A stretch of 60,275 nt of DNA, filler included, from Circinaria calcarea (GCA_051942165.1; 8 parts of 8 records of this genome joined end to end with filler, not necessarily neighbours in it), one strand, 5' to 3'; positions 1-60,275 are shown, numbered from the whole stretch's first letter. The notes: generated from the letters alone by a model not told the origin. Made by a program: numbers and translations.

Positions 1-3000
1 ATTGCTTTGGAATATCTCAAAGAGGCTCTCGTAGAATTCAACAAGACTGCTTTCAGGACGATCTAATAGGTAGGTTACCAGTGCTGCTCGAGAAACTCGA
101 AGGACGGACTCCGAGCCTGAACCGGCAGACGTAACGAAGCCTTCCAGGAGGGGGATCCGACCCCATTCAATGGAGGACAGTCCTAATATCTGATGGTAGT
201 AGTCTGTGGACGACGTTTCGCCAACATCTATAAACCTGAAATTGACAATCAGGGGACGATCCGTACTAGGCTCAGTAAACTCACTTGGGTGGGTTCTCGC
301 CAGGTCGTAGATATGCCCACGTATTCTCCAGACAACTCCAGGCACAAAATCGTACTTTATCGAGCTTCTCAACGGCAAGCCCAACTACACGAGAGACTAA
401 TCTCTGCTTCGTAGCTTCGTCGAGCAGGTCGTGTTGTAAGGCTACCTGCACTACTCTGATGGCTTCAATCCGAACTAGGGAACCAACGTCACCACGCTGA
501 TCAATAGTATAGTCTTCTAGAGAATTTGATAAAACGTTTGAAATGGACTCGGTCATCACTACATTGATTAGTAGCCAGGGATTTAGGAGACACGGAGATT
601 CCCTAACCTCCTGATGGAATGATTCCTACTCTTAAGCTTTTCAAAGCAGCGACTCTAGTGTCAATGTCCATACGAGGTCCGGATTGCGTCGTGAGTGTAT
701 CTAAGATGGCTTGGCAAGTCGGTGTAACCTTTTCATACCTGTGGAAAATAGTACCAAGCGCAGTAATGCAACCAAGTCCGTTTCCCGGACTCTGTAGTCG
801 TGTTGACTTTTCCAGCGAGAGTTTTCCAAGCCATGATTTTACCATGTCTTCCTTTACATCATTCTCCAAAACATTAAATAAGTTTTCTGCGGCTTCTGCA
901 GCGCAACGGATGACAGTATCTTCGCTTCGTACAAGAGACAATGTGACAATATGGGTACAGCAGGCGAGGGTCTCCGAAGATGGTCTGGTAACCCAATCGC
1001 TTACACCTGATGCGTTTTTTGCAAGAGCCGAGACAAGTGAGCAAGCCGCTTCAGCTGTTAACTCGGGTCGCAACGTAGACGATGTAAAGTTTCGATCATT
1101 GAAGAGTACGTCAGAATGAAAAATCTCCCACAGCCGACATTGAGAGATTGTGCTCCCGACCGTTAGATGATCCTGCTCGAAATTACCACTTGCCTTTTGT
1201 AGGATTGCAACTAGAGCCAGCAGTAAGCCATGTCTCTTCTCAACGTTTCGATTCTCGAGTTTGCTAAGGCTTTCCCGCACTTGTTCTATGGAGCTTTCGA
1301 TTCCTTCAAGACCACGCACCACAGCAAACTTGCTAATCGTAAGTGCAGATAATCTTCGTGAATCTGCATCAGGGGCACATATAGCTCTCCATCCTAACAA
1401 TCCATCCATTAATGCGTCCCAGTATAAGCTGCTAAGCTCCGCAGCCCCAATGGCTACCTCCTCGAGGGCTCTAGACCTGAGAGCGACAGCGTGGTAGTCG
1501 ACAATTTGAATAAGTGAAACCCCTTTATCGGTAGTGTCGGGATGTCTTCCAATCAGTTCTTGAAGTGCAGCTGATGCCCCCCGCCGGATATTACCAGACG
1601 GATCTATTGAAGCGGCAACGACGAGCTCATTTGCAAGTATTTGTAAAATCGAGAGTCTCTGATGATGACACTCTGCAGCACGGACTGTAGACGTATCTAC
1701 TGCTAGAAGTTCTTTCGTTGTATATCTCCTGGCAAGTGACCAAATACCGAAACACGCCGCGTCACGAACGTTAGTGCCAACAGAGTTGCCAGTAGAGGAT
1801 CTCTGCTCAAAACTTAAAGCTAGTATTAGAGCGTTGAGAATGATCGGAAGCTGCTTCGGCGGAGGAGATCTTCGAAACAGGAGATGTGCAAGAGTAAGTA
1901 TCAAACCTTGCCATTGCACTGCATTCACAGCGCCGAGGTTTCGCTGCTTCGTTCCGCTGTAGCTCTGATTGCTGGTATCATTACTCGCATGGAATAAATC
2001 CTCTTGATACTCTTCCCATATAACGTTTTCCTCCAAACTGCTTACTACGGCTTGGACAACCTCAGAAGCCATCTCAGGCTCTAGCTTTACTGTGATTACA
2101 CTCAGCGCCTTACTTGCAGAGAATCTAACAGGTGTGTCTTTATCAGCTAGAGCTGTAAGGAGATGTTCAATGACCTCCTCCAATATGACACCGACTCCTG
2201 GAGATGCAACCAACGATAATGAAGTAGAATTTAGCTGAAGGATTATCGTTGTAATTGCACGAAGAATCTTTATGTTGACCTTTCGAGCAAGGGCTGACGA
2301 CATGATGTCTTTAGATAACGGGGAAGTTTGTGCGTTGATTTTCTGAATGCACTCGAACAAAGGTAGTAAAAAGGGCTGTATAGCAGCGGCATCTGCTAAG
2401 GCAACGGTATGTGCAATAAAAGACAGAACTCCAATATGCGCATATATGGAGAAGGAAACGGGACTTTCAGTTGTCAAAGATGAGACTGCCCAAGTGACCA
2501 ACGCTTTAAGCAAACCAGCTTGAAGCATATCAGGTCTCAATACTAACCGAGCAAGTAAAGCTACTGCAGCCTCACGCTCTTTGCTGGGACTTCTGAGATG
2601 TTCGGCGGAGATGGTAATGACTCGTAACGCGATGGACGGCAGACCCAGCGGCAATCCAATCTCTGGCAAGTTATCCTCGGCAGTTAAGCCCTCGGAAGAT
2701 ACTGACGCCAAGTCAAAGGGGGTCAGCATTAGATGGGATAGCCACAGTAACATCACATATCTTTCCTCCCAGGTCATATAGCTAGGTTTCGACGTCGGGC
2801 CAATTTGTCCTCCCGGTGAGATGGAACTCCACTCCTGGAAGGCATCCAGCATCGGTTCGATATACCTAGGCTCGTTATTGAAGAAGCGGCTGATTACCTT
2901 GGGGCCTCTAATTTTGCATAGCGTATACAGCATTTTGCAGATGGCTTGGGGCATTGTGAGAGTAGGGCCCGGCCGTTTCTCGCTGCGCTTGTAACCATCG

Positions 3001-3359
3001 TGTCGACGGCGATGGAGATGTTCGATGTATGCATTCACGAGAGTGGTTGTGATGGTACTCAGGCGCGGATCCAGCAGCTGGGGCCACTCCTGGAAAGGTT
3101 CCAACTAAACGTTCATGGTTTCTTAGCACCAGTTGTCTTCAGAGGTACCACTATCTATGGATTGTACCAATTTGATCAAGTCTGCAGTAGTTCTGTGTCG
3201 GACGGTTTTCCGTAAACGTTGGCTTGGACGTTGATCCGGAGTAACTTGGGATTTGGAGCTGGATATCCACAGAAAGCGTGGCAGGGAGCTTTCAAACTCC
3301 AGCAGAAGCTCCGACGAAGCCCGCTGCAGTTGCACATCTTTGTCCTCGGCGGCATCCAT
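1..3359 (-). CDS. TBCD: Tubulin-specific chaperone D (beta-tubulin folding cofactor D), multi-exon, 3' end cut by the window start
   Basis: Motifs 'EPFQEWPQLLDP', 'CKIRGPKVISRFF', 'LWLSHLMLTPFDL', 'GTNVRDAACFGIWSLARRY', 'NIRRGASAALQELIGRH' and 'DYTIDQRGDVGSLVRIEA'. GT-AG intron at 3105-3167, further introns near 560-606 and below 285. Confidence 0.93.
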
Positions 3360-4243
3360 CTGTGTACGGGGGAAGTCAGGATGCTGGAGAGAGTATCACG
3401 TGCTCCAGGCCTCGTTGAGTGTGAGGCCGAGCCTCGAGAGGATGTAGCCCGGCGTGCCTGAGTTCGGAGTGTAGGGGAGTCGTGTCCACTTCCTTCCGAT
3501 GGGCGTAGCTAACTGGGCGTAGGCGGTACGGTACTTGAGCTGCTGTCGTATGGAGGGGCGGGTAACTGCCTCAGGTTGGAGATGGTTGCATCCCAATCGT
3601 AGCTGATTGGCAGGGGAATTTTCTCCCGAAGCCGAACGACGCCCCCCAACTCGCGATCCTCGTCCGACTGTTGACATGCAGTCTTATCGCCCTTCCGCGT
3701 GGGAGACGGCGACGCACACTGCACCCTTATCTGTGACGCAAGGATGGAGTCGGTGGGCACCCGCATCGGACTTGACTCGACGCGGGCGGAGGTTTGGATA
3801 GAGGCAGGAGGCGACCAGTTCTATTGGAGAGTACATATCATATGCATATCTGACTACGGCTGCGGTACACGATTGTCCTCCTACTCCGTACCATACAGCC
3901 GGTAGAGTAGAGCGTGTCCACTATCCGCCGAACTTATCGTTGGCAATCAGACTGTACTCTGTATTGGCGATGCCTGTCGGTGGCTTGACTGCTAATCAGC
4001 CGCTGAGGTCCAGGGCCAGCAACATCGGAATTAGATATCTCGGACTTTTTGGATACTCCTATTCTCTCGAGTGCACGTGTGTGTCTGCTCGAGCAATCAT
4101 CTCCCTCCCACCGCGAGCGATCATCATCATCATCGAGTAGGGCCCTGCAATCCTCATGTTGTACGGCCCCGCCCGCGACTTGGGACATCTCCGCGGCACC
4201 AGCCACAACTCGCCCCAGGCCACCCATCTCTCGCCTGTGAGCC

Positions 4244-7080
4244 ATGGCCGACGAGGGCATCGCCACCAAGCCAGAGGGCAGTTCCGCCAACTACACGACG
4301 GCCCATTCACCAAACTCACACGTGAAGCCTCCCAAAAGCAGGCCGAGGAGTCGAGACAAGGACGTTCTGGCTGCCAAGAGGAGATGCGTGAGTACCGCAT
4401 GTATTGCGTGCCGGCGGAGGAAGTCAAAGGTTTGTCGAATCTCGATCGCGGACCCAGTTGGCTCTGGACTCTTTCCGAACGCTCTCGTGCTGATGTCCCA
4501 ACCGTCTCCAGTGTGATGGTAACCTACCGAGCTGCGCAGCGTGCGCATCCGTCTATGGGACCGAATGTGTCTATGATCCGAATTCGGATCACCGCCGCAA
4601 GGGGGTCTACAAGAAGGACATTGACAACCTCAAGACACGCAACTCGACTCTGCAAACCCTGATTCAAGCCATCCTCAACTCTCCCGAGAACGAAGTTCCG
4701 GCCTTGGTAAAGCAGATAAGGACATGTGAGAGTCTCGACGATGTTGCCGAGTCAATCATGGCGAGAGATGTGGCACTGGGTGAGGATGGAGACGAGGTAG
4801 GATCGCCGCTGGACGGGAACGGATTGGCCCTAGCAGTCCCCAAATTCGAGACGGAGTTGTCCGGCAAGATGAGTGAACTGCGGTTGGATAACGGCGCCCT
4901 TCAGTTCATTGGTGGTACCTCCAACCTGATCTTTCTCGGGCCGAGTTCAGAGGACGAAAGTGCGCCAGCGTCGACGGGTAATATCGATCAGTATCAGCAA
5001 CAAAAGGATCCGTACACGTCGTGGACGACCGTCACCAAAGACCCTAGGCTGGTAGTTCACCTGATTAAAATGTACTTTACCTGGCACTATGCCTACTTCA
5101 CCACCGTCTCTAGATCCCTTTTTTACCGTGATTTCTGCCTTGGAAAACCGCCACCCGACACGAAACGGAAGATAGAGCACTGCACACCGTTACTGGTCAA
5201 TGCAATGCTGGCACTCGGCTGCCACTTTACATCTTGGCCAGAAGCAAGGGCCGACCCTCAAGACTCTGCTACTGCAGGCGACCATTTCTTCAAGGAAGCC
5301 AAACGCTTGATACTGGAAAACGATGAGCATGAGAATCCACGGCTGAGTACTGTCCAAGCGCTCGCCCTGATGTCTGTTCGCGAGGCAGGGTGTGGCCGAG
5401 AAGCCAAGGGTTGGCTATACAGTGGCATGAGCTTCAGAATGGCCTGTGACCTGGGGCTCAACATCGAATCTGGGGTTGCCGGTTTAGATGAGTCAGAAGT
5501 TGATGCTCGAAGGATCACACTTTGGGGCTGCTTTCTATTCGACAAGTGTGTTGCTTCCCTCGCGTCTCTGAATCACTATAGTCCTGGCTAACCGGAGTCA
5601 AGATGCTGGTCCAACTACCTAGGTCGCGTCCCACAACTGCCATTGTCCAATATTACAGTCCCAAAGTATGATGTCTTCCCCATGGAAGACGCTGAAACAT
5701 GGTCTCCCTATACGGACAATGGTCCTATTCAAGCAAACAGTCAACCTTCGAGAACACGTGCCATAGCGCTTCAAATATCGTACCTGTGTGAGATCAGCAA
5801 CGACCTACTATTATATTTCTACCACCCGACGCACCTAGAGAAGCCACTCGGGAAGCAGACGGAGCTGAAAAAGCTCAGCGAGTTACACACCAGGCTGGAG
5901 GCATGGCGCAAAGACTTGCCGAAAGAAATGGAAGCCAAGGAAGGTCAATTACCGCCAGCCTTGTTAATGCAGTAAGCCCTCGTGGAAACGTGTTCTACTT
6001 GGAGAAACTGCTGATTCTGTCGCTAGCATGTTCTTTCATCTATTATTCATCCACCTGTTTCGACCCTTTCTCAAGTATCACCAGTCAACTTCGCCCTTAC
6101 CGGCTAATGTTTCACCCCGAAAGATATGTACGCATGCCGCCGCTATGATATCCAAGTTACTCCGCCTGTACAAGCGGAACTACGGATTACGGCAAATTTG
6201 TAATATTGCCGTGTATATCGCCCACTCGGCATGTACAATACATTTGCTGAATCTACCCGAGAAAAACGCTCGACGGGACATAATACATGGCGTAAAGCAT
6301 CTTGAAGAAATTGCTGAAAGCTGGCTATGCGCTCGAAGGACACTTCACATTCTGAATGTGCTCGCCCGGCGGTGGAAAGTCAGTCTGCCAGATGAAGCTG
6401 CCGCAGTGTTGGCACGAGCCGATGCCAAGTTTGGGTTCGTCAATCCTCACTCGCCCGAATCCCCCAAATCGGACGTGAGCTCGCCGAGGATCTTTCAAAG
6501 GATGACACCAGTCACAACCACGACTGACAGCATCAATGGTGAGACAACCTACAAGCTACCTATGAATGGAATGTACAAGGAAGCAGCTCCGAAAATGGAG
6601 GACCCCGTTGCTATCGGAGTCATACCAGACGCCTTCGCAACAATACCCGACCTCAGCAACTCCACTCATTCGCAAAACTTCTCGATACCCAAGATCCAAC
6701 GCGATCTTTGGAAGCAAGATCAGGCTCAAAGAAGCGCCACCCGCCAGGCTCGTACCTCTCCGTCGATACTCTTCGGCGGCGTCGACGCGCTAATGGAAGA
6801 AAACCAAGAGTGGTGGGAAAAGGATCAATCGGCTCTGGCGGTAGGCTTCGATAATTGGAATAAGCTAGACTCAGAAGCGGCACTGTTGGGAGACGGATAT
6901 AGCAGTAGTATCAATGAAGCGAATGGAGTTGGCGTAGGTGTTGGAGCTGGAGTTGTGAATGCGGGCGTGGACGGAATTGCAGGTGGGAACGCAGGCGTCG
7001 GTGGCGGTAGTGTAAACGGATTAGGATTTGCTGGATTCGGGACCAACACCTTTGGCTTCGGTAACGGGGATCTTTTTTAA
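4244..7080 (+). CDS. nirA: Nitrate-assimilation Zn2Cys6 transcription factor NirA/NIT-4
   Basis: Splicing out 4430-4511 gives 'KRRCVSTACIACRRRKSKCDGNLPSCAACASVYGTECVYDPNSDHRRKGVYKKD', which matches A. nidulans NirA as I recall it. NES-like 'ELSGKMSELRLD', 'FIGGTSNLIFL' and a fungal TF middle domain follow. Further introns near 5547-5602 and 5971-6026. Confidence 0.9.
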
Positions 7081-7371
7081 ATGGATGGATGCATGAGTAG
7101 GGGACCTGGGGGATGTTTGGAAAGTTTGATTCAAGCAAAGGTCCAAGGAAAAAGGGGCAGATCTCGGTGTCCAATGGAGGTGAAATGTCTTTTTGAAATG
7201 AATTGGATGACGGGAATAAAAGACACAAGGCTGACCTTCTACCTGGTTATGCATGAACGCAGCGATTTCATAATGTCTAAGTCTATGCTCTTTCTCCTTT
7301 TTTCCTTTTTAGAAGCGCTCTACTCCCTCCCTTTTTCTGCTGCCCCTTTTCCGCCTTCCGTCTTCTTCCAT

Positions 7372-7456
7372 CCACAACTGCCATTGTCCAATATTACAGT
7401 CCCAAAGTATGATGTCTTCCCCATGGAAGACGCTGAAACATGGTCTCCCTATACGG
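7372..7456 (+). repeat. Exact 85-bp copy of nirA exon sequence 5631-5715 at the contig end
   Basis: ccacaactgccattgtcc...ggtctccctatacgg is identical at both positions. Confidence 0.95.
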
Positions 7457-7556
7457 NNNNNNNNNNNNNNNNNNNNNNNNNNNNNNNNNNNNNNNNNNNN
7501 TTAATTAATTAANNNNNNNNNNNNNNNNNNNNNNNNNNNNNNNNNNNNNNNNNNNN
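7457..7556. other. Artificial contig linker. Identical linkers at 15013-15112, 22565-22664, 30115-30214, 37665-37764, 45210-45309 and 52746-52845
   Basis: 44 N + TTAATTAATTAA (stops in all six frames) + 44 N. Genes are cut mid-frame at the linkers, and contig lengths descend from 7456 to 7430. Confidence 0.98.
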
Positions 7557-8474
7557 ATTTCCCCCCCCCCAAAAAAAATCCGAATAGATTAGATCCTACC
7601 TACGTGACAGATACAAAATTATTTGGCGATGGAGATAGTGACGGGAAAGGAGATGGAGATTTCTTGACACTTGATCAAGAAAAAAGGTTTGAATGGAAAG
7701 GAATGGAATGGAAGGGCAAAAGTAAGAGCAAGAGCAAAATGACTCTGTATGGTAGTTAGTACACACGCCCACCCGTCTCCGGCTCCTGGCCCCCTAGCCC
7801 CTGGCCCCTGGCGCATGGAGCAGCACTGGAGTAGCAGTAGCATTGAGATATTCCAATTCTCCCCTGAGTGGCCCCCTCGGAGTCCCTTTAGGAAATCTCG
7901 AATCTAATCTCAACGTCAATTTCAAGCATGGGAGAAATTTACAGAACGAGTGGTGCCCCGTCCTACATGCTGTACTGTACTGTAGGATACTGTAGGTACT
8001 ATACTGTATTGGGACTTGGGAATTAAAATATAACATGGCTTTTTTTTTTTATATAAAAACGATTGGTGGGGTGTGATTAAGTGGTTGGGAATACCAAAGG
8101 TGTACGCATGCCGCACATGTGAGTGCTTTTGCTTAATGGACTTGAGAAAAAGGGGGAGGTAGCCCACCAACCTCGGGCTGGCTGGGCTGGAAGTTGGCTG
8201 AGATAGGTTTGGTCCCCCGTGTGCATGTGTATGTTTTACATTTATATCTAGTCATCACTAAGGTACCTGCTTGAAAAAAATCCCCATCAAACTTAGTCCT
8301 TCCCTCCTCTTCACAGCTCAGGAAAGAACCCATATATCTGATATATCAGCCCCCGGACTCCTTTTTCTCCATCTCCATCTCCATCACACCAAGTTTTGAT
8401 TTTACAGAAATATAGTACAGACGAATATCCCCTCCGAGCTAAGACGACTGAGACCTCATACATACGCCCATGGA

Positions 8475-11400
8475 TTACGGTACTACATCTTGAGCTCTCT
8501 GCCTCCCCAGCGTCCACGACTTGCTAACGGCTTCGAATTGCTTTGGGCCCCGGATCCACGGTTTCTTCCTCTCCACTCTCTTCCCATACTCACTCCAAGG
8601 GTCGACTGCGGGCAAATACGGCTCTTGCGGCAATGCAGCCGGAAATGTACCATTTCCTAGTTCTGCTTTCCGGTTGTGCGGACGAGATTTCAGTTTCTTA
8701 TTATCGCCGTGGTCGTTTGCGGATGCGGTTGTGTTCTTGCTGGAGACCTCCTTGATGATTTCTCTTAGCTCTTTCTCATCGCTGGTGATTTGCGCTCTCA
8801 GGAGTGCGAAATCGTGTGCAGAATCTTTTGTCAACTGCGCCATGACTGGTGTTCGAGGCGTGTAGTGCCATTTCTCGAGTTCCATATCCGTTTCTGGTAC
8901 GACCTCGGGATTCAACGCCGCTTCTTCGCCCTTTGCCATTAGACCCCAGATATCCAGACTCTCGCCATGTGGTATCTTTTGCGGATGGCTTGGCGTTACA
9001 CAATCCATATCGACTTCTTTCCTCAGCACATGGTCAATGTCAACTGCACTGAAGAATGCGCAGCTTTGTGGTAAGTCATTGATCCCCATCTGCTGGCTGA
9101 ACATAGCCCGGGTCCAAAGGTTAGCCACCTGTAGTGCCATGGCTACCTTGTATCTGTCCGCGCTCTTTACCAAATATCGGATCTCATCGTGAACAGTGAG
9201 AGAGAGGCGAGCGTCGAGATGGTAACGGGCGATAAGGTAGTCCATGCTGATTACCAGCAGGTGCAGGTAATCAACCCCAGAGGATTGGATGGCCCAATTA
9301 ATGCGGGATGTCATAAAACCGCCCTTGTTGATGAAGCGACGCATCAGGGCTTCGGTGATACCTGCGCCAAGGACAGGCGTGCGTGGCCGTTCCTGCTCAG
9401 CAAACTCTTCCAGCTTGTTGAATACGAGGGATTCGGTTCCACCACGCCAGAAGGATGTATCAGAGAGTGCTCTCCGGTTGGTCTTGGAACCTTTGGTCTC
9501 TTTATAAAGCCGAGTTGCAATCTCATGGGTCTCTTTCTCCGTAAGCGAAGGGTTGAATTGTCGAAGCAAGGTGGACGCAAACTTGAGGCCAGCACCATAA
9601 ATTCGTCCATAATTAAACACTTTGGCATTGTTCCGGGAGATGCCAAGGATTTTAGCAGTCTTAGAGTGCAAATCTGTGCCAGCAGCTTTAGTTCCTTCCA
9701 GTGTCATGAACCCAAGGGCGTTACCACCGTGGAGGCGGAACTGTGCATCACCGACCAGTGAAGCAATCCAAAGTTCTTCCGAGTCAACGTCTGCACCGAC
9801 AAAGTGATAACCAGGAGGCGCTTTAATCATGGATTTCAACTCGGAACCAACGCGATTGGCTTTGGCGTTACTGGCAGTCAACCAGGTATTCTCAACAGCA
9901 CGACGGGTGATGGTGCCCATTGGGATGACTTGTGGAAGGATGTAACCAAGCTGAGAAGGTGTCTTGGACATTGTGGCAGATCCAACATTATCATCATATA
10001 CCACCATTTGCGATCTAATACGATCCCGAGCACTGATCCAATACGAGCAAGATGCGTTCATTTCAAGCGCTTCTTTGGCGTATTCATATTGGGAGGACAA
10101 AACTCCACTATCAAAGTATTGGAGGTATCCCTTCGCAAGGGGACTAGCACACCTTGCTTGTGGCCCGTCTTTATGAGGTAATTTGAAGTAACGATGCTTA
10201 AAGTCATCTCGAAGGTGTAGGTTTTTTTCATCCGACATGTCACAGTCTACCACTGACTTGTTGCTATACATAAAGGCTTCGGAAACTGGTACCTTGAAGG
10301 TCCAACCGTACTTGTCAGACCAGACCAAAGGATGATTGTCCCATGAAAGTCGAAGCAGTAGAGGTGCAATACGAGTCCTTACGGTTAAAGCCAGTTCTGC
10401 TTCACTAGTTGCAAAGAGGTCCTTGTACCACTTCGGCATCCCGGGCATTTTCTGGCGCGCTGCTGGCCTAGGTGGATCGCCTTTTTTCTTGCCTTTGACC
10501 ATCCGAACCTCCCGGCCCGACCAGTCCAGCTGTTGTAGCCACGGATCTTCATTATACTTTAGTGGCTCATCCTTCAATGCCAAGGCTGCCTTTGTTAAAT
10601 CAACGAGTCGCTGTTCAACTGCAGCATTGAGTTGATGATAGGTAGCCTCAGCATCTTCAATGTACGCTTCCCACGACTTGTTGACCGGAAGTATCACTGA
10701 AGAGAGATGCCGTAGAGCGCCGAAGCTGACAGGATGGGGACACACTTCAATGAAGCCTGGGAAGACCTTTTTGTATACTCGATGGGTGATTGAGACATCG
10801 GCCGCACAGTAGTCAAGCAACTCGTCAAGTTTGTCTCGAATGCCTTCTCGGTCCAGTTCACCGAACTGGTCACGCTGAGCCTTGTCGATAGTAACATCAC
10901 AATGAAACTTGGCAACATCACGTAACGAGTTTACAGAGCTCCTTCCCACCCAGAGCTCCTCTTCTTCCTCACTCAGCATATTGTTTTCCAACAAAGCTGC
11001 AAGTTCCACAGAGTTGCTCTCCCCAGCAAGCTTATCCCTCATATCGCGATTCTTCTTATGTTTCATCCATGTTGGCCGTTGTCTGGAGCACATCCCATTC
11101 ACCGCCACATGCAACGACATAGTATCCAGAAAGAAGTTTCTTGACTGGCGCACATTGTACTCCTCAAGAACACGTGCTCTATCATATCCAATGTTATGAC
11201 CAATGACAACTCGAGGCTTCTGAGGGTCTCCCAAAGGTATTAGGTGCCGATCAGCTTCAGACTCTCCCATCAACCATGGCGAGAGCCACGCGTACCATGC
11301 AGTAGGACTTGCAGCACAAGCCATGACGGCAAATGAACTTTCCTTCCACATCACTTCCGTGTCAAACGTAAGCATTTCTTCCAGCGGTGCATCAATCGGC

Positions 11401-11988
11401 TCGTTGGCGCCATCCGAGGTATACTTTGTCCACCCACTCCTCTTAACCCAGCGCCGTGGCGGCTGAGGGAGATTGATTCTTGCATATCCCTGCGCTAGAC
11501 TGTAGTAAGGCTCAGAAGCTTGTCTCCCTAGGCGATAGAAGTGCTCATCCAACGTCTTGCCGTGCAGTCGAGGCAAGTCGAGTGCGATAGGAGGTGAATT
11601 TTCCTGATTCTTTCCCCATAGATCATGTCGAGCAAGATGATCTTTACTGAGATTCACCAAATTTTGCGATGGTATGGTCGGTGGTCCTGAAAAGACCTGT
11701 GGGTAGACATGGTTGCTCAACTGTTGTACGCCTATCTCATTGTAGCGCGGTAACACATGCACTATGGCAGTAATTAGTACTCACACATATAACTGACTGA
11801 CGAACAACGTTACCAGGTGCCTTGTTGTTAGCTGCTTGTATATCGCCTGAGGCCGCTTCGACGGCATACTGTCGTCGAGAGACATGCCTGAACAGTAAAA
11901 GCTGGTTGGGATACTTGGGGTGATACTGATACCGGAGAGGCCTAGTATGTGAGCGCCCTGTCGACCATCTGTAGATCAAGCTGCGCAT
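8475..11988 (-). CDS. MIP1: Mitochondrial DNA polymerase gamma
   Basis: Exonuclease motifs 'TFDTE', 'GHNIGYDRAR' and 'YCAADV'. Polymerase motifs 'VGADVDSEELW', 'AKVFNYGRIYGAG' and 'TVHDEIRY'. Arg-rich presequence-like exon 1 (11814-11988) and a 52-nt intron at 11762-11813. Confidence 0.97.
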
Positions 11989-12461
11989 GCTCCCCGAACC
12001 TTCAGCAGAGAGTGCAAGTTCATTGCTCTTGTATGTACCTTGTCACTCCGTGCAAGTAGCGTGACGTCTTTAGCTTCCCAAAAGGATCGCGAAAAGATCC
12101 CTGCTAGGGGATACTATTTTCCCTCCCGACACCCGAGGTACTTCCAAGGGTGCTTTTGCTTACCGCATTATTGGGGAGGGGGAGTCTGATCAATGGACAA
12201 CACATTGACAATAGACTGGGTGCCAATTGGGGAAGTGGCAAGACTGTCGCCTTCAAATCAGTGTATCATCCTATATAGCCTTTGTCATCCACAACAGCAT
12301 TCAGTACGTCGAACCAACTTGACAGGCCCAGCTATACAAGGCCACTTTCTATACTATCCTTCGCTGCCATAATTAATACATTAGTTAGTGTTGACCTTCG
12401 TCCCATTTATTGGCAATATTGAAAAGTGTAGTACCCAAGCAAAAAGAATCTTGTTATTACG

Positions 12462-13240
12462 ATGGCGCAGCCAAATTCACCTTCTCCATCATTCACGCCC
12501 TCATTCCCTTCATGGACTCAAACGACTCCTTCAGAAATACTTCGCTCTCCTTCCAATCCTTGGGACAACGATTACCTACATCAACTCCCTTTTGGCTTCA
12601 TCGACCTTACGGCAGATTTGTCTTCTCCAACTCCACCATCACCGATGCGGAGGTTTCGATCCACCGAAGCAGAGGCGTCGCGAGAGAGCTCCGCCCAGCC
12701 ATCAAACAAGAGGAGACGCATAGACACTGTTGATATCGGTGAAGGAACCCCAAGAGTAAACGATAGCGTTGCTAAGAAGGAAATCGAGGAGGTGGATCTA
12801 AGGGATCTGGACGACGACAACAGTCTGTTCAAAGTACTGGAGCAGCAACGCGCAGACGCAATCAAAACCCAAAAAGAACAGAGTAACAAGCCGCTTCGCT
12901 TCTCCACGCAGCTATGTGTTGTGTGTATGGAGAGTATGACCAATATCACCAGTACGCACTGTGGTGAGTCCAGCCGCCTGTTTACGAAGTTGCTACGGAT
13001 TCGCTAACATGATTCGCAGGTCACCTCTTCTGTCACACCTGCCTCATGGAAGCTCTAATCGCGGGAGAGAACCAAGGATCAGATGCTGGAAAGACCTTGT
13101 CTAGATGTCCGATATGCCGCAAGAAAGTGCTGAGGGGCAAGGATAAAAAGAGCTCTGGAATGATCATCCCCTTGGAGTTAAAGGTCAGGAGTAAGAGTAC
13201 AGTGGCTAAAGGTAAAGAGAAGGCTATGCCAGTTCCGTGA
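12462..13240 (+). CDS. C3HC4 RING-finger protein with SIM-like motifs (Slx8/RNF4-like SUMO-targeted ubiquitin ligase)
   Basis: Intron 12964-13019 joins 'CVVC...THCG|HLFCHTC...CPICR'. The N-terminal part has SIM-like 'FIDLT' and 'IEEVDL'. Confidence 0.8.
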
Positions 13241-13853
13241 ACGAAGGCATGTTAAGAAACGATTGCCAGGGATGATTCAGGTTGAGGTCTTCAATGCATA
13301 GCGAGAGATTTTGATCAAGGCGTAAAGTCGAGAAGTTGGGAGGATTGTATCGAAGATACCCCAGGTCAAATGAGCCACTTGATAGAAATAGCCAAGGGCA
13401 ATGTTTCAGGATTGCTCCATAGCACTATCCATATTCCCTATAACATTATACAGTGTTTGCCATCATACTTTTCGCCTGCATGAACCAAATCATCCTTGTA
13501 GATTTCTAGGCATCAGTATTTTGCCCTATCTCTAAATATTGTCATGACGGTGTCAGGGTCAAGCTCCTTTTCCGTACATGCAACGTGTACAACTACTAGC
13601 ATGCCCATCATAACAGTAAGGCGCAGGTGAGTTATAACTCCCAATTTCATGTTTATTCCATGGCAGTATCCTCCTTGGTTGATCCCTAATCGTATGGATC
13701 ACGAGGTTAGCCAATCTCTTGATTGACCACTCTGTTCCAGTTCATATATCTTTTTTTCATTTGGTGCTGTCTGGCATTTTGCACAATCAAGTCCAACGTC
13801 AAATATCTGTGCTCACTGTACTCTTCTGGCATCCGCAAATTCTTTTTTCCAAC

Positions 13854-15012
13854 ATGGCAGCAGTCAAGCCTTCCCGGGGCATTGTGGTCTTCTCCGGTGG
13901 TACTGCTGCCAACAGCCTTGTGGATGTCTTCAATGACATCTCACAGAAGCAGCAATGTCCCTTGAGCTACATTATTCCCATCAGTGACAACGGAGGCTCG
14001 TCTAGCGAATTGATCAGAGTGTTTGGTGGACCAGGGATTGGAGATATTAGAAGTATGTATCTATTCATGTCTCGGCTCTCGCATTTCTCGTAAAGATATC
14101 CAGGTACCGCTATGCTCTACATTTATATAACCTCCCTAGCCTAAATTCTATTACCCCGTCCGCGCCAAACTTCTCCTTCAACCACTTCTAACATCAAAAC
14201 TTCCCCTGAAAAGGTCGACTCATTCGCCTCATTCCCCCAACCCACACCTCGATCCTCAATCTCCTAAACCACCGCCTCCCACCCGATCCCACTTCCGCCC
14301 TCTCCGAATGGACCTCCATTGTCTCCAACCTCTCCCCCCTCTGGACCTCCATCCCTACCCCTCAACGCGAACTCCTCCGCTCCACCCTCCTCCACCTCCA
14401 CCATGAGATCCTCAAGCGTGCTCGTCCCCCCCACAACACCTTCAATTTCGCCTCCGCCTCCGTCGGTAACCTCTTCCTCACCGGGGCCCGCCTCTTTACC
14501 GGCAGCTTCGAATCCGCCATCTACCTCCTCAGCATCATGGGTGGTGTCAGCGAAAACGTCAAAGTCCTCCCCGTGGTCAACAGTATGTTTACGCACCACA
14601 TCTCCGCCGGGCTCGAAGACGGGACGTGCATCGTCGGCCAGAATGCCATTTCCCACCCCAGTGCCCCAACCGCTCTCGACTCCCCTTTGAACCCCAACAC
14701 TCTCCCCCAAGACGACGACCCTCCAATCGAGGACGCCAACCTCCCCGGCACTCACCCGGACCTGCGCCGCCCCAACATCTCCTTCTCCAAAACCCCCTCC
14801 GAGCAAGAAGACCTCCCCGCCCGCATCTCCCGGATCTGGTACATCAACCCCTACGGCCAAGAGATCCGGCCGAGCGCGAACCCCAAAGTCTGCGACGCCA
14901 TCCGCAACGCCGAGGCCGTCATCTACAGCATCGGCAGCTTATACACGTCCATCGTGCCCTGCTTGGTCCTCAAGGGCGTCGGCGAAGCCATCGCCGCGAC
15001 CAAGGACCTGCG
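13854..15012 (+). CDS. UPF0052 / CofD-YvcK-like protein (yeast YNL011C-like), 3' truncated
   Basis: 'VVFSGGTAANSL', 'ISDNGGSSSELIRVFGGPGIGDIRS|RL', 'ASVGNLFLTGARLF' and 'YSIGSLYTSIVP'. Intron 14053-14213. Confidence 0.87.
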
Positions 15013-15138
15013 NNNNNNNNNNNNNNNNNNNNNNNNNNNNNNNNNNNNNNNNNNNNTTAATTAATTAANNNNNNNNNNNNNNNNNNNNNNNNNNNNNNNN
15101 NNNNNNNNNNNNTGTCTTCATGGCTGAATTAATTGCAG

Positions 15139-15580
15139 ATATGGGATTTATTCGAGAACAGACACCTCTTCGACGGCCGCAATAAAACAAATAAAGAGTA
15201 CTCCAACCGGCAGCATCTTGCTGAGATGATAGCATATCTCGGGCCGCCACCAACGGAGTTCCTCCGTCGAAGCAAAGAATACTCCGAGTACTTTGATAAA
15301 GACGGTAAGCTGCCAACCCCTCTCGTGGCTAGCAGTTGATCACTGCAGAACCTTGACTCCCAAGAACCAACTAACAACATTCTCGCCAGGAAACTGGGAC
15401 GGTTTCATCGCCATACCCCAAAACCTGTCCTTGGAAGATTCCGAAGAGAATCTAAAAGGAAAGAACAAGGAGCTCTTTCTGCAGTTTATGAGGTCTATGT
15501 TACGGTGGGTGCCTGAAGAGAGGAAGACCGCCAAAGAGCTACTTGAAGATCCGTGGCTAAATACGCTGGTGGAAACGTGA
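15139..15580 (+). CDS. C-terminal exons of a CMGC/SRPK-like protein kinase (5' part missing)
   Basis: 'IWDLFENRHLFDG...HLAEMIAYLGPPP' and 'FLQFMRSMLRWVPEERKTAKELLEDPWL'. Intron 15305-15389. Confidence 0.85.
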
Positions 15581-16256
15581 TATGCAGAAGGAGGATCTAA
15601 AGGTACTTCCAATGCGTGCCCTAGTAGCTCTGCTCTGAAACCTTATTCGCCTGAAGGTACAGCATGTCGGATGGAGTTCGCCCTGGGGAAGTCTCAGATA
15701 ATACACCTCTTATGTCCCCTATGACACTCCAGCATATACTTCTGTACTAGAGTATATAAATCCGGTTAGACGATAGTGCTGATATTCTCCCATTTGCTTA
15801 ATGGGGTCGGTATCACCCCGCATGCCACAGTGTCAGCTTAAGGAATACTCCGTTCCACTTGTTGATACCCTAATCATACCTGGGTTCTCGAACTAACAGC
15901 AACCGCAACCATGGCTTAACGGAAAAATAAAGTCTAGTACTTGACTGGACGGCAGAAATTCAAGTACCAATGGCGAAGAGTATTCCGTTCAAAACTACAT
16001 TATTAGTATTATAACTCAGATAATGGTAGCACAGCCTTTCTGATGACGTGTAATACAGTTGAATAACTGGTTTATAGTAGCTACCTCACTACATTCTAGT
16101 TCAAAAAGATGCCGAGCAACAGACGCCATCGCAGAAATGGAGAATTTCTATACGGTCAACAATAGTAAGAAAAAGCCTCCAGTGCTCCGAAGAGACTAAT
16201 ACCACGTTCAAACATTCTGGTCTTTGTCACTGAGTTATCTGCTCACTCGGATAGAC

Positions 16257-17909
16257 CTAAGGTAACTCTTTCGATTTCAGGTAGTTACCTAGCCAGCCTC
16301 GGAGTCTCGTCGGAACATTATCGGCTCTTCTCAAAAGCCACAATCCATATATCACAAAGACAGCCAGAGTCAACAGTGAGGTGATGATCCAGAAAGTGCC
16401 GAAGTCACGGGCCGTGACGACACCTTGACTGCCGGAATCAAAGACGAAGAATGCACTTCCGTAGATACCCGCAACTGCTGTTACTGGTAGAAAGACCATC
16501 GTCATAATGGCAATGGCCTTCATTGCCTGGCCGTCTTGTCTCATTGCTCGGCTGTCTCGCTGGTTTACAGTATTGAAAGCCTGGTACGCCATGAGATTAC
16601 GATTTGAGAGAATGCAATGTGGTGTCAAGATTTCTTACAAGATTGATTAAATTTTGCGTTCGATCCTTCAAACTGTCGATTCTCAGTACGCAGCATTCGA
16701 GTAGAGTTCGTTTATGCAAAAGCAGACCATGGACGGCCCGCATTGATAGAGACGTAGGGTCCGACTGAAACTTCTCCATTAGCTCGCGATGCTGCTCACA
16801 GACCCGAGTTGCTGTTGCGACTGCGGCATTGGAGCTCTCCATGAGATATATGACATGTTTAGAGATGTTGTGTATGCCGACAAAATCGAAGTCATGCTTT
16901 TCATCTGCGGATCCTGCTATATCTAGTATATCCTAGCTTGGTAAGTTCAGGAGTTCAGTTTGTGGAGTCTAGGCTACAAACATTTTCAACTGCTTGCACT
17001 ACTCTTATCAAATTGTATATGGTCTCATCAATTTGTACGAACATGCTGTGGAGCACAATGACAAATAGACTCATAGGATCAGTCAGTGTTCCTTCCCACC
17101 CTGGTTGGAAAATAAGATCTTCGATGAATAGACCTTTCAAAATGGAAGAGGCACCAAATATTATCAATGATACCTCAGCCTCGCTTTGATTTTCACTAAG
17201 CTGTCTCCATTTGAGGAAATATCCAGAGCGTAGCCAAGTGTCATCGCCTTGACTATATCCTGCGCCTCTTGGATCCTTTATGAAGGGCCGATCCCCATCA
17301 CCATACACAAGTTGGATATTCTTGCATAAAAAGTGGAGCCAACAAACTTGATAGCAGTCAGTCATCTAAGGACAGTCCACACAGAGTTGTTTACCAAACC
17401 ATGTGTGTTGCCATTCTCGTAAAATCCAAAGGAGTGGGTCACTGAATGGCGGCGCTCTAAGATGAATTCGGCTGGGATCCCAAAATACTGGTAGAGCGCC
17501 CGGAGTAAAGGAATTCTTGTTTCGTGGAAGAGATCTAAAGGCGCGAATCTCGGAATAGATGCTCAGCCGTTCGCCAGGGTAAGCATGCAAGAAAAGTAAA
17601 GAGTTACATAATTCGCAATCTTGCCACCGGTCTTGCAAGCAGGTCCTGAACGCTCATTTTGAGCCTCGCGGGTTCCCTCAGATTGGATGCTGGAGTTGAG
17701 TGAACTTAATGTTGATTGAAACAAGCCTCCGGTCAGCCTTGCTGAGCGCCGCCAAGTCCCATTGGGTACATGAATGACGGAGCATACTTACCAGAACCCC
17801 ATTCCAAAGACTCGACGAGCATCAGTTGACTACCAACATCAGATGAAACTCCCGCGCTGGCAAAGACCGCCCTTGCTTTGGACTGGTAGTCATAAACGAA
17901 CGAGCCCAT
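16257..17909 (-). CDS. Fungal protein with a C-terminal CorA-like two-TM membrane domain, multi-exon
   Basis: The C-terminus 'AMRQDGQAMKAIAIMTMVFLPVTAVAGIYGSAFF...FWIITSLLTLAVF' is typical of fungal CorA-like proteins. The upstream exons can be joined with GT-AG introns from the ATG at 17909 (start inferred). Confidence 0.7.
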
Positions 17910-18537
17910 GATTTGGCGTCGTGTCCCCTACAGTCGCAGTTCGAGATAAATGATAAAGGAAGTAGCCTTTATTAATTGACGGTTTTTGATTAGAATGGCA
18001 TTCCTCGAACGTGCGCCAGATATTGGAGAGAAAAGGACATTATCATAAGTCATTGAGGGGTGCTGATCGAAGACAAGAACACCGAGCCTATCACTTCGCG
18101 ACACGAAGCCTTGCAGCGCATCATCAAGCTATGTACCAAAGCTTCAGAGCAGGCTTCGGATTAGGCATCGAACGAGGCTTCGGAAGGTAAACCAATCACT
18201 ATCACTGCATAGCCCGGCTGAGCCTATAAGATATGGTGTAAGTTCAAGCAAAGTTGAGACAGCCAGAGTGCCATAAACTAGAAGGTATTGTGATGTGGTG
18301 AAAACCTACTTAATTGAGGAGAAACCTGACGCTCGAAAGAACAAGCATTCGTTTCTCGGTTCACTGCATTCTTGCGTTAGTCTTGAAGTGGTTATTACAG
18401 TGCATTCTGAGATGATAGGCGCTTTCTCCTGAAAAATCGCCTATCGCTTTGAGGGATTTAACTCTCCCAGCCACCCGGCCGAAGCCTCGTTGATGCAATC
18501 AGCGGCGATTTTTCCACAGCCTCTATTGGCTTGAGCT

Positions 18538-18667
18538 TCGATCTGCCTAGAGTCTCGATCTGCCTAGGATCTCGATCTGCCTAGATCGATTTGCCTAGAG
18601 TCTCGATCTACCATAAGCGTCAATCTGCCTCGGTTAATTTACCTGGAGCCTAGAATCTCAATCTGCA
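18538..18667 (+). repeat. Degenerate tandem array of a ~17-bp unit (tctcgatctgcctagag), about 7 copies
   Basis: tcgatctgcctag occurs three times exactly, followed by decaying copies (tcgatttgcctag, tcgatctacc, tcaatctgcctcg, tcaatctgc). It lies just upstream of TATAAA at ~18710. Confidence 0.9.
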
Positions 18668-18881
18668 TGAAAGCCTGAAGTGACCTCCGTTCCAGGGTAC
18701 TCTCCTACTTTATAAAGACTCGCTGTCTCGGCTTGATTTCAATAACTGTGTGCGAGATCTGAGATAATTCGGTAAGTCCTATTTTTACTCGTATGCTTTT
18801 GCCATTCAATTTCAACTTCTCTGTTCGCCATACAGCGTGTAGTCGCGGAATTTCAGGGAAAGTTCGACTTGTTGGGAAACA

Positions 18882-21680
18882 ATGCAGGCATCAAATCCGC
18901 AGAATCTGCCAACACATGGGGGAAATTACGAGCCACCAGCAAAACCCGTCCTACCGGAATCTTCGTCACGTAAAGAAAATTACGAGCTGTTCTCACATGG
19001 GGGAAACTACGAGCCGCCGTCAACACCACACCAGTCCACTTCTACGTCGGGCAATTTACAGAATAAGGACGCGCGTGGCGATCCCAGCAACTCACGAACG
19101 GAGCAAACCGCTATGAGTAACGACTCAGGGGTATGGACGAAAACTTTCTATTCGGAATAGGACTGATTTGCAGTACAGGATGGCGGCTCCGTACATTCAG
19201 GGCAGGTTCAGTACCGTGCGCTCACCTCGAAGTCACGGCGTGGTAAAGTATCTGGTGAGGCACGTTCATCGAATACTTCTTCCCCGGTAATCTAAGTTCC
19301 TTCTCCAAGCGGATAAATTGAGATAAATATTCTAATTCGATATATAGCCAAAGTAACGGTGTAAAACCATATTATTAATAATTATTATCTTAAGCTAGCA
19401 ATAAATTTATTGATTTAATTTTCTTTGCAATTCAGCTTTATTAATGGATCGTGTTTAATAATGTTAATTTTAGGGCAAATATATTTCGTTAAATCGACCA
19501 AATTTATCTTCAATTATTAATTTGATGGAAAATAGTAGTAATAATGGTCTGGCCCTTTTATTAATTTTATGAATCATTAGCAACTAACTAAAGGTGAAAA
19601 TCAAACAGGAATCAGCGGAATTATATTATCACAGGTTATCGCAGTATCAGAGGTTGCTGCATGACGGTTCAGATAAGAAAGTCCATCGGGACGCGCTAAG
19701 AAGACCATTTCGTGGAGAAAAGAAACACGAGCAGACACTCAGGCCTTCGGACCGGCGGCTGGTAGACCTCGAGGTCCAATGCACACACACATACATCTAT
19801 AAGCCTTCCACCGTCTCTTGGATAAGAAAACCCGTTGTTAACACTAGTCCTCGCATAATTCGACTTGCGGAATGGGGTCGTGCAGATAGAAACATTGCTA
19901 GATGGCTACTGGCTTGTATAGCGCTCTTATTTACTGTAAGCGCTTACGCCGAGAGATAAGTGTAATTTCCAACAAAACTAACACTAAAACTACAGATGCT
20001 TATTCCTGCTAAACTGGTGGCCTCACCTCTCAATTATGGCAAATATGATGCATTTCCTTACAAGGACTGGGCGTACCCGTACGAGGTCAGAAATGCGAAA
20101 GAGAAAAAGGTTGGACTGGGTGAATCGCCTGGGGAGCGCTCTGTTATTACGACCAGTAAAAAGATGATCGAAAGGACAACCGAGCCTACAACCTTATGCT
20201 TTCTGAATGAGGATGGGGGCTCCAAGAGACAGGAGGTGTCCAAATGGAGAAAAGCCCAAGGTTATGCACCAGGTGTGAGCGTTCCATATGTATTTGTCTC
20301 GTTTACTGGGGTGCAATTTCCTGACCAGCCCAATCCTAATTTTCTGCATGAAGTTGGACGACACGCAGCTCGCGCGGAAAGCGTACCTGCGTATTGGGTT
20401 AGCACAAGCTGCCTCGGTGAAACCGAAGAAGAACGAAGCAACAATGTATGGCGTATTTGTGATATGGTCCGTAATGCTCATTCAGTTGTTGTGGCCATTG
20501 ATGGCCATGAGGAGAAAACGATAGAGGATCTCTTACAAGAATAGAGCGAGCGGCTATAGACTTTTCCTGAGCTCCTTTTGAGTCCCGAAGGCAAAGAAAT
20601 TTACGTCTACATAAAACGTGATGAGCTGGATGAGCGCATTTTCAAGACGAAGAGGGATTTCGTGATCCTGTGGAAGGATAATGCGCTGTCGGGACAGCTG
20701 ATCGATCACTACGAAGGCTCCGTCATCCTGACACGGTTGGAGCAAGCCACACTCGCTTTACAATGCCTCACCACTCGCGAATACGGAAAGTATTCTGAGG
20801 GCGACCAGTCTTACGCGCTAATGGGCCTGCTGCGTCAGCGGCCGGCTGTCGTCAAGAGCGACAACGCTTTCCAAGCTTTTGCACGCCTCTCCCTCGCGAA
20901 CGACAGCGATTTGCTCCTGGAGCGGCTCATCTGCCTGCTTCCTCGGAGCCAAACTGAGCCCTGGCACTCGTTCAGCGATGAGTGGGGCGCTTCGCTCTGG
21001 GACATCTACCCCAAGTCGCAAGTGTGTGGGATTGGTGACAACAACACGGTCATCATCGACGGCGTCCGGGGCGCTGCAATTCGCTGGAAGTCGTTCGCTC
21101 CCGTACTCATGCTCGTTCGCGAAACCTTGTTACGGCGGATTAGCCGTTTCACAATACGTCTTATACCACTTCAATTCTTCGCCGGCATTATTTCGTTGGC
21201 CTTGTATACTCGGTCAAAATATTTACTGGCTTTTGGAATTGTACTAACGGGTTCGGCCACGGTGCTCGTGCTGGCTCTCCCCGACCTTCTCCACGCAATC
21301 TACTGTGGTAAAACCTGGGAAGCTCAGCCGTGGTTCTTCGGTGTCGAGGGGTACATGAATCTCCCCGAACTCGAGCGCCACATCTTCGGCTTTCCGGGCG
21401 GACGCTTGAAATGGAGTGCCGCCGGGAGCACACTCTCCCGGCACCGTGCGGAAAGGGAGAAGGGGTTTGAGCATTTCTGCGAAGGGCAGGATCCTTCCGA
21501 GGACCCCAAAGTCAAGGAACTCATCGACCGAGCGCGAAAGTCGAATGACGGGGAGAAGATTTTCACCCTTGTGGACACGTACACGATCGCGAAACGGTAC
21601 TGAGAATGGAGACGATGGTTTTGGACCGGATGCAATACCTACCTAGGGTGCGGTTGGGATTGCACAGACCCCGTGTATAA
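18882..21680 (+). pseudogene. Disrupted gene of a conserved fungal membrane-protein family with a HET-like domain
   Basis: HET-like motifs 'VPAYWVSTSC', 'VWRICDMVRNA', 'LLQE*SERL*TFPELLLSP', 'DQSYALMGLL' and 'AFQAFARLSLAND'. In-frame TAG at 20542-20544 and 20557-20559. Frameshift near 21588; 'RETVLRMETMVLDRMQYLPRVRLGL' continues in another frame to TAA at 21680. Confidence 0.75.
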
Positions 21681-21921
21681 GAGGGGGTTACAGAAGCGGA
21701 AAAGGGACCTATTGAGCTCGTGGTTAAGCGAAAGATCGTGTTTACTGCATGCTTATTTACTTTTGCCGAATTTGCAGGTCCTTCCATATGCTGTTACTCA
21801 TGTTTTGCGACATATTCTGCCTTAACAGCTCCATAGAATCTATAGATCTCATGCACCTCCAGTCGCTATTACCTGGATATCATACCTATTTCAAATACTG
21901 TCTCTGTTAAGGAAAGCTCCA

Positions 21922-22194
21922 TTACCATTTATCAGTCCTAACCACCCTCTTCTCTTCTTTCAACCCCAATATTTGTCGACGGATCTGCTCGGCCTCTTCG
22001 CAGTTACCTGGGTTGCTCAATACGCCGGACAGATTATTCATGCCCATTAGCATAGTAGGATGCTCTTTGCCTAACACTCTTTCCATTGACGCCAACGCTT
22101 GTCGATGGATTTCCTCGGCCTTTTTATCATTGCCCAGGTTACTTAATACGTCGGCTCGATTATTAATACTAATCAGCGTAATAGGATATAACAA
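21922..22194 (-). pseudogene. Relic TPR repeats (kinesin-light-chain type, as in fungal NLR C-termini)
   Basis: 'NNRADVLSNLG..KKAEEIHRQALASMERVLGKEHPTMLMGMNNLSGVL...EEAEQIRRQIL'. Only about two degenerate repeats, no upstream NB-ARC/NACHT visible, AT-rich flank. Confidence 0.75.
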
Positions 22195-22664
22195 AATACG
22201 TCTGGTTACGTTGTGCCTAAATGTTGAAAGAGGGCATTAAATTGATTAAAGCTATCGATTACCTATGGGTTTCTAACAGTATGTAAGATAATCATGTTGG
22301 AATGTGGTGGAATGTGTGGGCATGCGTGCAGAGATTCTGCAGACCTGCGCATTCAATGCAGAGCATTCCCGGAGGTTTATTGAAATCCTTATTCACGTGT
22401 TTGCTGCTCCGCTTCAAAATGGGCAAGCTATAGAGTTGTGACTATTATAAATACTACTATAATTCCATAGTAATTCGATAGCTTCAACCCATTTGATTTC
22501 CCTTCCGAATACTTAGGCAAAACGTGATTATAGGTATTTTATTATTTTCTACGCAGTTTTTCATNNNNNNNNNNNNNNNNNNNNNNNNNNNNNNNNNNNN
22601 NNNNNNNNTTAATTAATTAANNNNNNNNNNNNNNNNNNNNNNNNNNNNNNNNNNNNNNNNNNNN

Positions 22665-25600
22665 TCACACTTTTGATCCTTCAGCGCATCAACTGCCAAA
22701 GACAAAGCCACAGTTCCACTGGCGCAATTAGTATTGAGGGTCACGTTTGGCCCCTGTAGGTTCAGGTGGTACGCTGTTCGAGCCGAGATGCAGGGGGCAA
22801 CAAAGCCACGGTTTGCCCTCTGAAAGGGATCTCCAAACACTGGCTCCGTCACTGTGTGGTATGAATTTGAGGCCGCACCAACAAAAACTCCGATATCATT
22901 CCTTTCCCTAATAAAGGGGTCAACATTGGCATCATCGAGTGCTTCGAGTGCCACTTCAAGAAACAGACGCTGCTGAGGGTCCATGTCTGTGGCCTCTTCC
23001 CGACCGAGCTTCCAGAACTTGTGATCAAAGTCTTCCATGTCCGAGAGAGTGCCTGCTTTCGGTACCCATAAGCATCCTTCTGGGGCTTTTGTCCCAGTAC
23101 CAGATCTCTCGGTAATTCCCACGTAGCCTTGGAGCAGACGTTGATAAAATAATTCGGGATCTCGGGCCCCAGGAAATCTTCCTGCAATCCCAACAATGGC
23201 AATTTCGCCTGACTCATGTATGGCAGTGTCCATATCCGAGTCTGAATCCGTCATTCCGCCATACGAGCTGGACTCCGAATGTTCCAAATGGGAAGAGTCC
23301 TCTTTATTCGAGGAATCCTCCACGGGGGGTTCCATGGCCTTTTCAACCTTAAAAGGCAACAAAAGTTTTGCTTGTCGCGCTACAGTGGATTGGTGGAACA
23401 GATCAATCATTCGCACGGAGCTCGACGGGAACAGCGTTGACATGGTGCTGTGCAGGCGCGGAATCAAGAAGCTATTTATCTCAATAAATCAACACCAGTA
23501 ATGTGTAGTTCTGGAACGTACCTGTGACCACCGATGTCGAAGAAGTTCACATCGTGACTAGGAGGCCTCTCCAAACCTAGAAGTTCCTGCCAGGCCCTAG
23601 CTAGAGATTCTCTCACTCGATCTTGGGTTTGGGGGACCGATTTTGTCAGCTCGATATTTCCAGGCTTCTTTTCGGTTACGGGCTTTGACGGCTTTTCGCT
23701 GTTACTGCCTTTAGGACTACTTTGGATCAACTTCTGGCGATCCGCCGTAATTTGGGAATGATCGACTTTGCCATTAGCGTTCGTTGGAAGGGAGCTGAGA
23801 TTGTAAATTTTTGATGGCTGTAAATATGTCGGAAGTCTGAGCTTCAGACTGTTAGTGAGGTCTGTGGTGAAGGGGCGAATTGGGGATGTAAAGGCAATCA
23901 ATGCACTGCCATCGCTAGACACTTGTGCAGACACCATTTTTAAGTGCGTATCCGCTTGAAGTATAGCTTCTTCGACCTCCTCTGGCGCAAGTCTATAACC
24001 TAGATTGGTTCAATCATCCAGTTATCTCGCATATAATAACTCATCGGAGATCGTACCTCTGATCTTAAGTTCGCGATCCAATCTTCCTTTTACGAAGAGA
24101 CGACCATCCGCCTGAACAAGGCCACGGTCTCCCGTTCTATACATGCGTACGCCAGTTTTTGGATGAATAGCAAATCTTTGCTCAGTCATGTCTGGCTTTG
24201 ATCGGTATCTAGATTAGGGTTAGAGAACCCAAAACTCTGCAGGTAAGTAGGATAAGCCTTACCCTCTTCCAACCTGGCTACCCGAGACGCAAATCTCGCC
24301 TTCATGGCCACTGAGTAATGTCTGTGTGAAGTTGAGATCGCAGATATGAATCTGCGTGCCTTGGCCTGGAACACCTACTGACACGCTTTGTGGTGCCGCT
24401 TCGTGTCTGGAGAGCTTTTGGTAGGACACAGCAATGCTAGAACATAGTTAGCCGCCAGTCTAGGGAATATGAGGCATAGCAGTTTTACTGACGCTGTCTC
24501 CGTAGGTCCATAGGCATTGACAAGATCGACCCGAGGTTGCCATCGCTGTATCAGGCTCAGTGAAACCGCTTCTCCGCCGATTGAGATTTGTCGGAGGGAC
24601 TCCAGATTCCGTGCCATCGGTAAGGTTGCTAAAGCCGAGGGCGTGATTTGCATAAAGGTGATTGAGTTTTGCTCAATCACGTCGGCAAGGTAATCACCCA
24701 CAAGTGCGTGCGGAAACGCAGCGAAACACAAACACGCGCCGGTGGAAAGAGCCGTCGCCCATTCTAGTATGGATGCATCAAAGGAGAAGGACGCAAATTG
24801 AAGGACACGGGAACCATAACCAACCCTGAATACTCTGTTACTATCTTCAACGAAGCTTGCAAAGTTTCTATGCTCTATCATCACCCCTTTAGGCTCCCCT
24901 ATGATATCGTGAGTGCTTGACCGGTAATCATCGCTTGCTGCTTCGGCAGACGTACCTGTGCTACCTGAAGTGAATATCATGTAGGCCAAGTCGTCTGGTC
25001 GAGTATCTGGAATTATCAATGCTTGTGGTTCGGGATCCATTCTACTTATTGGCAGGTGGTCAATAAGTCGTCCGGTGAAGTCATCAACCCAGGATTGATC
25101 ATGTTTCGTGTCATTCTCAGTGATAATAACTGCAGGGTCGGAAATCTTCATAACGGTCCTTTTACGGATATCCGAGAATTTTGGATCCAAGTAGACAAAT
25201 GCACCTCCAGCCTTATATGTAGCAACTATCCATTCAAGGATATGGAAACCTCGATGGAGATGAAGAAGCACAATATCCCCCTGGTTGACACCATTTGACC
25301 GCAGCACTGTTCAGTTCAGTATACTTTCAAACTTAGCAGGAGTAGAACCTTTACCCTGCGCGCGAGCTGTTGATGCCTTGTAAAGCTCATCGTAAGTCAT
25401 ACTTTCCCCTGATTCTGCAGAAAACAGGGCAACAGAGGTAGGATTGCTCTCAGCATGTAGTTGGAACCAATTGTGGAAGTAAAGCTTTGGAGCAGTGGCT
25501 TGATTAGCAGAGTCAGTGTGCTCACGGGCTGGTAGGGAAATGTATCGTGGCATGCCCGGAATCATAGACAGAGGAACGGGTTCGGTCAATCTACTAAGTC

Positions 25601-27089
25601 TTAGCAGTTCAGTGAACGAAAACTCCATCTCCTTAAGCGCATCGTTGGAGAAGACTGTCGGGTCATAAATGACCTGATATATCATGTCAGCTAAGTGAAT
25701 GCTCAGAAAGGCCAGATGATCATACCCCAAGCTCGACACTGGTTTCGACCTCGAGGAAGCAGAAAAATAGGTCCCACTTTCCTTCAACAGGGTACAAGCG
25801 GCACTTTGGATCAGCCAGCCTAGGAGAATAAGTGACGGCGACTTTGGACGGGCTATACATAACGTTATGAGCACGACCACTTCTTGCAACATCCAGAGGT
25901 GAGAATCTTTCAGCCCGCTTTACTCTGCTGATATTCTTTGACACCGCAGCGATCAAGGCAGCAAGCGTTGTAGATCTTGAATCCAACTGAGCAAAGTCTA
26001 ACAACGGTAGCTTAACTGGCAAAGCATTGGCGAACTGACCAATCGTGCTTTCAAACCCCTGACTTCGACCTGCAAAAGCTACTTCAAGCGCTTGGTCTTC
26101 GCCGTAGGGCGTCTTGCTCTTAGTATGCACAAGAAGACCCAACAGGGTAACGGCGATGCGGAACCAAGACGTCCGATGGGAGTTGCCCCACGCTGCCAAT
26201 TCCTGAAAAAGAAAGTTAGTAAAGCGTGAACGAGCTATTCTTGATTGTCACCGCTGTTACTTCTTTCGGGAAAGTTGTCCACGTCTGTATGCGCCGAAAG
26301 TCCGCAGAGGTGTCTGATAGATTGGATCTTGGTATTTCCCACTCAATAGACCTGGTATTGCGAATTTGATCCAAACAGGTATTCTTGCACTCGAGATAAG
26401 CCTGACTTCCTAACCAGGCTTTCTAGATACCCTCTATTAGTTAGTTATAATTCATCATATATCACACGAACCACACCCTATTGACACCCACATACCTCGA
26501 CAATATGTGCCTGGCTGAAGCGTTCGATATAATCTGGATTGATAGAAGATTCCGCCTTGAACAGTCTCAAGAACTCAGTAGATAGAAGACTCATACTGGT
26601 TCCATCAAGGGCGACGTGATGGGCAACAAGATATAAGAGTGTCATCGAGGTTTGTTGGACAACCAGCCATCGAGCAGGATACTCATGAAAGAGATCAAAC
26701 CCATGACGGAGGGCACTAGCAATGGCCTGGGAGCCTATGTCGTCCTTGGCCTTGGTTATAATCTGAATCATGGGGCATGCTGTGTTGGGATCGTGTTCTT
26801 GAATATGAGGCAGAGCGTCGGAAATATTGAATGTGCAACGTAGAATACCATGTTGCCTGGTCAAGACCCGAATTGCTAACAGAGCGTTAGCTTTCAAGGC
26901 ACAACTGAGCTAGTGAACATAATCCACTCTACCGTGAAGGATATTTTCCAAAGAGCCAGGATCCTCGCTATTAGCAGGGAGAGTCCATTCCAACGTCAAA
27001 TTATATTTCGTGCTCATGGGATCTGTCGTATACTCAATCCAAATACCCTGTTGAGACCTTGTGAGAGGATAAACGGCGCTCAGGGCCAT
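22665..27089 (-). CDS. Hybrid NRPS-PKS with domain order C-A-T-KS, 3' truncated by the contig end
   Basis: C: 'YPLTRSQQGIW', 'HHVALDG' (26601-26621), 'IGQFANALP'. A: 'YMIFTSGSTG', 'FSFDASILEW', 'NAYGPTE'. T: 'FFDIGGHS' (Ser codon split by an intron). KS: 'IAIVGIAGRFPGA', 'MDPQQRLFLE', 'GPNVTLNTNCASG'. The exon junctions I checked join in frame via GT-AG introns. Confidence 0.92.
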
Positions 27090-27918
27090 GTGGTGTTTGA
27101 AACCCCGACGGGAGGGTGAACCACCCGCCTTTGCCTGACCAGAGAGCAAAGCCATGCTGGAGCCGAAAACTGACATGACTGTAAATGACAAAATATAGCG
27201 GGGTAGGTAGGATAGGGGAAATTGAATATGTTGCAATTAGACAGATGGCCGACAGGTTTATATAGCTTTCCCTTATCAAAATCGAGATCTGGAATATATA
27301 AGAACCTTTTCCGGAAGGCCCATGGCCACCTATTTCCGTTACCGTCGCCAACTAAGCTCAGAATCTTTTTAAGTAAACACATCATATTCCCGTCCCCCAT
27401 CCCTTTTACAAATCAGCTTTTCCCTTATGCACAAGGATACACACCTCCATCCCATCCTTTCGATATCGTTGCCTTCCGAACCTGCAGTCCTTGTGGGGCT
27501 GATGAAGCCCTTCTCCAATAGACGTGACCCAAAGAGACACGGGCACACCGCAGTAGGATCTAAGAAGCGAGTTCATCATGACCCAAGGTACGCTTGTGTA
27601 TATGGTGTTGCAAGTAGAGGTTGTCAGCTACATGGTAGGATTCTGAAGGTCCAAGAACTAGCCCACCTAAGCAGGAGATTCCAGGCGATCTCCATCTTTC
27701 AAAGGAAGAGGCGGACCTCGAGACAGTGAAGATGTGCAAATCGACGATGCTGGAATAGGATTGAGAGCGGGTAATCATATTAGGATTTTCGTCACACCAT
27801 ATACTGAATGGCGTAATAGTTTCTAGCCAAACATGGAGGTCCCCACTACTAAGCGCTATCGAGTGATGAATATATGCATGACATTATCTTACTGTCGTAT
27901 AGATTTTGCTGTTCTTCC

Positions 27919-28140
27919 CAGCGCCGCCAGTAGTCCGGACTGTGGACTGACAGTCCAGCTTAACAGTCCGAAACATGTGTGGAAATTGCAGGCAAGTAGG
28001 GCGTTGACTGGGAAACATATATGCACGTAGCAGAAGTTGGCACGTGCGTATATGTTTCCCAGTCAACGCCTTGTTTGCCTGCAATTTCCACACATGTTTC
28101 GGACTGTTAAGCTGGACTGTCTGGACTACTGGCGGCCCTG
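27919..28140. mobile_element. 222-bp non-autonomous hAT-type MITE / foldback element
   Basis: CAG...CTG termini (the right end reads CAGGGCCGCC on the minus strand). ~100-bp inverted arms around a ~13-nt loop. Exact 8-bp direct repeat GTTCTTCC at 27911-27918 and 28141-28148. Confidence 0.88.
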
Positions 28141-29132
28141 GTTCTTCCTTGAAAGCGAGGTATATAAGGAAGATGAGACGGACAGAGAGAAATAGGCGGT
28201 GAACTATTTCGTTGCTTGGAATAAAACTAGAGGGGCTCTTGCTTACACTTGTAATAACTTGGCCATAACTGCCAAGACTGGTAAAGGGAAGAGGGGGCTC
28301 TCGGTCCGAGCCAGTATAACTCTTGACTTGCTTCACGCAGATGCTGAACCCTATCTCTTATCCGGCGGGGTCAAATGACTTCCAGCAAGCCGGGAGCATT
28401 CTTACTCTGTTAGTAAGTTCGATGAGAATGATTCGGTGCTACCATAAATGGGTGAAAATTCCAAGCTAAGAAACAGAAGGAATGGGTAAGCCATATTGCG
28501 TTAGCGTGCCAATATATACGTACCACAGTATACTACCATAAGCCTGACTAATCACTTGGTTACATTTACATAAGAATGGATTGGCGCTGACTTCCTTCGT
28601 AAAGAGCCAGGATTAATCCCGGGGAAAATGCCAAGCAATGGGGGTGACTCACTACCCCGAGGTTAATAGGTTAACTTCACCATCGCGGGGCTTTTTAATA
28701 AATCGCTGTCGCAAATGCCACTAATGTCGTACTATTATAAAGATTGATCAGCTTAAGAGTATGGAATTGCGTATTTCCGGATAATTAAATATAAGTATTT
28801 AATTATGCATGCTTTGCTAATATAGTGCCGCTTCTTGTTTTTGGAAAAAAACAAAAAAGGTAAAATGCTCTCTCTCTTGTTTTCTCTCGGCGCTTTTCGA
28901 TAATCTGCTAGTTGTCACGGGAGCGCAAGTATCATGTAGAATGGTGATGGAATTGCTGGCTTCTAATTTATTGCCTAATCAAGGGGTTTAAGGTTCACTG
29001 GCCTGCTAATGTGCTCCTTCCTCCTCTCCCAAAATCAGTTAGCGAAGCAGCAAAGCGTGTACTCATGAACCTGTCTCTTTCACACTATTATCTGGGCTTG
29101 AATACAGCCCAAATATCACTGCGTCAGGGTGA

Positions 29133-30114
29133 CTAGAAGACTAGCTGGAAGACTGGCTGCGTGACTGTAAGCGGCTTTGTATAGACTTGATCTATCCCAA
29201 GCACACGGTTATTGCTAGGCTTCGCGCCTTGCTTCAGGCGCAAGACATTGCATTCCCTCCGTTGATAGCCCTTGTCAGTTCTGATCAGCCGAATGACGAC
29301 AGTCTCGGGCGTTCCATTTCGGTTGCGTCTCCAGCAGTTCAGTGGTAGCTCGATCTCTTTTCGAAGCACTCCAAACATGTTCATGGCTTCAGCACCTGCC
29401 TTCAGGGACATGTGAAACTGTATACCTTGCTGTGTCCAGCCATACCCGCCATTGAGTCTGTCAACAACCGCGTTCTCAATCACAACCACGTCGCCAGATT
29501 TCTTGAAACAGTCGGGCGATGGCGCGAGCATACCCCATGTCTGATGATCGAATTTCGGATAATCGAATTTCGGAGCATCGGATTTCGGAGCATCGCGTTT
29601 GAGTTTGCGAAAGCACGCTAGTTCTTTCTTTTCAGGCACCGTCCAGGCAAAGATAGATTCATCAGGGGTGGCCGCCAGCAGCTCCTTTTGAAGTCTCATG
29701 AAGGCTTTCTCACCTTCACCGTATTGCGGCGTTAGGCTAACGTTAAAGATGCCAAGCATACTGTAAGCGATGTCTTCAACCCTTGTGGTAGTCCTGCCAG
29801 CCATCCAGCTCATTCGGGTCGCTATACTAGCTCGTTGAATCTCATTCAGAGGATCACCGCTGATCAGGTAGTTCTCGCCGATATTGGTCAGTTCCCTAAG
29901 GAAGCTTGCCAGGCTCTTCTTCGTGCCCAAGTACTTCCATTGGTGATCGTAGAATTCCATTTCTTGAGGTGCCAAGAGCTCCTGCAACGTCCATCCACGT
30001 TCAAACCATTCAGACCACTGACCCACTCGCTTCGAACTTTGGCTCTTGAACACCTGCAGGTCCACGGGCGAACCCACGGCGGGTCCGACTACGTCGGGAA
30101 GATATGCGTAACAG
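29133..30114 (-). CDS. HET (heterokaryon incompatibility) domain protein, 5' truncated
   Basis: 'SEWFERGWTLQELLAP' and 'ATRMSWMAGRTTTRVEDIAYSMLGIF...YGEGEKAFMRLQKELL...DESIFAW'. Confidence 0.9.
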
Positions 30115-30214
30115 NNNNNNNNNNNNNNNNNNNNNNNNNNNNNNNNNNNNNNNNNNNNTTAATTAATTAANNNNNNNNNNNNNNNNNNNNNNNNNNNNNN
30201 NNNNNNNNNNNNNN

Positions 30215-30354
30215 TGCTAGGACTTAGCTTAGTGGACAGTAAGAAGTTTGTGGAGAGTGCGCCGAAGCAAATGAAAGAGGGAATACCGAAAGAGGAGTGC
30301 CAGAAAATCATAGAAACAATGAAGGCGCTTGGGGGAGTGGTGGTCATGGAGTAG
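30215..30354 (+). CDS. MNP1: C-terminus of mitochondrial ribosomal protein L12 (bL12m), 5' truncated; absent from the ORF track
   Basis: The frame from 30217 reads 'LGLSLVDSKKFVESAPKQMKEGIPKEECQKIIETMKALGGVVVME*', the L7/L12 C-terminal signature. Confidence 0.85.
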
Positions 30355-30768
30355 AACTGTTTAAATGGACAAGGGAGGATGCTTCTTTGTCTGCTCATAC
30401 TTGGAACTTGCAAAGTGTGGGGACTGTATCATACTGCAAGGGGTCACATGGAGGGTTGTCAGGGTCAGGAGGTGAAGCCGTCGTGTGTGCTCTCAGTGCA
30501 TCCGGGTGAGAATGGCACTTGAATCTAGTCTCCAGCGATGAATTTTGCACGGTAAGCGCAGAGCCATATATGTTTCAAGCAGATGCTCGTTCATACCGGC
30601 GGCCTTACACGGAAATATCAAAGCGCTCAGCTCAAGATCTTGCTAGCTCGTGAAGCCTGGTACACATTTTTCTGAGGTTTCCCGCTCTCGCTATGTAATA
30701 GAGCCCCTTCCTACATTGCTCCAAACAACGCCAGTTCCGGGGGTATCATCGCAAACAAGTAGGGCAAT

Positions 30769-31595
30769 TCATTTGACCTGAACAGCCAGCTTTCTGTCAG
30801 ACATATCTTCATCCCCTGCCATGTAATCATCTTCGCCTACGTCGCTACCCTCATCCCACAACTTATCAACCTCTTGATCCTCCTCCGCACCCACAGCCCA
30901 TATGCTTTCCCTCAACCTCTTATGTCGTTCTCGATCTTCCTCGATCCTTTGCTCTATCTGGCGTTTGTCGAGTCTCGCGACTCCGTTCATCTTGGGCGTG
31001 GTTTGCGAAGCTTGTGGTTCCCGCTGGCCATTAGCCTCGGTAGGGGAGAGAGCTGGGTGGGCGGGTAATGTATCCCGTTCCTTTAAGGAAGCTTCGATTT
31101 CCAGGACGGTGTCAGGGATCAGGATAGTCTTTTGTTGCAGGCCGTTCAGTACCTAGGTAGAGCCATCAGTATCAGAGCCTAGTAAATAATTGACCACTCC
31201 CGGCGCTCACCCTCCTCACGACCTTCACATTTGCTGCTCCAGATCCGTCGCTGGGGGCCACAGCATCCACCACGCTGAAGATATCCCGCTGTATCATCCG
31301 GACGAAGTTCAAATGATTTTCTCGTTGCGCCATGTCGCATAAATGTTCGATAAAATACATGATGTTTGCCCGGTTATTCATTGAATTCTAGATAGGACTT
31401 AGCACATATCAACTCGTACTATATTCAGGCGATGTAAACTTTTTCGAGCTGCTCGAGAATGCATGAGTGCAGGTCCTCGTCCATGTCCCGGTATTTCAAG
31501 GCATAGTGGGCGGCTTTCTGAGAGGAAGTGACGGAAGCATTGAGGTGTTGCAATTGAGATGTGAAGCGCATGCGCACTTCAAAGGGATCTGCCAT
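30769..31595 (-). CDS. CTK3: RNA polymerase II CTD kinase gamma subunit
   Basis: 'MADPFEVRMRFTSQLQHLNAS...YALKYRDMDEDLHSCILEQLEK|NSMNNRANIMYFIEHL' and C-terminal 'IEQRIEEDRERHKRLRESIW'. Two introns. Confidence 0.9.
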
Positions 31596-31812
31596 CTTCA
31601 AGACAGTGTGAGAGATATGAAGTATGAGAGAAGCTCAATCCTGAGACGCACTTCGAGGGAATGGTCGAGGTGAGCGGTGAAGGGCGGGCAAAAAAATAAA
31701 AATCGCAATGCAGCGCCGAGATTTCTTCAGAAACGACTTTGTAGCTGTAACCACTCTATACTTCCTGTATGGTTAGGTCAGTCAACAAAGTATATACACA
31801 CCTAGACCCAGT

Positions 31813-32879
31813 ATGGAGAATCCAAGGAGCGTCAATGGGACAAGCAACAATCATGGCATGACCCTCACTGTACTAGGGTGCGGTCTGCATCCCCCCCCCT
31901 CTCTTTCCGCCCTCAATCTCCCATCCCATTGCAATCTGATAGCAACCTAGGAACCCTTGGGACAGGCATTTTGTCTGGTATCTTTTCCGCGCTATCTGAC
32001 TGCAAAGTACCTTCACCTTCGGAATCGCATTCCTCGTCGGGTACAAGTACACCTTCTACTGACCTCCCCCCGAGATACCCTACCCGCTTTATTGCCTGCG
32101 TTATACGGGAAGAATCCGCCAAGCGCTTGAAAAAGACACTACTCAGCAATGACCTTACCATTATCCAAAATGACAATCTTCGTGGTGTACAGGAGGCAGA
32201 CGTCGTTCTTCTTGGCTGTAAACCGCAGATGGTAAAGACGGTCCTCAGCCAGGAAGGCATACGAGAAGGACTCAAAGGAAAACTTCTGATCAGCATATGT
32301 GCTGGAGTTACCGTCGATCAGATTGAAGAAACCCTATATGGTCAAAGCAAGGGTGGTGAAGGGAGATGCCGCGTCGTTAGAGTGATGCCCAACACGGCAT
32401 CCCTCGTCCGGGAATCCATGACCGTGATTGAAACGTCCACACCACCACTACCTTCCCATCTGGACGCCCTTGTCACGTGGATCTTCACCCGCATCGGCGA
32501 AGTGGTGCGTCTCCCTCCGTACAACCTTGACGCAAGCACCGCCCTCTGTGGCTCCGGCCCTGCATTCTTTGCGCTTATCCTCGAAGCCATGGTGGACGGC
32601 GCTATCGCGATGGGGTTGCCGAGAGAGGAAGCGCAGCATATGGCTGCACAGACAATGAAGGGAACAGCTGGATTAGTTCTCAATGGTGGGAATCCAGCGA
32701 GTGTACGGCAGAATGTGTGCTCGCCTGGTGGTTGTACTATTGGGGGACTACTGGTCCTGGAGGATGGGGGCATCAGGGGAATGTTGGCGAGAGGAGTGAT
32801 GGAAGCAACGGTTGTGGCAAGCAAATTGGGTCAGGGGAATGTGGGAGTGAACGGAGCAAGACTAGGCTCAAAATACTAG
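31813..32879 (+). CDS. PRO3: Pyrroline-5-carboxylate reductase
   Basis: Intron 31883-31950 yields the Rossmann motif 'VLGCGTLG'. Also 'VRVMPNT', 'TALCGSGPAF' and 'VCSPGGCTIGGL'. Confidence 0.93.
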
Positions 32880-34031
32880 GCAGAAATGTGCCAGTGCCAA
32901 ATTGCGTATAACTCCTCGCTCCTCTTGTTACCACAGGACTGAGCGTATCGACATCTCCGTCACTATAGTTCGTCCACAAGTAGACTTCGAGTTTCCAATA
33001 TAGTATCTCGAAACCTTTGTTCGCCTCTCCTAACTCGGCTATCTATACCGGCAGTCTTCCTTGAAGATATTGAAGTCAAGCATAATAGCTTGATTGTCTC
33101 CAAAAATGCAAGCGCAGAGACAGGCCAAACTTTGAGTCGCTCTCAGACCCCTCTTGCCAGAAAGACGAGCCAGCTGCAAGTAATGCATAAGTTTGCAAGA
33201 GACAAGCCTCATCAACAAAAGAGTATCAGAGAAAGCTGGGTCGAATTGAATACATAAAATGCATCCAAAACCAAGAGTCTAGAGCGAACGAAAATCCTTA
33301 GACTAAAACCACAACTCTCCACCAAATCCACGGATCCCCCTTTTTCGGAAGCGCAAAAGTCGAACATTTAAACGCCATTTCGAGGAAACGCTATTCGAAA
33401 CTTCTAGCGTATGCCTTGAGTAGACTTATTCGTCCGACTAATTGTTTGCTACTGGACACTCAGCTATGAGAGGAAAGCGAGTGGGTGAAAGGGTGGTCGA
33501 CACCGAAGGAATGTGTACAGCGTCCCAAGCAAGTAATATGGATAAAAAAGTAGGACGGCTCCAGGGCGCCGATCGCTCCTGAGTACCGTAAAGATATCGT
33601 ATTGGACCAGCTATAGCAATGTATAGATGGAGAGAGTAAATTCCGTCCGACGACATGGCATCGACCTCGCTCACTATCAGGCCAGGCGTTATAATGACAC
33701 ATAAGTCGTAAAATGACGACTAGACCGCCATAATCAGGTAAGCCATCTGAATTTTTCTATTACGTGACTATTTACCCATAGCGATGGCGAGTTGGCACTA
33801 TAGAACAGTAACCCAATTGAGCATCACCGTGTATGGGTACATCGCTCATTGACTCTTGGCATGTAGACCATGGCTTTCTGTGTTTTCGAATCATGGTCCA
33901 CCGTCTTTGGCGCACGATAGACACTCGAGATGTAGCTTATTCTTGGTCAATTGGACTTGTGCTAACTGTCTGACGCTCTTCGTCTGTGGTGACCATGGAT
34001 CTAAGTAATCCTCGCTCTTCGCTCCTCCTGT

Positions 34032-36938
34032 CTAGGTTATATCTTTGTCTCCCGGCTCTGGTCTATTCTCCTCAGTATCGTTCAGGATAAACCAGATGTC
34101 TTTTTTAGTTAGAAGCCCTTTGAGAATTCCTCGGTCGCAAAAGAGAATATATTTCAGACCAAGCCGTTGGAACATGTCGATGGTTAGGTGAAGAGTACTC
34201 TTGCTGTTGAGTGTAATAGGGGTTTGGTCCATCCAGGGTCGCAGATCGAGAGTGTTTCTAAGATCGACTGACGGCTGATGTGAGAAGTACACTTGGGTAT
34301 CAGGTGGTAGGCGTCGTGGCTCGGCGCCAGCAGCCTTTAATGCGTAGGTTAGCTCTGCACGTGAAATATACCCAAGCAAATAATGTTCGGATACATCCGT
34401 AACAATCGGAAATCCACGATATCGATACTTGTTCAGAAAGTCCTGTAGTGTTTCCAACGTGTGTCCTGTTGCCGTTATTGTGATTAACTCATCCGTCCCA
34501 GTCATAATCTCTGCAACTGGGACGTCTGGAATAGAGGAGTCATCTCTGTGATCTAGAAAGGGGTACTCGTTGAAGCGAATCCAGCTCTCGTAGATACCAC
34601 GTTTGCCAAAAGCGTCACCAACCCATTTGCTTAGCATGACGGCGATCATGATCGGTAGGACGTAGGTGAGTGCTCCAGTCAACTCGAACATGATGACGAC
34701 AATCGAAACCGTCATCCTCGTAACTCCGCCGAGTGCAGACGCAGCACCGATAATAGCATATGTACCGGGCGTGACGCATGCTCCATCCTGTTCACATGTA
34801 GCGAATATAAGCGCACTTGGGTGACTTTGTTGCCAGAGATCGACAAGTATTCCCAAGGCTCGACCATAGAGAGCACCGATCGCCATCGAGGGAAGTATGA
34901 TGCCAGCAGGTATTTGTAGGCCAAACGTGATGGATGCAAAGACGAACCCCAGCACGGCAGCAGAAAGAAGAGCCGCTATTGTTCCAGTATAGGCAGCTCC
35001 ACTCTTACAGATACCAAACTGATCATCATTGATTGCTGCGCACTCAGCAAACATTGTAAAAACTAGTTCCGAAGACTGGGCTCTCATGAATATATTAGGA
35101 AAGTTGACGATGGCGGTGACGCTGGCAACAAAAAAGACTTCAAGAACAGGGAAATTCGATATTCTCGATGACTTTCGCCATCTGGCAACCATCATATTCA
35201 ATTTGATGAATAATCCACCATATAAACCCCCAATGATTCCGAGTACGGCGAACGGAATCAACTCAAATGCATGCCAGCTACTCGAGTACGTGACTTGATA
35301 AAGTACCAACTGGCCAGTGCGAAAGGGATTGAATGCCTGTAGAGTCACCGCAGCTACCATGGCACAGACAAAGCTTTGCCACATTGTTTTGTCAGGGAAG
35401 TAATACGATAGTTGCTGAAAAAAAGATTAGTACCAAATAATAATAACAAATTACCATAGTTACCTCAAGACTGAATAGAACACCGCCAATCGGCGATCCA
35501 AAGGCTACTGAAATACCTGCGGCGGCAGCTGCTGAGAGAACTTCACGTTTGCGAGCTAGATTTCCGTCAGTATCTAGAACGTATTCACGTAACATAAAAT
35601 CTAGCTGTATGCAAACCTTCATTATCGTTTACGTTGACAAATAATTTCATCAGAAGATTTGCACAGCAGCAAGCAACATGTACCAGTGGTCCTTCTTTTC
35701 CAAGCCAAAGGCCCGATGCAACCGCGAGACACTAAAATTTGGGTCAGTTACGATATGCGGATGCTCTCAAGGATCGGGAGACTGACGAGCCCGATAGCTT
35801 TAATGACTAAGGTCCAACCCCCCATAAAGCGTCGTATCACGAAACCTCCGAGAACAGTCTTTATTTCAGGTATACCACTTTGTTTGGCGTAGCCGGCGTA
35901 TTGTCTTACAAGTAGGCTTGCACATACAGCGAACAAAACCTAAACGGCAGTCAGCCTAGAACTTGGGTTTCAAGGAAGCAATCTGATTACTGAGAAGAGA
36001 GTAAAGAAGAGGTATTCAGTCATATACCTTCCGGCTGTAGTGTCAATGTGTAAAGCAGTACTCCAAGACGTCCAGTCAGTACATTGTGCCCACTCTGCAG
36101 AATTAGCGGAATGCTGAACAATGCCTTTTGAGTGAAAATCCTACCATCATGACCCCAGCAGCAAAACCCCCTGTTAAGATAGAGCCGTCCGCCTCCAGCT
36201 CCATTCTTACAGTAGCCTGTTTTTAGGTCCCCTAACCAATCACTTACCACATCTATTCCAGCAGCAAGTACGCCTGCAGCCAACCCCGTAGCAACCAGCA
36301 CCAGCCAAACTTGAGAAGCATCGAGAAGCTGATGGGCGTAGCCAAGGAGACCGGTGGCCCTAGAATACAAACTTCGCAGCCTTTGACGCTCTTTTGTGTA
36401 CTCGAAGATCCAATCAATTGCAGTGAGATCATCGTAACCCACTTTCCGACGAGGTCCTTGCGTGTACCAATCTAGAGGTACACCGTCCTTGGTGTCATCG
36501 AGTCCTGCCGTATACCCCGGGTTCCCGTTGCCAGCAGACGGAGGGATATCTGGGCTATTACGTAGGGATTGGTCTCGTAGTCTCCGAAGCCGGGCAGAAG
36601 AAAATGGGGGTGTGTATGAGTTTCGCGGGCTCACTTTTGGAAGAGGTGAAAGAAACTTAGGCAAGGAGAGCTTGGAGGGCAGCTTTTGTTTGCGTTTCGA
36701 GTTATTTCTGTTAGGTCTTAGCCGAATGTAATGATTGAGATGGATTGAGTAAACCTTACTGAGAGGACCCGCTATCCTCCAGAAAGTCGCTTTCAAGTAG
36801 GGCGTGGTCTTGCGCCTGCGCCGCCAGTAGATCATCTACGTCGCTTTCATCGTCCAGATTAATGGGCGAATGGGAAGTTCTTGATGGATCAGAGCTGCCT
36901 TCGCCATTACCCTCGGATATCGAGTCTGTAGTAGGCAT
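34032..36938 (-). CDS. CLC-family chloride channel/antiporter with CBS domains, multi-exon
   Basis: '[12 protein letters not shown]', 'SGIPEIK', 'GKEGP' (35685-35705 region), '[14 protein letters not shown]' and '[11 protein letters not shown]'. CBS segments 'GFPIV' and 'MDQTPITL'. Confidence 0.93.
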
Positions 36939-37148
36939 TGCAGCCCAAGCATGTTGAAGGCATTTTTGCGGTATCTTTGCCTTCGGCTCCAAAACAAACC
37001 CCCCCTCTTTTCGGCGCTAGGCCCGAGTCCCCTTCCGCAAAAAGTATCTCGGCTAACTTTTGATATAAAAATCTTGCGTTATTTGCAACACAGTCGCGCA
37101 ATCAGTTGCCTCAAAACTTACTGTGCATATACATGCCAGTCGCCAAAG

Positions 37149-37664
37149 ATGGAATGTACTTGGGATAATACGTATCTGCGATTAAGTCATGATATACTTG
37201 GCAGACTTCCCGCAGAAGTTGTCAAAACACTGGAGCACGGCTCCAACACTCAGTACCTCGATACACTCGCATTACTTGCCCTAGATCCGGAGTGGACGAC
37301 TATCATTTTCAGTACCCACGAGCCTCTCTTTGTGGAAATCTGCAATAGATGGCTGTCTGGACTACTACCGCAGGCTGAGCCGCTGAGCATAGCAGCTGCC
37401 CTGGCACGGATCTTACCCCTTGCTTCCCACCTATCGATGTATGCGGAGGAGATAGTGTATCATCGACAAGGCGGGCCACACGATTTGTGCTCCAAGAAGG
37501 GTGTCATTGAGGTCTCCAATTTGTCAGATGCTACGCTCACGAGCCTTCTTCTGACCTTAACCCGCTTACTGCAGTTTGATAACTCTTCTTTTGCTTCCGC
37601 CGTCTCTCCTGCTCTGATGCAATTGTTGTTGAGTCACCCACAGCTATCTATCAGATATCTTGCC
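37149..37664 (+). CDS. MDN1: N-terminus of midasin (Rea1 AAA ATPase), truncated
   Basis: 'YLDTLALLALDP...EPLFVEICNRW...ALARILPLA...LTRLLQFD...VSPALMQLLLSHP..SIRYLA' resembles the N-terminus of Pezizomycotina midasin as I recall it. No AAA motif lies within the contig. Confidence 0.7.
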
Positions 37665-37764
37665 NNNNNNNNNNNNNNNNNNNNNNNNNNNNNNNNNNNN
37701 NNNNNNNNTTAATTAATTAANNNNNNNNNNNNNNNNNNNNNNNNNNNNNNNNNNNNNNNNNNNN

Positions 37765-38339
37765 CGTTATCGGAACTCATGCGACATCAACCCTGGCCTT
37801 GTCATGAGTATTTGAGTTGGGGGAGCCCGTCAACTGGGCCTAAATGCTCCTACTGTGTGACATTTTCCTCGAACGCAAGTATATCCGAATGCAATGGCAA
37901 GAAAGGAGGAAAGGGGTACTATGAACCCATGCCCATGGAACTTGACGGGTGGGGGACTCGATGGACAGGATGTCCACAGCAACTCCAGGAAGGACAAAAG
38001 CCAGGACATGCTTACCGTCACCACCGCCACTACCACACTTTATTAAGGGAAAGTTGCGGGTTCTGTCACACCAGCTACTATCATCATAAACATGGAGATA
38101 GTCAGGCACCACCACGTTTAAATGAAGAATCCACTTTCGACAGCAATGTGGATAGCAGTTCTGGACCACCTGAGTTACTCATGGACGATGACCATTTGGC
38201 TTCTCCTGATGATGAAATCTCGCTAGATGGACTGACATCCTGCGACCTCGATGACATCCTTTTGAAGCTCAAGACGGAACGTGAAGAATGTGTCAACAAC
38301 ATCAAGCTCTGGGAGAGCGCACTACAAACCATCTCTTGA
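37765..38339 (+). CDS. C-terminal part of a hypothetical protein (Cys/His-rich, acidic linker, terminal coiled coil)
   Basis: Open frame from the contig start. 'LSELMRHQ' resembles a zinc-finger helix, and the ORF ends in heptad-like 'LDDILLKLKTEREECVNNIKLWESAL'. Confidence 0.45.
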
Positions 38340-39021
38340 ATAGCTGCGACCGCTACCATGTGGTAACGGCTTAAGCTGCCGCTTCCAAGTGTCATGGACA
38401 CGTCGCGTTCAGCGCATGGTTTGCTCTGCAAATCATGCAAGAATGGATTGCCATCACCCACATCCTTTACGGTCTATCTCTTCATCCTCGATAATACTAC
38501 CTATAAGTCACCTCTTCTTTAATTGCTGGAATTAACGACAGCGAACTGGGTTTCATTGATAAACACTCGTTTGGCCTGACTGATTTTCGCAGCGTTGAAC
38601 ATGGTTTGAAGTTTTGTTTCACGGCGTGTAACTTTTCATTTTCTTTGCCTTAGACACACTTTCCTAGCTTGATCTTTTCGTAAGATCGCTAAATACCATC
38701 GTGTTCTAGAAGTTTAGGATTTAGTCACGAACCGCTCTGCACCTCACCAGACCAAATAGGCCTATATATGGGGAGCAAGCGCAAATGCAGCCAATCGGAA
38801 TGATAATAAACTCGATACTAATCTAACAGAGTCTGATGTTTTGGCTGGCTCTTTGCTCTTTTACATGAAGATTTAAACTCTGCTAACATTTGTATAGATC
38901 AGCCCTGACTGCCGTAATCAAGCAAAATGGCGCGGATTCAATCCTACACTTTCTCAGTACACAGCAGTAGTCTCGAGATTTAAGTGCTAAACTTGCTGAT
39001 GATAAGATAGGCAATCCACAT

Positions 39022-40185
39022 ATGCTAAAGGTAAATACATCGGCTAATATAGAAGATCATACACAAAAGAGTGAGTCAGATGGAACGGGCGATTCACTCA
39101 CAGAATCACAACGATTGCGATCAGTTGAAATGAGTCTAGGAAGTCTACCGCCAAATCAGACGTTGGTCTCTCCAGATGAATCGGATACGATAGAGCTTAT
39201 TGATAGCAGGGACGGTCCGAATGGAAAAGTCAAGGCAGCGGCACGTTGTTTGCGATGCTCAAAAGAGCTAAGCAACAAACAAACCTTGAGACGGCACTGC
39301 CACGATGTTCATGGGGTGAATCCAGACCTTACACCCGTTGAAGTTCGAACCTTTCCATGTCCGGAGCCTCTTTGCACGAGTAAAACTTTCAAGAGAAGGA
39401 CCCAACTATATGCCCACATGAGAGCCGTTCACAATGGCAAATCTCGAGGACGAGGCAGAAGACTTCCTCGCGCGACTGACACACCACAGACTCCTTTGCT
39501 GGAGGAACAACTTGGTTCCTTCGCCGACGATAGATGTAACATAAGGGAAGACCAACTCAAGGACATTTTCTCCGATTGTTTGATGCTCCTTCCGCAAACT
39601 AATGATGGGAACGATTCGGAGAGCTTGAGAAACCCGTCACAGACACAGGAAAATGGGCCTGAATGCTCTTGGGGTCCGGGAGCAATTTACCCTTGGCAAA
39701 CGCATCCATCGGAGACGAAACTAATCGATTCAACCGAGATAGCACTACGCTGCGACAATACTTCTCTCAAGCAGATCAGCATTAATCAAGACGATGATGA
39801 ACATGCCCCGTTTTATCCTTCCCCTAGATACACGCGCAACGTGGGAAAGATCAGCCCGAGCCATATCAAAGAACATCCAATACTGCCACTTGAGACCTTT
39901 AGCGACTTTGATGATGTAGATTTACGAGACATCGAGGACGGTTTCCAGGCCTTGAACGAAACTGGTGATGTTGATGTGGCGGGAGACATGGAAGATCAAA
40001 CGAAAAGAAAGATGTACTTGGCTATAGAGGAGAAGTACAGGGAGCTAAGTGATCTCGACGAGGAGATTCAGAAGATTGAAGAGCTTCAATCGAAGAGGAG
40101 CAAGGTTAGCAAAGACATTACTAGCTTAGAGGGTAAGCTGCAAAGGATACTTCCCTGTACCTGGAGCGGACTCGTGGAATCCTGA
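39022..40185 (+). CDS. C2H2 zinc-finger protein with a C-terminal coiled coil (start uncertain)
   Basis: 'CLRCSKELSNKQTLRRHCHDVH' and 'FPCPEPLCTSKTFKRRTQLYAHMRAVH'. Heptads 'LSDLDEEIQKIEELQSKRSKVSKDITSLEGKL'. Confidence 0.78.
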   Translation: MLKVNTSANIEDHTQKSESDGTGDSLTESQRLRSVEMSLGSLPPNQTLVSPDESDTIELIDSRDGPNGKVKAAARCLRCSKELSNKQTLRRHCHDVHGVNPDLTPVEVRTFPCPEPLCTSKTFKRRTQLYAHMRAVHNGKSRGRGRRLPRATDTPQTPLLEEQLGSFADDRCNIREDQLKDIFSDCLMLLPQTNDGNDSESLRNPSQTQENGPECSWGPGAIYPWQTHPSETKLIDSTEIALRCDNTSLKQISINQDDDEHAPFYPSPRYTRNVGKISPSHIKEHPILPLETFSDFDDVDLRDIEDGFQALNETGDVDVAGDMEDQTKRKMYLAIEEKYRELSDLDEEIQKIEELQSKRSKVSKDITSLEGKLQRILPCTWSGLVES

Positions 40186-41050
40186 TGGATCTTTGCATTT
40201 CAAAGGTTGAGCGACGGCGTCAATGGCATTTGACAAGAGGTGGGTGAGGGTGAAATCAGCGGTGTCCTGGAGGATTCGGCCTGCACCTGATCAAGGTGAC
40301 TTTCCTTTTCGCTATATCGGATTTTCGAATCAATGCAATCGTAAGATACACATTTTGGGGTTTTTACAAACTCTATTATGTAAAAAGCGGTGAAAGGCTC
40401 CCTTTCCCGTCGCCTATTCATCTCGTTTCCTACCCGGATTGTACGTTTGCACGTAAACTTGCCTCTTATCAAAGTTGAGCAAAAACGATAGTGAGGGTCG
40501 GACTACGAACGTGGAGAGGCTGGAGATCCATAATAGTGGGAAATGGGGTGGGAAAGAGATAGAGGACATCTTGGTGTGGGGATAAAGTCTACGCCTTAAG
40601 AATCACAAGATGGTGGATGACAGTGAAGAGGTGATTCCCTCATACGAAAGGCGATCAGGTCAACTTGTTGGGTTCAACCGAACGCCACTAAAGGCTAAGT
40701 TTACCCTACAGATGATTTGTTTTCCTCGTGCTCCTTGGCAGAGGGATCTTGGGAGAACTCCATTGGATACATGGAGTTGGTGTCTTCCTAACGTGCCTTG
40801 TGAAGCAATGCCTCACCTAGGAAGCTGAAGCAATTAAGTATCCACAGTGACAAATGTACCAGAGGCTGTGGACCCAATGTGGTACCGCCTTCCCTAGGTA
40901 GTTACATGTTATTTGATTTGTCATACCAAGCAACAGCTGGCTTGGCAACCACTCACTGCTGTCGAATAGCGCGAGACGAAAAACCTAAATGTATCTGCAC
41001 ATTGATATAGGAGCTATCCGGCGCCCCAATACGAAAACGAGACAAGCTGC

Positions 41051-42832
41051 CTAGAGCAACCCTTGCTTTTGTAAACTATACCACCGTTAGCTGCAACCTA
41101 TGACAGTCCATCACACAGATACGTACTCATAGTAAACCTTCTCCGGCATGACATTCCCATCTGCATCTTCCATCTGTACAATGTTTTCCCCGCCCGCCTT
41201 CTCCATCTTCTTGTCTCTTTGGATCTTGTCCCACAACTTCAGTGCGTCCTGAATGCCCGTGATTTCCCGGAACAAGGTTGTATTCGTGATGCCCAGACAC
41301 CTCAGGCCGTAAATGTGTCTGGTCTCGTTGAAGTGCTTGTCAAACGCCCTCCGCCCCATGTATACAAAGTTTCCGCAGATCTCGCAGGAGAACTCCACGC
41401 CCAAGCCATGGAGCTTGTACAGCCAGTAGGGTATGGGTTTGCCGTCCCACGCTAATGGAAGTTTGAGGGGGTTGTAGATCTTTTCGTCATCGTCGGAGCC
41501 CGACTCGTCGTCACCGTTTCGAGGCGCAACCTCTGTTGACTCGGCGAATAAGGCATCTAGTTCCATCTGTCTCTCCCGTTCGGTCATCCCCTGTTTCCGT
41601 TCAACGTTGACCCGGGTGTCAGCACGCTGAGTTTGCAATATTCCGGCTAATTTCTTGACACGGAACTCACGTTCCGCTATCGCACGTTCTTTTAGTCGTT
41701 GAACGGTGTTCCCTCTGCTACTGGCATGACCATTCGTTTTCTGGGCGTTTGCCCCGTTTGTAGGTCCATTCGCTTTCCTCAGCTCAGCAGCTTTTATATG
41801 CTTTTTCCCGCTGAGGTGATTCTTGTATACGTTGTCATTCTTAAACTCCTTTTCGCAATCCGGACACCAAATACCCTCCCCGGTTCCCTCTGTTATCGGC
41901 GCACTTGGCCCTACAGCCTGAGCCTCCTTTCCCCACCCAGGAACTTCGTTTGCTTCCCACGCTTTTTCAAAGTCTCGGTCAAAAGATGCAAAGATCTTTT
42001 CCAAATCTTCCAAAGGCCTTGTGCGTTTCAGAAAGTCCTCTAGGTAAGTTGCTAAACGACCTACGTAGCCAAAATATTGATCTGTGCTCTTGTCTGCTCG
42101 TTTGATAGGACATTGGGGAGGGGTGAATGTATCAAACGCGTCCAGGTACTGGATGTAAGATAGCCTCTTTACACCTGGTAAGTTGAGGTAGTCCTCGTGT
42201 AGAGTGGTGAGATCTAGGAATTTTCCAAAGGCTTCTTCCCCAGTGAACATGTTATCGACTTCCAGAGTAGCCGATTCGCCTTCACCCGGTGCTTTTCTTT
42301 TGTATGCCCTCTCTAAGTTTTCCACCGGCTCATTCGGGTACCTCCTGTGAAAGTCTTTGATTTCACCAAGTTGCTTGTAGAACTCATCGAATGGATCTCC
42401 AGTAGATATTGCCTGTATTTCGCGCGTACGAGCGCCTTCTGCATCTTTATAGATTTCGAGTAATCGCTTGGACTGCTCCTGGATGCGAGTGAGGAAGCCC
42501 GATATTTGGTGGTCGCGGTTCAGTCGCTCTCGAATCTACAGCTCATACGTTAGCGACCTAGGCCATGCAATGTACGAGAGGAATCAACCCACATATTTTG
42601 GCTCTTCTAATATGCGATCGCTAATACCTTGTTCGAGGCGTTCGAGATCTGTAGAATTAGCAAAGGGCTTCTCATAAAGTTGTCTTCAGCCCGTCTGGCA
42701 TTGACCACCGAAGTACCGTACTCAGCGCGACAGCAAAATTACTTTTTACAGAATAGAAGAGATCTCTTAGGAAGAGATATGCGCCAAGCTTAACGTACCT
42801 TCATGAAGAAACCTTTGATCCTCGAGAAGCAT
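41051..42832 (-). CDS. PRP9: Splicing factor SF3a60 / Prp9
   Basis: 'MLLEDQRFLHE|DLERLEQ', 'FTGEEAFGKFLDL', 'YNPLKLPLAWDGKPIPYWLYKLHGL', zinc finger 'CEICGN...HFNETRH' and 'VYY.|LQKQGLL*'. Three introns. Confidence 0.96.
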
Positions 42833-43106
42833 TTTGTCAATGTTGGACTTGGAAGGTTATGGAATTGGTGATCAAATTAGGTCACGGTAAAGTTGGAGGA
42901 TCAAGAGAGCTCGTAGATCTCGTAGCAGGGGTTTCAACGAGCAATTGAGGGAATGAAAAGACCTTGATGGTGTTGAAAAGGCGTCAATTCACCGACCAAT
43001 CAGATCTTGATGAACCCTGCGCTAGTAAATCCGTGTCTTTGCGATTGGAATTCAGCCTTCATCAGACCTTCACGGGTAGTTCAGACATCACACAATCACA
43101 GACATC

Positions 43107-44453
43107 ATGGCCGACGGTATTGACAGAAAAGCGGAGGGTGAGTGCCCACCAGAGTACCAGGTATAGGTCTTTGCTAAGACTGCGCAGAGAGGATGGAATT
43201 CTCAACGTCCAAGGAGGTGACTGTTGCGCCAACGTTCGAAGCCATGCACCTGAAGGAGAATCTTCTGCGTGGAATCTACGCCTACGGATACGAGTCTCCC
43301 TCTGCAGTACAATCTCGTGCAATCGTCCAGATATGCAAAGGTCGAGACACTATTGCCCAGGCGCAATCCGGTACAGGAAAGACAGCTACCTTTTCCATCA
43401 GTATGCTTCAGGTCATTGACACAGCGGTTCGAGAGACGCAAGCGCTAGTACTTTCCCCTACTCGAGAACTCGCGACCCAAATTCAATCCGTGGTAATGGC
43501 CCTTGGCGATTACATGAACGTTCAGTGTCATGCCTGTATTGGAGGGACAAACGTTGGAGAAGACATTCGCAAGCTCGATTATGGACAGCATATTGTGTCT
43601 GGTACGCCAGGTCGGGTGGCAGATATGATTCGACGTCGAAATTTACGCACACGACATATCAAGATGTTGGTTCTTGATGAAGCTGATGAGCTACTTAATC
43701 GAGGTTTCCGTGAGCAAATCTACGACGTCTATCGCTATCTTCCGCCTGCTACACAAGTTGTGGTCGTCTCCGCTACTCTGCCTTACGATGTCCTGGATAT
43801 GACAACAAAGTTCATGACCGATCCCGTTCGCATTCTAGTCAAGCGTGATGAGTTGACCTTGGAAGGTCTCAAACAATACTTTATCGCTGTTGAAAAAGAA
43901 GAATGGAAGTTTGATACTCTCTGCGATCTTTACGATACCCTCACCATTACCCAAGCTGTCATTTTTTGCAATACTCGAAGGAAGGTCGATTGGCTTACGG
44001 ACAAGATGCGTGAAGCCAATTTTACGGTTTCATCCATGCATGGCGAGATGCCTCAGAAAGAGCGGGATAGTATTATGCAAGATTTCCGCCAAGGTAATTC
44101 TCGAGTCTTGATATCTACCGATGTTTGGGCGCGTGGGATCGATGTGCAGCAAGTTTCGCTGGTGATCAACTACGATCTGCCAAGCAATCGTGAAAACTAC
44201 ATTCATAGAATCGGTCGAAGTGGAAGGTTTGGCCGGAAGGGTGTTGCCATCAACTTTGTTACAAGCGAAGACGTGAGGATTTTGCGTGATATTGAATGTG
44301 AGTCTGCCTTTCATGGTGTCAAGTCTTCAATTGGCTGATGTGATTGCAGTATACTATTCGACCCAAATCGACGAAATGCCAATGAATGGTAAGTCCTTGT
44401 CGTCTTGGAGCTACTCTTTACTAATAAGTTTAGTCGCGGACCTCCTTTCTTAA
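43107..44453 (+). CDS. FAL1: DEAD-box helicase eIF4A-III / Fal1 (exon junction complex core)
   Basis: 'AQSGTGKT', 'PTRELA', 'DEAD', 'SAT', '[14 protein letters not shown]', '[13 protein letters not shown]' and '[16 protein letters not shown]'. Introns near 43138-43188, 44298-44349 and 44389-44433. Confidence 0.96.
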
Positions 44454-45309
44454 GTATCTTGGCCGCTTATGAGAGAACGTTCAGCCCCACAATAGCCAAA
44501 TTGCTAGCAGTTGAAGAATATCTTGCCCAGCCAGCTATGGATTGACGGCGTATGAACAAAAGGGCAAACACAAGTGTGGAGGAAATGGGCACTCATGCCA
44601 TCAGTGAGTGCCCACTTACCTCTAAACCACTTTCCGAGTACTGATCTTTTCTCCAACACTAGCAATCACTTCGGTGCAGATTGGTCATTTTCTTGCTCCG
44701 TTAACCATGCAAGCTGGGTCGTTTTTGGTTCTTTCTATAGCCAAACTAATCACACTCCCAGTTTTAGCAAATAAGGTTCCAGAGTGAGACTCATGTCTGA
44801 AGTTGATTCTATCCCCACTGTGCTGGTGTAGTTGCAACAAAATTGACTCCATGCTTCCTATCTCTTCCCGGCTTCCCGCATTGATAGTTGCAGTCCTCGC
44901 CCACTCCCCATCAACTCTCACCCTGTCTTCACGAATACCCGTTTTGCCTCTTCGGTACTAGAAACCCCCAAACGGCTCCCAGTCACTATCCGAACGCTCT
45001 CACAAGTGGACCCGTCCGGTGTTATCCTCCGTCTCCCTTCCCTCTCCGCGCCCTATCCCTAGCTAGCACTTTCCTCCCCCCTTCCCATCCTCTATCTTCA
45101 CCATCCCAGTTCCCCCTCATCCAAACCTTCCAATCAAGGCACCAACCCACATATCTCCTTCCCTCACCATCTCCGTACCTCCTCCACATATCTCCCTCCC
45201 CCTTCCCCCNNNNNNNNNNNNNNNNNNNNNNNNNNNNNNNNNNNNNNNNNNNNTTAATTAATTAANNNNNNNNNNNNNNNNNNNNNNNNNNNNNNNNNNN
45301 NNNNNNNNN

Positions 45310-45724
45310 TCGCCTGCCTACATCTACCATCGGGCAAACTCTCTCCACCCTTCTACCCTCCATCACCCATCTTTCCACTCTCGCCCAAGGCGCACCACAA
45401 GCGTTCGAACTCCTGATTAAGCTCGGCGGAAACATCAATTCGCACAACACCGGCGAGGAGAGCGAAGCGGATGTCAAGAGCACAGCAGACTTCTACACGC
45501 GACTGGATGAAACAATGGTGGATGTCATCCGGCGGAGAATTGAGCAAGGCAATGCAGGAGAGGAGTCGCCCGAGTGGCAGATCGGTAGGGATGTAAAGCG
45601 ACTGGAGAAGACGGGCGCGTTTTTGAGAAGCGAGATGGGATTGCAAAACTATTTCCCGAGGAGCCTGGAAGTACTAAGGTATGAAACAAAGAGAGGGGAG
45701 GGAGTGACGAGATACTCGCCATGA
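45310..45724 (+). CDS. C-terminal part of a hypothetical fungal protein (5' truncated)
   Basis: Open frame from the contig start: 'LLPSITHLSTLAQGAPQAFELLIKLGGNINSH...FYTRLDETMVDVIRRR...YFPRSLEVL'. Confidence 0.6.
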
Positions 45725-46433
45725 TTGACCTCTTTGCAATGGGGTAACAAAGTGCGATTACGAGTTTACGACGATATGCCATTGGGAAGGGAAAAACTGG
45801 ACATATAGCCGGGTGATTGTGGTAATAGGTATTTGCGTACATTCAGGCCTATTGTTGATACCTGTATGTAAATAATGCTTTAGCTGAGTGTGTGTATCGC
45901 TGGCTCGGGAAAAGCTGCTCATTTTACCTTTCAAGCCGTGTTCCTCTCAGTGTTTCTCTTCTGGTGTATTGCGAGGGTTATGACACAACAGGCTTAGCTC
46001 GGATCGTCTATTGCCCACACCGTGAGTCCTTTATACTCACCGTCTAATTCACAGGGCTCAGCCTCGTGGGTTCACAGCTGCATTGGGATACCGGTGTGAA
46101 TGTGGCTGCAGGCGGTTTATCTTAATGGCCAGATGCTGTATAACATCGGTTCGACTGCAGTGATCAGTCGGAACACGATACGAGGCATATTATTGACTTG
46201 GCATGGATGGTAAGGCTCATCGACGGTTTTCCTTGCCTGTACCTTATATCCAGTGCCTTGATGGCTTTCAGATCTCATCGGTCATTTGGCTTTGCTCTCC
46301 TGATTACGAGCTCTCGTGATCCATTCAAGTAACGCTGCGTTATCGTCCATTTGATACTACTGTCGTGACTCAGGCAAAGAGCTCGGTTTATACCGTCCCC
46401 AGTGTATTAGTGGTCGGGCATTTCTTAGAAACC

Positions 46434-47558
46434 ATGTCCATCTGCCCCCTTGATGCCCCAATTCCTAATACCTCTCTGCTCTACATCGATGTCCTAAACG
46501 CCCCTCACCAAGGCGATCTAGGTAATTGGTACCTACGACCGGACGCAGGCGGCGCAATCATCCCTTGGGTCTACACTATCATCATCTTCGTCCTACACAC
46601 CCCGACGGTCATCATTCGCGTTGTTAAATGGGAGATAGTACAGACATGGTGTCTCCTATCCACGACGCTGACCGTTGCGGTGTACATCCAAGCTTATGTA
46701 TCCACCAAGTTCGCAGCGGATAAGATCTTGACCTGGACGCCGATTTTGCTGCTCATTGACGCGGGGAGCATGCTGCAGCTCTTCATGCTCGTTGTCGAAG
46801 CGGGGGATCTGGTGCCGCGGGTCAGGCAGCGAGTCCGCAGCGCCTGGCAAAGCGCGAGAGAGCAGATTCTACCTCATGGATCGTGGAAAAAGGAGCGGGA
46901 AGTGGAGGAGCCTCTTCTCATAGATTCCCGCCCATTATGGAAGGACCGTACCTTCCGGGTTGCCGCTCTGGCACTCGTTTTCCTCCTGGTCGTCGTCAGC
47001 CTCCAGGTCCTAGGCCTCCAAGCGACTGTCAAGCTCGCCCGCGCCAACAACACACCCCTTGTACCGTGGTGCTCACCTCTGCTGCAGCCGTTCGGTGTCG
47101 CGCTTATTGACGGCGACTGCCACAAGTATGGCGCGAAGCGGCATGAACATCGCGTTGGTGTTGGATGCGTTCTAATTCCAGGCAAGCATCAGAGGGCGTG
47201 GATTATGCTGACGCTGGTGGTTTCGAGTATGGCACTGGTGGTGGAGACAGTGGATTTGGTGATCCTAATGCTAGTCAACTCGAAGAGTAAGTGGAATGGG
47301 GTGAAGATGAAGCGGCCATGGTGTACGATGTTTGGAGGGCTGGTGGTTCTGGGTATCATCCTCGGGTTTGGTATCATGTATGCGCAAGATCTGCCACCGG
47401 GCATCTCGGCGAGGGTAACGGTCGTCATGGATCTGGGAAACAAGACCTTTGTATATACGGGAGGGGTGACGCCGGCAGGGTTGAGGGGGGCGATGATTGG
47501 GTGGAATGATGGTCTGTTTTCGAGCTGGGGCGAGCTTTACTATGGGAACGGGGATTAA
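46434..47558 (+). CDS. Intronless multi-pass membrane protein of unknown function
   Basis: About 375 aa from the ATG at 46434, with roughly six hydrophobic segments and a Cys-containing loop ('WCSPLLQPFG...DGDC...GVGC'). Confidence 0.75.
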   Translation: MSICPLDAPIPNTSLLYIDVLNAPHQGDLGNWYLRPDAGGAIIPWVYTIIIFVLHTPTVIIRVVKWEIVQTWCLLSTTLTVAVYIQAYVSTKFAADKILTWTPILLLIDAGSMLQLFMLVVEAGDLVPRVRQRVRSAWQSAREQILPHGSWKKEREVEEPLLIDSRPLWKDRTFRVAALALVFLLVVVSLQVLGLQATVKLARANNTPLVPWCSPLLQPFGVALIDGDCHKYGAKRHEHRVGVGCVLIPGKHQRAWIMLTLVVSSMALVVETVDLVILMLVNSKSKWNGVKMKRPWCTMFGGLVVLGIILGFGIMYAQDLPPGISARVTVVMDLGNKTFVYTGGVTPAGLRGAMIGWNDGLFSSWGELYYGNGD

Positions 47559-48089
47559 TAGGTTAATGGTGTTGTGTATTGAATCAAGGTGCTACGCTCC
47601 TGCTACTCCTGCAAACGATCAACATGATTACTTGCAGTCAAATCATCCCCGCCACACAGCCCAAAAGTATTCGAAGGGTAAGATGGATAATTATAGCCAC
47701 TTCAATCAGCCTGGGCAGTACTAGCCTATATAGCGCCAGCAAGAGACGGTAATGAAACAGCAAGCTTCTTACAACCCCAAAATTCTTGTAAGAAAAGCCC
47801 AACAATTACTGTATACAGTTTTCAAAGTTGAACTTTATTTGTTCCTAGAGGTTAAAACTAAAGAGAAGAATTACCTTTAATCAATCGAAAGAAATTGCAG
47901 CAAAGTGGTGTGTAGTCGCGAAAGTTCTGGGAGCACCTCGCAGAATTTTAGGGGATTACGTGGAGGGGTCAGTGGACGAAAATTGAGGGTTGTCAATACG
48001 CAGCTTAATAGTTTTTTCTATGAACTTAGAGCGCACAAGGTTGGGTACAACGTTGCTCAACTTTTATAATGTAGATGAGATACCCGCTT

Positions 48090-49336
48090 TTATTTTAGCT
48101 GATTTATGACAAATGAAATGTGAGCACCGGTAACACTAATGTCCTTCTCAGGATTATATTTCTCGAGGCTGTCCAGAGGTCCGTATTTCTCGCAAAGATA
48201 TAGCATGTCATTATAAGCTCTATAGAGCATCTTTTAGCAGTTTATCGTAACGTTGGGAAGGAACACTCACATTTGCCTCGAAACACTTCCCGGATGTCCT
48301 GCGGAATCATTCAAATACGCATGGATGCTGCAAAGCCGATTACGGTCCTCCCATTCCTCCACCGGCTCTGAAGGTTCGAAATGGCGTTGACAAAGTCGCA
48401 TATACATCGGTAAGTTGAAGTGACATGCCCAGGAGCACCTCCATGTTCCAATTCCATTTCATTATGGGCGTAGGTGCACCCAGGATCGAAGACAATAGTC
48501 TCGCCCGTTTTCATGTCAATTCCAACATTCCGTTCCCACAAGTCGCCATGTATCAATGTTGGCGTAATCTCACGGCCGTCAGACTGCAAAGCCCCCAAGA
48601 GTCTCGGTATGACCACATCGACTAGTTGCTTGCAAGCGGCGTCATATTCTGGCCAAGGACCGTTTGTCTCTTTATCATATTTGATGACATCCTTTAGTTG
48701 ATAGGTGAAGGATCTCGCCCAGCTTTTTTCCCAGATTACTGTACGTTCCAATTTGCCGCACACGGTGGGAACAGGATATCAAAAAAATCCGTTTGGAGAC
48801 GTTGCTCTCCGATGAAGCTCTGCTATCTGAGACGTAAAGTGGACTGGTTCCGGAGCTACAGAAAGATCCATATCGTAGAAGTCTACTAGGAAGAAGTGTA
48901 CTTGTGATTCACCATTATGGTACTCTCCCCATCCAGCTGCTTTCGGCACAAATCCTGGTACCAGAGCATCGATGGCAGATGCAGTATGGAATTCGCCCTC
49001 GGCCAAAGCTCGAGCACCCTGCCCTGTTGCGCACTGCGCGGTACCAAATTTATATCAATAAGCATTGATTCAACAGGATGAAGGCAGGTTACTTTTAGAA
49101 AATATCTCTTTGAACTTCCATTTGGCAGGACGACTAAGACCTTCGCAGTTTTCGTCCAGGCAGATATACCACAAGTCTCTGCCGAAACAACCTTCGTACC
49201 TTCGGGCATGACTGCGAAGTTGGTGTCCGTTTTAGCTGATAGATAGCCTATGGGGTGCTTCCTTACCCTCAACAACAGCCTTGTGGATAAGGAAGTTTCC
49301 CTCGACCGCCACCTTCCACTCAGACGAGTCTGACAT
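48090..49336 (-). pseudogene. Fructosamine-3-kinase / ribulosamine kinase family pseudogene
   Basis: 'RYFLK', 'AEGEF', 'IAELH', 'PTLIHGDLWERN' and 'YAHNEME'. In-frame TGA at 48779-48781 ('SPNGFF*YPVPT'). 1-nt frameshift near 48450, after which 'GTWRCSW...SEPVEEWEDRNRL' resumes. Confidence 0.85.
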
Positions 49337-49964
49337 GTTTTGTTGTTTGAATGAGCAAAGGAATCCGGTAGGGACGTTCTTATCTTCTCCCCTGTTACAC
49401 TAACACTCACCGGATCAAGTTTTTAAAGACGCCTCTAGGTTACCATACATTGTCTTACAAACCGTTTTTCTTTTGAATCCCAAGCTGCGTCAGTATGAAA
49501 CAATTGCCAATTGTCGTCTCCCCCGCTAATTGATTCTAAGCTGCAATCACATCATTTCAGCGCATAACAGCTTGAAGTCAGTGAAAGCTCCAGAATGGGA
49601 TTTTGCCAATGATCATTCTGGAAGATAGCTATTGACAAAGTATAGATATAGATTTCGTGCCCTAGGCGTTCCAGTAGCCATATCCTCATGCACAGAAACA
49701 AGCACCAAGATAATGTGCATCTTCTCAGGCGTGACTATCGAGGATTCGGTTTTTGGTTGCTATAAAGTAGCCCATCCTTCACCAAACCTGAGGATCTTTT
49801 CTATAAGGGGAGGATTGCTGACCGCATCGTCCACAATTGGGGTACCAAAAGTAACTGAGAGACGTCTCGGCTGTTGTGTAAAGCTGCCTTGTTCGTTTGA
49901 CCGAATGACTGTTAAGCAATAGTATATCGGCATCGATCAACGGCTTCCACCAAAGTAAGCCCGC

Positions 49965-50270
49965 TCATGTTTGCTGTGTTATCCCTGGTAAATGCTTCCT
50001 GCAAATGTTTTGTGTGACTCGTGTGTTGCCTGCAATAAGTGTTAGTATGCCTATAAGTGGCAGCAGATCGAGATTCCAAGTATACACCTTCTGTTCCCCG
50101 GTGACTTCCTCCACCGTCCCGAGCTCTTTCGCCCATCTTATCGGCAGCCCGGACAGCCGCTTGTAGTTGATATTGTCTTTGTCCTCGAAATTACATATAT
50201 TTTGATGGTCGGCATCGAGCAATGTCCTGGGACAACCAGGCATGCAGGCTGAGGACCCTTTTACAATCTG
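49965..50270 (-). pseudogene. Fragment of the end of a SesB/SERAC1-like alpha/beta-hydrolase domain
   Basis: 'IVKGSSACMPG...LDADHQNICNFEDKDNINYKRL' matches the 'IV..SA...ADH..ICKF..D..Y' tail of this domain. No other part of the gene is evident. Confidence 0.55.
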
Positions 50271-50505
50271 ATAAGACTTCTTATAAGAAATGTAGCGAGG
50301 ACAACGCGGGACGGATCACTTACCACATCAGAGAGTCGGCGAAGCGAGCCGCCATACCCGAAGCAGACGCGCCTTGCCGAAATTATCTTGGCACCGAGTG
50401 TGCCAGCCTGATAGACACAGCAATCGGGAATCCTGAGTTCGAGGCATATAATAATCAAAAGGTACACTCGAAGCGTCTTATACTTCACAAGCTATAAGAG
50501 TGAAC

Positions 50506-51816
50506 ATGCTGTACAGCCAGGAGAACTCCATCCCGATTGTTGATCTGTCCGCTTTTCTGTCGAATGATGATAAGCAACGTCAAAAGGTTGCAAAAGATCT
50601 CACCGAGGCATGTCATAATTTTGGTTTTGTTTACATAACCGGCCATGGAGTTCCACCGGAGCTCCTCAACGATGCCTTTCAGTGGTCCCGAAAGCTTTTC
50701 GATCTATCCCATGAGGACAAAATGAAGGCTCCTCATCCCCCAGGCCCAACTCTGCATCGTGGCTACTCCCACCCCGGATTGGAAAAGGTGTACTCTAAGC
50801 AAGAGGCCAGTAGTGATGTAGTAAATGAAAGTCAAGGCAGCTCCCTGAGAGAAATTATGGATTTCAAGGTATGTCCAAGTGGGGCATCATCGCTTGAACG
50901 CCTCTATTCTGGAGAATGAGCAGTGACGGGCTTGAGCTCTAGGAAAGCTATGAAATTGGCAGCGAACATAATCCCGCTCAACCCAATATCTGGCTTCCGG
51001 AGAAGACGCTACCTGGGTTCCAGGCGTTCATGACCAAGTTTTACTGGGAACTAAACAAAACGGCCCGCAATTTTCTCGAGGCAATTTGCCTTGGCCTCGA
51101 CCTTACGGGTGATGAAACCGACTACCTCTTCAAAGCTCATACAGGACATAATAACCAACTTCGCCTCCTGCACTACCCTCCAGTCCTCGCGGAGCAAGTA
51201 GAAAGCCGTGTCGTCGCTCGGATGCCTGCTCATTCTGACTGGAGGTACGGACGACCCCCCCTATTACGTTCGTCAGCAGCATTAAGGATATTCATTCAAG
51301 TCAACCAAACACTAACTATTTCACAGCTCGTTCACAATGCTCTTCCAGGACGACTGTGAAGGTTTAGAGCTTGAGAACCCCAAGAATCCCGGCGAATTTC
51401 TATCCGCAAAGCCCGTTCCAGGGGCATGTGTGGTGAATATAGGTGATATGCTCGAACGAATCACCAACGGTAACAATCCCTTTTCTTCCATAAGTACAAG
51501 ACAACATTAAAGAATGTTGTACTCGTGTCCTTTTCCTACAATGGACTAAACTTGATCCTCCTTAGATACTTTCCCGTCCGCCACGCACCGGGTGACTCTT
51601 CCTCCCGTGCAGGTTAGCCAAGATAACGGCTCTAATATCAAGCGTCTTACACGGACGCGCTACTCGATTCCTTACTTTGTCGCTCCAGACGGCGACACAA
51701 TGATACACTGTTTACCATCGCGAGTAGATAAGGATCATCCTAGGGCCTATGAAGACGTGAAGTTCTCGGACTATGGAGGTATGAGGTCGAAGTATCAGTA
51801 TCAGGGAGAAGGGTAA
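50506..51816 (+). CDS. 2-oxoglutarate/Fe(II) dioxygenase (IPNS/DIOX-like)
   Basis: 'IPIVDLS', 'ACHNFGFVYITGHGV', 'LRLLHYP', iron ligands 'HSD' and 'SATHRV', 'VNIGDML' and 'RYS'. Three introns. Confidence 0.92.
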
Positions 51817-52465
51817 TACTGTCGAGGAGGACTTGCGATGTGTAACGGGGTGGAAGACGACTGAATGGATAAATTGATGAACCAATAATGAAGTCATGAC
51901 AAGTTTGGGGATATTAGGTGGATCTCAGAACTATTAGACTACGCTTTGGTACTGAGCTGCTGCGGTAGAATAGATTGATGAGATACTGCCATGCTGTCAG
52001 GCATGCTATGAATCCTCAGCTGCAATACGATATACTCCTCGAGTGCTACTTCGGTTCTGACAATCTTTATGTATCAAGTCTTGCATGGGGCCATCTGTAA
52101 CAGTTTGAACTATTACCGACGCCGAGGAAAGGGGATTGCTTTTGAGGATCACGCTAGTCTTTGATCCGGGGAACCCTACGATCGATCAAACATCACGTGA
52201 ATACCTAATTCTGACACCTCGAACACTTGTCGCACCCAGTGTGATCCTACAGTAGTGTGCAGATCTTCCACCACCCTTACACTATCTGAGCAATCATGTC
52301 TTTCGAGAAAGATGACCTCGTGTTATCCCAGCACAACTTATCAGGGTTACACAAAGTGGGGAAAGCCATCTATGTATCTCGATGAGATCAAATGACCGGC
52401 CATGGATACTTCCTTTCAGCCACTACTTAACGTACTGTACCACTCTCACTGAAGCCAGTGACAAC

Positions 52466-52745
52466 ATGTCCGAGCATGAAAAGACTCCAGCTGATGGAAC
52501 GCAGGCAGAGGTTCCAGAGGAAAGATCTGGAGACAGAAAACTAGGGGAAGCTAAGCCTGGATGGTTGAGTCGACAAACGTAGGTTTGTCTATTTCCTGCG
52601 CATAGATGGTTATTGCCCCTTATTTGACAAAAGCCGTTTTTTGAGGGGTCGTCTACAGATATCAGGGCTCGTTGCTATTCAACCTCGTTGCCTTTATCCT
52701 TCCAGCACTCTATAGTACCCTCAGCAAACTATGGGTGGCAAGAAT
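52466..52745 (+). CDS. Start of a fungal membrane transporter (probably MATE-like), truncated
   Basis: After a GTAGGT..CAG intron the frame reads '[27 protein letters not shown]'. The family call is from recollection only. Confidence 0.55.
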
Positions 52746-53518
52746 NNNNNNNNNNNNNNNNNNNNNNNNNNNNNNNNNNNNNNNNNNNNTTAATTAATTA
52801 ANNNNNNNNNNNNNNNNNNNNNNNNNNNNNNNNNNNNNNNNNNNNTAACTTCTCGCTAAACAATAACCTCTAACTTTGTAGGACCCCTCTAATGCTGGTG
52901 GTCCTGCGCCTGAATCTTAGGCTGGAAGGGTCAGTAACTACGGCTGGGGGTAATTCAGGGTTGCAAAGTTTTTTGTCAAGCGCGTGCCTTTCCGACTGCT
53001 CCTTGCTGTGGCATTGTGGACTCTGCCGTATGTAGGGGATAGGGGGATCATCGCTGATGCGGAAGGTATGTAGTACCCGTGTTCCCTTCCCCGGGGGGCC
53101 GCGTAAATGATGTGCATGGTAGCCTAAGACCATTCCAATCCTACCTGGGACCCGGCCTTTTCAAACCACCACCTATCTCGACACCCTACACCAACCAGAG
53201 CGGCTCCCAGTTCGACGGGCGCGCCAATAAGAATCCTACCTGTTGTTGATATTATGTGAATCACCTCCTGCTGAGCTTAGGAGACGCAACGGCAACGTGT
53301 GTTTCATAAGAAAAGGCTTCACTAAGCATCTGACCCCTCTCCTCGTCAAGTGTACCTGCTGTGCGAATACATGATTCGGCTGAAAAGGCTGCCATCAAGC
53401 TGGTGCGGCCCAGCCTATTGCATATAGGTAACTGTGCAGAGTGTTCATTAATATAAGAAACCAATTCGTTGTTATCATGCCTTCTGCAACTCTTTCTCGG
53501 TTTTTCTTTACTAGGATA

Positions 53519-55432
53519 ATGGCAGCTTTGGATATCACAACCTGTTCCTTGTTATTTAGCTCAATTATTTTCTACGCTGCAGCTTTACTTTTCCTAAGGG
53601 TTCGTCTCCCCTTTAAAATCCAGCCGCGCTCAAAAGTTTGGTTCTATGCTGGTCGGAGAAACTAACAGAGTCAGCTCATATGTGCTATTATTTACCGTTT
53701 AACATATCATCCACTCGCAAAGTACCCAGGACCATTTCTAGCCAAGGTCACGGATTTCTATGCTGCTTATTATGGATTCGTCGGAGATATACATCTGGAT
53801 ATGTGGCGGTGCCATGAAAAATATGGTGAGCCACTAGCGTTTCTGGATATTTCTGACCGATGATTGATCTTCCGTTCCTCAACAGGAAATGTCGTCCGTT
53901 ATGGTCCCAACCGTATACTCGTGAATTCAAGCCAAGGCCTGCATGGTATAAGTTAAAGACACTACAAGGCCGAGACCTTTTGCTGACCCTCCAGATATCT
54001 ATGGCCACCGCAAAAACTTCCAAAAATCGAAAGCGTATCTACCTATGGTACCAGGAGAAGATAGTTGGTGTACATTGACTTGTATCGATAAGGTTATACA
54101 CCGCTTCAAAAGGCGATCAATTACTCAAGGGCTTTCCGACGACGCTTTAAGAGCTTATGAACCTTCTATGCTCAAGCACTTGGATGTTTTCTGCCAAAAG
54201 CTTGTGGAGAGGAGCAATGGCCATGAACAGTCAGTGTGGACAGAGCCTAGAGATATGGACAGCTACGGTATTCTTCACCTACTCCCAAATTTTGCTACCA
54301 ATATCTAACAGGTGTGCCCTAGACAAATGGCTCGCGCTCGATACCATGGGGGAAATCGGGTTCGGCAAGAAGATGGGATTACTAGAAAGCTCAGAACATC
54401 GTTTTATAATCGATATTATGCATTTTTACAGCTGGATGATGGGTTTCTACGAGCAACTTCCAGGACTTGCAAAACTTCGATTAGAGGACAGTTTCCAAAT
54501 CGGTCGGCGGCTTCTTCGATTTGACACGACCATGGAAGATAAGTGGGAAACGTGGAAAAAAGACTTCAGTGCATCTGTTTTTGATAGCAAAAAGCCAAAG
54601 AACAGGAGTCTTTTCTCGAGCGTGATTGAGGCCTCAACTCGGAACCACGGGCGGAAGTTCGCCATGTCCGAGCTATGGGCTGAAGGCTGCTTTTTGATGC
54701 TGGCGGGTGAATTATGGCAGCCATTCTCTCTACCAGCATTTCGAGCTTACATTCTATGCAGGCTCCGATACTTCTGCAACCACCATATCAGCGCTCTTCT
54801 TCTACCTGGCCCATAATGCCAATGTTTTGCAGAGGCTCCAATCCGAGATCAGGGAGACGTTTGCTAACACCGAGGCTATACGTTTAGGTCAACAGCTTTC
54901 TTCATGCATCTATCTCCAGGCTTGTATCAATGAGACATTGAGAATGTCCCCATCTACCCCCGGAGCTCCCTGGCGCGAGGCCCAGGAAGGCGGCGCTGTC
55001 GTTGACGGCGACTTTGTTCCTGCGGGTTACGACGTTGGCACCTGCATCTATGCAATTCACCATTGTGAGAGGTACTTTCCAAACGCTCACGCCTTTACCC
55101 CGGAGCGGTGGATTGCCGGAGGTCTTGTGTCTCCGGAGCAACTTGAAGTCGCCTACCAAGCCTTTAACCCATTCTCGCTTGGTCCCAGAGGTTGTCCCGG
55201 TCGGTCATTTGCACTGCTGGAGATCAGCTTAACCTTGGCGCGGGTCGTTTTCGACTTCGACTTTCGCCTGGCCGACGGTGGGCGCGGCCATATCGGCGAG
55301 GGTACGCCTGGTCTAGGTAGTGGTCGACACAGAGCGGACGAGTTTCAGCTCTGGGCTCACGTCACTGCCTCGAGCAAGGGGCCTGAGCTCCAGTTCCGAA
55401 GAAGGTCTACAGGGACATCCCTGAATACATAG
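53519..55432 (+). CDS. Cytochrome P450 monooxygenase, multi-exon
   Basis: 'HPLAKYPGP', 'VVRYGPN', I-helix 'AGSDTSAT', 'ETLR', 'FTPERW' and heme motif 'FSLGPRGCPG'. Confidence 0.95.
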
Positions 55433-55541
55433 ATGTTACCTATAAATGATAGACTGAAATCAAAACCGTGGGCAGGAACAGCGTATTCTCTGCCAACCAC
55501 AATGAAATACTACGATATGAGAGCTTTCTGAACACATTTAC

Positions 55542-55565
55542 GATGATGATGATGATGATGACGAT
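55542..55565 (+). repeat. (GAT)n microsatellite
   Basis: gatgatgatgatgatgatgacgat. Confidence 0.9.
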
Positions 55566-56384
55566 CTCCACTTGTAACCCAAGAGCTCCTCCTATGCACG
55601 AGCTTAACCTATGGTTCATCACAACACCCTCTGTACCATGCCACTACCTCTCTCGGGAGAGGCAATGCCGTTCATAATTGCGCCACGCATCTCCTCCAGA
55701 ATCTCCGGTTCGATTCGGCTTGCGCCTTGGCAGTAAGCGAGCTGCCAAAACGTACATGTCGGGCAAAGTTGCATCGATGAAAAGTGACGACCGGAAACAA
55801 GGATGCCGGGGATCGAGGTATTCGATCTCGACTCGTGTGACTTAAGATTAAGAGCTTCTTCCGATTGGCAGGCAGCTGATCATCCAGCATCTTACAAGCT
55901 TTACCGATCAACGCTAGGGTCGACCCGAGCTGTCGGGGATTGATAAGCAGGCAGCCACTGCATCGGCACGGCTCAACCGGGCCCCCACAGGAATCCTACA
56001 GGAATCCTGGGAGTGGTGGGAGGAGGCACGGTTAGAATTGGAGAAACCAGGTGGCCCTCTCGGAAAACAAAAACACTCCGCTGCAACTCGGAACGGGCTT
56101 TGCCCTAGAGGCCCAGCTCCGTACCCTAGCTCATAAAGTAGGTACCCGCAGCTGCCTGATGTACCGCAATGTTTCATACAGCCTAAATCGGGGAATCTCC
56201 AATAATGCATTCATATAATGTAGGGATGGAAGGTGTGACGTTTTGGACGTGAGCAGAATGCCACGGCTGTTTTCCTGACGGTCAACCAAATACTCACTCG
56301 AGCTTGAAGCGTAGCCCATTTCCGGATACTTCTGAACCCAGTGCCTGATATCTACACACAGACCGAGAGAGGTTTACAGGCAAC

Positions 56385-57837
56385 ATGGGAGGCGAAATGG
56401 CTTCACCAACGGTCCAGTCCATGGTCCGTGTCGCCCAAAGAATCCGAGATGCAAATTTCACCCACTTTTCCCGATCCACTTTGTCAAGTCAGCAGCAGCA
56501 AAGCCGCCTCGATCCAGGGCCCCCAAGCTCAGCCTGGATCAGTAAAGTCTCCATTCCAGCCCCCGAGGAAGCAGATATCCGGGATGCTCTGTTTGATTCC
56601 ATAGATGCTCTCTCGCTTGCGGGCGAAGAGTTTAGCCACAGCGTAGCTAAACCTGAGCTCGCTGCCGTCAATGCTGAGTGGATAGGACGTCGAGATGGTC
56701 AAATTTCGGACGTCTTCTCGGAGCAGGAGAGATTCACGGCGATGATGAGAGAGGTCCAAAACCCCATAACCATACTGTACATTCGTGGAGGCGCTTTTTA
56801 GTAAGTCCGTCCCTTTCGGAAACCATTGCATTTCTTCCAAACGATTACATCTTTGGTCTATCTATCCACTGGTACCAATTCTTCCCAGTCTCTTTGGGCC
56901 CGCAAGGTCTCGTCCGAGCGCTCTAAAACTCTCGCGGCTGACCAAAGGACGATGCCTCGCCGTTGACTACCGCCTCGCTCCCCAAAATCCATTCCCTGCG
57001 GCCCTCCTAGATATCTTCATCGCTTATCTTTCCCTCTTATATCCTCCACCTGGATCTTTCCATACGGCTGTACCCGCATCATCTATCATATTCGCAGGCG
57101 AGAGCGGCGGCGTGAGTCTCTGCCTTTCACTTATTCAAACCATCTTGACCCTCCGAAAACTTCAGTCTCGGAACAATCCAACATTGCAATTCCACGATCA
57201 GAAAGTAGAAATACCCATGCCTGCCGGTATCGCTGGTATCAGCGGCGGTACGGATCAGACTCTGGCACTGCCCTCATGGATGGAGAACGCGAAATTTGAC
57301 TGGCTGGCGGACGAAGCGCCGAGTACGAGACCAGGCTTCCGAAGCTGTGAAATATGGCCCTCAACACCGCCGCGGGCCCACATTTACTGTGACGCTGCAT
57401 TGCTGCCTCATCCTTTGATAAGCCCTACTGCGGCGGAGAGTTGGGAAGGCGCACCGCCCATGTGGATAGCTTCCGGGCAGGAACGACTCACCGATTCGGT
57501 CAAGGTAATTGCCCAGACGGCAGCCAAGCAGGGTGTCTGTGTCCTGTGGGAGGAATACGAAGCAATGCCACATACCTGGCCAATGATCTTGGAAAATTTA
57601 CCTCAAACGGAGTTGTGTTTCAAACACTGTGCTCGAGCCTGCGAGAGTTTTGTCTCCCAGGGGGGCGAGAAACCGGCCTCAGGTGGTTTCTACATAAGCG
57701 TTGAGAAATTGGAAACTAGGGCAGTGGATGTCAACGCCTTGACTTCACTTACGGTCGAGGAAGCACGAAAACTAATGAAAGATAAAAGCAGTAAATTGGA
57801 AATTTGGACAGGCAGCAGTATTGGATCAAACCTCTAA
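56385..57837 (+). CDS. HSL-family alpha/beta hydrolase (esterase/lipase)
   Basis: 'TILYIRGGAF', 'VDYRLAPQNPFPAALLD', nucleophile 'FAGESGG', 'HPLISP' and 'EAMPHTW'. An intron starts at GTAAGT 56801. Confidence 0.88.
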
Positions 57838-59031
57838 AGCGTTTTCCAGAAACCGGCAGCCAAGCTGCTCGAAGGTCACTCAAGATATCCGGAGGGGGGC
57901 CCTGTATCAAAAGTCCGAGTTCCGTGACCGATACCCTCATGGGATTCATGAGTATATCTGGACTCAAACATCCTCGTGGCGAAAGCTTAGAAATACCACC
58001 AGCCTCTTGGCGGATACATGGAATGAACAAGGGCTTGATCATTACTTCTAATCAATGTATAATCAAATAAAATCCGCCTTTATGCAATCTATAAGCGATG
58101 TGATGCATTCGGCCCGTATGTAAATTCGAGGTCAGGAAGCTCAAAGTCGACACGCAGGGCGATAGGGTAAACGGACTTGCAGGCGGCCAAACTCCAAAAT
58201 AATATAGCTGGGTTATGGGGCTAAAGTGCCTATACACAAGCTCGTTTGGTTTGCCTTCCCCTTATTGGAACCGGAGTTTCTTTAGGTAGGAACAGACCCA
58301 ATTTATTTAATAACGAGTAGCACAACGCGCTGGGTAAGAGTAGGATGAGCACGGTTGGATTAATAGCCGTAGATTCTCATTCTTCGAAAATCATTCTACA
58401 GCTGATTCCTGTAAGTATTTCAGACACTGCCAGACGCCGAGAAGAAATTAAGTAAGTTATATCTTTGGGTTCCGGGGTGGGGGGAGGGGTTGGCAGAAGG
58501 GGCGAGTGACGTAAGCGGGAAAACCTTCTTTCCCTTTCTGTAGGACACCAGCCTCCCCCATCGATTCACAATCGCTAAGAGAGTCCTCGATTGTCCAGAA
58601 CACCTATGACTCAACCGTAAGAGTAAGGTCCTATCGTGAGATGGATGCACCAGCCCAAGTTGTTCTTCGTTTGCTGTGGATGATGATCTAACCCACTAGT
58701 TTTCAGGTTCTGGTTACGCGTCCGGCTGGTAGCCTTGACACGAGTGACTCGGTAGTGCCGATATCTGTGGCTTGCTTCCAGTGGCTTCTTGTGGCTTCTC
58801 TTCGCATCTCTACTGCTTTCGTGAGCCTATTCGTAATGCTCGTGGGGTGGTCTACGTACCTCGTGCTGCCTTGATGGTTTGCTATATAGCTCGACTATAT
58901 TTTGTCTTCTTTTCCTCTCGCATTATTCCTCACCATCCCATTCCATCTACTTTCTAAGATATCTACTATCCATCACATCTACCCTCATCTACTGGATTGT
59001 ATATCACTACAGACCACGGTTCAAAGCAATC

Positions 59032-60006
59032 ATGTCCTCCATCAGATACTACAACCAGACCGCCCCATTTTGGGATTGGGTAGCAAGCATCGAGTCCGCC
59101 GCCGCCGACCATCCCTTCTTTAACGCCTATAACCCTCAGGCGGGTGAGGCTGGCGAGACCAACCGCCAAGGTCCTCCCCACTCACCTCACCATGAAGGAC
59201 CATCAACCCCAAACCATTCTCACGATGGTCCACCTCCACCACCGGAACCTCATCACCCAGACGGCCCTCCCCCGCCACCGGAACCTCATCACCCTGGTGG
59301 CTCACCACCCCATCATCATCACCATCGCCACGAGGGCCCACCTGGCTGCGGTTGGGGACGTCACGGTCACCGTGGAGGACACCACCGAGGTTTTGGCGGG
59401 CCCCATTGCGGACGCGGAGGAAACCCATTCGGTAATAACCCTCGCGGAAGCTTCGGAGGTGGATTCGGAGGCTTTCAAGGTTTTCAATCCCCGGCAGGTC
59501 CCTTCCCTTTCGACATCAGCTCGATCGCCCAATTTCTAGGCCAGCAACTCGGCCTCAATCCCGAAGCCACCACCAATAACCCCAACCCATCTACCGAAAA
59601 CGACAAATCCGAAAACCCCTCCGCCACCACAGAGAACAAAGACAAAGACTTCACCTTCACCCCGCCCTGCGACGTCTTCGACACCGAAGACGCCTACATT
59701 ATCCACCTCTCCCTCCCCGGCGCCAAGAAGGAAGACGTCGGCGTCAACTGGGACGCCGATAAGTCCGAGCTTAGCGTCGCCGGCGTCATTTACCGGCCCG
59801 GCGATGAGGACTTGCTCAAGACCCTCGCCATGGATGAGCGCCAAGTCGGCGTTTTTGAAAGGAAGGTGCGCTTGGGAAGTCGAGCACGGCCGGCGATGGT
59901 AGAGGCGGATGGCATCGGCGCGAGGATGGAGGATGGGATACTCATTGTAAGGGTACCCAAGGTGGATGCGGAGTATGTGGATGTGAGAAAGGTGGAGATT
60001 GAATAA
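59032..60006 (+). CDS. Small heat-shock protein (Hsp20/alpha-crystallin) with a long His/Pro/Gly-rich N-terminus
   Basis: 'FTPPCDVFDT..AYIIHLSLPGAKKEDV', 'ERQVGVFERKVRL', 'MEDGILIVRVPK' and a terminal IxI-like 'KVEIE'. Confidence 0.92.
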   Translation: MSSIRYYNQTAPFWDWVASIESAAADHPFFNAYNPQAGEAGETNRQGPPHSPHHEGPSTPNHSHDGPPPPPEPHHPDGPPPPPEPHHPGGSPPHHHHHRHEGPPGCGWGRHGHRGGHHRGFGGPHCGRGGNPFGNNPRGSFGGGFGGFQGFQSPAGPFPFDISSIAQFLGQQLGLNPEATTNNPNPSTENDKSENPSATTENKDKDFTFTPPCDVFDTEDAYIIHLSLPGAKKEDVGVNWDADKSELSVAGVIYRPGDEDLLKTLAMDERQVGVFERKVRLGSRARPAMVEADGIGARMEDGILIVRVPKVDAEYVDVRKVEIE

Positions 60007-60275
60007 ACTTTTGGTTTATTTCGGGCGCGAACGGGAACGAGGATGGGAAAGAAAGGAGAACAAGGGAAATTGGTAAACTGGGCAGACTGGCGTAGCGCTG
60101 TATAATTAAAATTAAGGATTCAAATAAACATGAAAAAGGATTGTTATACCAATAAATAACCCGTCCCACATTCAAATTAGTAACTAATTTGTTATCTATT
60201 CTCTTCTGTTACGAATGAATAAATAAATATACAACTGCTAGTAGTTTATTTACCACCCCCCCCCCCCCCCCCCCC

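What the first reader, a model, noticed from the sequence alone, without database searches (positions are those of the whole stretch)
22665..27089. NRPS-first hybrid (C-A-T-KS) with an atypical KS active-site loop: TAS1-like architecture
Seen: domains in the order C (HHVALDG), A, T (GGHS), KS, with in-frame splicing at the junctions checked and no stops found. The KS Cys sits in 'NTNCASG' rather than the usual 'TACSS'. Known: typical fungal hybrids are PKS-NRPS. The characterised C-A-PCP-KS enzyme is Magnaporthe TAS1, whose terminal KS cyclises and releases the tetramic acid tenuazonic acid. Swainsonine SwnK starts with A-T-KS and has no C domain. Inference: this may be a TAS1-type tetramic acid synthetase, or a longer NRPS-PKS of unknown product. 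The contig ends just after the KS Cys, so the full architecture is not visible.
Basis: partly seen in the sequence, partly recalled or inferred. Interest (0 to 1): 0.78.

Follow-up and report, generated by a model that had tools for sequence, protein, structure and literature searches.

The report
Truncated lichen-fungus NRPS-ketosynthase hybrid gene
This is the first four-fifths of a lichen-fungus gene for a one-module peptide synthetase fused to a ketosynthase; it is a relative, not a copy, of the tenuazonic acid enzyme TAS1, and its product is unknown.

Summary
On the minus strand, 27176..22665, lies an open gene of 11 exons and 10 GT..AG introns. It encodes 1316 residues in the order C (HHVALDG), A, T (GGHS), KS N-terminal half (Cys in NTNCASG). 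It stops because a 7450-base contig ends there; the window is eight contigs glued by N spacers. An identical deposited protein is named for a Circinaria calcarea MAG.

The protein belongs to the fungal "TAS1 homologue" family of Yun 2015. It is 42-50% identical and collinear to about 40 full-length relatives. It does not sit in the tenuazonic acid lineage: identity to a proxy for that lineage is 34%, and an AU test rejects the grouping (p = 7e-6).

The "atypical" NCAS loop marks its ascomycete clade (24 of 26 relatives). TAS1 itself has TACSS.

All 8 proteins of the TAS1 lineage end after the KS. In the query's lineage many continue with a second carrier domain and a thioesterase, including two of its three nearest relatives. 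That layout matches bacterial MucD/MucE.

The 3' end, the product and the mechanism remain open. This is a new member of a known but uncharacterised kind, of moderate interest.

The parts
22665..27176 (-). Partial gene from start codon to contig end: 11 exons, 10 introns, 1316 codons plus 2 bases, for C-A-T-KS (KS N-terminal half only)
   Evidence: coordinates, GT..AG, no stops. P0001, the deposited model of the same contig, is 100% identical over 97% of the exon 11 query; collinear over residues 1-1316 with the first ~1290 residues of relatives.
26933..27176 (-). Exon 1 (aa 1-81 plus 1 base), ATG at 27176
   Evidence: The N-terminus resembles those of P0003, P0002 and P0021.
26496..26875 (-). 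Exon 2 (aa 82-208), holds the C-domain motif HHVALDG at 26621-26601
   Evidence: Pfam Condensation E 1.9e-09.
26261..26422 (-). Exon 3 (aa 209-262), missing from the deposited model P0001
   Evidence: Weak tblastn matches to P0002, P0003 and P0004. The frame is open. Indels in the related contigs lie in flanking intron 2, not here.
25726..26202 (-). Exon 4 (aa 263-421), C domain continued
   Evidence: About 51% identity to P0002-P0004 by tblastn.
25355..25673 (-). Exon 5 (aa 422-527), end of the C domain and start of the A domain (about 25478)
24956..25306 (-). Exon 6 (aa 528-644), A domain up to TSGSTG
   Evidence: Pfam AMP-binding E 5.9e-16.
24493..24898 (-). Exon 7 (aa 645-779), A domain from EPKGV to YGPTETA. 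Intron 6 before it (24955-24899) is read as coding in the deposited model
   Evidence: Pfam AMP-binding E 2.5e-25..
24263..24436 (-). Exon 8 (aa 780-837), A domain
   Evidence: Pfam AMP-binding E 2.8e-05.
24057..24208 (-). Exon 9 (aa 838-888), A domain (YRTGD region)
23522..23999 (-). Exon 10 (aa 889-1047), C-terminal part of the A domain (Lys966 of NGKVDH at 23769-23767) and first half of the T domain up to GGH
22665..23471 (-). Exon 11 (aa 1048-1316): phosphopantetheine Ser1048 (codon 23523-23522 plus 23471), rest of the T domain to about 23369, acidic Ser-rich linker 23368-23207, KS N-terminal half 23206-22667
   Evidence: Pfam ketoacyl-synt E 2.9e-39 on residues 89-268 of this exon. PDB KS hits.
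22715..22735 (-). KS active-site loop NTNCASG; Cys1297 codon at 22726-22724
   Evidence: The loop is shared by 24 of 26 relatives of the ascomycete clade.
22565..22664 (.). Artificial joint between two contigs (N44, TTAATTAATTAA, N44). This is the reason the gene stops

Best explanation
SHOWN. This is the 5' four-fifths of an intact gene under purifying selection in a lichen-forming ascomycete. The identical deposited protein is named for a Circinaria calcarea MAG. It encodes a single-module NRPS fused to a ketosynthase, of the fungal TAS1-homologue family. It belongs to the branch that does not hold the tenuazonic acid synthetases. That branch is marked in ascomycetes by a (T/V)NCAS(S/G) loop around the KS cysteine.

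INFERRED.
- The A domain (10-residue code DALQIIAIAK) loads an aliphatic amino acid onto Ser1048 of the T domain.
- The N-terminal C domain (HHVALDG) N-acylates it with an acyl- or beta-ketoacyl-CoA.
- The chain then moves to KS Cys1297.
- The missing 3' part most likely encodes the KS C-terminal half with His and Asn, then a second carrier domain and a thioesterase. This is the layout in Cudoniella and Truncatella.
- In that layout the KS would pass the chain to the second carrier. The route would be condensation with a malonyl unit loaded in trans, as in bacterial MucD/MucE. The thioesterase would then release a pyrrolidine-2,4-dione (tetramic acid) type product.

My odds: family and branch about 0.9; T-TE continuation about 0.65; Muc-like chemistry about 0.4-0.45.
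For: Gene model and selection.

Family: the protein is collinear over 1-1316 with P0002 (48.2%), P0003 (47.9%), P0004 (47.7%) and P0021 (47.6%). The fungal family forms one clade of 51 rows (SH-aLRT 100), and the query sits in a 27-row ascomycete clade (100). In the KS-only tree, 34 fungal KSs plus the query form one clade (99) against 20 bacterial KSs.

Not the TAS1 lineage:
- P0377 is the lineage proxy; its KS scores 451 bits to the TAS1 KS structure 6kog.
- P0377 is only 34% identical to the query.
- The AU test gives p = 7.3e-06.
- The query's KS part scores 82 bits to 6kog, no better than bacterial KSs.

Architecture of relatives:
- 0 of 8 TAS1-lineage proteins have more than 33 aa after the KS.
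- In the other lineage, 22 of 42 have a carrier-like G-x-D-S motif about 70 aa after the KS.
- 16 of 42 have a GxSxG about 200 aa after the KS.
- Pfam confirms a second PP-binding stretch, a thioesterase or alpha/beta hydrolase domain, or both, in P0003, P0029, P0033, P0034, P0042, P0269, P0053 and P0420.

The KS is internal in P0241 and P0150, which read C-A-T-KS-T-C-(A)-T-R. There the KS cannot be the releasing domain.

The A code is identical in 6 relatives (5 of them already). MucD/MucE chemistry comes from passages of PMC10161427.
Against: - The 3' end is not in the window or in any source I could reach, so T-TE is extrapolated from relatives.
- The third nearest relative, Monascus (P0002, and P0416 from another source), ends 67 aa after the KS, just before the place of the carrier serine.
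- 11 of 42 relatives in this lineage have fewer than 50 aa after the KS. Some of these are truncated gene models: Gloeophyllum is 1558 vs 2062 aa and Truncatella 1616 vs 1821 aa.
- All family members examined share TAS1's Cys-His-Asn set (HGSGT, KGNxGN). In TAS1 that set serves Dieckmann cyclisation, not chain extension.
- No acyltransferase is known for these fungal proteins.
- P0241 and P0150 could be fused gene models.
- No member of this branch has a known product.
- The trees are 'quick' LG+G4 trees, and the AU group was named after seeing the tree.
Confidence: 0.5

Rival explanations
1. TAS1-type mechanism. The protein ends shortly after the KS (C-A-T-KS, about 1600 aa). The C domain joins acetoacetyl-CoA or another beta-ketoacyl-CoA to the carrier-bound amino acid. 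The terminal KS (Cys-His-Asn) closes and releases a 3-acyl tetramic acid by Dieckmann cyclisation. The product is tenuazonic acid or an analogue.
For: - The visible domain order is the same as in TAS1.
- The Cys-His-Asn set is conserved in all relatives examined.
- The nearest relative by KS identity, Monascus (72% over 180 aa), ends 67 aa after the KS in two independent sequences.
- The A-domain code resembles that of the TAS1 lineage: DALQIIAIAK vs DALH(I/V/L)VAV(I/V)K in 7 of its 8 rows (P0377 DALHVVAYVK; P0366 has T at the fourth place).
Against: - The query is outside the TAS1 lineage.
- Several fungi carry one gene of each lineage: Hirsutella rhossiliensis has P0018 and P0368, and Beauveria and Xylariaceae likewise. 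The two lineages are therefore old paralogues, not interchangeable orthologues.
- The Cys loop differs from TAS1's.
- Two of the three nearest relatives carry T-TE.
Confidence: 0.3
2. Part of a longer assembly line. The KS is internal and is followed by a carrier domain and a further NRPS module with a reductase (C-A-T-KS-T-C-A-T-R), or by AT/KR/ACP domains. The product would be larger.
For: Drechmeria P0241 (2814 aa) and Conoideocrella P0150 (2959 aa) are 50-55% identical to proteins of the D-like clade over C-A-T-KS and continue with T-C-(A)-T-R.
Against: - These two are closer to the D-like clade than to the query's nearest relatives.
- None of the 66 family rows lists an AT (PF00698) or KR (PF08659) domain.
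- The three nearest relatives do not have this form.
Confidence: 0.1
3. A decaying pseudogene or an assembly chimera that only looks like a gene.
For: The gene is truncated, the assembly is very fragmented (contigs of about 7.45 kb), no holder run on record as RNA was listed, and the deposited model differs from mine in three places.
Against: - 3950 coding bases are free of stops once ten canonical introns are removed.
- All catalytic motifs are intact.
- A 92-94% identical copy in an independent run has its indels only in introns, and 27 of 40 listed substitutions are at third codon positions.
- The related contig reads on past the contig end as C-N-V-A-I-V-G-G-V-S-V. This is my own reading of the 30 loose letters. 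It matches the CD(V/A)A(I/V)VGG(I/V)SV of P0002, P0003 and P0004, except N for D after the Cys.
Confidence: 0.03

Closest known systems
TAS1, tenuazonic acid synthetase 1 of Pyricularia (Magnaporthe) oryzae; KS structure 6KOG; Yun et al. 2015 (PMC4640141)
   Same: Fungal, NRPS-first, one module C-A-PCP followed by a KS. The HHxxxDG, carrier serine and KS cysteine are present. Relatives of the query share TAS1's Cys-His-Asn set.
   Different: The query lies on the other main branch of the family. Its KS N-terminal half scores only 82 bits to 6KOG, against 451 bits for the whole KS of a true sub-clade relative. Its Cys loop is NTNCASG, against LNTACSSA in TAS1. TAS1-lineage proteins end after the KS, while the query's lineage often adds T-TE.
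Uncharacterised TAS1 homologues of Yun's sub-clade D and allies, for example Hirsutella minnesotensis HIM_00271 (P0033), Metarhizium (P0019, P0026), Cudoniella (P0003), Truncatella (P0004, P0420), Monascus (P0002)
   Same: 42-50% identity, collinear over all 1316 residues. They share the NCAS loop and a nearly identical A-domain code.
   Different: There is no close orthologue; the best match is 48-50%. The query lies in an unresolved basal group with Cudoniella, Monascus and Truncatella, outside the 23-row D-like clade. It comes from a lichen-forming fungus.
MucD (C-A-PCP) plus MucE (KS-ACP-TE) of Streptococcus mutans, and the reutericyclin synthetase pair (PMC10161427)
   Same: The domain order C-A-T-KS-T-TE of the query's fuller relatives matches MucD and MucE laid end to end. 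Neither has an AT domain. Both start with a C domain that N-acylates one amino acid.
   Different: The bacterial system is two proteins, and sequence kinship was not tested here. The query's own T-TE is not visible. The MucE KS triad was not examined, whereas the fungal KSs have Asn in place of the second His.
SwnK (A-T-KS-AT-KR-ACP-R) and AnATPKS (fungal NRPS-PKS hybrids)
   Same: NRPS part before the KS. The architectures come from passages of PMC8403587 and PMC8582187.
   Different: Those enzymes lack the N-terminal C domain and have AT and KR domains. No relative of the query lists AT or KR.

Membership tests
TAS1 homologue family (fungal C-A-PCP-KS hybrids, Yun 2015 sub-clades A-D) | Domain order C, A, PCP, KS in one fungal protein | tested here: met
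   Collinear with about 40 full-length relatives.
TAS1 homologue family (fungal C-A-PCP-KS hybrids, Yun 2015 sub-clades A-D) | KS falls in the fungal clade, separate from bacterial type I KSs | tested here: met
   KS-only tree: 34 fungal KSs plus the query form one clade, SH-aLRT 99, against 20 bacterial KSs. Whole-length tree: 51 rows, support 100.
TAS1 homologue family (fungal C-A-PCP-KS hybrids, Yun 2015 sub-clades A-D) | KS catalytic set Cys-His-Asn | tested here: inconclusive
   Cys1297 is present. The His and Asn positions lie beyond the contig end. In the first set (38 fungal relatives plus the outgroup-like row P0119), 38 of 39 rows have HGSGT (P0119 HGTGT) and 36 of 39 match KGNxGN.
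TAS1 sensu stricto (tenuazonic acid lineage, sub-clade A) | Groups with TAS1 and its 47-50% identical relatives | tested here: not met
   Identity to the proxy P0377 is 34%. The AU test rejects the grouping, p = 7.3e-06. TAS1's own sequence could not be put in the tree.
TAS1 sensu stricto (tenuazonic acid lineage, sub-clade A) | Protein ends directly after the KS | not testable with these tools
   The contig ends 19 codons after the Cys. No other contig of the window holds the rest. No whole genome is held.
TAS1 sensu stricto (tenuazonic acid lineage, sub-clade A) | Makes tenuazonic acid from L-Ile and acetoacetyl-CoA | not testable with these tools
   This needs expression and chemistry. The A code DALQIIAIAK is similar to, but not identical with, the lineage's DALH(I/V/L)VAV(I/V)K (7 of its 8 rows).
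MucD/MucE-type tetramate line (C-A-PCP + KS-ACP-TE) | Carrier domain and thioesterase after the KS, no AT | not testable with these tools
   Not visible for the query. Present in the nearest relatives P0003 and P0420 and absent in P0002.
MucD/MucE-type tetramate line (C-A-PCP + KS-ACP-TE) | Sequence kinship with MucD/MucE | not tested
SwnK / AnATPKS-type fungal NRPS-PKS | A-T-KS-AT-KR-ACP with no N-terminal C domain | tested here: not met
   An N-terminal C domain is present. None of the 66 family rows lists AT or KR.
Fungal PKS-NRPS hybrids | PKS module first, NRPS module last | tested here: not met
   The order is reversed.

The most novel reading that the evidence does not exclude
The Circinaria gene may be a lichen member of an uncharacterised and apparently undescribed architecture, C-A-T-KS-T-TE. 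This would be the fungal, single-protein counterpart of the bacterial MucD/MucE (reutericyclin/mutanocyclin) line. In it, an AT-less KS with a Cys-His-Asn set and an NCAS loop would extend an N-acyl amino acid onto a second carrier, and a thioesterase would close the ring. On that reading TAS1's 'KS as cyclase' is the derived, shortened form, and lichens would hold new tetramic acids.
Probability: 0.4. Interest if true: 0.55.

Novelty: new member of a known kind. Interest (0 to 1): 0.35.

Why it matters
NRPS-first hybrids are rare among characterised fungal megasynthases. In the passages I read, only TAS1, SwnK and AnATPKS are named as characterised.

This gene adds a lichen-forming fungus to the TAS1-homologue family. 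More usefully, it draws attention to a point the family's founding paper did not record. That paper tabulated HIM_00271, for example, as plain C-A-PCP-KS. Yet most fuller gene models on the non-TAS1 branch carry a second carrier domain and a thioesterase. Two carry a whole further module.

If the KS of that branch extends or transfers the chain rather than releasing it, the family holds at least two chemistries. Annotation pipelines that name all of these proteins 'Hybrid PKS-NRPS synthetase TAS1' (P0021, P0026) would then be misleading about mycotoxin potential.

For the window itself the value is limited. The gene is cut, already deposited as a hypothetical protein, and has no product.

Tried and rejected
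1. Whole genome: none is held, so the adjoining contig could not be sought.

2. The other seven contigs of the window: tblastn with P0002-P0004 found no KS C-terminal part.

3. Sequencing runs: one DNA run (coded X1, labelled a biocrust metagenome) held 0.09 of the sampled words, and no RNA holder was listed. Laid on the contig, it gave three contigs at 92-94% identity covering 22667-26766. Its first contig runs on for a loose end of 255 letters (median length; by my arithmetic, 1841 minus 1419, up to about 420 bases), but only 30 letters are shown. The upstream part, 26767-30114, was uncovered except for 31 bases.

4. Profile search of 1.84 billion representatives (A-T-KS profile A2): the best 150 were almost all giant multi-module synthetases ranked by summed scores. 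It was useless for finding TAS1's sub-clade and yielded only P0150 and P0241.

5. Word-indexed search with the Gloeophyllum KS region: multi-KS bacterial proteins crowded the list and no sub-clade A member appeared.

6. TAS1's own sequence could not be brought into a tree. It is seen only in printed alignments, so P0377 served as the proxy.

7. JGI metagenome contigs: 139 pattern matches, none confirmed.

8. Alignment A1 would have given a profile of 1597 positions, over the limit, and was dropped.

9. Pfam on the neighbouring ORFs 29136-30113(-) and 27887-28357(-): no family.

10. Earlier findings of this scan: nothing by place, words or sequence that bears on this.

11. Literature. No paper holds the strings C-A-T-KS-T-TE, C-A-T-KS-ACP-TE or four similar ones. 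Nothing on this gene type appeared among the 15 of 219 listed papers that hold at least two of lichen, NRPS-PKS and tenuazonic acid, or among the 4 papers with Circinaria plus biosynthetic gene cluster. PMC11942696 concerns a different Beauveria gene.

12. Considered and rejected: SwnK-like continuation (no AT or KR in any relative) and pseudogene (see rivals).
Full report
WHAT THE WINDOW IS. The 60275-base window is not one piece of DNA. Seven joints of N44-TTAATTAATTAA-N44 split it into eight contigs of about 7.45 kb. The finding lies on the contig 22665..30114. No whole genome is held.

A search with the last exon found a deposited protein, P0001. It is 100% identical over 97% of the query, 1271 aa, marked partial, and sits on a contig of 7450 bases. 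Its source name is 'MAG: hypothetical protein Q9187_005564, partial [Circinaria calcarea]'. Circinaria calcarea is, from my own knowledge, a crustose lichen-forming ascomycete.

THE OBSERVATION. The gene is on the minus strand. Reading 27500..22665 and joining by coordinates gives 11 exons and 10 introns of 48-73 nt. All introns are GT..AG. There are no stops in 3950 coding bases, which encode 1316 residues.

Pfam on single exons gives three families:
- Condensation on exon 2 (E 1.9e-09) and weakly on exon 4
- AMP-binding on exons 6, 7 and 8 (5.9e-16, 2.5e-25, 2.8e-05)
- ketoacyl-synt N-terminal domain on exon 11 (2.9e-39)

The carrier domain gave no hit on single exons because intron 10 splits it at GGH|S. 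Joined, it reads FFDIGGHSFLIPRL, against FFDIGGHSLLVPRL in Monascus. HHVALDG is at 26621-26601. NTNCASG is at 22735-22715. The contig ends 19 codons after the Cys.

The start at 27176 gives MSVFGSSMALLSG, which matches MSFFGDSMTLISG (Cudoniella) and MSCFKGPMRVISG (Monascus).

My model differs from the deposited one in three places, judged against relatives:
- It keeps exon 3 (54 aa).
- It removes intron 6, which the deposited model reads as 19 extra residues inside TSGSTG/EPKGV.
- It keeps FLIPRLHS after GGHS.

INDEPENDENT SUPPORT THAT THE GENE IS LIVE. One public DNA run (coded X1, labelled a biocrust metagenome) holds three contigs that cover 22667-26766. Differences are 103 in 1419, 126 in 1519 and 70 in 1158 positions.

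All 9 listed indels lie inside my introns 2, 5, 6 and 8, and none lies in an exon. Of the 40 substitutions displayed (245 more were not shown), 27 are at third codon positions, 7 at first and 6 at second. In the KS part the figure is 23 of 31 at third positions.

The first related contig runs past the end of our contig. Its 30 loose letters, read by me on the gene strand after the Cys codon at 22669-22667, give N-V-A-I-V-G-G-V-S-V. Relatives have D-(V/A)-A-(I/V)-V-G-G-(I/V)-S-V there. So the KS goes on normally in the sister strain.

WHAT FAMILY. The spliced protein aligns end to end (1-1316) with the first ~1290 residues of fungal proteins of 1450-1890 aa:
- Monascus purpureus P0002, 48.2%
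- Cudoniella acicularis P0003, 47.9%
- Truncatella angustata P0004, 47.7%
- Lasiodiplodia P0021, 47.6%
- Metarhizium P0019, 45.3%
- basidiomycetes, about 40%

In one search, 66 of the 120 listed rows are of this kind, and none lists an AT (PF00698) or KR (PF08659) domain. A whole-length search with P0001 listed 89 such rows before the first plain NRPS. The best match apart from itself was 48%. There is thus no close orthologue and no characterised near relative.

This family is in print. Yun et al. 2015 (PMC4640141) described TAS1 as C-A-PCP-KS of 1602 aa. I read passages, supplement part 3 and supplement passages. They report the following:
- Homologues occur in Ascomycota and Basidiomycota.
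[quoted passage not shown] - Sub-clades B and C are basidiomycetes (Gloeophyllum, Galerina, Laccaria, 36-38%).
- Sub-clade D is mainly insect fungi and Fusarium (Metarhizium 36-37%, Hirsutella minnesotensis HIM_00271 35%).
- The catalytic set is Cys-His-Asn.

Several of these very proteins are in my set: P0033 is HIM_00271, P0056 is Gloeophyllum, P0057 is Galerina and P0063 is Laccaria.

WHERE THE QUERY SITS. I could not bring TAS1's own sequence into a script. As a proxy I used P0377 from Thermothelomyces heterothallicus, which by my recollection belongs to the genus now used for Myceliophthora thermophila. Its KS scores 451 bits to the TAS1 KS structure 6kog. A sub-clade D Metarhizium protein scores 220 bits. 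The query's KS half scores 82 bits, ranked eighth behind bacterial KSs.

A tree of 53 rows over the query's 1316 columns (IQ-TREE quick, LG+G4, SH-aLRT) gives these groups:
- The fungal family forms one clade of 51 rows (100) against two outgroup rows.
- A TAS1 lineage has 8 rows (95): P0377, Nemania, Xylariaceae FL0255, two Aspergillus, Beauveria gryllotalpidicola, a second Hirsutella rhossiliensis protein and Botryobasidium.
- A second lineage has 43 rows (96). It holds the basidiomycete groups and an ascomycete clade of 27 rows (100).

The query is in that ascomycete clade. It sits in an unresolved basal group with Truncatella and (Monascus + Cudoniella), beside a 23-row clade (100) that contains Yun's sub-clade D members. 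An earlier 40-row tree gave the same place.

Holding the query with the TAS1 lineage costs 172.5 log-likelihood units, AU p = 7.3e-06. The caveat is that the group was named after the tree was seen.

A KS-only tree on 180 residues puts 34 fungal KSs plus the query in one clade (99), apart from 20 bacterial KSs. The query falls with Monascus (72% identical), Cudoniella (68%) and Truncatella (65%), and is 34% identical to P0377.

Hirsutella rhossiliensis (P0018 and P0368), Beauveria and Xylariaceae each have one gene in each lineage. The lineages are therefore old paralogues.

THE 'ATYPICAL' LOOP. TAS1 has LNTACSSA (supplementary figure 13 of Yun 2015). The TAS1 lineage has (T/A)AC(A/S)S, and most basidiomycetes have TACSSG. 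In the 27-row ascomycete clade, 24 of 26 relatives have NCAS. The exceptions are P0027 (TSCSSG) and P0040 (TNCSSS). The basidiomycete rows P0013 and P0297 have VNCAS.

So the loop really differs from the usual DTACSS and from TAS1's. But it is a clade signature, not a peculiarity of this gene.

OTHER CATALYTIC FEATURES. Of the first set (38 fungal relatives plus the outgroup-like row P0119), 38 of 39 rows have HGSGT (P0119 HGTGT) and 36 of 39 match KGNxGN. The latter is Asn where type I KSs have the second His, as in TAS1. The query's own His and Asn lie beyond the contig end.

I worked out the ten A-domain pocket positions by counting from the FDxS and NxYGPTE motifs against my recollection of the GrsA numbering. 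They read DALQIIAIAK. This code is identical in Hirsutella rhossiliensis, two Neonectria, Ilyonectria, Cylindrodendrum and Polyplosphaeria. It is one residue away (DALQIVAIAK) in many others. Basidiomycetes mostly have DALHIVAVVK, and seven of the eight TAS1-lineage rows read DALH(I/V/L)VAV(I/V)K (P0377 DALHVVAYVK; Botryobasidium P0366 has T at the fourth place).

TAS1 loads Ile. A similar aliphatic amino acid is therefore a fair guess, but only a guess.

WHAT COMES AFTER THE KS IN RELATIVES. All 8 proteins of the TAS1 lineage end 13-33 aa after the KS.

In the other lineage:
- 22 of 42 have a carrier-like G-(L/M)-D-S motif 66-86 aa after the KS.
- 16 of 42 have a GxSxG 186-218 aa after the KS.
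- 17 of 42 have 290 aa or more after the KS.
- 11 of 42 have fewer than 50 aa after the KS.

Pfam confirms a second PP-binding stretch in P0003, P0029, P0042, P0269 and P0053. It confirms a thioesterase or alpha/beta hydrolase domain in P0003, P0029, P0033, P0034, P0042, P0269 and P0053.

Short forms are partly artefacts of gene calling. Gloeophyllum is 1558 aa ('partial') in one source and 2062 aa with a thioesterase in another (P0269). Truncatella is 1616 aa in one annotation and 1821 aa in another, the latter with a carrier domain at 1451-1490 and a hydrolase at 1570-1684 (P0420).

Of the query's three nearest relatives, Cudoniella and Truncatella are C-A-T-KS-T-TE. Monascus ends at ...DTDLKSS..., just where the others read DTDLR(L/S)(A/H)GLDS, and two independent sequences agree on this.

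Two further members read C-A-T-KS-T-C-(A)-T-R: Drechmeria coniospora P0241 (2814 aa) and Conoideocrella luteorostrata P0150 (2959 aa). They are 50-55% identical to the D-like clade over C-A-T-KS. If these are single proteins, the KS there is internal and cannot be the releasing domain.

Yun's supplementary table lists HIM_00271 as plain C-A-PCP-KS. No paper in the library holds the strings C-A-T-KS-T-TE, C-A-T-KS-ACP-TE or four similar ones.

HOW IT MOST LIKELY WORKS.
Shown: an intact C domain motif, A-domain core motifs, the carrier serine and the KS cysteine, in a gene under purifying selection.

Inferred: the A domain loads an aliphatic amino acid on T1, the C domain N-acylates it from a CoA thioester, and the chain goes to Cys1297.

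From there two routes are open.
- Route 1 is TAS1's (passages of PMC4640141 and PMC8788799). The acyl group is acetoacetyl, and the KS, using His as base, closes the ring by Dieckmann cyclisation and releases a 3-acyl tetramic acid.
- Route 2 is that of MucD (C-A-PCP) and MucE (KS-ACP-TE) (passages of PMC10161427). The KS condenses the N-acyl amino acid with a malonyl unit that a separate transacylase loads on the second carrier. [quoted passage not shown]

The T-TE tails and the two longer relatives favour route 2, or at least hand-over to a second carrier, for this lineage. The shared Cys-His-Asn set, the lack of a known fungal transacylase partner and the short Monascus form favour route 1.

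I put the T-TE continuation for the Circinaria gene at about 0.65. I put route 2 at about 0.4-0.45 and route 1 at about 0.3. Either route gives a tetramic-acid-type product. Tenuazonic acid itself is unlikely.

SURROUNDINGS. Upstream of the gene, the contig holds a 224-base hairpin-like inverted repeat at 27918-28141. It also holds an ORF at 29136-30113(-), cut by the other contig end. That ORF has no Pfam hit but resembles DUF8212/HET-associated ascomycete proteins in the ESM Atlas (score 0.96, a lead only).

No transcription factor, transporter or tailoring gene is visible, so no cluster can be described. The TPR ORF at 21925-22236 belongs to another contig.

VERDICT. The gene is a new, truncated member of a family known since 2015, on its uncharacterised branch. 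Interest is moderate to low for the window itself. It would be higher if the T-TE architecture and a second chemistry are borne out.

Noticed in passing
window 7457-7556, 15013-15112, 22565-22664, 30115-30214, 37665-37764, 45210-45309, 52746-52845: The window is eight separate contigs of about 7.45 kb joined by N44-TTAATTAATTAA-N44 spacers. Neighbours across a spacer are not genomic neighbours.
   Followed up: yes
window 22665-27176 (-) versus P0001: The deposited gene model of this contig (1271 aa) skips exon 3 (26422-26261). It reads intron 6 (24955-24899) as 19 extra residues inside the A-domain core motif. It also drops eight residues after the carrier serine. That is why it lists no PP-binding domain.
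   Followed up: yes
window 27918-28141: A hairpin-like inverted repeat upstream of the gene. The inner arms are 80 nt at 95% complementarity, 13 nt apart, and the outer arms are 26 nt. A 31-base piece of it (28112-28142) also occurs in a short contig of run X1. It may be a small mobile element.
   Followed up: partly
window 29136-30113 (-): An ORF of 326 codons cut by the contig end. It has no Pfam hit. Its ESM Atlas feature neighbours are ascomycete DUF8212 proteins, some with HET domains (score 0.96, a lead only).
   Followed up: partly
window 21925-22236 (-), on the neighbouring contig: An ORF with TPR_10 and TPR_12 repeats (E 4.8e-14). It is unrelated to the finding because it lies across a spacer.
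   Followed up: partly
relatives P0003, P0420, P0029, P0033, P0034, P0042, P0269, P0053: 'TAS1 homologues' of the non-TAS1 branch carry a second carrier domain and a thioesterase after the KS (C-A-T-KS-T-TE). This layout is collinear with bacterial MucD plus MucE. I found no paper that uses such an architecture string.
   Followed up: partly
relatives P0241 (Drechmeria coniospora, 2814 aa) and P0150 (Conoideocrella luteorostrata, 2959 aa): Members of the same KS clade continue as KS-T-C-(A)-T-R, a further NRPS module with a reductase. They could be one protein or fused gene models.
   Followed up: partly
relatives P0018 / P0368 (Hirsutella rhossiliensis); P0023, P0028 / P0367 (Beauveria); P0020 / P0375 (Xylariaceae): The same fungus or genus holds one gene in each of the two main lineages. 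The lineages are therefore old paralogues, and the automatic name 'Hybrid PKS-NRPS synthetase TAS1' on P0021 and P0026 does not imply tenuazonic acid synthesis.
   Followed up: partly
relative P0002 / P0416 (Monascus purpureus): The protein ends at DTDLKSS..., exactly where relatives have the carrier motif DTDLR..GLDS. This suggests a lost or broken T-TE tail in Monascus.
   Followed up: no
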